From the human T2T-CHM13v2.0 reference genome, Homo sapiens: a DNA stretch of 64,000 nucleotides. The position numbers and the translations under genes were made by a program. The DNA lies in assembly GCF_009914755.1 (NCBI RefSeq), contig NC_060932.1. One strand, written 5' to 3'. Shown here in pieces: positions 1 through 64,000 of this stretch; the stretch's first letter is position 1; every line of letters begins with the position of its first letter. The notes under the pieces were generated by a model. That model saw nothing but the letters and a program-made list of their open reading frames with translations. It made no database searches and was not told the origin of the DNA.

Positions 1-132
1 TTTTGTGTTTTTAGTGGAGATGGGGTTTCACCATATTGGCCCGGCTGGTCTCAAACTCCTGACCTCGAGTAATCCGCCCACCTCAGCCTCCCAAAGTGCT
101 GGGATTACAGGCATGAGCCACTGCACCCAGCC
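1..132 (-). mobile_element. Alu (left arm; truncated by window edge)
   Basis: Reverse-complement Alu motifs cctcccaaagtgctgggattacaggcatgagccactgcacccagcc. Confidence 0.95.
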
Positions 133-1207
133 AAAATTCTTTTAGATGTTTAAGGCTCAGGAATAATGCTTTTGGTCTGATGGTCTGCCTCCAGGCCAGC
201 TGGAGTGGTAGCATCACCCCCAGAGCTCTGTGGGGCTGCCCTGACCCTTCAGGTTGGTGGGGCATAGGTCTTATTGCTACCTCCGAGGGCCGCACCCTCT
301 GAAACTGAGGAGGAAACAGCCTTTTCCCCTAGGCCTATGTTTAGCATGGCAGACCTGGTGATGTGTAAATCACCTTTGGGGTCATTCTTCTCTTGAAGAA
401 TAACACATGTTAATGGCAGAATAGCTCTATGGTCCTGTCCTGTATAATCCAAGAAGGTCAACAGCCCCACTTCATTTCATCCCATCTCCATTTCCTTCAG
501 TTCAAACAAGCATTGTTTCTGCTGGTACAATGCCATCTCTATTCCTGGCTTTTGCAGAGATTGATAATTAAATACAAAGTTCATACCCATGACCTCTTTT
601 TCAAATGGTTGTTCAGCCACATGCAGTATTCTCTCAAGGACAAACTTTCTCAGTTTTTGCAATATAGATAGGCTAAAACTTTTTCAAATATCCAAGTTCT
701 GGTTCCTTTTTGTTTAATAATTATTTCTTCAATTCATCTCTTTCCTATTGCATTGTACTATAAGCAGTCAGGAAAAGCTAAAGCACTCCTTTAACACTTT
801 GCTTAGAAATATCCTCAACTAATATCAAAGTTTAATCACTTACAATTTTTACATCCCGTAATATACTAGAACAAGCCAAGTTCTTTGCCACTTTATTACA
901 AGATCACCTTCCTCCAGTTTCCAATAGCATATTTCTCACTTCCACCTGAAATATAACCAGAATGGCCTTTAATACCCACATTTCTACCAATATTCTGTCA
1001 CAACTATGGATGTATTCCCTAAGAGACGGAAGCTTTCTCTCCAGCTCTCCTCCTTGTTCTGAGTCCTCACTAGAATTGCATTTAATGTCCATATTTCTAG
1101 TGTGCACCAGAAAACTCTTTCAGCCGCTAGCCATCACTCAGTTCCAAAACTGTTTCCACATTTTTGGGTATTTGTTGCTGCAGCAACCCACTCCCAATAC
1201 CAAAATC
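133..1207 (-). mobile_element. MaLR internal sequence (MLT1-int-like)
   Basis: Ends in the typical MaLR int/LTR junction ...cagcaacccactcccaataccaaaatc|tg; resembles the MLT1-int-type sequence at 56.8-58 kb. Confidence 0.65.
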
Positions 1208-1613
1208 TGACTTCGTTTGCTTGGGCTGCCATAACAAAATTGCGTACATTGGTACTGAAACGACGGAAATTTATTTTTACACAGTTCTGAAGACTAAAAC
1301 TCTGAGATCAGGGTGCCAACACGATTGGTTTCTGGTGAAAGCTCTCTTCCTCGCTTGTAGATGGCCAGTGTCTCACCGTGACCTCACACGGCCTTCCCTC
1401 AATGTGTGCACACAAAAAGAGAGAGAAAGGGAGAGAGAGAGCATGCTCTGTGGTGTCTCTACTTATAAGGGCACTAATTCTATTATGAAGGTCCCATTCT
1501 CATGACCTTATCCAAACCTAATTATCTCAGAAAGGCCCTATCTCCAAATACCAACACATTAAAGGTTAGGACTTAAACATATGTATTTTAAGGGATACAA
1601 TTCAGTCCATAGC
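1208..1613 (-). mobile_element. MLT1A/B-type MaLR LTR
   Basis: gggctgccataacaaaat...ctctgagatcagggtgcca...tctccaaatacc...attcagtccatagca. Confidence 0.8.
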
Positions 1614-2228
1614 AGGTGGCCTTTTCAGAGATGACTATTCATGTCAAAAATAGCCAGAAATGTTTATTTGCACATAACAAGATTGTCTATGTAGAAACTC
1701 TGATGAAACATACAAAAAGCAGGCTTAGAATAAATAAGTAATTTTATCAAGATTGCAGGCTGTAAGATCAATACATAAAGCAATTATGTTTCCATATAAA
1801 AGCAAATAAAATACATAAGTGAAATATTAAAACAATACAGTTTCTAATAGCATTATGGTAAGGATAACTTTGGAATAAATCTGACAAATGATACTCAAGA
1901 TCTATAAGCTGAAAATTGTAAAAGATTAATGTGAATAATTAAAGAAGACAAAAATAAAGAGATATTATTTGTCTATGCATTAGGAGATACAATATTCTTA
2001 GCATGTCAGTTTTCCCCAAATAAATCTATAGATTCAGGCAAACCCTTTAAAAATCTCAGCAGGCAAAAAATATCAATGAGATTTCACTTCCCACCAACTG
2101 AAATGGCTATTAAGAAAAAAGGATAATAATAAATATTGCTAGTAAGGTGGATTATATACTGTTGATGAGAATGTAAACGGTACAGTCAGTTTGGACAACA
2201 ATTTAGCATTTTTTGAAAAAGTTAAACA

Positions 2229-4790
2229 AAAAGACCACATTTTGGGAAAAACTACACCTCAACAAATTAAAAAGAATAGAAATCATGCCATATATGCTGT
2301 CAGACTGGAGTGGAATTAAACTAGAAATCATCAACACAAAGATAGCTGAAAAATTCCAAAATACATGGAGATTAAACAACATATTTCTAAATAACGCATG
2401 TGTCAAAAAATCTCAAGAGAAATTTTAAAATATTTTAAACTAAATTAAAATACAACTTAAAAAAATTTGTGGGCTAGAGCAAAAGCAGTGCTTAGAAGAA
2501 ATTTTATAGCATTGTATGAATATACAATAATAGACAAAAGATCTAAAATAGAAAAAGATCCCACCTTAGGAAAGTAGAAAGAGAAAAGCAAATTAATTCC
2601 AAATAAGCCAGAAAATAAAATAAAATTAAAGCAGGAATCAATGAAATTGAAAATAAGAAATAAATAGAAAAAATCAAGAAAACCAAAGCTGGTTATTTGA
2701 AAAGCTCAATACAATCAATAAGACTCTATCTAGTGTAAGAAAAACATAGAGAAGACACAAATTGCTAATAGAAGAAAATAAAATAGGGGACATTACTACA
2801 GATCCCATGGACATTAAAAAAGTAATAAAGGAATATTATAAACAAAACCATGGTCACAAATTTGATAACTTATGTAAAATGGACCAATTCCTTAAAAGAC
2901 ACATCTGTCAAAACTCACACTAGAATAGACATCTTGTATAGGCCTATGTCTATTAAAGACATTGAATCAATAATTAAACATTTTCCAAGGCAGAAAACAG
3001 TAGGTTCAGATTAATTCAGCAGTAAATTCTAAGAAGTCCTTAAGGAAGAAATTATATCGATTCTCCCCACTTTCTTCCAGAAGACAGATGCAGACGAGAT
3101 ATTTCCGAACTCATTCTATGAAACCAGCATTATCCTAACATCAAAACCACACAAAGAAATCACAAGAAAACTAAAGGCCAATATCTTTTATAAACATATC
3201 TGCAAAAATCCTCTATAAATTAGTAGCAAATCAATTTCAACAATGTATAAAAACAATTAAACACCATGATCAAGTAGCTTTACCCCAGGTATAAAATGAA
3301 TGTTGATTTTCAACATTCAAAAATCAACTAATACAATCTATCATATTGACAGGATAGAAAAGAAAAATCACATAATTATATCAATACAATCAGAAAAGTA
3401 ATAAATGAACACACAACCCCATTAATGATTTAAAAAAACTCAACAAACTAGAAATGGAGTGCAACTTCCTCAACTCATTTAAGTATATCTGCAAAAAAAC
3501 TTACAGCTAATATAATGGTTAGTAGTATTAAATAAATTGAATCAATAATTAGTCATCAAAAGCAAAGCTTTCTCACTAAGTAGAAACAAGGCAAAGATGT
3601 CTTCCCTCACCACTACTACATTTCAACAGCATACTGGAAGTCCTAGCTAAAGCAATAACACAAGAAAAGGAAATAAAAGGTGTACAAATTGAGAAGGAAG
3701 AAATAAAACTTTTTTCACAGATGACATTGTTGCCTATGAAGAAAATTCTAAAGTTCAACAAAAAGACTCCTAGAATGAAAGAACAATTATAGTAATGTTG
3801 AAAAATACAAAGCTACTGTACAAAAGTCAATGTTTTTCTTATTTTTCAGCAATGAACAGGTGGAATTTGAAGGTAAGAATTACCATTTATATTAGCATGT
3901 ATAAACATGAAATATTTAGGTTTAAATCTAATAAGATATGTACAAGATTTGTATGAGAAAAATTATAAACTCTGATGAAAGAAATTTTTAAAAACTAAAT
4001 AAATGGAGAGATATTCCATGTTCATGAATAGGAAGATTTAATATTATCAGGATGTGAGTTCTTCTCAACTTGATCTATAAATTTAATGCAATACCAATAA
4101 AAATTCCAGCAATTTGTTTTGTGGATATCAACAAACTGATTCTAACATTTACGTGTTAGAGACAAAACCCACAATAGCTTAATCAATATTGAAGGAGAAG
4201 AACAAAGGTGGAGGACCACCAGTATCTGAATTCAAGACTTACTATAAAGCTACAATAATTAAGACAATCTGGCATTGGCAAATAATAGTCAAAGAGATCA
4301 GTGGAACAGACCAGAGAGCTCAGAAATAGACACTCATGAATGTAGTCAACTGATGTTTGACAAAGGGGCAATGGCAATATAATAGAGAAAAGATAATCTT
4401 TTCAACAAATGTTGCCGAAATAAATAGGCATCTACCTGCAAAATAATATAGACACAGACCTTACACTCTTCACAAAATTAACTGAAAATAGACCATAAGA
4501 CCTAAATATAAAATATGAAACTTTAAAAATCCTTAGAAGATAACATAGGATGAAACCTAGATGACTGAGGATATGACAATGACTTTTTAGATACAACTCT
4601 GAAGGCACTCTCCTTGAAACAAAGAATTGATCATCTGAATTTTATTAAAATTAAAAAATTTATGTTTTCTGAAAGACAATGTCAAAAGAATGCGAGGATA
4701 AGATGCAAACTGGGAGAAAATATTTGCAAAAGGTTTGTCTGATAAAGGACTATTATTCAAAATACAAGAAGAATCCTTAATACTTCACAA

Positions 4791-4837
<47 letters not shown>

Positions 4838-5850
4838 AAGCCAACTTAAAAATGGGCAGAAACCTCAACAGGAACTTCACCAAAGAAGATATTTAGATAG
4901 CATAAGAATATGAAAAAATGCTCACATCATTTGTCGTTAGGAAACTACCGACTAAAACAACGAGTTACCTTCACCTACCTATTGGAATGGCTAAAATTTA
5001 AAACACTGATAACACCAAATGTTAGCTAGGATGTGGAGCAGAAAGAACTCTTGCTAATTTTTGGTGGGAATACGAAATGTACAAACACTTTGTAACAAAA
5101 GATAGTTTGGCAGTTTCTTACTGAACTAAACATACTCTTACCATGTAATCCAGCAATCACACTCTTTGGCATTTACCCAAAGAGGCTGAAAACTTATGTC
5201 CACATAAGAACCTGCACACAGATATTTATATAAGGTATATTCATAATACCCAAAACTTGGAAACAAGCAAGATACCCTTCAGTAGGTAAATGGATAAAAT
5301 CTGGTACATCTAGAAAATGGAATATAAATTAGTATTAAAATGAAATGAACTATCAAGCCATGAAAAGACATGGAGGAACTTTAAATATATGTTATTGAGT
5401 GAACGAAGCCAATCTGCAAAGGCTATATATACTGCATAATTATATATATGACATTTTGGGAAAGGCAAAACTATGGAGACAGTAAAAGATCAGTTGTTGC
5501 CATGGGTTATGGGGAAAAGAGGGATGAACATATGGAAAACAGGATTTTTAAAGCAGTGGAACTAATCAGTATATCAGTATAATAGTGGAAACATGTCATT
5601 ACACATTTGCCAAATTCATAAACAACACCAAGAGTGAACCTTAATGTTAGCTATGGGCTTTGGGTGATAATGATGTGTCAATGTAGGTTCATAGGTGGTA
5701 ACCAATATACCACTGCAGTGAGAGATTCTGATAGTGAGAGAGGTTATATATGCATGGGGAGGGGCATATATGGGAATGTTCTATACTTCCTGCTCAATTT
5801 TACTGTGGACCTAAAACTGTTATAAAAAATAAAATCTATTTTGTTAAAAA
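2229..5850 (+). mobile_element. L1MC1-like LINE-1, 5'-truncated, about 3.6 kb
   Basis: Degenerate ORF2 followed by the 3'UTR ctttgggtgataatgatgtgtcaatgtaggttcat...cctaaaactgttataaaaaataaaatctatt; flanking target-site duplication. Confidence 0.8.
4789..4838 (+). repeat. (TAAA)n microsatellite
   Basis: About 12 perfect TAAA units. Confidence 0.95.
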
Positions 5851-6904
5851 CGTTAAACACATACTTAGCAATTCTACCCAACAATTCTAATCATAGGAAT
5901 GTACTTAAGAGAGATGGAAATACATGTCCACACAAAGATTTACATACACATGTTCATAGCAGCATCAATAATTGATGTCAGAAATTGGAAACAAACCAAA
6001 TATTTATCAACAAGCTCATGGAAAAACTAAACATGTGTATCATAGAATCGAACACTATTCAATAACAAAAGGAAGTGAAATGTTGCTTCATGCTACAACA
6101 TGAGAGAACCTCAAAAACATCATGCTAAGTAAAAGAATTTCGGTGCAATACCACACATTGTATCATTCAATTTATATGAAATGTTCACAAAAGGAAAATC
6201 TAGAGAAAAAGAAAAATGATTAGTGGTTGCCTGGGGCTGGGGTTGAAAAAGAAAATTGCCAACAAACACAAGGAATATTTTGGAGCGATAACACGTTCTA
6301 AAATTGAAATTTAATGGTTGCACAACTCTATAAATTTGTTTACCTGTACAAATAAAAAGTGTGAATTTTGTGTTATGTAAATTATACCTCAATTATCATG
6401 TTAAAAAATGCCAGCAATTTTTTTTAGCAGATTACAAGCTGATTCTAAAATCCATAATGAAGTGCAAAGGACCTAGAATACCCAAACAACTTTGAAGAAG
6501 AATATATTCAGAAGGCTAACACTACCTAATTTCAAAACTATGAAACTATAGCAATTGATACAACATGATATTTGCATCGAGATAGATAAATAGATCAACA
6601 AAATTAAACAAAGAGTCCAGACTATGCCCACATATATAGAAAAATGATCCTTGACAAAATAAAAAGGCAAACCAGTGGAGAAAGGGTAGTCTTTTCAACA
6701 AATGATATTGAAACAATTGAATATTCTTACGCAAAAAGTGAACTTTGATTAATACCTTGCACAAGCACACAAAGTCAAAATTGATCATAGACCTAAATAT
6801 AAAACCTAAAACTAAAAAACTTGCAGAAGAAAGCATAGGAGAAAATCTTTGCGACCTTATGTTAGGCAAGAAATTTTTAAATATGTGATATATATAAAAC
6901 AAAA

Positions 6905-7150
6905 TCCTTCAGGAGGAATACATTCCAGTGTTCTATTATACTATAGGATGACTATAGTTATGAATAATATATATTTTCTAATAGCTAGAAAGAGAATACT
7001 GAATGTTCCCAACACAAATGAAATGATAAATATTTGAGATAATGCATATAATAATCCTGATCTGACTGCTATACATTATATGTATTGCAATATCACTATG
7101 TACCCCATAAATAAGTATGATTATTCTGTGTCCATTTAAAAAATGTTTTA
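6905..7150 (+). mobile_element. L1MA-type 3' end fragment
   Basis: aggaggaatacattccagtgttctatt...atcactatgtaccccataaat...; flanked by atataaaacaa / atacaaaacaa. Confidence 0.7.
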
Positions 7151-8332
7151 AGAAGAAAATATACAAAACAACTAGGCCATGAACAAATTGCTGATTGATA
7201 TTAAGCAATTTAAACACATATAATCCATAAAAGAAAATAAACTGGGCTTTGTTAAATTTAAAAAACATCTGCTTTCTGAAAGACACTGGTAGGAGAATTA
7301 AAAGTTTAGCCACAAACTGGGACAAAAGTATTTGCAAAGCATAGATAGGATTAAGAGTTCATACCCAGAATATATATAGAACACTCAAAAACAAACAATG
7401 AACACACACACCCCTAAAAATAAGTCCAACAATTTGAAAAGACACTTCATCAGAAAAGATATGTTGAATTTCAAATAAACACATGAAAAGGTACTCCACA
7501 TCATTAGTGATTAGAGTAAAGCAAATTTAAACTACAGTGACATACCGTTACACACCTAACTTTAAAACACTGACTATACCAAGTGTTGGTTAGGATATAA
7601 AGGAAATAGAGCTTCTTTACCAACTGGTAGAAATATGAAGTACTATAACCACTATGAAAACAGTTTGGCAGATTCTTAAAATGTTAAGCATACAACTACC
7701 AGATTATCTTGCCATGTTACTCCTAAGTATTCTCCCAAGAAGAAAGCGATGTCTACATAAAAACTTGTGCACAAATATTCATGGAAATTTTATTTGAAAT
7801 AGTCAAACGCTGAAGACAACAACAATGTCATCAGCAGGTGAATGGATAAACAAATTGTGGCATATTCATACAATGGACTGCTACTCAATAATGAGAAATC
7901 AACTATTTACACACTTAACATAGATGGATCAGAAAAATTATTATGCTACCAAAGGTAGATGAAAAAGAAGAGTACAAACTGTTTTATTCCGTTTTTATAA
8001 AATTCCGCAAGGTACAAACTAAACCACAGTGACAGAAGACTGATCACTGCTTGCCCAGGGAAGGGCAAGAAGAAGGCTGGGTGGGAGGAATTACAACAGA
8101 AAAGAAGCTCTAGAGAGTGAGGTAGAAGTGTATTATCTTGATGGTGATGATAGTTTTACAGCTGTATACCTATGTGAAAACTTATCACATTGTAAGATTT
8201 AAATACATGTATTTCTTATAGGTCAATTATACTGCAATAAAATGATGAGGAAATGAGGACTACAAGATAAATTTAAACAAGAGGTCAAGAGCCAGTTCAA
8301 GCAGGCCTAGAAGAGTTTTTAAGGATTTTTAA

Positions 8333-9084
<752 letters not shown>

Positions 9085-11091
9085 TCAACAGCCATATTTC
9101 TTAATAACAATCCTTTACTCCTCTGTAGTGTATGAGATGTTGCCTTGGGAATATGTGAATAAGTGATTTTTTTCCTCTATTAAGAATGTATGAAAAGTTT
9201 AAATTAGCAGTAAGCCAGAAGGAAAAATACACTGGAATGCAGTAATTATGAACTATCATAAACAGCTGTGCTAAAGCAGAATTTGTGTAATTAATGATAA
9301 CCTAAACAGAGTATTAAAGGTTCTTGTACTGTTTTGAAGTATTAATATAAATCAAATATATAAAGCCAAGGTCTTGACTCACTCACCAATACTACAGTTT
9401 TCCATATTCTCTTTCTTGCCAATTTACTCAGAATAGCCTGTTTTCCCCAAGAACAGAGGTAAAAAGGACACATCTCCTAATGAAAGCCATTTGTAACAAG
9501 AAACAATCTTTACTTAAGAAGGAAGTAAAAAGTTCAATAAAGTAATTAGGAAGCTAAAAATGCTCTTTCAATTACACCTTTTGAAGCCTTCACTTAATGT
9601 TTTGCATCCAAAGTTGGTCGTTTATATCCTAGGCATGTGGAATTGATTTTTATCCTCAGGATACACATGCAAGGTTCTACTTACTCAAAAGATCCAGGAA
9701 TTTGCAGGATTTGACTGACAAAATAAAAGCTAAAATGTTAATCCCATTGCTGACCTTTGTACTACTGCAAAAATTTGCCTTTCCTGGCATTTTAAGCTAG
9801 ATAATGTTATTTGGTAATAACGTGTGCATAAAAATAGGTTCGTGTGATAATTAGCAAACAGGACTCTACCAAGTATAGATAAAATCTTAATTCTCAAGTT
9901 AAAATGGAAAAGTGTCCACTACATTTTTTAATGATATCTCAGAGCTGCCCTTTTGGGGTGGGGAGTGTCATTACACTATGTTTAAAATAAATAAACTTTT
10001 AAAAATTTTGTGTTAAAATGTCTTTAATTGATTTATTTTTATCACTGTTTTAACTTTATTAAAATCCTCATAAAACTAATTTTGAGGAATGCTAACTCTC
10101 CAAAATGTTACCAAAAAAATGCTGATAATACAAGGTTGTTTATTTATACCACAATTAGGAAGAACACTACCTCAGCACAGTGTGATAACATCTCAGTGGG
10201 GAAAAGTCAAAATTGGGGTATTTATTAAAGATATGAATTCTTGTTTAAGGTACATTATTGTAGTGGGAATAGGACTGATCACAATTCTCTTTTCATATAT
10301 TTTTTAAATACTGTGGTAGCATCAACTTTTCAGTTCAATTTATATTTCAGTGTTTTAAATTTCCCTTTTTAGGGGTGGGATAAGGATTTATTCTCCAATA
10401 ATTTTTGAATACCTTACCACACTTAGCACAATAGCCTTGTTCACAGTATATAATCAGTAAAGACATGTTTTAAATTACATATGAATTAAAAATAAGATTT
10501 TTATTTTCCTTTTTTATTAACTTAAAATATCACCATCAAAAAATGTTATCCTTAGTAACGTCTAAAATAACTTTGATGCGTGTTGAATTTCTCTTCAGAC
10601 TTCATCAACTGGATTGAAACATTAATCTTGACTTAATCATTGTGTTTATAATCTCTATTAAATTCTAGTCGGAATAATTCAACTATGGCCTTACATAACA
10701 AATCATAAAGCTCCTCTATCCAAAACCTTTGAAACCAGCATAATGAGATGTTCTTTAGTCAATATAGTGCTATGTTACTTGATGGAACTAACCAAATGCT
10801 TGATATTAAAGTATTGATACGTTATTAAGCAGTTATAAGTGATATCTGAAATCAAAGGAAACTCTTATAAAAGCAAATGAGAATTTCCTTTTATGAAAAT
10901 TTCCACGAGACTAATTTAGTTACACTTAAAGTCTAACCTCACGTTTTAATCTTTGCTCCCTGGGTACCAGACTTTAGGAACAAGAGTTCTTATTTATTGA
11001 ACCCATAGAAGGAATAGGAGCCATTTTTGAATACCTGATATTATTATACATTCTGGGTAACTCTTACACATCTAGTTCTTTCTATACTTAA

Positions 11092-11431
<340 letters not shown>

Positions 11432-11985
11432 TAACAATTGCTTTTCAAAAACTGCTTTCCACATAGGACTCTTTTTCATCCTTTCTTTTTAAGACTATGA
11501 GGAGTTTCACAGAGGAAGTGGATCATCAAATATGATGCATGTTTATCTCCATTCTTCTGTTTTCAGAAGAATTTGTCTAGGCTTTCATGATGGTAATGGG
11601 GAATCAGTAGGCATAGGTTCTAGTTTTTCTTAGCTGTCACTTCTTGATTTTTTTTTTTAACTATTTTAAGCCTAAGGGAGGAGATCAGACAAGATCTGAG
11701 TTTTCCAGACTGTATCCAGCATGGAATATGTAACAAATAATTTTTCCTTCCTTAGCATAATTGCTTGAATATAATTTATACAAGACTTTTTTTAATTCCT
11801 GAAATGCTGTCATTGCATTTTTTTCTACTCAAAGACAGCATAATGAGTGATAATATCACTATTTCAAAGATAACTTTGAATTTACTCTAGTACATAAGTA
11901 AATTGTTCCAGAAGTACTAATTTATTGTGACACACATTATTACTGTCTATGACACATGAGGATGTCATATCATGGTTAAGAATCA

Positions 11986-12297
<312 letters not shown>

Positions 12298-13037
12298 TCA
12301 AAGGCTTAAATTATTTCTTAAATTATTTCTAATGCCTATGAAATCCATAGGGCCTGTGAATTTACATATTAAAATGTATCTAACATCACATGTCAAATGC
12401 AATATATGACCCACAGAAGCACACTCCAAGTAGCATGCAAAGATGTGGGTCCTGTAGTTAGCAGGGCACATGACAAGTTGTTGAGAGGTAAGGCAAAACG
12501 GAATTACAACAGCAAGCCGATTCTGCTATACCCTCCTGCAGCATCACAAAACTACATTGGATTCAAATGATAACAGTCTTCTATCACAGGAGGTTTTACT
12601 ATTGCTGCAGCTAATTTGCACTTGAGTCCATTATTAGCATCTTAGTCTTCTTGCATTACTAAGAATTGTGCAGGGCCATTATGACCTGGGGTGAAATTTC
12701 TTACAATCAAGGTTTCTGTATTCTAAGAGTTTATACTTTGAACTAGTCCACTCCAGCTCAGACAAATAAGGAAAGAACACATATTAGCATATGACTAAAA
12801 AAACCTAATAATTCATTTTTGCATCAAAAATAAATTTTCCAACAAGTGTGATTGCAGTGAAGTGTAAATAACTAACATTTTAAATATAATAGGTAGGCAG
12901 AACAAATAAATGTTATCTGAATAAATAGATAGAAATCACTAGGGGAACTGTGACTATAACATCAACAATGTCAACAGAACTTTTCGTGTTCAGCTAAATT
13001 ATCTAAAAAGAATTTCAAAGAAAGTCTACTCATTTCT

Positions 13038-13349
<312 letters not shown>

Positions 13350-13519
13350 CTACTCATTTCTATTTTCAATGGCTTCCCTCTCCATTATAGGATTAAGAGC
13401 CAGTGTTGGCAATTTTCTTTGCAATTTGACCTATCCCAGAGACTCTATTGCCTAAGGATGGTGGAGAAAAGAAAAAAGAGGTAATATGAAAGGATTAAAG
13501 GACTTATGGAAAATTGTTT

Positions 13520-13822
13520 ATTTTCCTTTTTATTTATTATTATTATTTCTATTTATTTTTTTATTTTGAGACCCAGTTTCACTGTGTCGCCCAGGCTGGA
13601 GTGCAGTGGTGTTATCTCAGCTCACTACAACGTCCACCTCACAGGCTCAGGTGATCCTGCCACCTTAACATCCCAAGTAGCTAGGACTATAGGGGCACAC
13701 CACCATGCCCAGCTAATGCTTTTGATGTTTCCCAGGCTGGTCTGGAGAAGCTGGGCTCAATCAATCTGCCGGCCTGGACCTTCCAAAGAGCTGGGATTAC
13801 AGGAATGAGCCACTGTTCCTAG
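13520..13822 (-). mobile_element. AluJ-like, diverged, with internal deletion
   Basis: cccaggctggagtgcagtggt...ggctcaggtgatcctgccacct...gggattacagg. Confidence 0.85.
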
Positions 13823-14887
13823 CAGAAAATTCTTATTCATAATGATTGCTGTTCCATGTGAGGAATTTGCCAGTCAATGTGAAGAGCATGAAGTTGTTAG
13901 GACTGAGTGTTGTTCAAAAGCATGAAGACTGTACCCCAAGAGCAATCAGAGAAGATTTTACCTGAAGGTAATATAATTGAGTGGAAGGATAGCATAAAAA
14001 TTTATTACTTGGTCAAATAGCTAAAAGCACATGCTAGTACAACTAACTAAAAGTTTATATAGGCCTTAAAGATGATAGTAAAGCTTGTGATGAGGCTCGT
14101 CATTATAAAGTGCCCAGGGTTGTCATTCTTCCTGAGGGGAGAACTATATAGTTTCCTCTTATTATAAGTCATATTTTTGTAACCCTGAGAATGGCCATAA
14201 AATGACCTTACTAGATTTCAGAGTTCTTCCATGAAACAGTGTACACACCCTACCAGGCCTAATTTTCTCCATAATATAACCGATGGGAAGTGAGTTGGTG
14301 GGAATAAGAGCTTCCCAGGCTTTAATCTGTTCCTGATTTTTAACAACTCTTTTGAGGGAAAAGCAGCACATCATTTTGGAATGGATAAAAAATGGAACAG
14401 ATTATGGAAACAGTCTAATAATAACCTGCACCATTTGGAATCATTAGCTAACTTACACTGCTTTAAGAGAAGGCAATATATTTTTTATCCCCATTTTAAC
14501 AAAGAGAGAAATATTCTTCAGATGGCCAGCAGCAACTCAAAGAACATCACATCATACTTGATTTATTACTGAAAATCGTGGGAACAAGCCTAGTTTCTGG
14601 TCTACATGAAAATATTACTTCAACTTAAAAATCAGTTGATACTTGGTATGCTTGTTTTTCTGCAGGTACTGATATTTCACTCATTTCTACAACATTGTTT
14701 TCTTCTACTTTGAAACATTTTGGCAAATACATTCATATTTTAATAATATAATGTTTATTGACCTTTCAAAATTAGAAATTATTGTATGCACATTTTTTAA
14801 AACTCTAGAAAACAAAAAAATTAAAGTATGAAAACTTTTTTAAAAAAATAAATAGAATCCTATCTCTTACCACCAAGAGACAAATAC

Positions 14888-15290
14888 TGTAATGAGTTAA
14901 TTTTGCATATCAATTTGGCTAGTCTACGGGTGCCCAGTTGTTTGGTTACCAACTTTTCTTAGATGTTGCTGTAAGGTATTTTATATTTATAATCACTAGA
15001 CTTTAATAAGGCAGATTACCCTGCATAATATGGCTGGGCCTTATCCAATCAGTTGAAGACCTTAATAGGAAAAACTGTTTTTTCAGAGAGGGAGGAACTT
15101 GGCCTCAAGACTATAACATAGAAATTCTGCCTGTTCTCAGCCTGCTGGCCTGATCTATAAAGTTCAAACTCAAGACTGCAAGTTTAAATTTTGCCTGAGT
15201 TTTCAGCTTACTGTTTTATCCTGTGGAGCTCAGACTTGCCAGCCGCCAAAATCACATAAGTCAATTCTTTAGAATAAATATCATACATTA

Positions 15291-15328
<38 letters not shown>

Positions 15329-15470
15329 GAATAAATAAATAGCATATATATGATATATATGTATAGATAATTTAGATGATACATATGATATGTCTGTATA
15401 TATGTATAGTAATATGTATGTATATCTGTGTATATATACATATATAGATATATATGTGTGTATGTGTATA
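14888..15470 (+). mobile_element. MLT2-type (ERVL) LTR with expanded internal microsatellite
   Basis: Starts tgtaatgagttaattttgcatatcaatttggctag; contains ggcagattaccctgcataat; (CT)n/(TA)n at 15291-15470. Confidence 0.75.
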
Positions 15471-15594
15471 CTGCTGTTTGCTGCTGATAAATCACAACTA
15501 AGTGCCTCTCTGGTAATTGTAGTAAGCCAAAAGGTATTAACATGCAGTGCCCAAGTTTACTCCACGCATCTTGTTCCCAATGATGAGTTAAAGT

Positions 15595-15797
15595 GAGGGT
15601 AATGCCACAAGCCAAAGAATGCAAGAAACCACCAGAAGCTGAAAGAGTCAAGGAAGAATCCTCTTCTAGAGCCTTCAGATGGAGTGTGACCCAGCTGACA
15701 TGGGATTTCAGAGGTTCAGCCTCCAGAATTGTGACAGAATAAATTTCTGTTGCTTTAAGCCAATAACTTGTTATAACAGCCTTAAGAAACTAATATC
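15595..15797 (+). mobile_element. MLT1C/D LTR 3' fragment
   Basis: ccaccagaagctg...cctccagaattgtgacagaataaatttctgttgctttaagcc...aaactaata. Confidence 0.75.
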
Positions 15798-16451
15798 ACT
15801 CCCCAAGAAAAATCTTGCATGTAACTCTATCTGAGTCTCATGCTGAGACACATGACCCAAAACAGTGGATTCCAGGAGTGGTCCTAGAAAATAAAAACAA
15901 TAACATCCCCAAACATGCCATAACTGTAAAATTGTTACATTTTCACCCATGGTGAATGAGAATGGGATACTGGTGGAAGTTAATGCGTTGGTTGATGCAT
16001 ACGTCAGGTGCTTGGGAAATGAGCAAGGAACTGTAACTCTAATAAATCTTACAGAAATATAAAATAAGATAGTTCTTGGTGGGGGTTATTGACGTTGTGT
16101 TGGTAAATGAAGGTTGAGGGTAATTAGTCACCAATTAAAGACCTCTTTGGCAGCAGGTAAAAGCCAGAGGACCTCTTCGGTAGCATAAAAAGTGGCTTCT
16201 ACATCTTGCAACCAGAAGGCAGGAAAAGCTGAAGACACAGTAAGATCTATAGCAAGATGCCCAGATATCCATGTTATCTACCACCACTACACCAGAGCCT
16301 CTCTTTCAGCTCACATTTAGAGAGATATGAGGAATACTTATACCTAGCTGAAAGAGGAGAGAAAAAGCCAAGTTTGGTTTATGGGTAGGTTGGTTCAATG
16401 TGTGGGTCCAAACCAAAAATGCATTACAGTTTCCTGTTAATGTAGCTTCCA

Positions 16452-16824
16452 GTTGATAAAGTTTCCCAAGTCTCATATTGAAATGTAATCCCGTGTTGGT
16501 GGTGGGGCCTGGTAGGAGATGATTGGATCATGGTGTAACACCATCCCTCCTAGTACCATCCTCACAACAGTGAGTGAAATCTCGTGAGATCTGGTTGTTT
16601 AAAAGTGTGTATCACTTCTCCCCTCACTCTCTTGCACCTGCTTTCACCACGTGATATGCTTCTACCCTCTTCACCATGATTTTAAGCTTCCAGAAGCCTC
16701 TCCAGATGTCAGCATAATGCTTCCTGTACAGCCTGCAGAAATGTGAGTCAATTAAACCTCTTTTCTTTATAAATTACCCAGTCTCAGGTATTTATTTATA
16801 GCCAAGCAAAAAGAGTCTAATACA
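16452..16824 (+). mobile_element. MSTA-type MaLR LTR
   Basis: ctcatattgaaatgtaatcc...tctcgtgagatctggttgtttaaaagtgtg...attaaacctcttttctttataaattacccagtctcagg...ctaataca. Confidence 0.85.
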
Positions 16825-17539
16825 CCTGTCAAGCCACTTAAGGGAGGTACTGAAAGGGAGTGGTGAGGCAAAATATACTCAAATGGACAGAGTTTTGGGC
16901 AATCCCTTTGGTTATATACTTCGTCAGAAAGAGAAGTGTCCCAAGGTAAGAATATGCACGGATTCATTAGCACTGACAAAGGGCTTCATTTGTGGTTAGA
17001 TATTAGGGTTGTGTAATGGAGATCTGTGAACATATCTATCTGAGTGAGGCCCAAGTGTGAGGATCTTTGTATCAATGTGTTAATGTCCAACAGAGTGCAT
17101 CCATCATTAAGGAGCACTGAAAAACCAAGTAGACAAAATGACTCAAGTAGCTTAACACAGCTTGTCTTTTCTGTGAACCATTCCAGTGTTGACTCTATGT
17201 GCTCATGTAACTATGATAGCAGGGAAGGCTATGCCTGGGCTCAGTAATATGGTGTCACAATCATAAGGCCAATCCAGATTCTGCAACTGCTGAACATGTA
17301 ATGTGCTAGTCACAGAGAAAAAAGTTAAAATTCACCAATACAGCACCATCACTTTTGAAGCAAGTACCAGACTGGTGGTGGTGGCAAGTTGACTTACACT
17401 GGATTCATTCTACTGTGGAAGGAGCAAGGATCTATCTTGACTGGAAAAACACATCTATCCCTGTATAGTCTGCCTATCCTGCCTCTAGGGCCTCAGCTAA
17501 CACTAGTAGACAAAAAGTTTACAGTGTCAGATTCACCTG

Positions 17540-18078
17540 TACAACATTTCACAAAGTATCACCTTGAAAAAACAGATCCATTGCCAAGGCAAAAATTACA
17601 CTGGACAAAGTTAATCAGTCAAGGAAAACTTTTGTCAAAGCTATTACAATTGGGGAGAGAAGACAGAACTGTCTGAATTTTACAAAAGGCAGAGTGTTTT
17701 CTGATCACTGGGGTGAGTACACTGAAAACTAAAGGAGGATGTTAGAGGGGAGGTTGATCATTGAAATTTTGAAATTTATCGAACACATTGAGTTATTCCT
17801 GAGTTTCCAAGTGTTTTTCTCTGTGATTTGGCCTCCTCTGTTTGCTAAATGGTGCTTATTAAAGGTAGGCTCTTAATCTCCCACCTAGACTAGGAGACAG
17901 TGATAATCTGTTCCTTGATGATTTTATTTCAAAGGGATGGCTCCCAGTTCCTTAAGACATTCTGGTATGTAGAACTTGCAAGAGGTTTTTTTGAAACATT
18001 TACATCTCAAAGGGGCAGGGATAAAACATACTCTTATAAGTTTTCTAAAGCAAGTGTTTTAAGAAAAGGGAGATCAGG
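17540..18078 (-). mobile_element. ERV1-type LTR fragment (MER31/MER67-like; subfamily uncertain)
   Basis: attacactggacaaagttaa...caaggaaaactttt; ttcaaagggatggctcccag; interrupts the ERVL pol relic. Confidence 0.45.
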
Positions 18079-18086
18079 GCCTAGAG

Positions 18087-18290
18087 CAGGGGTGTCCAAT
18101 CTTTTGGGTTCCCTGGGCCACACTGTTAAGAACTGTCTTGGGCCACATATAAAATAACACTAAAGATAGATGACAAGCTAAACAAAAAAACTTATAATAT
18201 TTTTTTAAAAGTTCACAAATTTTTGTTGGGCTGCATTCAAAGCCATCCTGGGTCACATGCAGCCCACAGGCCACAGGTTGGACAAGCTTG
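18087..18290 (+). mobile_element. MER30 hAT DNA transposon (MITE)
   Basis: TIRs caggggtgtccaa / ttggacaagcttg; 8-bp TSD gcctagag / gcctacag. Confidence 0.88.
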
Positions 18291-18770
18291 GCCTACAGCC
18301 TGTCTAATGTTTAATAGCTTAGGGGAACATTCTAACAAATAAACTGACGGCAAGATAGATCAACGGAATGACCTTTTTACGACTCTTAAAGACCGGCTTA
18401 GAGATACAACACTGCAAGAATAGAGAACCATCTTCCAGAATGCAGTACACATCCTAAATCAATAAATATCATATGGTATCTATGTATCAATAAATTTCAT
18501 ATGGTTTTCTACCCAATAGGTAGAATATCTAGGCCCAGGAACCAAAGGGTGGCAGTAGGAGACGCTCGGCTTACCATCACTCCCTGTGACTCATTTGGAG
18601 AATCTGTGATTCTTATCCTTGCAAACTTAATTCTGTGGGAAATCATGATTTACTGATTACGATTATCCAAAAGAAAATAACCTGCAATGAGGCACAGCAA
18701 TTTTCCCATTCAATGTTAAGGTCCAGCACTGCTCTGTCACTTCAGGCTTCTCATGCCAAGAGACAGTTTA

Positions 18771-18946
18771 CTACTGGCTGCAGAGCCAACAATGTACATC
18801 TCATCTCAACATGTAGCATCACATTAATAGCTTGAAATTGTCCAAAGTGGGAATACTTACACCATGAAAACTGCAAATGCTACCAATCAGGGCTCCCTGC
18901 CCATACCCCCAGAGCTGGCTATTAAACATTTACCAGCACACCATTG
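18771..18946 (+). mobile_element. MER63-like hAT element
   Basis: Ends agagctggctattaaacatttaccagcacaccattg. Confidence 0.65.
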
Positions 18947-19829
18947 ACAGCAGGCAAGGAAATGAGTCTCCATCACACAGGAGTAATTGACCTTAAAATC
19001 AGGAAGAGAAGGTATTTCACTGGCAATAGCAGTGTTATCTCTTTGAACTCAAAGAACCTTGACCTAGTCTGAGGGTCTTGAAAATCTCCTGATTATTTCC
19101 ACGTGTCAGAGAACTAGTTATTACTCCCACACATAGCTAAGGAAAATCTCTAGATACATTTACCACAAAGTCTCTCAACCTTTTGGCCCCCAATAGTGGA
19201 AAGTTTTTTTTTTTTCTCTCTCTCTTTATTTTCCTGAAACCACCATTCTCTCCACAACAGGAAGGACAGTGGGAAGGACCATTTCCTCTAGGGAAAACTC
19301 CCTCCCTCACTCACAGGATGCGGTCATTTAGAGAGGGATTGTTTTGGGTTTGTTTTTTGTTTTGTTTGTTTTTTTTCTTGGTTTGTTTTTTGGTATGGAC
19401 AAGGCAACTCCAATAGTTTTCAAGATAATTTCTGAAATCAGTGTTGTTCTGTATAAATAAAACCATGTGGGGAAAAGCAGCTCTACAGTCTAAATCTTTA
19501 GGAGAATATTTTCTCTAATTCCTCAAAAAAAAAATGTTTGGCTGAAGATAAACCCAATTTATATTACATTTTGCATCTTACTCCATAGTATCTACATTCA
19601 AAATTATCATTCTTAAATTAGGTAGGTAGTTATCTTACTTTCTTGTAACTATCTTGATAATTTTTTCTAAAACAAAGGATGGCTATTTCAGTTGATCTTC
19701 AGACAATTTGGCCACAATTACCTGTTCCCTTGCTTAAAAAATGTCCCTCTTTCACTACAAACACATACTTGAGTTTTTTCTCTCTAAAATGCATTTTTTC
19801 ATGTGAAGACATCTTAGGGCATATCACAA

Positions 19830-20195
19830 TATTATATTTAACATACTAGTTCTTTCCCCTCAAGTTCTTATAATATTGATAAATTGCAAATAATTGTATG
19901 TCAGAATGGCATATATGAAATGTATATTTTCCTATCTAAATGGATTCTTCTATGTAGTTTATGTATCAAATTGCATGTTGTATATAGGAAAATAGTAGAA
20001 AATAAATATCTCTGTATGTCTATTAATTTGGGGCAAATTCCTAGAAATGAAATTACTTTAATTTTAAAATTATGCAAAGTTCGAAAATTTTGCTACGGTC
20101 TTGCTAAGTCAACCTCTAGGAGTATCTAAATTTTACATTCCTCACAACTACGTATGGGGGCACTTTTTCCCTTTCCCATTTACAACCAAATTCTA
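19830..20195 (-). mobile_element. L1ME-type fragment (continues at about 24065-24330)
   Basis: gggcaaattcctagaaatgaaattact...tttacattcctcacaac. Confidence 0.55.
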
Positions 20196-20343
20196 CCTTA
20201 AAAAGAAAGTGTGGTGGCAGTCATTCTGGCTCTTATAATTTAGGTTCATATAACTGCAGGAGCACTTAGGAACCATACATATTAGCACCTTCCTGGTCGC
20301 ATGAAATTATCCAACTGTAGTGGTTAGGAGAGTTCTAGGTGTG

Positions 20344-20726
20344 TATTATGGACAGAATTGCGTCCCCAACAAATTCATATATTGAAGCCCTAACCCCCAA
20401 TGTGACTGTATTTGGAAACAGAGCCTTTAAAGAGTTAATTAAGGTTAAATGAGGCCTTAAGGTTGGGGTCCTAATTCAATAGGAATGGTATCCTTATATA
20501 AAGGGGAAGAGACACCAGGATTGGACACACACAGAAAAGCCACGCGAGCACACAGCAAGAAAGGGAGTTGTCTGTAAGCCAATGAGATAGATCTCAGGAA
20601 AAACCAAACTTGCTGACAACTCGATCTTGGATTTCCAGCCTCCAAAACTGTGAAAAAATAAATGTCTATTGCTTAAGCCACCAAGTCTGTGGTATTTTGT
20701 TATGGAAGCTCTATAAGACTAATACG
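20344..20726 (+). mobile_element. MLT1B LTR inserted into the ZNF pseudogene
   Basis: tattatggacagaattgcgtcccc...ttgaagccctaacccccaatgtgactgtatttgga...ccaagtctgtggtattttgttatgg...actaatac. Confidence 0.88.
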
Positions 20727-22345
20727 GTGCCTGATTATGTGGACAGGATTTCAGCCATGGCAAAAACTGCTTGGAGAGAGCCTGACCTGTTTGTTTGCAG
20801 AGTAAAGCCTAAGGAAGCACCTTTGGAACACAGTGTTTTTGTACATGGAGTGTCACATGTCAAGGCTTCCACGACAGGAATGCCTAGCCAGAAGGCCCAC
20901 TCCAGTGCAACGTGTGGTCCAGTTTGAAAGATATTGTGTACATGACAGAGGCTTCTGGTTCAGAGCAAGCCTTTACCAGCACCGGAAGCTGAATAGTGGG
21001 GAGAAGCCCTTAATAAGAAAAGATGGCAGGGACTGAGTTTTGAAGAATGGCAGAGTTCACCTGTCATAAAAGCCCTTCAGATATAGGAAGGGTAAGAAGG
21101 ATTTTCTGACCAGCTCAGGTCTTCTCAAGCAACAGGTCACTCACAGTGGGGAAGGGGTGCAACACAGGAGCACCAGGTGGGAGGAGGCCTTTCACATTGG
21201 ACAAAGGCACTACAGAAGTCTTGAGCATCAGAAAGCCTTTAATCACAATAAATACTTGTTAAGCACCAGAGAATATATACTGAATAAAATCCTTATGAAA
21301 ACAGCAAATGCAGAAAATTACTTAATCATAAATACAACTTTATCATACAGGCAAGAGTTCACACTGAAACCCCTTATACGCCAAACAACTGTGGGAATTT
21401 CCTTAGCCAGTGCTTCAACTCCACTCAACATAGAACAGTTCATATTAGAGAAAGGCCTTTCGAGTGTAGCAAATGGGAGATATCAGTTATCTGCAACCAC
21501 ACACCTACTAAGCACTGGAGAGTTCACACTGAAGAATTCAAAAGGGCATTTAGAATGCAGCAAATTTGGACATTTTTTCACATCTCCAGCCTCATTAAAC
21601 ATCAAGGTATCCATAATGAAGAAAGGCTTAATTAATGAAGTGAATGTGGGGAATTCTCTAACCATATCTCTAAGTCTCTTTCAACACCAGAGAATGCAGC
21701 AAGGTCTTATGAGTAAAGCAGATGTTGGAAATGATTTAGTAAAAAGTCCAACCTCATCTGACACCAAAAAGTTTGCTACAGAGAAAAGCCTTATGTGGGA
21801 AAAGCTTAAACCAAATGTCTGCTCTGATTCAGCAGCAGAAAATTCACAATCCAGATAGGCATTATAAATAAAATGAATTTAGGGAAAGCCTTCAGCCAAA
21901 GACTTAACTTTATTTGGAACCAGAAAGTTCACACTGGAGAAAGACTTCAGGAATGCAAGGAATGAAACAAAACCTGACACACACCAGAGAGACACTCTTT
22001 AAGTAGCCTTTACAACTAAATCTCATTCATCCAAATATGCATACTGGGGAGATTCCTATGAGTGTTGGATATATTGAACACTTTTTGGAGCTAAGTTGCA
22101 TGTCCTCACCTGTCCAAGGACTTTACCAGAGTTATGTAGCCACTACTACCTGTGACAAAGTCAATTTCAACTCTACCAGCTGGCAGTTGTCCGTGGTGTG
22201 CATCAGCAAATTTCTGTGACCTCTCTCCAATTCCTGTAAGAAATTTTGAGTAGCCTAAGCCTATTAGGGGTTCCAGTTTGTGGAACCATTGTTTTACTCA
22301 TAGATAAGACCCTTCTGTTTTAATTTCTTCTTAGTCATCCCATTG

Positions 22346-23243
22346 GTAAGGGAGGAATTCTAACTCTAGGGTTATGAAGATGGCTGGCCCCTGGACAGAT
22401 GAGATTGGTAGCAGTTTATTAGCCACATAGACTCACAGCCTGAGGGAGGAGGACACTGCACATTGCACAGGGTCATACAGGTTTGCATTTGAGAACAAAG
22501 CGAACAATCAGGGAGATAGACTTTGTAGCTGTAAGATGTTAAGGTTACTCGTTTGCTGTGGGAGAACGGGATTGGCTTGTTTGGATAATTCCATGGGCCC
22601 GCAGGAACGTAAACCTGCTTGTCAGAAATAAGCAGGCACTGCGCCTAGTCCCCTTAATAAAAAGGGTTAATAGGCTAGGACACTTACCTGTCGGAACAGA
22701 GTGGGAAGGAAACATATTCATTAGGCCACCAGAGTTCCTCTTGACTTCACCAGATTTCAAGGCATTGCATAATAATAGGCCTTAATGGCTCACGCCTGTA
22801 ATCCCAGCATTTTGGGAGGCCTACGCAGGTAGATCATTTGAGGTCAGGAGTTCAAGACTAGCATGGCCAACATGGTGAAACTCCTTCTCTACTAAAAAAT
22901 ACAAATATTAGGCAGGGTGCGGTGGCTCACACCTGTAATGCCAGCACTTCGGGAGGTCGAGGCGGGTGGATCACCTGAGGTCAAGAGTTTGAGACCAACC
23001 TGGCCAACATGGTGAAACCCCATCTCTAATAAAAATTAAAAATTAGCGAGGCGTGGTGGTGCCTGCCTGTAATCCCAGCTACTCAGGAGGTTGAGGCAGG
23101 AGAATCGCTTGAACCAGGAGGCAGAGGTTGCAGTGAGCCGAAATCATGCCACTGCACTCTAGCCTGGGTGACAGAGCAAGATACTGTCTCAAAAAAAGTA
23201 ATAATAATAGGCCTTAATGCCTTAATTTTAAGTCTTATATCAC
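22346..23243 (-). mobile_element. ERVL-type LTR (MER76-like), split by Alu
   Basis: Reverse complement begins tggtgatataagacttaaaattaaggc...atgccttgaaatctggtgaag. Confidence 0.6.
22786..23200 (+). mobile_element. Trimeric Alu (left arm + left arm + right arm)
   Basis: Two consecutive left monomers followed by one right monomer, inside a 19-bp TSD ataataataggccttaatg. Confidence 0.88.
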
Positions 23244-23434
23244 CATCATCATTAGCTAACAGGACCTGAACTTGATTCTGCTTGCAGCTTGAAGGGAAGG
23301 TTTATCTTCTTCATGGACATTGTCGGTCTTAGTGATGCTTATTGATGGATTTTTCAAGTGTACATGTCATCCAACCCAAGAACAACTTGTTCCACATTGT
23401 TCTGGTTTCTGTGATAGTAACTTATTTTTAAAAA

Positions 23435-24064
23435 TAATTAATTAATAGACTATTTTAGGGAAGTGTTAACATGAAATTGAACAGATAGTATAGACAGTAT
23501 AAAAACTGAGCATATACCACTTCTCTACTCTGCAACTTACCCTATTATTAACATCTTGCATTAGTGTAGCACATTTGTTACAACTGATGAACCAATATTG
23601 ATCATTATAATTAAGTGAAGCCTATAACTTACATTAGGGTTCATTCTTTGTGTTGTACAGTTCTATGAGCTTTGACACTGCATGTCATCCATCCATCATT
23701 ACAGTATCATGCAGAATAATTTCACTACCCTAAAAATGCCTGCACTGCACCTATTGACCTCTTTCCCTTCCTGCTGAAATCTGGGAAACCACTAATATTT
23801 TTAACCATCTCTATGGTTTTGTCTTTTCCAGACTGCCATATAGTTGGAATTATACATATATATATATAGCATTTTGAGATTGGCTTCTTCATAAGTACTC
23901 ATGATTCCTCCATGTCTTTTTGCAGCTTAATAGCTATTTTATTTTTATTACTAAGTAATATTCCATCATATAAGTATGTATACTAGTTTGTTTATCCATC
24001 ACTTTTTGAGGAACATCTTGTTTGTTTCTGGTTTTTGGCATTTATAAATAAAGCTGCTATAAAC
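23435..24064 (-). mobile_element. L1M (MC/MD-type) 3' end
   Basis: ttacattagggttcattctttgtgttgtacagttctatg...tataaataaagctgctataaaca. Confidence 0.75.
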
Positions 24065-24330
24065 AAAAATTGTACTAGAATAATGAATGAAAACAATACA
24101 TAATCATTGCTTTATTTGCACTTATTTTATTTGCAAGTGAGGGTAAACAGATTCGCAAGTTACGTAGTCATTACATTTTCTTTTGTCAACTGCCCATAGC
24201 TGCTTTTGGACTTTTTTAAAAAAAATTACATCCGCACCTAGTTCTTATTGAATGCTTACAATGTAAAAGGGACAATGTATACATCCTTTAAACCAATATC
24301 TACTTTATGATTTAGTTTTATTATCTAAGA
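24065..24330 (-). mobile_element. L1ME-type fragment
   Basis: tcattgctttatttgcacttattttatttgcaagtgagggt...ttttcttttgtcaactgccc resembles antisense ORF2 C-terminus. Confidence 0.5.
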
Positions 24331-24509
24331 CATTTTACAAAGAAATAACAAGTACAGCTTACAGTTTCCCCTGTCACACATCAAGTATCAAAAACTAATT
24401 TAACTGATTTCAAAAATCTATGCACCTAACCACTCTTTTGTATCTTCTCTATTGACCTATTCCTCTATCAATATGTAATATTACATTAACCTCATTTATG
24501 TCCTGACAT

Positions 24510-24825
24510 CACCTCTAATCTACAGAATGGACATTTTAATAGTTGCCTAAAACTCAGCATTATTCTCTTCACCTAAAATTTTTTCACCTCAAATCCTCCC
24601 CATTTTAGTAAATGACACCAACCATCCACCAGTCCTAAAGTTAACAAAAAAGCTGCAATCTTTATGCTGTCTTTCACTTTCTAGATTACTCTCATCAGCA
24701 AATCTTACTAATACTACCTTCGAATGATCTTCCAATGCAATCATTTCTGATTTTTCTGATTATTTCTACTTCTCATAGTCAGGTCCAAGCCACAATCATT
24801 CCCTTTCCTGACCAACCTACAACAG
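24510..24825 (+). mobile_element. L2 fragment
   Basis: cctccccattttagtaaatgacacacaaccatccacc...catcagcaaatcttac...ccttc...gtccaagccacaatcat. Confidence 0.7.
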
Positions 24826-24839
24826 TGTACTGTTTTCAT

Positions 24840-25291
24840 ATTTTTATTTTTGAGGTATTATATAAAGTGTGAAGTGTATAGACATACAAAATATGTATGT
24901 ATCAAGGATCAAGAAAAAGAAAACAGCATTTCTAAAGTTTCCCCGTGTTACTTTCCAAACAATATCCTAAAAATAAAAGGGAAAAAAACAAACAATATCC
25001 TTTCTTCCTTCCACAGAGATACCTACTATTCAAACTGTAATCACCATAGATAAGTTTTTAGTGCTTTGGAACTTTAGAACTGAATCAGTTTGTACTCATT
25101 TCTACCTACATTTACAATCAACATGTTGAGATTAATCCACAGTTTCATATAGCAATTGTGCCTTATTTTATATTATGCTTTATCCAATTGTATGACTACA
25201 GCACAAATTATTTATCAATTTTAGCATATTGTAAAGTGAGATCATTTCCAGGCTTTGGCTATTAAGAAGTAGCCACTAACTTTATTACACG
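24840..25291 (-). mobile_element. L1ME-type fragment; host of the DCAF4L2 retro-insertion (continues at 27648-28110)
   Basis: atcaacatgttgagattaatccac...tttccaggctttggctatt; L1 antisense sequence resumes at catacatttctctt...aagaagtgaaattg. Confidence 0.6.
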
Positions 25292-26142
25292 TTTTTTTGT
25301 TTTTTGTTTTTTTTGTCTTTTCTAGCTTATTGTTGGTAGAAAAACAGGCTAACACTTTGAATAAACATCTCACAAACTGCTGCTCCTAGATTACAAAAAG
25401 TCAAAGCCAATTATCTTTGACACTGAGCCCTTGAATCCTGACATTCAAGTCACAATAATAGAAACCGGAGCTGCTGTACCTTACATTCTGGAAGATGCCT
25501 CAACAAAAGCACGTTAAGGACTGTTTAAAACTTCTATTATTTAAAAAGATCCACCTTTCCTCCCATTGCCTATGGAAAATAATAAAAGGAGAATCTCAGA
25601 GATCTGCTATTGAGTTTGAGAAGGCCAAGTTTAATGATTCCAAAATGTAGCCTTAAAAACTTCTGGAGAGACTCAGATAAATGACCTCCCCCTCCTCTCC
25701 TCTCCCACTGGCCTCTTCAAGTACAGATGATGCATGTATTTCCGGAACCCAGGTAGGACTAGTCAAACAGTCTCATGCTTCTCTAAAAGGCTTCTGGTGT
25801 AAGCAGTTTTAATTTATTTTAGTTTTTGCCAATCTTCAGTCCTTAGAAAAGTGTTTTTTTGTTAAAAAAAAAAAAAGGGGGGATAACTATTCTAAGGTAT
25901 TCAACAAGAAAAGGAAATAGTTATCTTTTATGAAAAGGACTTTCAAGCTCTCTCAGCCCAGTTTAACTGAAACAACTTTACAGAACTATCTTCACATAAA
26001 ACAGCACCTTACCCCTAGCAGCCGGATGGATGGGATCTACAAACACCGAACATCTCTTAAAATGCGCTCATAGAAACGGTAATACGATGCTCTTTACTTC
26101 TTTAAGTCAAATCCACGTTCCTCCGGGCTGCATCCTGAAGAA

Positions 26143-27330
26143 TTAACCGTAGGAGAAACAATAAAGGTCCTCCCGGACAGCCATGAGCAGCCCTGGTGCT
26201 CCTCGGAAGCCCCCGAGGCGAGAAGAGAAGGCCACACTGGGAATGTCGTTCTCCGAGGCGGGGTATGGGGAGGGTATGGTTGTGAGCAGGTGGCCATGAC
26301 GGAGGCTCCAGATTCTCGTGTAGCAGTCCTGGCCCACGGCCGCCACGACTCCTTCTTCTTCGTTCACATGCACGGGTAGGTAGGCGGAGTTATTCACATG
26401 ACCTTCGTACTGTGTTACACATTTAGTGGCCCTCAAGTCCCACAGCTTGATAGTTCCAGTCATGTCTGATGACACCAGGAATTGGCCATCTTGGAGGATT
26501 TGCAGAGAAGTCACTGCTGAATCATGGGACAGGCAAATGGCCTTCCACCCGCTGCCTTGATTTCCACAGCGCAGATCAATGCCAAAGATCTCCCCAGAGC
26601 GACAGCCATTAAACAGCAAAGGAGTCATGATTGCAAACTGCTGGGCCAAGACATCACTGCTAGTCCCAAATGACTGCTGGTGTCCCGTCACCACGTTGGT
26701 CAACAGGACCTGCTGAGACAAGCCTGTACTGAAAGAGTGATACGCGTGGATGCTCAGGGACCAGGCACAGGACCAGGCATCAGGGATCTGGAAACTGCAA
26801 AGCATGCCAGGCCGACGCATTCCTGGGAAGCTACCTATGAACAGCGACGCTGGGAGCAGCACGGCACAGCTTGGAGTATCTGCAAGTCCCACGAAGCACA
26901 GCAGAAGGTGGGAATCCAAGTGATTCAGTGAGGCCCAGCACATAGAATTCACCTTCCGATTAGGGACGTAGAGGGTTTTGTGCGGGTATACCCGGAGCTC
27001 AGGGGTCGTCAGGCCTCGCATGGTGATGATGCCGTACTTGGAGCCTCCAGCTTCGACTTGGTTCACTGTGAAGAGCTGGTCAGTGTTGGTATTCGCCAGT
27101 ATGCGGTTAAATCGGTCGCTTGCCAAAGAGGAGGGATCCCAGCTATGAATCTGGACCTTTTTCCTCTGCATGCAGCTTACACGCAGCTCGCGAGCTATAC
27201 GGCAATAGTTGGCGAATCTGAGGAAACCTAGCTGGTTCTTTCGTAGCATGGAAGGTGCATTGAGTCCCACTCTGACTGTCTTTTTCTGCTTGTCTGCTTC
27301 CTCGAGCAGTCGCGGTCTTTTGCTCTCCAT
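26143..27330 (-). CDS. DCAF4L2: DDB1- and CUL4-associated factor 4-like 2 (WD40 substrate receptor, WDR21C), single-exon retrogene, 395 aa
   Basis: Uninterrupted ATG-to-TAA ORF starting [17 protein letters not shown]; H-box-like [13 protein letters not shown] (27223-27261); WDxR motif IKLWDLR (WDLR at 26431-26442); WD repeats; high similarity to recalled DCAF4. Confidence 0.96.
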
Positions 27331-27611
27331 TTCGTTCGGCGGATGTTCTCCCTCCTGAGGGGAAGTTCTGTCCCGGGAGTAAGAGGAAGTACCGCTTCTT
27401 TACAAGCACGACTTGGCACGGAAGAACTTCCCGCTGCGCCTGCGCCTGTGCGTATGAGGTCGACCCGGACGAGATTCTTCGTCGCCTTGGCCCAAATCCC
27501 GAATGCTCTGAGGTGCCCTGACATAACTCTCGTTAGAATCGCGTGATCTGAAACAAGAGTTCCGCTGCTTCTCTCGAGTTTTCCCCTACTCAGACAGCTG
27601 CTTTTATTCAT
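27331..27611 (-). pseudogene. Frameshifted remnant of the DCAF4 N-terminal coding sequence
   Basis: Pieces in different frames: [54 protein letters not shown]; these match recalled DCAF4 MNKSRWQSR, NPWFRLRDS..DSGHGDDES, AGTSSVP, KKRYFRLLPGHN, PLTKESIR. Confidence 0.85.
27380..27460 (-). promoter_or_regulatory. Putative CpG-rich DCAF4L2 core promoter
   Basis: NRF1-like tgcgcctgcgcc (27435-27446), E2F-like ttcccgc (27428-27434), ETS-like cggaag (27419-27424) and aggaagt (27384-27390), in a CpG-rich region within AT-rich surroundings. Confidence 0.6.
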
Positions 27612-27659
27612 TTCTATTCCTGTTTAGAGATTCTTTTCCGACCCCTCTTACACACGTCA

Positions 27660-28094
<435 letters not shown>

Positions 28095-28225
28095 GTGTAT
28101 ATATATCCTTGCCAATTCTTGTTGGTCAGTTTACATTTTAGATATAAATAATTTATAATTGTTTTTGTCTTCCTGTTGAAAGATTGCCATTATTATTATA
28201 AAATATTCCTTTTTAACTTTTATTT

Positions 28226-28866
<641 letters not shown>

Positions 28867-28869
28867 CAA

Positions 28870-29960
28870 CTTTAATTTTTTTAAATCTGTGTTCTCTGAT
28901 ATTAAAGTATCCTTATCCTTAAACCCTTCTTGTCTAATATTTATATATGCAACCAAGATTTCTGGTTGATAGTGTTTGCTGTACCTTTTCTCACCTTTTA
29001 CTTTCAACTTAAATTTGTTCTATTATGTAAATGGGTTCATATAAACAATACATTGCTGGTAAGTTTTTATCCAGTATAATAATTTTTACCTTTGAATGTG
29101 AGTGTCTAGGCAATTTAATGTTTTAACTAACCCCTTTAAAAATTCTTGAACAGTCTTAGATTTACAGGGAAATTACAAAGATAGTATAGAGCCTTCCCAC
29201 ATACTCTGCACCCAGTTTCCATATTATTAACATTTTACGCTAGAATGATAAATACATTGCACTAATAAACCAATATTGATACTTTATTAACTGAAGTCCA
29301 TATTTTATTCATATTTCCTTAGTTTTTATCCAGTGGCCTGTTCCTGTTCAAGGATCCCATCCATGATATAATATTAATTATGTTCCCTTGTGCTTCTCTT
29401 GGCCATGACCTTTTCTTAGATTTTCCTTACTTTTTATATACATGACAGCATTGAGGCATATTGGTCACATATCTTATAGATGTCTCTCAATAGAGAGTTG
29501 TCTGATGTTTTTCCCATATTAACACTGGGATTTTATGTTTTTGGAAGAAGACAACAGAGGAAAATGCCATCCCATTAAGGGTGCAGACTATGGACATGAC
29601 TTATTGTCATTGATGTTAACTTTGGTCACCTGAATAAGGTAGTGTTTCTTGGGTTTCTCCACTGTATGCTGTAAACATCTCCCTCTCTTTTCATACTGTA
29701 CCCTTTGAAAGGAAGTAGCTTTGCATATCTATCACTTTAGGAGTAGGGATTTATGCTTTAGTTTCTTGAGGGCAGAACATGCACATCAATTATTAGGAAT
29801 TATTCTATAAGGGAGATTTTTCTAGGTGTGTCTTTATTAATCTATCCATTTATTTATATAGTATGGCCTCTTGAATATTTATTTTATACTTCATTTATTT
29901 ATTTGCTAAAATTGTTCCAGCTTTGGCTATTGAGAGCTCTTATGGCTCCTGTGATTGACT
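28870..29960 (-). mobile_element. Old L1M fragments (including an L1MC-type 3' end from about 29135)
   Basis: ttagatttacagggaaattacaaagatagtatagag...ctctgcacccagtttcc...ggatcccatcca. Confidence 0.65.
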
Positions 29961-30279
29961 GCCTATAGTTAACTGCATGGTTAGCTGTACTCTAAAAGCT
30001 TGAGACCACTTGACACCAGAGCCCTTATCTTAGACTTAAATATGTGATAAAAATTATAATCATTTTCTTACAGCTTTGATTTTGATGTACTGTATATTGC
30101 ATCATTCCAAAAAAATAGACTTTGGATGTGGAAATATTTGAAGAAGAAATTGAGATTTTTTTTTAATGATAACAATTTGTATTAATAATATCTGAGAACT
30201 ACCATATATTCTTAGGATTTGTAGAATCCCCAGGTAGGGTATCAAGAAGTAGAAGTAAAAGCCTTAACCATTAAATATA

Positions 30280-30446
30280 TTTTTTTCTTGTAAATTTTTT
30301 ATTTTTTTATTTCAATAGTTTTGGGGGAACAGGTGGTGTTTGGTTACATGAATAAGTTCTTTAGCGGTGATTTCTGGAATTTTGGTGCACCCATCATCTG
30401 AGCAGTGTACACTGTCCCCAGTGTATAGTCTTTTGTCCCTCGCCAC
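30280..30446 (-). mobile_element. L1PB 3' end fragment
   Basis: tttcaatagttttgggggaacaggtggtgtttggttacatgaataagttctttagcggtgatttc. Confidence 0.85.
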
Positions 30447-30544
30447 CTTTGATTTTGATTTACTATATATTTTGTCATTCCAAAAAATAGATTTTGGATG
30501 TGGAAATATTTGAAGAAGAAATGGAGATTTCTAAAAACCAAACA

Positions 30545-31070
30545 GACACACCCACATAACTTTTGGAATGGCAAAAAAAAAAAAATGGTGATAATATGGA
30601 GTAACGCAAACTCTCATTGCTGGTAAGGATATAAAATGGTACAGCCACCTTGGAAAACAGTTTGGCAGTTTCTTAGAAAACTAAACATATTCTCACCATA
30701 TGATCCAGCAATCATGCTCCTTCATATTTACCCAAAGGAATTGAAAATTTGTATTCACACAAAAACATCCACACGGATGTTTACAGCAACTTTATTCATA
30801 ATTGCCAAAACTTAGAAGCAAACAAGATGTCCTTCAGTAGATGGAAGGATAAATAACAGTAGTACATCCAGGCAATGGAATATTATTCAGCACTAAAAAT
30901 AAATGAGTTATGAAACCATGAAAAGACATGGAGAAAAGTTAAATGAATATTACCAAGTGAAAGAAGCCAATCTGAAAAGCCTAAATACTGTAAGATTCCA
31001 ACTACATGACATTCTGTAAATGGAGAAACTATGGAGGTAGTAAAAAGGTCAGTGATTGCTAGCAATTAGA
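30545..31070 (+). mobile_element. L1MC-type fragment
   Basis: ggtacagccaccttggaaaacagtttggcagtttc...catgaaaagacatggaga...gaaactatggag. Confidence 0.8.
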
Positions 31071-32078
31071 GGGCATATAAGAGAAAAGTATTTTTCTTAT
31101 CTTGGTATAAAGCACAAATATAAAATGTTTATAGGGTATGAGGAGACTAACAATATCTTCTGAAGAATTATGGACAGCAGAGTCATTAATATTTGAAAAT
31201 ATCATTGAGGAACATCAGAATCCCTTTATAAATTTTTTCTACTTAATACTGAAACCAGAAAAGCATAGATCTTTTAAAATCTAGATATTTACTTAATTAT
31301 GATGTTTATTTTTAATGAGGTGTTCTGAGTGTTAAAGGTGGTTTTAATTGTATTATCAGTCAGGCTGCAGGGAAAAAAAAACCTGGAACCTCACTTAATT
31401 TCTGCCAAAACACTGTCTTCAATTTTATAAGCTAATAATTTAGGAGAAGGGATGATAATCCTTATATGAAACAACACAGTTGCTTGAGTAGCCCGCCATT
31501 CATTTATCCTTGGCAAGACAAGGCAGGCTTCATAATCTTAAAAACTCATTTGAATGTACTGAATGAGCATCAAATTGCTTTAAGCGGGCTGTCCTGTTAC
31601 AGCATAGATATATGAGCTTTCAGCTGTGTCCTTTATCCTGAGATACAGTTTGAACTGTCTTTGAAGAAATGTCCTTTTCTAATAAAACTTAAGTCCAAAC
31701 TTACATTTCATTGTTCTCTTTCTCACATAATGTACTTTCTTTTAATATAATTCTAGCAGATGGATAGCATTTTTGTTATATTAATATCAATGAGTATGTT
31801 CATATAAACACATAAATAAAAATTTATAAGCATACACCTAAAGCCCAAAAGAAGAAAGGTAATTCATAAGATAAATATAAAATCCTGTGTGAGTGACTGC
31901 CTTCATTTAGCCAAAAAACATAACATGAAGAGTTGAATATATCGAAAGCTTAGATTGAGATTATATTTTGGCAGCATTAAATATATGCACCAGAATGTAC
32001 ACATTTTGTATATTGACTAAATAACCCTTGAATATTTTACTCAATCTAGAATTCTTTTTCTCATCTTGAGTATACTAA

Positions 32079-32662
<584 letters not shown>

Positions 32663-33110
32663 CATGCAAACATAACATTGCAAATATTATACCTAAAAGC
32701 AGTCATATTTATAAAAACATTACTATGCTTTTATATGAACTGTTACAATTTCTGCTCTAAAGCATACCCTTTTTGAAGCAAATAAAAATAGTTGGTTTTT
32801 TTTTTTTTTTACAATAATGAACCTAAGGTACAAACTAATTCACTGGCATTTCATAATGGATTAGTAGATTGTTACCTATGAAGCTTCATGTGTTTTTGAT
32901 GTAATTCTTCACCCACTGACTTCTCATATTAACCAAATAGCTTACTCCAAATGAAAAGGTCACCTCTCTTGGGGATTTATTAAATTCCATGTGGGAACTT
33001 GGAAATGCCCCAACTCTGGTTTTGCCAGATAATCTCTTTAGTAAATCTTACATCCTATTTGCTAAAATAACATGCTTTCTTTGGTGAAACAGGGAAATGA
33101 AAAGGCTGTA

Positions 33111-33994
33111 TTTTTTTTAATTTTATTTATTTTTTATTATTATTATACTTTAAGTTTTAGGGTACATGTGCACAATGTGCAGGTTAGTTACATATGTGTA
33201 CATGTGCCATGCTGGTGTGCTGCACCCAGTAACTCATCATTTAGCATTAGGTATATCTCCTAATGCTATCCCTCCCCCCTCCCCCCACCCCACAACAGTC
33301 CCCAGAGTGTGATGTTCCGCTTCCTATGTCCATGTGTTCTCATTGTTCAATTCCCATCTATGAGTCAGAACATGTGGTGTTTGGTTTTTTGTCCTTGCAA
33401 TAGTTTACTGAGAAGGATGATTTCCAATTTCATCCATGTCCCTACAAAGGACATGAACTCATCATTTTTTATGGCTGCCTAGTATTCCATGGTGTATATG
33501 TGCCACATTTTCTTAATCCAGTCTATCATTGTTGGACATTTGGATTGTTTCCAAGACTTTGCTATTGTGAATAGTGCTGCAATAAACATACGTGTGCATG
33601 TGTCTTTATAGCAGCATGATTTATAGTCCTTTGGGTATATACCCAGTAATTGGATGGCTGGGTCAAATGGTATTTCTAGTTCTAGATCCCTGAGGAATCG
33701 CCACACTGACTTCCACAATGGTTGAACTAGTTTACGGTCCCACCAACAGTGTAAAAGTGTTCCTATTTCTCCACATCCTCTCCAGCACCTGTTGTTTCCT
33801 GACTTTTTAATGATTGCCATTCTAACTGGTGTGAGATGGTATCTCATCATGGTTTTGATTTGCATTTCTCTGATGGCCAGTGATGATGAGCATTTTTTCA
33901 TGTGTCTTTTGGCTGCATAAATGTCTTCTTTTGAGAAGTGTCTGTTCATATCCTTTGCCCACTTTTTGATGGGGTTGTTTGTTTTTTTCTTGTA
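33111..33994 (-). mobile_element. Young L1PA (L1PA3-like) 3' end, about 0.9 kb
   Basis: ttatactttaagttttagggtacatgtgcacaatgtgcagg; ORF track 33479-34021 gives the ORF2 C-terminus ([17 protein letters not shown]...[16 protein letters not shown]). Confidence 0.93.
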
Positions 33995-34989
33995 TATTTT
34001 TAATAGAAATATTAAACTCAATTAAAGTAGGTATTTTTAAGTCCTAGTTCTAACAGTCTCTTGCATGTGCACACACTCACAGATACATGAAAACTTATAC
34101 TCCATACATAAGCCTGTCAAATTAAATTTAAAAAATCTCACCTATAATTGATAATGATTTCATAATATTGAGACATTTTTATTTTAGAGTAATTCTTCCT
34201 CCTATATCTCTGACAAAGCACCAGACTTTTAAAAGTCTTCATAATTTAGTCTGGGAAAGATATAAGATATTGTATTTTTATTCAAGTATTAACTCAGTGG
34301 CTTTGCCTTCAACTTTATTTCTGTTTTCTGTATAATCAAAGTTGACACATACTGTGTTTTAAAAAATACCCCTTTCCCCCGAAAATATTTTTCTGGTTTC
34401 TTTTTTTTTATTCTTTTAATATTAAATTTCATATTATATAGGTTGTATTTAAAATAAGGCTTAGATAAAATTCAGATATCTAGAGGAAAAGTGTCACTCT
34501 TTCTACCAGTCAAAACTCAGAAGTTTTTAGTTCGATATTCTTCAGTACTCACTTGTTGTTTTAATCATAAGACACAGAGTTGGCTCCTTATATCTGTGAC
34601 TGTAATGTGTTATTCTCTTCTGATAGGCCAGTTGTTCTCAACCTTTCTTTTTTGTCTCAGTATACATATACACAGTCTCAGCAAAAAGTATGACTCATCA
34701 CAGCAATGATTCTCAACAGAAAACACATGTGATTCTTGCTCCAACAATATGTTGCCTTATATCCCCAAATATACACTCTGTAATAAAATTTATATATGTA
34801 TGGGGTTTTCTTTGAGGGCAGATGCTGTGACGATCAATATTTTAACTTTTGTATCTTGCTTATAAAATTAGTTGAGAAATATCTGTCCAAGGAAATTAAA
34901 GCTTTGTAGAAGCAAAAATACTCGTGGAAATCAATAAAAATCAGGGAGGATATCTTTTAGTGTAATGTCTTAAGGCTTTCATGATGTTG

Positions 34990-35190
34990 TCTGACAAGCC
35001 TGGGTTTAAACCCCTCATCTATCTTTTACTGATTTTACTGATTTTACTACTGAATATGTTATTTAAATAATTTAATACTCATTTCTCCAATCTGTAAAAG
35101 GTAAACAATAAAAATAATATCTACCTTTTAGAGTTGTTTTAAGGAGTAAATAATAATGTAGACATGGTTCTTGGCAAATGGTAAGTGCTA
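34990..35190 (+). mobile_element. MIR
   Basis: cctgggtttaaacccc...ctcatttctccaatctgtaaaaggtaaacaata...agagttgttttaagg. Confidence 0.65.
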
Positions 35191-35299
35191 CAGTGATGAA
35201 GACGAGCACAAAAGGGAGGAGAAAGATGGAATGTAAAGAGAGATTTTTTAAAAACAGAATATATTTCAGGCAAAACTATTTTTTAAAAAAGAACATATT

Positions 35300-35535
35300 T
35301 CAGGCAAAACTAACCTACATTGTCATAACTCAGGATACAGGCTACCCTGAGAGTGAATGTAGTGACAGAGTAGTGCATAAGGTGGAACTTTAGAGGTTTA
35401 GAAATATTTTATTTCTTGATCCAAGTGCTAGTTATGTAGGTTTCTTCAATTTTCAAAAATTCACCAAGCTGTATAATTATTATTTGAGCACTTTTTATAT
35501 GTAAGCTGTACTTCAATAAAAATATTATTTAAAAA
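35300..35535 (+). mobile_element. L1ME-type 3' end fragment
   Basis: tttatttcttgatccaagtg...aaaattcaccaagctgta...tacttcaataaaa. Confidence 0.6.
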
Positions 35536-37472
35536 ATGTTCCTGATACTCCCACCATCAACTGCTCTGTGCCTTACACATAATATTTACTGTACTCAATT
35601 AACACTTTTGCAAAGCACTGCTCACCATTCTTTAGGCTTTTTAAATTATCTTGTATTTTTAAAAAAACAGATTGTTTTCATGATTCATTTTCTCAGACCC
35701 TGCCTTTTGAATTTTTTTCCTCTAATTTTTTCATTACCAACTTAACAGCATCCTTTATCATCAAAAATGCACTGAAGAGTTATGAAACAGATTGATGTCC
35801 ATCAAGGGGTTTACTTTTTAAAAAATCAGGCATTTTGATGAATAGAATCATAATTATTTAAGATAGAGCTGTCAGCAGGTGAATAAATAATATAAGTGGG
35901 GTCATAATAGCCTCATGTTTTAAAATTAAATGACATTGCTCAATGATTTGAGTTCAAAAATAATTTAAATAAAAAATATTTTGTTATGTTCAATTGCTGA
36001 TTCTTCCTGAAATAAATTTCAAATCCCCCCTTGCTACATGTTTAGTTCAGAAAATTCAATTGTATGCCAAATTATGCAAAAATGTACATCTCCCACACTT
36101 AACCCATCTAAAACTCTGCTGGTGTTGTGTTGTACAAGCATGTGCACAACTGACCATTATTTGCTTTTCATTAGCCTCATACTTCAGTAAGGGAAAGATC
36201 AACACACAAAAATATCTCATTCTACATTATTGGAGTCAACAAATAGATGAGTAGGATAAACCAGACCTCCTGCCTTCTCCTCACTTCCTTTCTCTCCCAC
36301 ATCACTCCTCAACACACACAGGCACTCCCAAAAGAACAAGCACAAAAGGACAATTATCACATTTTAATTCCACATTCCTCCTCATTTTTGCATATAGATC
36401 TACACATATAAAAGGGTCTGCATGCCCACATGCCATATGCTAAGCAATCCTGGCTTGCAGAGACTGTGGAGTGCTTGGTGGAATTCATAGATGTGCATTT
36501 ATTTAAACTTTGCAGGCTCGCATGGCTCTACAAAGTTCCTTCAGCTGCCCTTGCATTATCATTGCAATAAAAATTTCACTCCCATTCTTTGATATATTTT
36601 ACAACTCAGTTGCATCCTCAACCTCTTCTGATGTTTTGAGAAACATAATTTGGATATTAAGCAGTTATCTCTGTAATCCCAACTCCAAACTGTTGTCTTC
36701 TTATCTATTTCTCTGAGCAGTTCCATCCTCAGGCTCAAGTACAAATTTATTCTGGTTTAGTGATATTATCCTCCCATCATCAAGCCATCTCACATCCTCT
36801 GCACCATCTGTTTGTGGTATGTCTTCACTACAGCATTTTCTACTAGGAGGAAAGTATTTAACTGGAGTTATTTCTTTCCTTGATAAGCACATTATTATAA
36901 CTTCAAGAGACCTTGAGATTACTGTATGTCATATGTTCAGGAATATTAATATTTTTAAATGCTTCAGTGTTATTATGGTAAAACAAGGGATCATCTACCC
37001 TTTTGTTCTAGATATACATGTTTTGGCTTGTAGGCATTAACAGTATGAGTTCTGATTAAAATTCATTTTCCTGTTCTTTCCAACAGCTTAATAATTGTAC
37101 ATAGTCCTATAAGTGGTTGATACCATCATACTGCTGTTTCTAACTATTTCTGAGAGGAGAAAAAAACTAGATTTGATTTAGTAAACGTTGATGAAGAAAT
37201 AAGGCCAATATGAAGACCATATTATAGTTTCTGTGTTAAAAATTAAGGGTAGTCCCATTCATTTAACAGTATCTCAGTTGTCCCTATAGTTCACTCAGGT
37301 GAATATACTTTGCCAAATAATAGCCAGTTGTTTTATTTGTTAGGGAATTCTCCCATTTCATTGTACTTCATCCTAAACTTTTTCCCTCTACCCAAACCTT
37401 TTTCCCTCTACCCATAAGAAGGTGGTGGGGTTTCTCATTAGCAGGCAATACCCATGACTCCCTTGTAATTTT

Positions 37473-37473
37473 A

Positions 37474-37511
<38 letters not shown>
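37473..37511. repeat. (CA)n microsatellite
   Basis: Seen directly. Confidence 0.95.
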
Positions 37512-37514
<3 letters not shown>

Positions 37515-37595
37515 TTTAAATGGTTATTCTCAATGTAAACTATTAGATAATTTATGAAATTAATAGATATTTACTATATGTGTGAATTAGGGCCT

Positions 37596-37752
37596 CATGC
37601 TGGTAAATGTTTAAACCACTGGCTCTTAGGGGAGGAAGAAGAAAAAAACTGATTTGGCGCCTGTTAGGATTTTCATGGAGTAAATACTCCCACGATGTCC
37701 TAACAACATCACTAACATCATTGAATTGTGCAGTTGGGATGTTGTCTACAGA
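37596..37752 (-). mobile_element. MER63-like hAT fragment
   Basis: tgctggtaaatgtttaaaccactggctct...catggagtaaatactcccac; reverse of the element at 18771-18946. Confidence 0.6.
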
Positions 37753-37944
37753 GGACACGTTCTGGGGCAGAAAGTATAGAAAGAAAGGTGGAGTGCACAT
37801 CTGGAGGGCAAAGACACCTGGCCTATATATGAAACAATGAATTTTATAAGAGTTAAAGAGATTTAGTAGTTTAGAAGTTTTTGTGTTGAAACGTGATTTT
37901 GTTTAAAAATATTCATATTTGATTACTATGATCCAAACATACAT

Positions 37945-38272
<328 letters not shown>

Positions 38273-39848
38273 TCAGTCTTGTATGCATTCTAAGGTCTTT
38301 CCTGTTGAGTCATATACAATTTTTGAATATATAAGGAATTTAAATAATTTAGTCATTTTTGTATGGCATTTGACAAGTGTGATCTAAGGTTAAAAAAGCA
38401 TTTAAATTAATATTTCTATTTAAATTATATTTTTTAATTAATATGTAAAATTTGTAGTGTATGAGAAATTTTAAAATAGCTCATTTTGCAAATGGTGAAC
38501 ACTATTTTAATTTTTAGTTAATTTTGCAAAAGTAAACATGACTTGTTGATAACATAAAATTTGTATATTTTTTAGTTTAAAATATAAACTGTTTGATTTT
38601 ATAATTTTTGTGATTTGATTCTAAATGAGCTGATGTAGAAGGTTCCAATCAGCCATTTACAATCACTTTCCCAAAACACTCTCATAAAGTTATAAATATT
38701 CTTTATTTCAATATGAAAATCAAAACTATATATAATTGTTACTAAACTTTTTCTTAGTATTGGCGTCTGAAATACCAGACATTTTGATATGTCAATCAAT
38801 AGTTTTGATCAGAGGTGTATCAATTATGCTCCTGATAAAGAGAATTTTATTTGTGAAATACTTAATATATTTTCATTTCTATGTTTACTCTTAACTTAGT
38901 TTTTTAACACCAGTTTGATGGCAAAGGTGGATGTTTCAGTGGACCTAAAGGCAGTGTCTGCTTCTTTTGTCCTTATTATAACTTGTCACTTCAAAATCCA
39001 GGATAAATGAACAGTTTTATATACTTTATGTCATAGAATAATGTTCTACTTAACATCAAAGAATCTGAATTAAAAGTTAAAAAACACATATATTCTAATC
39101 ATAAAGTAGCACATGCACAATTATTAGAAAATAATATTAAAAACAGAAAAGTAGAAACATTTAAGTAAATTTATTAAAAGATAAATAGTAATCTCACCAT
39201 GAACATAAACATTTTAATATATAGTTGTTCAGTAATTCTATATTTATATACTCACATGCACATAGTTAAGTACTTCCTTTTTAAAAACATTGTTTTATGG
39301 TGTACACTGTTTTGTAGCCTCCAGCCCTATACTGTGACTATTTTACAATGGTATAAGGAATTCTTCCATAACGTAGGTTTCATTTTATATATGGTTGCCC
39401 GTTGCATGAGTAAACTATAATTTTCTTAAATAATTTCTTTTGTATTCATGAAGTAGGTAGTTTCTATTTCCTTATTTTTAGAAAAACACAGCTAATAACT
39501 ATTTCTGTCTTTGTCCATTTCTGCACTGATGTCTTTGGGAAAGTATCTAGAGTATGTGTCACACACATTTTAAGACTTTTGATACATAAAACAAATTCAC
39601 CTGTTAAAAATTATGCCAAACTATACTAACACCAGCAGTATCTGAGAGTTCTTGTTCCTCTGTGGGCCTTACTATTTCATCTATTTCATCTTTGTCAGTT
39701 GTATCATAGCAACTTTAGATTATTTTCTGTGTATCGATTTTTTGCGTAAGATGAAAATAGCATGGAATCATATAGCAGAGGACAAAAATTATTTCCTCTA
39801 CATATACTCTTAGTAACTCTTTATGCACTCTTTATCATTAAAAGGATA

Positions 39849-39934
39849 AAGGATCAATTTTACCACTTTTTACCACAGTAAGTAAGGATCAAGTTTACCA
39901 CATACTTTACCACAGTAAGTAAGGATCAAGTTTA
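39849..39934 (+). repeat. Short tandem duplication (period 37)
   Basis: tttaccacagtaagtaaggatcaagttta at 39869-39897 and 39906-39934, plus a partial copy at 39849-39866. Confidence 0.9.
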
Positions 39935-39944
39935 ACATTATTTG

Positions 39945-40449
39945 ACGGGTGACAACTCTACAAAGTTCCCTCTCATTGCTGCACATCTTGCCACCCTTTT
40001 GTTCTGGACTATCTTTTCAAAGACATTTGTATAGGAAACAACAATTAGTTAGAGATAAGGTCTCTCTCTGAGGAACACGGAACACTTGGTAGCTATCCAA
40101 AATAATAAAGATATGTTTTCTTTTGTGGCAAAGGTTATGTAAGTTAGCTAGCATCCATTTTAAAAGAATGGGGTTTCCTAACCTGGAGTTTCCTCAGCTG
40201 TGACACAAACCCACTTGCAATGCACAGCATCCTCCTGGCCCTCCTTCATGTTGTCCCTATGGGGCATGGGTGTCAAGGGGAACCAATGCAAACATGAAGT
40301 TTATGGTGTCTGCTCTGCTGTGAACAATAAAGTCTTTTGTCTCTGTTCCAAGAGTCTTGTATTTCCTGTCAACATCTATGAAACTGTGGCAGGCTAACTT
40401 GGTAGCTTGCAATTAGGGTAAAATCTCAGGCTTTTTAGAGATCTTGACA
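39945..40449 (+). mobile_element. ERVL-type LTR (MER77/MER68/MER21 group; subfamily uncertain)
   Basis: aataaagtcttttgtctctg...ggcaggctaacttggtagcttgcaattagggtaaaatctcag...cttgaca. Confidence 0.6.
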
Positions 40450-41829
40450 CAGTTGAGACAATCTAAGTCTTAGGGATGGACTTGAGGGAATGTATACATA
40501 CTTCTAAAAACAATTTAGGCTACAGTATTTTGCTACACAAATATTTCAGTCTTTGAGTAACCTAGTTAACTTGGCACAGATAGAGAGAGAGAGGAAGGGA
40601 GTGAAAAAGGGAAGAAAAGTAGACAGGTAAAGATAAACTATATATATGTTTTGGGGACATAGATAGGTACTTGGCTCTAGTCAGAAAATTTACAATTTAT
40701 TGCCAGGTACAAAAGAAACTATAACCCCTTCCTAGAGAAACAACTTAGGCACTGAGCTACCTTAATTCCTGGTTTGGAAAGGATACAAATGAAAATTAAT
40801 CAATTGATCAGTAACTCAGCTAGTATCTGTATGCAGAAAAGATCACTTTTGAATATGATTTTAAAATGTACTACTTCTTAAAATGTATGTTTATACTAAT
40901 AAATTTGTGTGAGACAAAAATTACCAAAAGGACTATAAATAGGCCTTTAGAGGAAATTGGATTTCCAAACTAAAGCTAATTCTAGTTTACTGTAATACTG
41001 ATAGGATGAAGTAGCAGGTGTTGGCTTAGTATTTTAATTGATAAAATATATTGTGTATTTTGTACATTACTGTGTATCAATCATTGACACCAAAGGTTTC
41101 TCCTTTTATCCAGAAAAATAAGCAAGTTTCTGAGAAAATAAATTGTTAATATTTGCCATATCACTTTTGGTTTACTTATTTCCTTGTTTTGGTTTTGTTG
41201 TATGTGTGGGATTTTTTGCTTGTTGTATTGTTAAAAAATGCAGTGTCAGAAAGTATATCAATAAAATAAATGCTGAATTTTTTAAGTCAAAACCATAATA
41301 ATTTATCTTTTCCCTAAACAGAAAAATAATTCAGATGCTTGCTTACTTTATCAAGGGTGTTTGGGACAGACTCATTTCCCTCAGTATTTCGGAGACTTCT
41401 CACAAAATGTAGAGCTTCTACTCACTTCAAAAAAATATTTTAAGATGAAAGAAATAAACAGAAATAAAGAATGCTGAGTATAGGTCATGTTGTGACTATA
41501 TGTTTAGTGTTACATTCTGCTCCCAGAATTAATTTAGGAATTGAAGGACAAACAAAATTAGCAGTAAGCTTCATTTTTACTGTTATCATTAAATGTATCA
41601 TCTTCCTCTGTTTCTCTTTAAGGTTTAGGAAGAATATATGGATGTGTTACGAATTCACAGTATGTCACCAGTTAACATCATGTTCAGGAAGGTCACTGTG
41701 CATGGAATTAGAATACCTGGGTTCTGGTTACAGTGAGGCAATGACATATATGTGTCTTTTTATCTCTCTGGGACTCATTTGTAAATTTAGAGAGATGACT
41801 TCAGTGGTTATTGACACCTTAGGTGATTA

Positions 41830-42123
<294 letters not shown>

Positions 42124-43464
42124 CTAGATCATCCTTAAGGTTCCATGATCTAGCATTTAGATCTGTCCTAATAAGTCCTTGAAATATTAAATCAATCCAC
42201 TAATGCTAACAAAAATTATTTCTATAACCAGAAATTGCCACTATGATTAAATCACTGAACATTAGATTAAAAATGGTCAACTGCATATCTTGGATGGTAA
42301 ATATAAATAATATATCTTGTTTTACAAGAACAGTATAAAGAGCTAAAGATGTATCGTGTATAACTTGGAATTCCTTTCACTGTAATTTTCATGTTTAATA
42401 TTTATAATCAATATGGAATTAGAAGCTCTCTTCCAGGAATTAATAACAAGATTAAATTTGTAATAACAATATAATAGAAAATTATCAAATGTTTGCATGC
42501 TGAATACTGAAGTAATATCTTTAGAATAGAATGTACACATTGTATATCACCATGGTATTCCAAAATCAACCAGTCTTTTGTCATTTCCAACATTTCTGAA
42601 TACACAAAAGGCTAATTTATAAAATATTCTAACAACTAGAAAGCCAACTCAAAACTATTGAGTGCCTACTCAGTATAAAAGATATTAGGATCGGTGAATC
42701 AAAGTACATGTTATAATTATCTATAATTATGCGTGAAGTAAAAGATACAGATATATAAAATGCCACCATTTTACAAAAAATATCTATACTTTAGGCAGCT
42801 GCTATGTCTTCTTTTTACATACAGGGGCATACCTGAAGGAGTTCAAATAGGGAGAGCAGAAAGGAAAGGCTTTGATTTTAGCAGAGTCCTTAGGCTAGTC
42901 CTGTTAAAGAAACAAAATTTATTTGCTGTCCTGCCGAAAGGTGTATTCCTTTACCGATGGAAATTTCTTCTTTGATAATTAAAATGTGCACACCTTAAGT
43001 GTACTTTTTATTGTGATTATATGTTTGCTTTTTACTTTTCGGTTCATAATGGCTATCACCAATTAAGCAACAGTGGAAATCAACACCAAGGAAACAGACA
43101 AATGCACATTAGAACAGAAGATATTTTTTAGTAAAAGAATATAATTTTGCAATCTTAGAAGAGGGGATAATTCATTCCACCTGAAGGAATTGAGGGACAC
43201 ATATGGAAAGCTGGCAGTTGATCTGCGTCATGAAGAAAGACTAGGATATTCATTGGCAGAGATTATGAAAAGGAGCGTTTCATAGGGGGAAAATAATGGA
43301 GCAGGCACAAAGGAAAGCTCAGGACATTTCCAACGAATTCTAAGTTATCTGCAGCTAATGCACAAAATTTAGTGGATGGAAAGTAAAGGAAATGCAGATT
43401 GAAATTCATTTGTGATGTCTGCTAGATTTTTGCAGTGTATTCGATGCATAATGGGATACCATCA

Positions 43465-44025
<561 letters not shown>

Positions 44026-45199
44026 CTTGCAAAAGTGTATGAAAAATAACTGAGATAAAACATTAAGTGGAACTTCAATTCAGCTATACATAATGATGAA
44101 AGCCTTTGAATCAAAGAAAAATAAATCATGATCACACTGATCTTTGTGTTCAATATAGTTCTTGAAAAATTAGTAGCACACATGGGCAAAGTATGGTTTT
44201 TTTGATAATATAGTAACTTTTTAAAATAAAACTATTTCACAAAAGAGAACATTCTATACTCTGGCCATGCTACATAGCATTTATGCACAATGTGTTAAAC
44301 TGGCATGACCATCTGTCCAGATAAATGACTCCAACTTTAGAAAAAGAACATATATATTTCCTACAAAATCTTTAGTCTAAAGTTAAGATCTACATAAAGT
44401 TCATTGAGGCAGGAAAATGACAAAATATAAGTAATAGAAAGTAGATTTTGGTGTTTCTAGGAAAGAAGGATAGTAGTGTACAAATCAGCGATTGTTGAAT
44501 ATTGAGTTTTTGCTATAACAGTCTGAGACCATTCTTTTTACTCATCAGAAATCAATTGTTCTTTTACAATGTAGAATTTACAACAGTATATTTTTTATAC
44601 TATAACAGCAAGCCAGCCCATGCTCACTAAATAAAACCTGTATTCACTATATGCTTCTTCTGTAGCTCATTACCTTTCAAAGTGCTATCAGTTTCAGGGA
44701 GAGCAGAGCTGTTTTCCCCTGCACAGCTTCAGAGAAAAAGGTATATTTGATGCACTTGATCACTACAGATTTCCAGTGTTGCTTAATTGGTGATGGTCAT
44801 TGTGAATCCAAATGTATAAAGCAAACGCATAACCACAATTAAGAATACACTTAATGTATGCACATTTTAATTATCAAAGAAGGAAGGTCCTTTCAATAGG
44901 ACAGCAAATAACATTTTGTTTCTTTACTATAAACAGGGCTAACCTAAGGACTGTACTACAGTCAAAACCTTCCCTTTCTGCTCTCCCTATTTGCCACCCC
45001 TTCCCGATGCTACTGTATGTAAAAAGAATACATATTAGCTGCCTAGGTCACTACCTGTAACCAACTCATACATTGCATACTCATATTTTGTTATTATATT
45101 CTACCTGATATCCAAAAGTGTACTTGTTGACCTGTTATCTACTTTAATCAATGTAGTTCATTAAATAAAACATGTCATTACCAAAATATCATTTCATTT

Positions 45200-45772
<573 letters not shown>

Positions 45773-46160
45773 ATCTCATTTCTTATTAATGAATAGAAAC
45801 AAATCTTAAGGAATAAAATAAGCAATACTTTTAAGCTACATAAAAGCAGGTAAAATATACACATAAAATAAGAAAAAAATAATTGCCATTTTCATGCTTG
45901 TTTCTAAAGTTTCAGAGTTTAAATTGGGCGCAATTTAGAGGAAAAACCCTCAAAATTGCATCATTTATCCAAATCTCCAGAGTCTGGAAACCTCATGGAA
46001 AGCAATGTATAAGACTGTTTTTGCTCAAGAGATTTCTGGCATTTTTGCCTGCCTCTAGAGTTAGTAATGCAAAGGAGAATAATGAATCTTCCAGAAGCTG
46101 GCACTGTCGAGTTCAATATCTGCCAGCAAACAGAGGTGCTATTGAAAAATTCCAGCCACC

Positions 46161-46460
<300 letters not shown>

Positions 46461-48097
46461 AAAAATTCCAGCCTGGAGGTGAATGTTCCCAAGAGACAAC
46501 CATCATTTGGCATTGTTAAACAAGGGAGTGGCCATCTTTTCCTCACAGCTTTCTTCTTTACCTCACAGGGTATCAGCAGGTATGATGCAATGAATTTGAC
46601 ATAATTATTAGTATCATTTTGTTGTGAATGACAAGTCTTGCTTATATTATTTTTACATAGAGATCCAGTATTGAAACCACAGAGATCTCTGGAAAACTTG
46701 CCACTGCAATGACAATTAACTGCACTAAAATTACTTCCTTTGGTTTGTTCTAAATCTACAGTTTCTCACTTTGTACATTCCTCTTGCTCTTTCTTTTGTA
46801 AACTAGCAGAGAAATTGATCAAGCTGTGAGCTCATGAAAGCAAGATAGAAAATGGAACCAAGTTCAGATTTCAATCAGGATGCTAATGAAGTTGTAAACC
46901 TTTGGATACTTCTGCCTACACATAGAAAACTTTTTATAGACTCCTCTCCATATACAAAATTTTCTTAGTGATAACATTTATGATTTTGTCAAAAGAATAA
47001 AGAACATTGAAGACATGATGAGATTCTCATTACTTTGCCAATTTTTAAAGGAATTTGGACATCAGTTAATATCTATTTGGGAGTTAGCGAGCAAGTAACT
47101 TCCTGGAAATTAGACTACAAAAGGGGAATCCCAAACTGCATCATTCCGTGTATCTGAGAAGCCTTTAGTGACAGAAACAATCTATAATGTTCTGCATGTT
47201 GCTGCTACTGAATCATAAATTTCTCATTTGCTGCTTTGTGTGAATCATTTCCATTTTTAAGAAGAGATGGATAGTCGAGCACATTTTCACATATTTCTAA
47301 TCTGTGTTTTTATACTATGAAGATTCCCATCAAGATATAGTTTAGCTTCAAAAATATGGTTTAACTAGGAAATAGCTGAACTGCCTCAATAAATCAGGAA
47401 GATGAATTTTAAGAGTTATGTGAATACAATCGAAACTTGAGATTCATTTTCACAGGAAATCAATATGATATTTTTGAAGGATTAAGAAATTTGACATGAA
47501 CATAAATAAAACCGGCATTTGTCATAACATTAAATAGACAAAAAGTGACACAAATTATATATAATTCTGCTTTATGAAATATATTTAATATGTGACAGAT
47601 GAGGACATCCTTCTTCATTTCATGAAAACATTGCTTAATATTTTATGGAAGAGAATCCAGAGAATATATCGTGTGTGTATGCCTCTGTGTGTGTAGGGGT
47701 ATATTGTGGTAATTTTTCAAAAAAATTGTTTTGTGGTTAAAAACCCTCAATATTAAAACATAATTTAAAATGCACCTTTGGGTATCTTCTTCTTTGTGCA
47801 TATTATCTTGCCATTGGGAAAGTTACTAATCCAGAAAACAAAAGTTTATCATTCATCACTCACACTAAGCTTCATAGCAGATGATGGTAATTGGTAACTG
47901 GATGGTATGTGGAAGGTTTGCCATCCTAATGGAGAAAGGCGTATTTCCTAATGGAAATGTACCTAAGGGGAGTGAGGAGTGGCAATGACATTGGCTGTTC
48001 CAGCATTCATACCAAAGCACGCCTGCTTTTTCATATTGTGCCGATTCTGAAGCACAGTGTAAAATAAACATTATTTTCACTAAATTAAGATAATAAA

Positions 48098-48391
<294 letters not shown>

Positions 48392-48615
48392 AAGATAATA
48401 AGACTAACCCTGATTCTCTCCTGTGCCTCAGCCATGTGTTGCTAGACAGTTAGACACTATCAGACAATCTCTCAATCAGCATGCTGCTTTAATTATGTAT
48501 TAAGATGTTACCATAATGCCTGAAAGAATGTCCTCCAGAGGCACCCAAATGTTAAGTGCCTTCACAATTAATTGTCCATCTAGTGCTGCCTTATTATGTT
48601 CTTCCTTTAAAATCT

Positions 48616-48620
48616 CCTCA

Positions 48621-48662
<42 letters not shown>

Positions 48663-48731
48663 GTTACATTATCATTCATGTGTGCATATAATACCTTGAA
48701 AACTTTTTGTGTCATTTTCATCAGTGTACAT
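48616..48731 (+). repeat. Copy 1 of a dispersed ~120-bp duplication containing (TG)n(TA)n
   Basis: Near-identical to 52604-52728. Confidence 0.92.
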
Positions 48732-49039
48732 CTTCTTTCCCAAAATGCTTTATATTCTCTGTTTAGCATTCAAACACATCATTAAAAATGAAAGACTATT
48801 AAAACATGTGCATATGGAAGATTCTGGTTTACCTTAATGCCAATATCACACATTTACTTCATACTTCCTGATGGCATCTTAAGAAAATTAGTTGAAGCTG
48901 ATAATGATTATTTCTATTTCATATAAAGGAAACTGTGTCATTGAGGGGAAAAAAATGTGCCCTAGCAATCTTGCTTTAAAAGATGTGTTTAGAAATGTGG
49001 ACAACTAGCAAAGGTTTCAGCCTAGACTCTGGTATACTT

Positions 49040-49465
49040 GCTATATTACTGAGGATTGGGTTGACCTACAAGTATTGGAGAATCTTGATAACAGTGTTAG
49101 ATAAACAGAATCTTTTTCTCTCTCACATGAAACTCCTAGTAGGCATTCCAAGGTGAGCATGGTGCACCACAGTGCAAGGCCCAGGCCCCTTTCTACCTAA
49201 ATGACCTTGTCCCCCAGTCTAACATATGTTCTAAATACATTATCTATCATCCATTCAAAGGAAGCAAAGAAGGAGCAAGCAATCTCCATAAGCTTGCATG
49301 GGTGATTTTCGTTGGTATCTCCTTGATCAGAAATTACAGCAGCTTGGCAGGTTGAGAAATTGTCTCCATCCTGCACAGCTATATGTCCAGCCAAAAATCA
49401 TGGCTCTATCACCATGAAAGAAGAGGAGAACAAATACTGGAGGACAAAGAGCAGTTTATACTACA
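49040..49465 (-). mobile_element. Old MLT1 (I/J/K-type) LTR
   Basis: tttttctctctcacatgaa...caaggcccaggcccctttctacct...aaagaagaggagaacaaatactggagg...ctaca. Confidence 0.5.
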
Positions 49466-49712
49466 AGCCAATGTATAGTGTGCACACATGGGACAACATA
49501 AACAAAACCTATGACCATTTAGCACCAAGAATGGAAACAATTTTTCTCTCACATATCATTTTAATAAGACAGCTATTGCATTTATGTTAATAGAGATTAA
49601 TATTATCATTTCTGTAGAGCAATGCTTAAACTCAGATATCAATTCAAGAGCAGTAAGTCATATATTATTAGAAAATTAAGCTGTCTTTATGTGCTAGAAG
49701 ACTGTAGCCTAT

Positions 49713-50262
49713 TGTTTCAGTTATCTTTTTTTCATAAAAAAGCAAACAATCCCCAAATTTAGCAACTTTAAATAACACAGTTTTATTATACCTTATAATA
49801 TTGTAAGTGGTCTGAACTCACCTGGGCAGTTCTGTTCCATGTGATGTTAGCTGTGGCTACAGTCATTTGGGGACTCAACTCTGCTGGTATGTCAAGATAA
49901 TTCACTTAAATGTCTAGCAATTGTCTCTGGCTTTCAGCTGGTAGCTCAGCAGGGGCTGTCGATCAAGACCCAGTACCCTCCACATTCCTCTCCATGTACC
50001 TTGGGCTCCTTCCCAAATCAAGGCATGGTGCCAAGAGACAAGAAGGTAAAGCTGCTAGTCTTCTTAAGGCTTTGATTTTAAACTCTTAGAACATCACTTC
50101 TCCCACCTTCCTTGGTTAAAACCAGTCACAAGACCATTCCAGAGGGTGAAGGTTTAGGGGAAATAAGAAAAGATAAGCTACCACATTTTGATGTATGTAG
50201 AAATATGTGCATAAAGCAAGGAGAAAACTTGTTAGGGGCCATCTTTGGAGACTAATTAACAG
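49713..50262 (-). mobile_element. Old MLT1 (G/H-type) LTR
   Basis: ccccaaatttagc...cctgggcagttctgttccatgtgatg...agtcacaag...ggccatctttggagact. Confidence 0.6.
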
Positions 50263-50326
50263 CATATTATAGCAAAAATAATAGAAACAGGAGAGAAAAT
50301 CACAGTTAATTCATTGATAAAACTAA

Positions 50327-51357
<1,031 letters not shown>

Positions 51358-52603
51358 ACAGATAAGGTCATTGGAAATACCCTTAGGATGTCCCATTTAG
51401 GGTCATCCACATTACAAAGATGATCCAGTTATCTTGTTTTATCAAATAAATCAATTTCTGTAAAAACAAACTGCAGTCTAGCTTACAAAAATCATTGTTT
51501 TCATCTTCATTCAATCAGCATTTACTGGGTGCCTTTTACATTCCAGAAATACATTACATGTTGGGTTTACAGGTCTTCATCGATACTTATGGTAGATTTT
51601 GAGTACATGTTATAACAGAAAATGCCAAGGTTTAGAGCACAGAGGGACACCAATTTGTGGAGATGTGGCAAGGTGGATACTGATCTATCTCACAGCGGCT
51701 TCATAGAAGAGACCAAGCAAATAAAACACATGACAGATTTTCCTTTTCACCTTTAAGGCACTGAACTAATAATACTAAGAGAAACAGGAAAGATAACGCT
51801 TTGGAAGTCTGATTTACACTTGGGTAAAGATATATTGGTCCTAGATAGTTCAGTGCTAATTCTTAGATCCATATTCAATAACAGAATTTAGGAACTTAAA
51901 ACCCTGGGACAAATTTTAGATAAATTGTTTTATTACTTATATTTCCACAAGTCAAATCTCCCACATCTTGTACACCTTCTGTATTACTTATACACATACT
52001 GTGTACTCATTATCTGCAAGGATGTGATAAATGAAGTGGTGCTAATCTGTTCTATGGCTTTTCAAAGACTGATTTTTTAAAAAATCCAAGTTTTTTTAAA
52101 ATAATCTAAAGAGAAAGCCCAAATCATTTGAAGCCACATGTAAAATTAGTTTCACATTTTGCCACAGGAGCACTTTGTTTTCAAGAAATAGATCTATCCT
52201 CCATGTTCCATAGGTTTTGAATCTAGGTATACAGTTTTACTTGCAAATACTGTAAGATGTATAGATACTTCTACAGGGAAAAATAATTTGTCAACCAAAA
52301 TATTCAGCCATCTACTGTGAATATACATTGAGTAAATTTATTATTTGGTGTAAGAACAAAAATTGAATCTTATAAATATAGTCAATATAATATTTGGATT
52401 GTATCTTCATTAACATAAAAATTACTCTTGCCTGATACTTAGCATATGTAAGATTTTCAAATAAGAGAAAGGACAGGACTCTTAGTGGATATTCTAGCCA
52501 AAAAGAAAGGAAGATGCTGAAATGGAAAAATCATTTACTTAGCTCCAAATCTAGGAAAATGTAAATTGCCAGTGTCAATAAAGTTTACCTGTGTTTCATG
52601 TAG

Positions 52604-52606
52604 CCT

Positions 52607-52656
<50 letters not shown>

Positions 52657-52728
52657 GTTACATTATCATTCATGGGTGCATCTAATACCTTGAAAACTTC
52701 GTTTTGTGTCATTTTCATCAGTGTACAT
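52604..52728 (+). repeat. Copy 2 of the dispersed ~120-bp duplication
   Basis: Near-identical to 48616-48731. Confidence 0.92.
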
Positions 52729-53469
52729 AAATGCTATGGGATAGAAGTAATTTTAATAGATTTTGTTGTTTAAAGGACTGTTCTTTATTCTTTATTTACA
52801 GCTATGTTTTCAGGCATAAGCACCATAAATTACAGGGTCAATATTGAGCATTCAAGATAAAATCAGCTCCTTTGACCTACAGCTGCTTTCAGGCTGAAGT
52901 TTTAGTGTAAACCAAGTTTTTGTTCTATATGCAAATGCAGCTTTATTAATGTTCATTTTTCAACTTAAGATATATGATGAAATTATTCCTTGAGTTATCA
53001 CATATAAATAATAAATATACATTTATACTAATAACCAGTTCTTGACAGGTTTTTCCCTTTCCCTTTTCCTGGCAGCGATCAAGTTCTCTGAAGCATACCG
53101 TACTGTTTCACAGCCAACACCAGCAACTGAATCACCCCAGATCTTTTCTTCTCTACTTTTTTCTTCTTCAAGAGAATTGAACATTTTCATTACTTACCTT
53201 CTTTACTTTCACCGTTTTTATCATTCAGAACAGTTGATTCCTTCTCTAGCAAAAAAAATCTCTGCCTTTACTCAACCATGTCTCGACTATTGCTCAACCA
53301 AATCAATCTGTACTGCATCTCAGCCAAATTAACTGTTGACAGCTTTGCACTATAAAATTTCTTCCCTCATCAGAACTAGTGTAAATTACTGTAACTTTCA
53401 CCTCTCAGATCCCAGTTGTTCCCTTTGAAGTCACATAGAATAAATGGATTTTTTCTTTTAGAATAGCTT

Positions 53470-53700
53470 ACTAGGAAGAGTAAAAGTTTTGGAATCAGAC
53501 TGTGTCTGTTCAAATACCATCTCTCCTTAGCAGACATAAGACGTTGAAACAAATTACTTACCTTCTCTTTGTTTCTATTTATTTTATATGGAAAATAATA
53601 AGAGCATCTAGCTCGTATGATTATATTGAAGATTAAATGAGGATTAAGATCCTAGTACAAAGCCTAGTATATAGTATTAAAATATCAGCAACTAAATTAT
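53470..53700 (+). mobile_element. MIR
   Basis: ttttggaatcagactg...ttcaaatacc...aaattacttaccttctct...gaagattaaatga. Confidence 0.65.
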
Positions 53701-53817
53701 TGTTTTTCATATCTGTGAGATATATCATTGCAATTATTATAAACTCAACTCAATTTATCATTTTCAAAATGAATGTTCTCAGTTTTTCCAACTGTTCTTA
53801 AAGGACATACTTCAAAC

Positions 53818-54427
<610 letters not shown>

Positions 54428-54479
54428 CAATCTCTTGTACTTAAATATCTTCTTTGAATCCTGATTGTTTCATCATGCT

Positions 54480-54982
54480 TGTATTAGCATCCTGTCACTG
54501 CTGTAACAAATTACCACAAATTCAGTGGCTTGAAACAATACAAATGTACTGTCTTAGCGATTTGCAGGTCAGAAGCATGAAATGAGTCACTCATTTAAAA
54601 TCAAGTTGGAGGCATGGCTGCATTTCTTTCTGGAAACTCTAGGGCAGATGCCATTTTCTTGTCTTTTTCAGCTTCTATAAGCTCCCTGTTTTCCTCGACT
54701 CATGGTTTTTTTCCATCTTCAAAGCCAGTGATGGCTGTTGAAGTCTTTTTCACAATCCCATATATTTCCTTTCTGATTCTTCCACCTACCTCTTCAGTCA
54801 TTTAAGGGACATTGTATTATACTCAACTCAATCACATAAACCAAGATATTCTCCCTGCCTTAATTAGCAATTTTAATTCAATCTGCAACTTAATTTCCCT
54901 TTGCTATATAACCTAACATATTCATAAGTTCCAAGAATTACAATGTGGGCATTCTTGGAGGGTCTTTATTCTGTCAGCCATA
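54480..54982 (-). mobile_element. MLT1D-type LTR
   Basis: tgtattag...ctgctgtaacaaattaccacaaattcagtggcttgaaacaa...taatttccctttgc...ttattctg. Confidence 0.8.
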
Positions 54983-55353
54983 CCACCCAATCCTATTTTT
55001 CATTTTTATTCTTCTTTTTCATTATTTTATGTTGCCTTTGGTACCATTAATATAATTCACTATCAGTATTAGTATTTCACTCATAGTGAGAGGTTCATTG
55101 AATACTTGATTGATGTAAAAAAAATAGAGCTCACTCTCAATATTAAAGGATGAGAAGCATTTAAATAGATGGACTAGAAAAGAAAGGTCATTGGAGACAG
55201 GAGAAATTAATGAAACAATAGTAATAAGAAAGAGCAAGCTAAACATAAAGTTCTTGGGAGGAAGAGCTTCAATTTAGAAAGTGATAAAAGATAAGGAGGG
55301 ATGGTTAAAATGAAGCCAATTATAGATGTCTTTAAATACCAAGTTGAAAAGAT

Positions 55354-55670
55354 TATATGTAGTGTAATCATAACAAGCAATTGTATATAATATATAATAT
55401 AAATAATTATATTTTATATAATGTAATAAGCAATTATATATGATTATTTATATTATCTTATATAATTACTTTATATAATATTTATATTATATATTATATA
55501 TAATTATTTCTAATACATAATGTATACATATATACAAAGTATATATATAATATATATGTATATAATATATACATATTATATATTAGAAATAATTATTTAA
55601 TTGCTTATTATGATTACGCACTATTACAATTATATATAAATTGCTTATTATGATTACACACTATATATAT
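55354..55670. repeat. AT-rich imperfect palindrome
   Basis: Inverted pairs 55362-55382 / 55639-55659 (20 of 21 match) and 55501-55515 / 55581-55595 (15 of 15). Confidence 0.85.
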
Positions 55671-55740
55671 AAATGGTGTGCATGTATGTAAATATTTTAC
55701 GTGATAACATAAAGTCTGATTTGCCAAAATTGTCTCTCCT

Positions 55741-55765
55741 GTGCTCACTTCAGCACCACGTACAA
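55741..55765 (+). pseudogene. Tailless U6 snRNA retropseudogene (first ~25 nt of U6)
   Basis: gtgctcacttcagcaccacgtacaa versus U6 GTGCTCGCTTCGGCAGCACATATAC; 15-bp TSD aaaattgtctctcct (55726-55740, 55766-55780). Confidence 0.8.
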
Positions 55766-55841
55766 AAAATTGTCTCTCCTAGACAAATTTACAGTAAGCT
55801 TAAAAGTCTCCCACTATTTCTTTGGATTTAACATTCTTGTC

Positions 55842-56220
55842 TTTTTTAATTGATACATAATAATTGAACATATTTATGGGGTACAAGTGGTATTTTGATA
55901 CATGCATACAATGTTTAATGATCAAATCATGGCAACTGGACTACCCATCACCTCATTTATCCTTTCTTCTGTTGAGAACATTGCAAATCTTCTCTTCTAG
56001 CTATTGTGAAATATACAATAAATTATTGTTGACTATAGTCACTCTACTGTACTATCAAACACTAGAACTTATTCCTTCTATCTAACATTTTTGAACCCAT
56101 TAACCTACCTCTCTTTCTCCTCCATCCCCCATGCCCTTGCCAGACCCTGGTAACCACCATGCCTTACATGAGATATTCCTTACATGAGATCCATTTTTTT
56201 TTAGCCCCTACATATGAATG
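55842..56220 (-). mobile_element. L1MA-type 3' end
   Basis: tttttaattgatacataataattgaacatatttatggggtacaagtggtattttgatacatgcatacaatg. Confidence 0.85.
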
Positions 56221-56711
56221 TTAAAGGCAAGTAGTCCTAGGGATGAGGTAAGAAGGGTAAACTATTGATACAGTAACACATATTGACATTTTCCCTACAA
56301 AAATGACTTTCTAAGTTATATCATGAAAGCATTGAGGCTGGGGATTGGATTAGGGGACTGGAAGAAGCTCATAAACAGAACTGGGACAGTGGTTGGGGAG
56401 GAGATTGAAAACAGGGGGATAATGCCAAGGACAGACAATGCCTACCTCATAATTTTGCCAATAGCTTTTCCCATTTTCAGTCAACAAGAAGCATCCACTT
56501 TTTAAAAATCAGTTACTGATATGTTAAGAACAATGTCTTTTGCTATTACTCAAGTAGGTCAGATTTGAACATGTTGAGTCTGAAATAACACAGGCAAGGA
56601 CTTATCAGCCCATGTCCCATCATTTTTTCCTACATCATTATGAAAAGCTCATACACAAAACACTTGTGATGAACATTACAGTCACCTGGTGCCTGTAGGA
56701 GGAAAATACTA

Positions 56712-58000
56712 TCATCCTTAGGGTGTTGGGATTTCAAAATATGAATTCGTTGAGGGGACAAAAACATTCAGACCACTAGCATTCCATCCCCACACCACCA
56801 CCTTCAATTATATCATTCTCACATGCAAAATACATTCATTTCATCCCAACAGCCTCAAAAGTCTTAAGTCAGTACCACAAAGTCCAAGTCCAGAGTCTCA
56901 TTCAAATCATCTAAATCAGATGTGAGTAAGACTCAAGGTAGGAGTCATTCTGAGGCAAATTGCTCTGTGAACCTGTGAAATCATACATATTACATGTTTT
57001 CAAAAGACAATGGTGGAGCAGGCTAACAGAATAGACATTACCATTCAAAAAAGGAGAAATAGTTAAGAAGAAAGGAGTAACAGGTTCCATGCAAGTCTGA
57101 AACCCAATAGGGCAAACAACATTAAACCTTGAGGATGAAGAATCATCTTTGGCTTGAGGTCTGCCTTCCAGGCCCACTGGAGGGAAGATTCCACCTTCCA
57201 CACCCACTAAGGCAGATGCCCTGCCCCCTGAGCTTTGCCATGCAGGGGTTGGGGCCCCAAGGCTCTGGGTGTTCCTGCCTCTACAGCTTTGTTGGGCACA
57301 GCCCACACAACAGGTATTATGATTGAAGTTGTATGCCTGTGGCTCTCCTGGGCTAGAGTTGCATGCCAGTGGCTCTGCTGGTGTGGGATCTCCAGGGTGG
57401 CTCCACTCCCATGGTTGTTCTCTGCCTGTGTAGCTTACCAAGGCTCTGGAGGGCTCCATACTTTGAAATCTAGTTGGAGGTAGCCATAGCCCCAGACTCC
57501 AGCACTGCATGCACTGGTTGACACAGTGCTTCCCAGACTCCATCAATATTTGCTGTCTGTGCCTTCAGGAGGGGCAACCACCATGGCCTGAGCCATGCCG
57601 GAGCCTGCCATAACGGCAACTGGGGCAGCCAAAGAGCATGGCTACACTGCAGTTCAGGGAGCACAGCCTGAGATGTGAGGCAGTGCCAGGCAAGACATGC
57701 TAGGGTCCCTCAGGCACAGTAGCCCCTTGTTGGCATTTGAAGCTGCTCTGCTGCCCAGGCTCTTGCATTCTGGGGCTGGATGGGGGTGGCAGCCCTGATG
57801 ATTTCTAAATTGCCATCATGGTCATTCTTTTATTTTCTCACTCATTAGTTCATGGCTGCTGCTTCGATGGCTGACTAATTTCATGGGATGGTCTTTGGCC
57901 ACACTCTTCCTGTCCTCTTCCAAATAGGTTTCTCATTTCTTTCAATATGAACAGGTTGGAGTTTTTCAAACCTTTAATTTCTGCTGCCTTTATTTTTTGA
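56712..58000 (-). mobile_element. MLT1A-type LTR end plus MaLR internal sequence
   Basis: aatatgaatt...acattcagaccactagca|ttccatcccc...ttctcacatgcaaaatacattcatt...ctgaggcaaattgctc... Confidence 0.75.
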
Positions 58001-58004
58001 TATT

Positions 58005-58568
58005 TCTATTAGTCAGGGTTCTCCAGAGAAATAGAATCAATAAGATTTTGTATTACATTATATTATATTATTATACTATACTATATTTATTATAATACTA
58101 TGTTATATATATTATGGAGATTTAGTATACAAATTGGCTCATGGAATTATGGAGGCTGAGAAGTTCCACCATCTGCCGTCTACAAGCTGGAGACCCAAGA
58201 AAGCCAATGGTGCAATTCAGTATTTGTCCCAAGGCCTGAGGACCAGAGCAGCTGATGGTGTAAGTCCCAGTCCAAATTTGAAGGCCGGAGAACCAAGAAC
58301 ACTGATATATGAGGACTGGAAAAGGTGGCTGTCCTAGCTCAAACAGAAGACAGTGAATTCTCCATTTCTGTAACTTGTTATTTATTCGGGCCCTTGGTGG
58401 ATTGCATAATGCTTATCCACACTGGGGAGGGCGATCTTTACTCAGCCTACTGATTCAAATGCTATTTCTTCCGGAAACAGCCTCACAGACACATCCGGAA
58501 AAAGAGTTTCACTAGCTGTCTTGGCACTCTTATCCCAGTCAAGTTGAAAGATAAAATTAATCATTACA
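58005..58568 (-). mobile_element. MLT2B/C-type ERVL LTR
   Basis: tattagtcagggttctccagagaaa...ggaggctgagaagttccac...cccagtcaagttga...aaaattaatcattaca. Confidence 0.82.
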
Positions 58569-58620
58569 AACTTTTCTAATGATATTAACAGAAGTTTTTT
58601 AAAATATAAGCCCTATAATT

Positions 58621-58746
58621 AGGATGATCATATAATTTGTCATCTAAAATAAGCCTCCATTTCAGACTGAAAGTGCACAGTTATTATATTGAGACAAAAG
58701 GAGTAAACTAAGACTTCCTAGGACAAATTAGAACGTAAGATACCCT
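58621..58746 (+). mobile_element. MER94-like hAT-Blackjack MITE
   Basis: aggatgatcatataattt...gacaaattagaacgtaagataccct. Confidence 0.6.
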
Positions 58747-59464
58747 ATGCATAACAATGGTGCAATCTGTGTGTGAAAACAAGGTTATTAAGTTTATAAT
58801 CACATGTTTAGTGGAATTTCATATTGCTGATTACCATAAATGTAAAATTCTTGTATAGAGAGGGAGGGGAACAAATGTATTTTTCTAATTCCATTAATAC
58901 TGTCTTAACCTTGATTTGATTGACTATTTTCAGAGGCTGGAGGAAAAATACAATATGAATTTAAGAAGCAAATCCATATTTGCCCTATGTAGTTGATATT
59001 GGAGAACAGAAGGAAGCTATCACATAAATAGCCTAGCTAAGCCTCAAGTTCAAGAATGTGTGTTCTGAGGAATGTCTTGAGAAGCATAAATTTTGGAAAA
59101 CAGCCAGTGTGTGAAAACCTGCCGGAAAAATGCAAAGGAAGTCCATGGCACAGGCAGTGAGAAGGGCACAGAGAGCCTTTGATAATGCTGGAAGCTTAAA
59201 CAAGCATTTGAAAGAAGTCTAGAGAAGTAAATGGGAAGGGAAAATGAGCATCATTGAATTGGAGACTTACAATAGTTGAATTTCATAGCATGTAAATTAT
59301 ATCCTAATAAAACTGTTAAGAAAAGAATTTTAAAATCCGTGACATAATATTTTGTTTTTATTTCATCACGGCATTTTAAATTTTAGTAACCATATTATTG
59401 TTATAAAAATTAAATCATGGACACAGTTTTTACATGATTTTGTTTGAATAATAGTGCCAGAAAA

Positions 59465-59790
59465 CAGTGATTAATGGCTAATTGTCCTATTGAGGAACTG
59501 TAGGGACATGGCAGAGGGCTCAGTCATTGACCCAGTCCTAATCAGTAATTGTGTGCATTATTTGGATTAAGACATTTAAGGCTGCTTACCAAAATGTTCA
59601 AGTGACCCCAAGCTAAAAGACACTGCTAAGTTAATGACAGAATCAGGATTCAAAATTATATTGACCATTTAGAAAGTTCGACCAAAATCAATACAGTAAA
59701 ATTAAACAGGAATATATATAAAATTCTACCACTAGTAAAAAAGGAAAAAATGAAGTTCAGTGTATCTAAGATAAAAGGAGAAATTTTTCT
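59465..59790 (+). mobile_element. L3/CR1 reverse-transcriptase relic
   Basis: Degenerate VING..GSVIDPVL..D.KL..DRIRIQNYIDHLE..VKLNR..YKIL, matching the CR1 RT pattern GSVLGPVLF/FADDTKL/IQNDLDRLE. Confidence 0.7.
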
Positions 59791-60145
59791 GTTATAGCAG
59801 ACATGAAACTGAATGATTTCAAGCACAAAGGTTATTTATTTCTCATGCCACATGCCATCATGAGTTGGTAACAGGGCTCTGTGCATCAGTCACTGAGATT
59901 TAAGAGCAATGCAGCCCTCATCTCAGTCATTGTTGGTTACTGTGCCAGAAAGAAAGGAAAGTTTGCTAAAAGCCTCATCGGTTCTTAAGACTGCCATCCA
60001 GAAGTTATGCATATAACTTCCTTCCACAATCCATTAGCCAAAGAATGTCATTGAGCCACACTTAATTGCAAGGGGGCAGAGAAGTGCCATTGTATCTGTG
60101 CTCAATGGGTGGATAATCACAAATATCCACCAGTACTAATACCTA
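59790..60145 (-). mobile_element. Old MLT1 (J/K-type) LTR
   Basis: tttatttctcatg...cagaagttatgcatataacttcc...cattagccaaagaatgtca...gcaagggggcagagaagtg. Confidence 0.5.
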
Positions 60146-60181
60146 TTGTAAACTGCATGAACAACAACAAAGATTAATGAC

Positions 60182-60856
60182 TATAGTAAGCAGAATTATC
60201 AGATGATTCCCAAGTTTTCTGAATCCTAACCTCTCCCCCAGAGATACACTCTGTAATCTCCTCCCCTTGAGTGTTGCCTGGACCTGTGGGTACAAAGGAT
60301 ATTACCCCTATGACTGGATTATTTTTTATGACCAAGGCTGGAAAACTTTGCAGATGTAATTAAGGTTTTAAATCAATTGATTTTGAGATAATCAAAAGGG
60401 AGATTATCCTGGCTGGACCTAAGCTAATCAATTGAGCCCTTAGAAAGGACAGGGTCCTGAAAAAAAGTGATTGAAAGCATGAGAAGTATTATTCTGCTGA
60501 CTTTTAAGAAGTCAATTGCCATCAGAGACAGCTAAAGACCTTAGGGCAGCCTCTTGGAGCTGGGAATGACTCCCCCAGCAAACAATAATAAAGAAAATAG
60601 GGATCTTGGTCCTATAACTGAAAGAAATAAAATTGTCTAATAACCTGAATGAGACTGGAAGAGGAAACTAAGATCTAAATGAGAACACAGTCCAGCTAAT
60701 ACATTTATTTCAACCTGAGCCCCTGAGAAAAGAACCGAGTTTCATCAAGTCCAGTCTATTGATCCACAGAAACTATGAGATGATTAAAAAAAAATTGTAT
60801 GTAGTCTTAAGACATTAGCTTGTGGGAATTTGTTGTGCAGCATAGAAAATGAATAT
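60182..60856 (+). mobile_element. MLT1E-type LTR
   Basis: ctccccttgagtgt...tttgcagatgtaattaagg...gggagattatcctgg...gaatttgttgtgcagcatagaaaatgaata. Confidence 0.75.
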
Positions 60857-60999
60857 AATTATAAAAGAACAAGTTCATAATATATGATGTTTTAAAAGCC
60901 AACCACACAAAATACAAAGGACAATGATGATTCAATTTCGCTTTTAAAAAAGTGTATCGTGTATTTGCTTAGGAAAATAATTATGATGTCTAGACAGTT

Positions 61000-61870
61000 C
61001 CGAGTGGAAAAAAAAATCAAACTGTTTTTCCTCTGCTGTCACTCCATAAACAATCAACACAGAAGACTTCTGTGACCAAGTGTGTATGGGGTTTTCCCAC
61101 ACACACACCAAGCAAGCAATCAATTCTACAGCAGCTACTGCTGGGTGTCCTCCAGTTCAGTTCCAATACTATCTAACTGGAGACAGCTTCACATCCCACA
61201 GGGTGAGGGCTCAGTCCCACAAGACTACCCCTCACTTCTGATGTCAACTTCAAGCCCTAAGTTGTTTTACCTGGGCTTCTGACTGACTGGCTATAAATCT
61301 GGGTTCCACGACCTCTTCCTCTGGTTCAAACAATTTGCTAGAGCAGCTCATAGAACCCAGGAAACACTTACGTTTACCAGTTATTATAAAGAATATTGCG
61401 AAGGAAACAGATGAAGCAACTAATTTGGGCAAGATATGTGGGAAGGGACCTGGCGCTTCCATGCTGTTCCCACATGTGCCTCCCTCCAGGAACCTCCACA
61501 TATTCAGCTGTCCGGAGGCTCTCTGAACCCTGTCCTTTTGGGTTTTTATAGAGGCTTCATTAAATAACATGGTTGATTAAACCATTAGGCATTGGTGATC
61601 AACTTACCCTTCAGCCCCTCTCCCCTCCCTGAAGTTTGGGGTGCCGGAGAGGGAGTGAAAGTCCCAACCCTCTAATCATGCTTCAGTCTTTGCCATGACC
61701 AGTCTCCATCCTGAAGCTACACTGAAGCTGCCGCCATCAGTCATGACATCAAAAAAGACATTATCATTGACATACAAAAAAGCATCACTTTGGAGATTGC
61801 AAAGATTTTAGAAGTTGAATGCAAGGATATGGGGATGAAGACAAAATATATATTTCACAATATTATAACA
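61000..61870. mobile_element. MER21-type LTR
   Basis: acacagaagacttctgtgacca...gggctcagtcccacaagactacccc...aatttgctagagcagctcatagaac; orientation not determined. Confidence 0.78.
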
Positions 61871-61986
61871 GTCAAACGTTAACAATTGTGGTTAACGCTG
61901 GAAGCCACTTTGTCCAATATATGCTGTCATATAATTTTGTCTTCATAATATCTTCAAGGTAATTATCTTTATTATCACGTAATTAT

Positions 61987-62862
61987 TGTAAACCAAAAAT
62001 AAAATTCTATCTCCCCAATTGACTGAATAGACCCCCTTTTTGGCCAAGGGGATTCCAAAGAAACCTGAAAAACTAGTTCAGGCCATGATGGGAAGTGAGG
62101 GATCAGACATACCTCATTATACCCTCACTCTCTTTTGAAGTTTAGACACAGCTGATCAGCATTAACATTAAAACACAGATGTTAAGACTGACACACGCTC
62201 TTTGTAGCAATAAGATACCAAATTCCAACCTGCCTCTAGTATAGCATAACATGACAGACAGCAGACCCTGAAAGAAACAAAGTATTTTACCCCAAAATAT
62301 ATTTCTTCGACATATTTTGAAGTGGCCCTGCAAAGCTGTCTCTTGAGAAAATTTATATTCTGTAGAGAATCCCCTTCCCTTTCCAGACCTTTTTCTGATT
62401 CTAAAGAGATTAGCTGTGGGGTTTGGCACTTTTTAAAGGTCTAAATAGGAAACATTTGTCACCTATTGCCTCTAGGGCAGCCACCTATGAGACCTTATTG
62501 CATAATATGAACTATGGTATCTGCTTCTTATTTTAATCCAGACACTACTTTCTATTGATTCCAGGTCTTTAGATAATAACTTAACTCTTTCAACCAATGG
62601 CCAATCAGAAAATCTTTGAATCCACCGATGATCTGGAAGCTCCCAACTCCCCCTTCGAAATGTCTTGCCTTTCTGGACCAAACCAAAGTATACATCACAG
62701 ATATTGACTGATGTCTTATGTCTCCCTAAAACGTATAAAATCAAGCTGTTTGGGCACATGTTCTCAGGGCCTCCTAAGGCTGTGTCATAGGTTATGATCC
62801 TTATCATTGCAAAATAAACTTTGTATTGATTGATACCTGTCTATCATACTTTTGGACTTACA
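61987..62862 (+). mobile_element. MER4-family ERV1 solo LTR
   Basis: tgtaaaccaaaaataaaattcta...aaactagttcaggccatgatgggaag...gcaaaataaactt...ttaca. Confidence 0.85.
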
Positions 62863-63037
62863 TAATGAATCAGGTGACTATTACTTTTGTCAGGTTTTCA
62901 TGTGTTTTCAAAATTTAATAGAGCAAATATGTTTTTCTTTTGTATGTAGATATCAATAAATAAAATATATTTTCATTTAAAAATATTTTGCAAATGTATG
63001 GAAGAGTAGACAGCAATTTACATTTAGGATAACCCAC

Positions 63038-63491
63038 TGTCGACCTAAAGGAAGAAGATGAGGCAGAAAATATAATTTTTAAGTGTTTTCTTGAGCCAAT
63101 ATGAGAACAACTGCCCAAGAAACACTTCCAAGTTGCCTTGGGGAGTGGTCCGTTCAGCCTTTATTACAAGTAGGTTTCTAAAGGCAAAAGGAAACAAGGA
63201 GTGGGCTGAACTAAGCTGGAATTCTCATTGGTTTTCAGAAATAACATTGAATAGTGATTAGCTGTACACTGTTGAACTATAATAGGGTATGAGTTATGGT
63301 GTACAGCATTGTTAGGTTAATGTATGGCTACTTGGTGTTGGTCAATCTAAAGCCCACATAGCAAGTAGCTTCAAGAGGTGATTAGTTAGCTCAAGGGGAA
63401 GTGAGATGTTCCCATTTCAATGCCTCTCTGGGCCTGATCATTTAAAGGGGCTCATAGTTCTCAGATAAAAAGTTTCTTTTCTTTCTCAACA
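63038..63491 (-). mobile_element. ERV1 MER4-group LTR (MER49/MER39-like; subfamily uncertain)
   Basis: Reverse complement begins tgttgagaaagaaaagaaactttttatctgag...tttaaatgatcaggcccagagaggcatt; tg...ca ends. Confidence 0.65.
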
Positions 63492-64000
63492 CAAACTATG
63501 AACATGGCCACAAATCTAATGTGATCTAGCAATTAAATGAGACCATAAAATAACCTTAGCCATCTTAATCTAATATTCTAATAGTCTTTCTTGCACTGAA
63601 CTGGATAGTTTGGTATGATTTATCAAATTCCATTTCCCCTTTCTTTTAGTTCACTTGTCTCAACCATATTTCCCAATCTCTCCTGAACTTTGGCATGATC
63701 CTATGAGCCCTAGTTTGTACAATGAGATTCAAAGTAACATATATCACCAGATATGTGCTAGATCTCGCACATAAAAGCCTTCCTTTCTTGATCCTTCATT
63801 ATGTTCTGTCCTCCCACTGGCTAACTGGGAGGTCATGCAGGGTGCCCCTAGAAGCCTGTGTTAATGATAGCAGAATCTGGGTCTCTGAAAGGCTATTGGA
63901 GCTTAACCCGCTAAGCCATCCCAGTCATCTGTAACTGTTCTAGACAGTTACATGAATGACAGATGTATTTCTTTTGTTTTGTGTTATTATATTACACTTT

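What the first reader, a model, noticed from the sequence alone, without database searches (positions are those of the whole stretch)
27331..27647. DCAF4L2 promoter and 5'UTR appear to be built from the dead N-terminal coding sequence of its parent DCAF4
Seen in sequence: upstream of the ATG the minus strand still has an ATG at 27609-27611 and encodes, switching frames, MNKSSCLSR / NSCFRSRDS..DLGQGDEES / AGSSSVP / [12 protein letters not shown] / PLRRENIR. Established (from recall): DCAF4 begins MNKSRWQSR..NPWFRLRDS..DSGHGDDES..AGTSSVP..KKRYFRLLPGHN..PLTKESIRQKE-MESKR. So the retrocopy was full length, and about 100 N-terminal codons decayed by indels while the rest stayed intact. The NRF1-like GCGCAGGCGCA, E2F-like GCGGGAA and ETS-like TTCCG motifs lie in the stretch encoding TGAGAAGSSSV, which looks slightly expanded relative to the parent. 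Inference: a retrogene that landed in AT-rich L1 sequence without a promoter gained one by converting part of its own CDS, and moved its start to an internal Met.
Basis: partly seen in the sequence, partly recalled or inferred. Interest (0 to 1): 0.8.

Follow-up and report, generated by a model that had tools for sequence, protein, structure and literature searches.

The report
DCAF4L2 promoter from dead parental coding sequence
The stretch just upstream of the human DCAF4L2 start codon is the decayed first 100 codons of its parent gene DCAF4, now used as a CpG-rich promoter and leader, which was already published in 2008; a sister gene on chromosome 4 appears to be a copy of this gene's own messenger RNA.

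Summary
Observation confirmed. Window 27647-27331 (minus strand) aligns to the spliced tail of exon 1 and exons 2-4 of DCAF4 on chr14. Identity is 200 of 273 aligned bases; score 86.5 against 11.2 +/- 1.7 in 200 shuffles. Eight internal indels break the frame. The old ATG survives at 27611-27609.

The RefSeq start site (27374) lies inside this relic. The relic is the CpG peak of the locus (22 CpGs, o/e 1.07).

Added here: the retrocopy's target-site duplication, poly(A) remnant, killed parental poly(A) signal and 1.18-kb 3'UTR extension. Also new: DCAF4L1 on chr4 is not an independent DCAF4 retrocopy, as that paper deduced. It carries DCAF4L2's internal poly(A) remnant and unique chr8 flank. 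It starts about 16 nt upstream of DCAF4L2's start site, ends at its poly(A) site, and sits between duplicated target sites in a LINE-like repeat. It is most likely a retrocopy of DCAF4L2 mRNA.

The parts
27648..27657 (-). Candidate 5' target-site duplication of the primary retrocopy (ACGTGTGTAA)
   Evidence: It directly abuts the first base that aligns to DCAF4 exon 1. It matches ACGTGTAA directly after the poly(A) remnant, apart from one GT step. Short, so moderate weight.
27620..27647 (-). Relic of the last 28 nt of DCAF4 exon 1 (5'UTR)
   Evidence: 21 of 28 identical to chr14 locus 6176-6206, ending exactly at a CAG|GTAAGA donor inside the DCAF4 CpG island. It is the best of 919 GT-anchored candidates (z about 3.9). 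However, 16 of 500 shuffles reach the free local score.
27527..27619 (-). Relic of DCAF4 exon 2, with the old start codon at 27611-27609
   Evidence: blastn E 3e-9; alignment; 7-nt deletion at 27567.
27413..27526 (-). Relic of DCAF4 exon 3, with L2-specific 5-nt and 11-nt insertions
   Evidence: tblastn pieces; alignment. The exon 3/4 junction is placed to within about 2 nt.
27434..27448 (-). Hexamer tandem array (GCGCAG on the minus strand, 2.5 copies) that makes the NRF1-like GCGCAGGCGC (27445-27436). The E2F-like and ETS-like words follow at 27434-27419
   Evidence: TRF: period 6, 100% matches. The array is absent from the parent. The motif is unique in the window, 0 of 100 shuffles. The transcription-factor names are recalled consensus sequences, not tested.
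27331..27412 (-). Relic of the 5' part of DCAF4 exon 4 (codons about 65-100). It holds the RefSeq TSS (27374) and the whole 44-nt 5'UTR (27374-27331)
   Evidence: blastn E 1.6e-19; deletions of 16, 7 and 1 nt; TSS from the hub's RefSeq table. There is no ATG between 27522 and 27331.
26143..27330 (-). DCAF4L2 coding sequence (395 codons plus stop), starting at the codon homologous to DCAF4 Met101
   Evidence: ORF. Collinear with 10 further DCAF4 exons without introns. Pfam Beta-prop_DCAF4, E 3.7e-197, residues 42-394. dN/dS 0.50 against DCAF4L1.
25322..26142 (-). 3'UTR inherited from DCAF4. The parental AATAAA is changed to AATAAG at 25331-25326
   Evidence: 78% identity to the DCAF4 last exon and 3'UTR as far as its poly(A) signal.
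25293..25321 (-). Poly(A) tail remnant of the primary retroposition
   Evidence: A-rich run that begins where homology to DCAF4 ends.
25285..25292 (-). Candidate 3' target-site duplication (ACGTGTAA)
24111..25284 (-). Host-derived extension of the 3'UTR up to the present poly(A) site, with AATAAA at 24131-24126
   Evidence: No homology to DCAF4 downstream DNA. Unique in the genome apart from the DCAF4L1 locus. The mRNA end comes from the hub's RefSeq table.
27705..27982 (-). Alu-like repeat, antisense to the gene, 48 nt upstream of the retrocopy. Not part of the retrocopy
   Evidence: More than 40 matches of 71-91% identity within the 40-kb DCAF4 locus alone; masked in the hub table. The name Alu is recalled.

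Best explanation
A spliced DCAF4 mRNA, running from within exon 1 to its poly(A) tail, was retroposed into unique AT-rich DNA on chr8.

Its first 100 codons lost their reading frame. Translation now starts at the codon homologous to DCAF4 Met101, which keeps the whole beta-propeller.

The dead stretch (27647-27331) turned into a short CpG-island-like promoter. Transcription starts inside the exon-4 relic, at about 27374-27390. The 44-nt leader has no upstream ATG.

The roughly 270 bp upstream of the TSS consist of exon 1-4 relics. They carry 22 CpGs and a GC-box-type motif cluster, made partly by a hexamer duplication.

The high CpG retention implies that the stretch is unmethylated in the germ line. 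This fits testis-restricted expression, somatic silencing by methylation and reactivation in tumours.

Shown here: homology, anatomy and CpG statistics. Taken from annotation and print: TSS position, expression and methylation. Inferred: which motifs drive transcription.
For: - **Homology.** Score 86.5 against 11.2 +/- 1.7 in 200 shuffles, none reaching it. Identity 200 of 273, with eight internal indels.
- **Retrocopy structure.** 14 collinear DCAF4 exon blocks without introns. Poly(A) remnant and flanking ACGTGT(GT)AA repeats.
- **TSS.** RefSeq TSS 27374 lies inside the relic (hub table).
- **CpG content.** o/e is 1.07 in 27331-27623, against 0.59 in the CDS, 0.34 in the inherited 3'UTR and 0.19-0.26 in the flanks. 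The 200-nt windows with o/e 1.05-1.14 all lie within 27300-27649.
- **CpG origin.** Only 3 of the 22 CpGs sit at parental CpG columns, and 4 lie in L2-specific insertions.
[quoted passage not shown] They list 17 oligo-capped clones.
- **Methylation.** Three array CpGs strongly hypomethylated in liver cancer (delta-beta -0.50 to -0.56) are labelled TSS200, TSS200 and 5'UTR/1stExon (PMC3577824). By their spacing of 168 + 21 they fit window CpGs 27563, 27542 and 27374.
- **Expression.** Expression falls with methylation in lung cancer (PMC6924172, figure legend). Expression is testis-restricted (bioRxiv 10.1101/2025.08.25.672079, passages).
- **Independent fossil.** The DCAF4L1 insert begins at the equivalent of 27390/27391 and ends at 24111.
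Against: - No TSS data (CAGE, oligo-cap reads) were seen directly. The paper's Figure 3 and its supplements are not held.
- Promoter activity of 27375-27647 was not tested.
- CpG gain cannot be polarised without an outgroup: 10 of the 22 relic CpGs are TG or CA in today's DCAF4 and could be ancestral.
- The array-probe mapping rests on CpG spacing alone. Two near-fits with spacings off by 1-2 nt exist.
- The adjacent Alu-like repeat also passes CpG-island thresholds, so part of the regulatory input could come from outside the retrocopy.
- The exon 1 match and the 8-10-nt target-site duplication are short.
Confidence: 0.85

Rival explanations
1. The promoter was inherited rather than converted. 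On this view DCAF4 already had a weak exonic start site and an internal start codon around exon 4, and the retrocopy simply carried them along. This corresponds to the 'exonic promoter' idea cited by Okamura and Nakai, and to the parent-inherited class of Carelli et al. 2016.
For: - The internal Met has G at -3 and G at +4 in both parent and copy (sequences).
- The CTTCCG word just upstream of the TSS region is present in DCAF4 and DCAF4L1, while DCAF4L2 has CTTCCT there.
- Carelli et al. found parent-derived upstream sequence for 6 of 230 human retrocopies (PMC4772013).
Against: - The sequence upstream of the TSS is a splice product of four exons that lie 1.7 to 11 kb apart in the parent. It never existed as one promoter there.
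- The parental homologue has CpG o/e 0.65 against 1.07 in the relic, with 3 shared CpG columns.
- The unique GCGCAGGCGC motif arose by an insertion specific to the copy.
Confidence: 0.1
2. Transcription is driven from outside the retrocopy, by the Alu-like repeat at 27705-27982 or by unique chr8 DNA. On this view the relic is only a leader or a methylation-sensitive spacer.
For: The Alu-like repeat is CpG-rich (o/e 0.71-0.84) and lies only 48 nt upstream of the retrocopy.
Against: - RefSeq TSS 27374 and the published oligo-cap TSS cluster lie inside the aligned region (hub table; PMC2386082).
- Starts upstream of 27611 or 27524 would place out-of-frame ATGs before the real start.
- The DCAF4L1 insert begins at 27390/27391, not further upstream. 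5' truncation during retroposition could also explain that.
Confidence: 0.05
3. The resemblance to the DCAF4 N-terminus is chance, or a reading artefact from switching frames.
For: None beyond the general risk of picking peptides from three frames.
Against: The nucleotide alignment has z about 45. It is collinear with the rest of the gene. Exon borders fall where the parent's splice sites are.
Confidence: 0.01

Closest known systems
Okamura and Nakai 2008, promoter-acquisition category II: WDR21A (DCAF4) to WDR21C (DCAF4L2, NM_152418) and WDR21B (DCAF4L1). PMC2386082
   Same: It is the same locus and the same claim: degenerated upstream coding sequence serves as the promoter, a downstream AUG is used, and the parental core promoter was not carried.
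   Different: They deduced 'probably 2 independent retrotransposition events' for WDR21B and WDR21C. The data here show that DCAF4L1 descends from the DCAF4L2 locus. They also suggested that splicing condenses parental CpGs into an island. Here only 3 of 22 CpGs are at parental CpG positions. Their Figure 3 and supplementary Figure S2 could not be seen.
PPP1R26P1 retrocopy CpG island in RB1 intron 2 (PMC3839921; abstract seen in the listing only)
   Same: A CpG island lying inside a truncated retrocopy serves as a methylation-controlled promoter.
   Different: There the island drives an alternative transcript of the host gene, and the retrocopy is a pseudogene. Here it drives the retrocopy's own surviving reading frame.
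Carelli et al. 2016 classes of retrocopy promoters (PMC4772013)
   Same: The sequence upstream of the TSS aligns to the parental locus, which is their criterion for 'parent-derived upstream sequence' (6 of 230 human cases). They also report that CpG islands with NRF1, Sp1 and E2 motifs are enriched at retrocopy promoters.
   Different: Their model is a carried-along alternative parental promoter. Here the sequence is former coding sequence from several exons. DCAF4 is not named in their main text (0 occurrences), and their supplementary tables are closed.

Membership tests
LINE-1-mediated processed retrogene | Collinear, intron-free copy of the spliced exons of a multi-exon parent on another chromosome | tested here: met
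   14 collinear blocks of the chr14 DCAF4 locus align to one uninterrupted stretch, 27647-25327.
LINE-1-mediated processed retrogene | Poly(A) tail remnant at the end of the parental 3'UTR | tested here: met
   29-nt A-rich run at 25321-25293, starting a few bases after the position of the DCAF4 AATAAA.
LINE-1-mediated processed retrogene | Target-site duplication flanking the insert | tested here: met
   ACGTGTGTAA at 27657-27648 and ACGTGTAA at 25292-25285, each abutting an end of the insert. It is short and has one 2-nt step. No empty site from another species was available.
LINE-1-mediated processed retrogene | Open reading frame kept under constraint | tested here: met
   395 codons open. 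Full Pfam Beta-prop_DCAF4. dN 0.147, dS 0.291, ratio 0.50 against DCAF4L1 over 395 codons. The constraint is moderate only.
Okamura-Nakai category II (parental CDS became the promoter) | The TSS and the sequence upstream of it align to the parental coding sequence | tested here: met
   The alignment was tested here. The TSS position is taken from RefSeq (27374) and from the paper's text, and was not measured here.
Okamura-Nakai category II (parental CDS became the promoter) | The parental core promoter was not carried along | tested here: met
   Only 28 nt of exon 1 align. No significant match of 27704-27622 to the DCAF4 CpG island or to 17.6 kb upstream.
Okamura-Nakai category II (parental CDS became the promoter) | A downstream AUG is used, and the upstream frame is degenerate | tested here: met
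   The CDS starts at 27330, which corresponds to parental codon 101. There are eight indels upstream.
Okamura-Nakai category II (parental CDS became the promoter) | The relic has promoter activity | not testable with these tools
   Needs a reporter assay or CAGE.
Parent-inherited promoter (Okamura-Nakai category I; Carelli 2016 Fig. 2A) | The upstream region corresponds to a contiguous parental promoter | tested here: not met
   The upstream region is a splice product of exons 1-4. There is no alignment to the DCAF4 promoter CpG island beyond the last 28 nt of exon 1.
CpG island (Gardiner-Garden and Frommer criteria, as named in PMC2386082) | At least 200 bp, G+C at least 0.5, CpG o/e at least 0.6 | tested here: met
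   27375-27574: G+C 0.55, o/e 1.13, 17 CpGs. Qualifying windows run from about 26800 to 27600. The threshold values are recalled.
Methylation-controlled cancer-testis gene promoter | Testis-restricted expression, with promoter CpGs methylated in soma and demethylated when the gene is reactivated | tested here: inconclusive
   Literature only. The placing of the three array CpGs in the relic rests on CpG spacing. No germ-line methylation data were seen.

The most novel reading that the evidence does not exclude
DCAF4L1 on chr4 is a second-generation retrogene. It is a LINE-1-mediated copy of the DCAF4L2 mRNA itself, not of DCAF4 and not a segmental duplicate.

Its two ends are therefore a fossil record of that mRNA. 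They would show that, at the time of copying, the ancestral DCAF4L2 was already transcribed from inside its dead coding sequence (5' end at window 27390/27391). They would also show that it already read through the killed parental poly(A) signal to today's site (24111).

The copy took only about 60 nt of leader with it, yet is itself capped and transcribed (8 oligo-capped clones in PMC2386082). So the part of this promoter that matters may lie at or downstream of the start site, and could travel with the RNA.
Probability: 0.75. Interest if true: 0.45.

Novelty: already known. Interest (0 to 1): 0.3.

Why it matters
How a promoterless retrocopy becomes an expressed gene is a standing question in new-gene evolution. 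This locus is a clean case in which the answer is the copy's own discarded coding sequence. That was published in 2008, so the finding as given adds nothing new.

It gives evidence that the CpGs are mostly not the parent's CpGs. It also corrects the family history: one retroposition of DCAF4, then retroposition of the new gene's own mRNA.

That correction gives an evolutionary time-stamp for the start site and the poly(A) site. It can be tested with other primate genomes.

DCAF4L2 is also being put forward as a cancer-testis antigen. Knowing which CpGs make up its promoter therefore has some practical use.

Tried and rejected
1. DNA self-search of 27331-27647 in the genome found only itself. 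The parent had to be located with the protein.

2. A stringent local aligner found nothing for exon 3 or exon 1. Ungapped and free local searches for exon 1 were not significant. Only the donor-anchored scan picked out the exon 1 tail.

3. A 23-nt similarity (19 of 23) between the DCAF4L1 5' flank and the start of exon 2 first suggested an internal deletion in DCAF4L1. It was rejected: z is only 1.2-1.8, and the stretch is part of the LINE-like repeat and of the DCAF4L1 target-site duplication.

4. Two independent DCAF4 retropositions into copies of one repeat family were rejected. The shared 3' flank is unique in the genome.

5. The flanks 24300-25280 and 27983-28240 have no dispersed copies. 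The tool skips very common words, but it did report 304 candidates for the LINE-like flank of DCAF4L1.

6. The sigma-70 and terminator scan found nothing and is not meaningful for a human promoter.

7. The search of earlier findings was not open.

8. The 127-codon ORF from the old ATG (27611-27228) is a mechanical ORF across frame shifts, and nothing supports it.

9. Literature searches on a retro-origin of DCAF4L1 or DCAF4L2 gave 0 papers. The WDR21C search listed 8 papers; by its title only Okamura and Nakai 2008 concerns the gene's origin, and the other seven were not opened.

Full report

Yes. The old ATG is at 27611-27609.

The genome that holds the window could be searched. The DCAF4L2 protein found three loci: itself, an intronless paralogue on chr4 (DCAF4L1, 74% identity), and a multi-exon locus on chr14 (DCAF4).

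I fetched 40 kb of the chr14 locus. blastn aligned window 27621-27527 and 27404-27280 to two chr14 exons (E 3e-9 and 1.6e-19). The rest of the gene aligned exon by exon down to the parental poly(A) signal.

The exon in between was found by tblastn and by reading the splice sites.

Met101 of the parent is the present DCAF4L2 start.

Against spliced exons 2-4 the relic scores 86.5, versus 11.2 +/- 1.7 (maximum 19) in 200 shuffles. Identity is 200 of 273 aligned columns, or 73.3%. That is lower than in the inherited 3'UTR, where the difference is 0.19.

Eight internal indels (-7, -3, +5, +11, -1, -16, -7, -1) destroy the frame.

**2. Anatomy of the locus** (coordinates checked)

The last 28 nt of DCAF4 exon 1, ending at a CAG|GTAAGA donor inside the DCAF4 promoter CpG island, match 27647-27620 at 21 of 28 positions. 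This is the best of 919 GT-anchored candidates in 17.6 kb. As a free local alignment it is weak: 16 of 500 shuffles reach it. Nothing further upstream aligns.

Directly upstream lies ACGTGTGTAA (27657-27648). Directly after the poly(A) remnant (25321-25293) lies ACGTGTAA (25292-25285). I read these as the target-site duplication. They are short and carry one GT step.

The parental AATAAA is AATAAG in the copy (25331-25326). The RefSeq mRNA runs on for 1.18 kb of chr8 DNA to 24111, downstream of a new AATAAA at 24131-24126.

The retained ORF holds the complete DCAF4 beta-propeller (Pfam PF23761, residues 42-394, profile 1-353 of 353).

**3. Promoter evidence**

The RefSeq TSS (27374, hub table) lies in the exon-4 relic. 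The 5'UTR and everything for 270 bp upstream of it are therefore former DCAF4 exon sequence.

CpG observed/expected by region:

| Region | CpG o/e |
|---|---|
| 27331-27623 (relic; 22 CpGs, G+C 0.53) | 1.07 |
| CDS | 0.59 |
| Inherited 3'UTR | 0.34 |
| Flanks | 0.19-0.26 |

The 200-nt windows with o/e 1.05-1.14 all lie in 27300-27649. Values decline through the first 400 bp of the CDS. Such retention of CpGs is what germ-line hypomethylation produces. This is an inference from established knowledge of CpG decay.

The homologous parental sequence has 15 CpGs (o/e 0.65), and only 3 alignment columns are shared. Of the 22 relic CpGs:
- 3 are shared with the parent;
- 10 are TG or CA in today's parent, so they are ambiguous;
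- 4 lie in copy-specific insertions;
- 5 are at other dinucleotides.

The 11-nt insertion is a perfect hexamer array. It creates GCGCAGGCGC, which is unique in the 64-kb window (0 of 100 shuffles). Calling it NRF1-like, and its neighbours E2F-like and ETS-like, rests on recalled consensus sequences.

Transcripts that start downstream of 27522 have no ATG before 27330.

**4. Literature**

[quoted passage not shown] They report 17 oligo-capped clones.

Carelli et al. 2016 (PMC4772013, passages) found parent-derived upstream sequence in 6 of 230 human expressed retrocopies. They do not name DCAF4 in the main text.

Methylation papers fit a methylation-controlled promoter. Three array CpGs labelled TSS200, TSS200 and 5'UTR/1stExon lose methylation in liver cancer (PMC3577824). 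Their spacing (168 and 21 nt) fits window CpGs 27563, 27542 and 27374 exactly. Two other triples fit only with spacings off by 1-2 nt.

Expression falls with methylation in lung cancer (PMC6924172, figure legend). The gene is testis-restricted and reactivated in tumours (bioRxiv 10.1101/2025.08.25.672079, passages).

**5. What the surroundings add: the origin of DCAF4L1**

The 2008 paper deduced two independent retropositions for WDR21B and WDR21C. The sequence argues otherwise.

- DCAF4L1 aligns to DCAF4L2 from window 27370 to 24248 by blastn, and by eye and global alignment from 27390/27391 to 24111.
- This span includes the primary poly(A) remnant, the same junction to chr8 DNA, and the whole 1.18-kb host-derived 3'UTR.
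- That 3'UTR extension has no other copy in the genome: 3 candidates in all, chr8 and chr4 only.
- Identity is 25 of 29 and 34 of 40 just inside the two ends. Just outside it is 21 of 38 and 18 of 35 aligned columns, the level of unrelated AT-rich sequence under a gapped aligner.
- The two ends coincide with DCAF4L2's RefSeq ends: 16 nt upstream of the TSS, and exactly at the poly(A) site.
- On chr4 the insert is followed by a run of 10 A. It lies inside a dispersed LINE-like repeat (304 first-look candidates, 40 scored, 69-80% identity).
- Three uninterrupted copies of that repeat were compared (L041, L042, L043). In L042 both flanks align over the same 14 nt, which the repeat carries once. 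In L043 the 5' flank ends at the same word. In L041 the 5' flank alignment stops short of the junction.
- At DCAF4L1 that stretch occurs on both sides, as ATAAAAAGTAGCAA and AAAAAAATCAGTAA (10 of 14 alike).
- Both paralogues share the 7-nt frame-breaking deletion upstream of the ATG.
- In the inherited 3'UTR (754 columns) the K2P distances are 0.142 for L1-L2, 0.222 for D4-L2 and 0.254 for D4-L1. There are 97 sites where L1 and L2 agree against DCAF4, versus 51 and 34 for the other two pairings.

The simplest reading is a retrocopy of the DCAF4L2-lineage mRNA.

Weak points:
- The A-run cannot be divided between templated A's, tail and target site.
- The target-site duplication is only 10 of 14 alike.
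- 5' truncation could mimic a TSS.
- A DNA duplication with those exact ends is unlikely but not excluded.

If the reading is right, the ends of DCAF4L1 date both the exapted start site and the read-through poly(A) site to before that event. At recalled neutral rates of 1-2 x 10^-9 per site per year, a pairwise distance of 0.14-0.29 means tens of millions of years. This is a rough inference only.

**6. Verdict**

The 'L1 landing site' detail is unsupported for DCAF4L2; it is DCAF4L1 that sits in a LINE-like repeat.

The new elements are modest: the base-level anatomy, the mostly non-parental CpGs, and the serial-retroposition history that corrects the published deduction.

No paper in the held library addresses that history apart from the 2008 paper. 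Searches found none. One search listed 8 papers naming WDR21C; apart from the 2008 paper I saw only their titles and abstract openings.

Noticed in passing
L037:5502-9046 (chr4:41955502-41959046), compared with window 27391-24111: DCAF4L1 looks like a retrocopy of DCAF4L2 mRNA. It shares the internal poly(A) remnant and the unique chr8 3' flank. Its ends fall at the DCAF4L2 TSS region and poly(A) site. A roughly 14-nt target-site duplication flanks it inside a LINE-like repeat. This contradicts the two independent events deduced in PMC2386082.
   Followed up: yes
L037:5524-5573: The DCAF4L1 leader, just upstream of its ATG, carries a 20-nt tandem repeat (2.5 copies, 93% matches). It is made from the exon-4 relic and is absent from DCAF4L2 and DCAF4. 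It may bear on the different TSS positions reported for WDR21B.
   Followed up: partly
window 25326-25331 and 24111-25284: The parental poly(A) signal is AATAAG in DCAF4L2. The mRNA has recruited 1.18 kb of unique host DNA as extra 3'UTR, ending after a new AATAAA (24131-24126). DCAF4L1 shows that this read-through is old.
   Followed up: yes
chr4 stretch of L037, about 8255-8350: A partial Alu-like insertion, a T-run followed by an antisense Alu-like sequence, sits in the DCAF4L1 copy of the 3'UTR extension. It is flanked by a repeated GGATGGCAGCTTTTTT and is absent from DCAF4L2.
   Followed up: no
window 27228-27611 (minus): A 127-codon ORF starts at the old DCAF4 ATG and runs through the shifted frames into the 5' end of the DCAF4L2 CDS, out of frame with it. 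It would be translated only from transcripts that start upstream of 27611. No evidence for it was found.
   Followed up: no
window 26950-27300: CpG o/e stays at 0.74-0.92 through the first 400 bp or so of the coding sequence, then drops to 0.24-0.5. The island-like region therefore spans the relic and the start of the CDS.
   Followed up: partly
window 20974-21793: The hub table lists a ZNF773 pseudogene 2.3 kb downstream of the DCAF4L2 poly(A) site. It was not examined.
   Followed up: no
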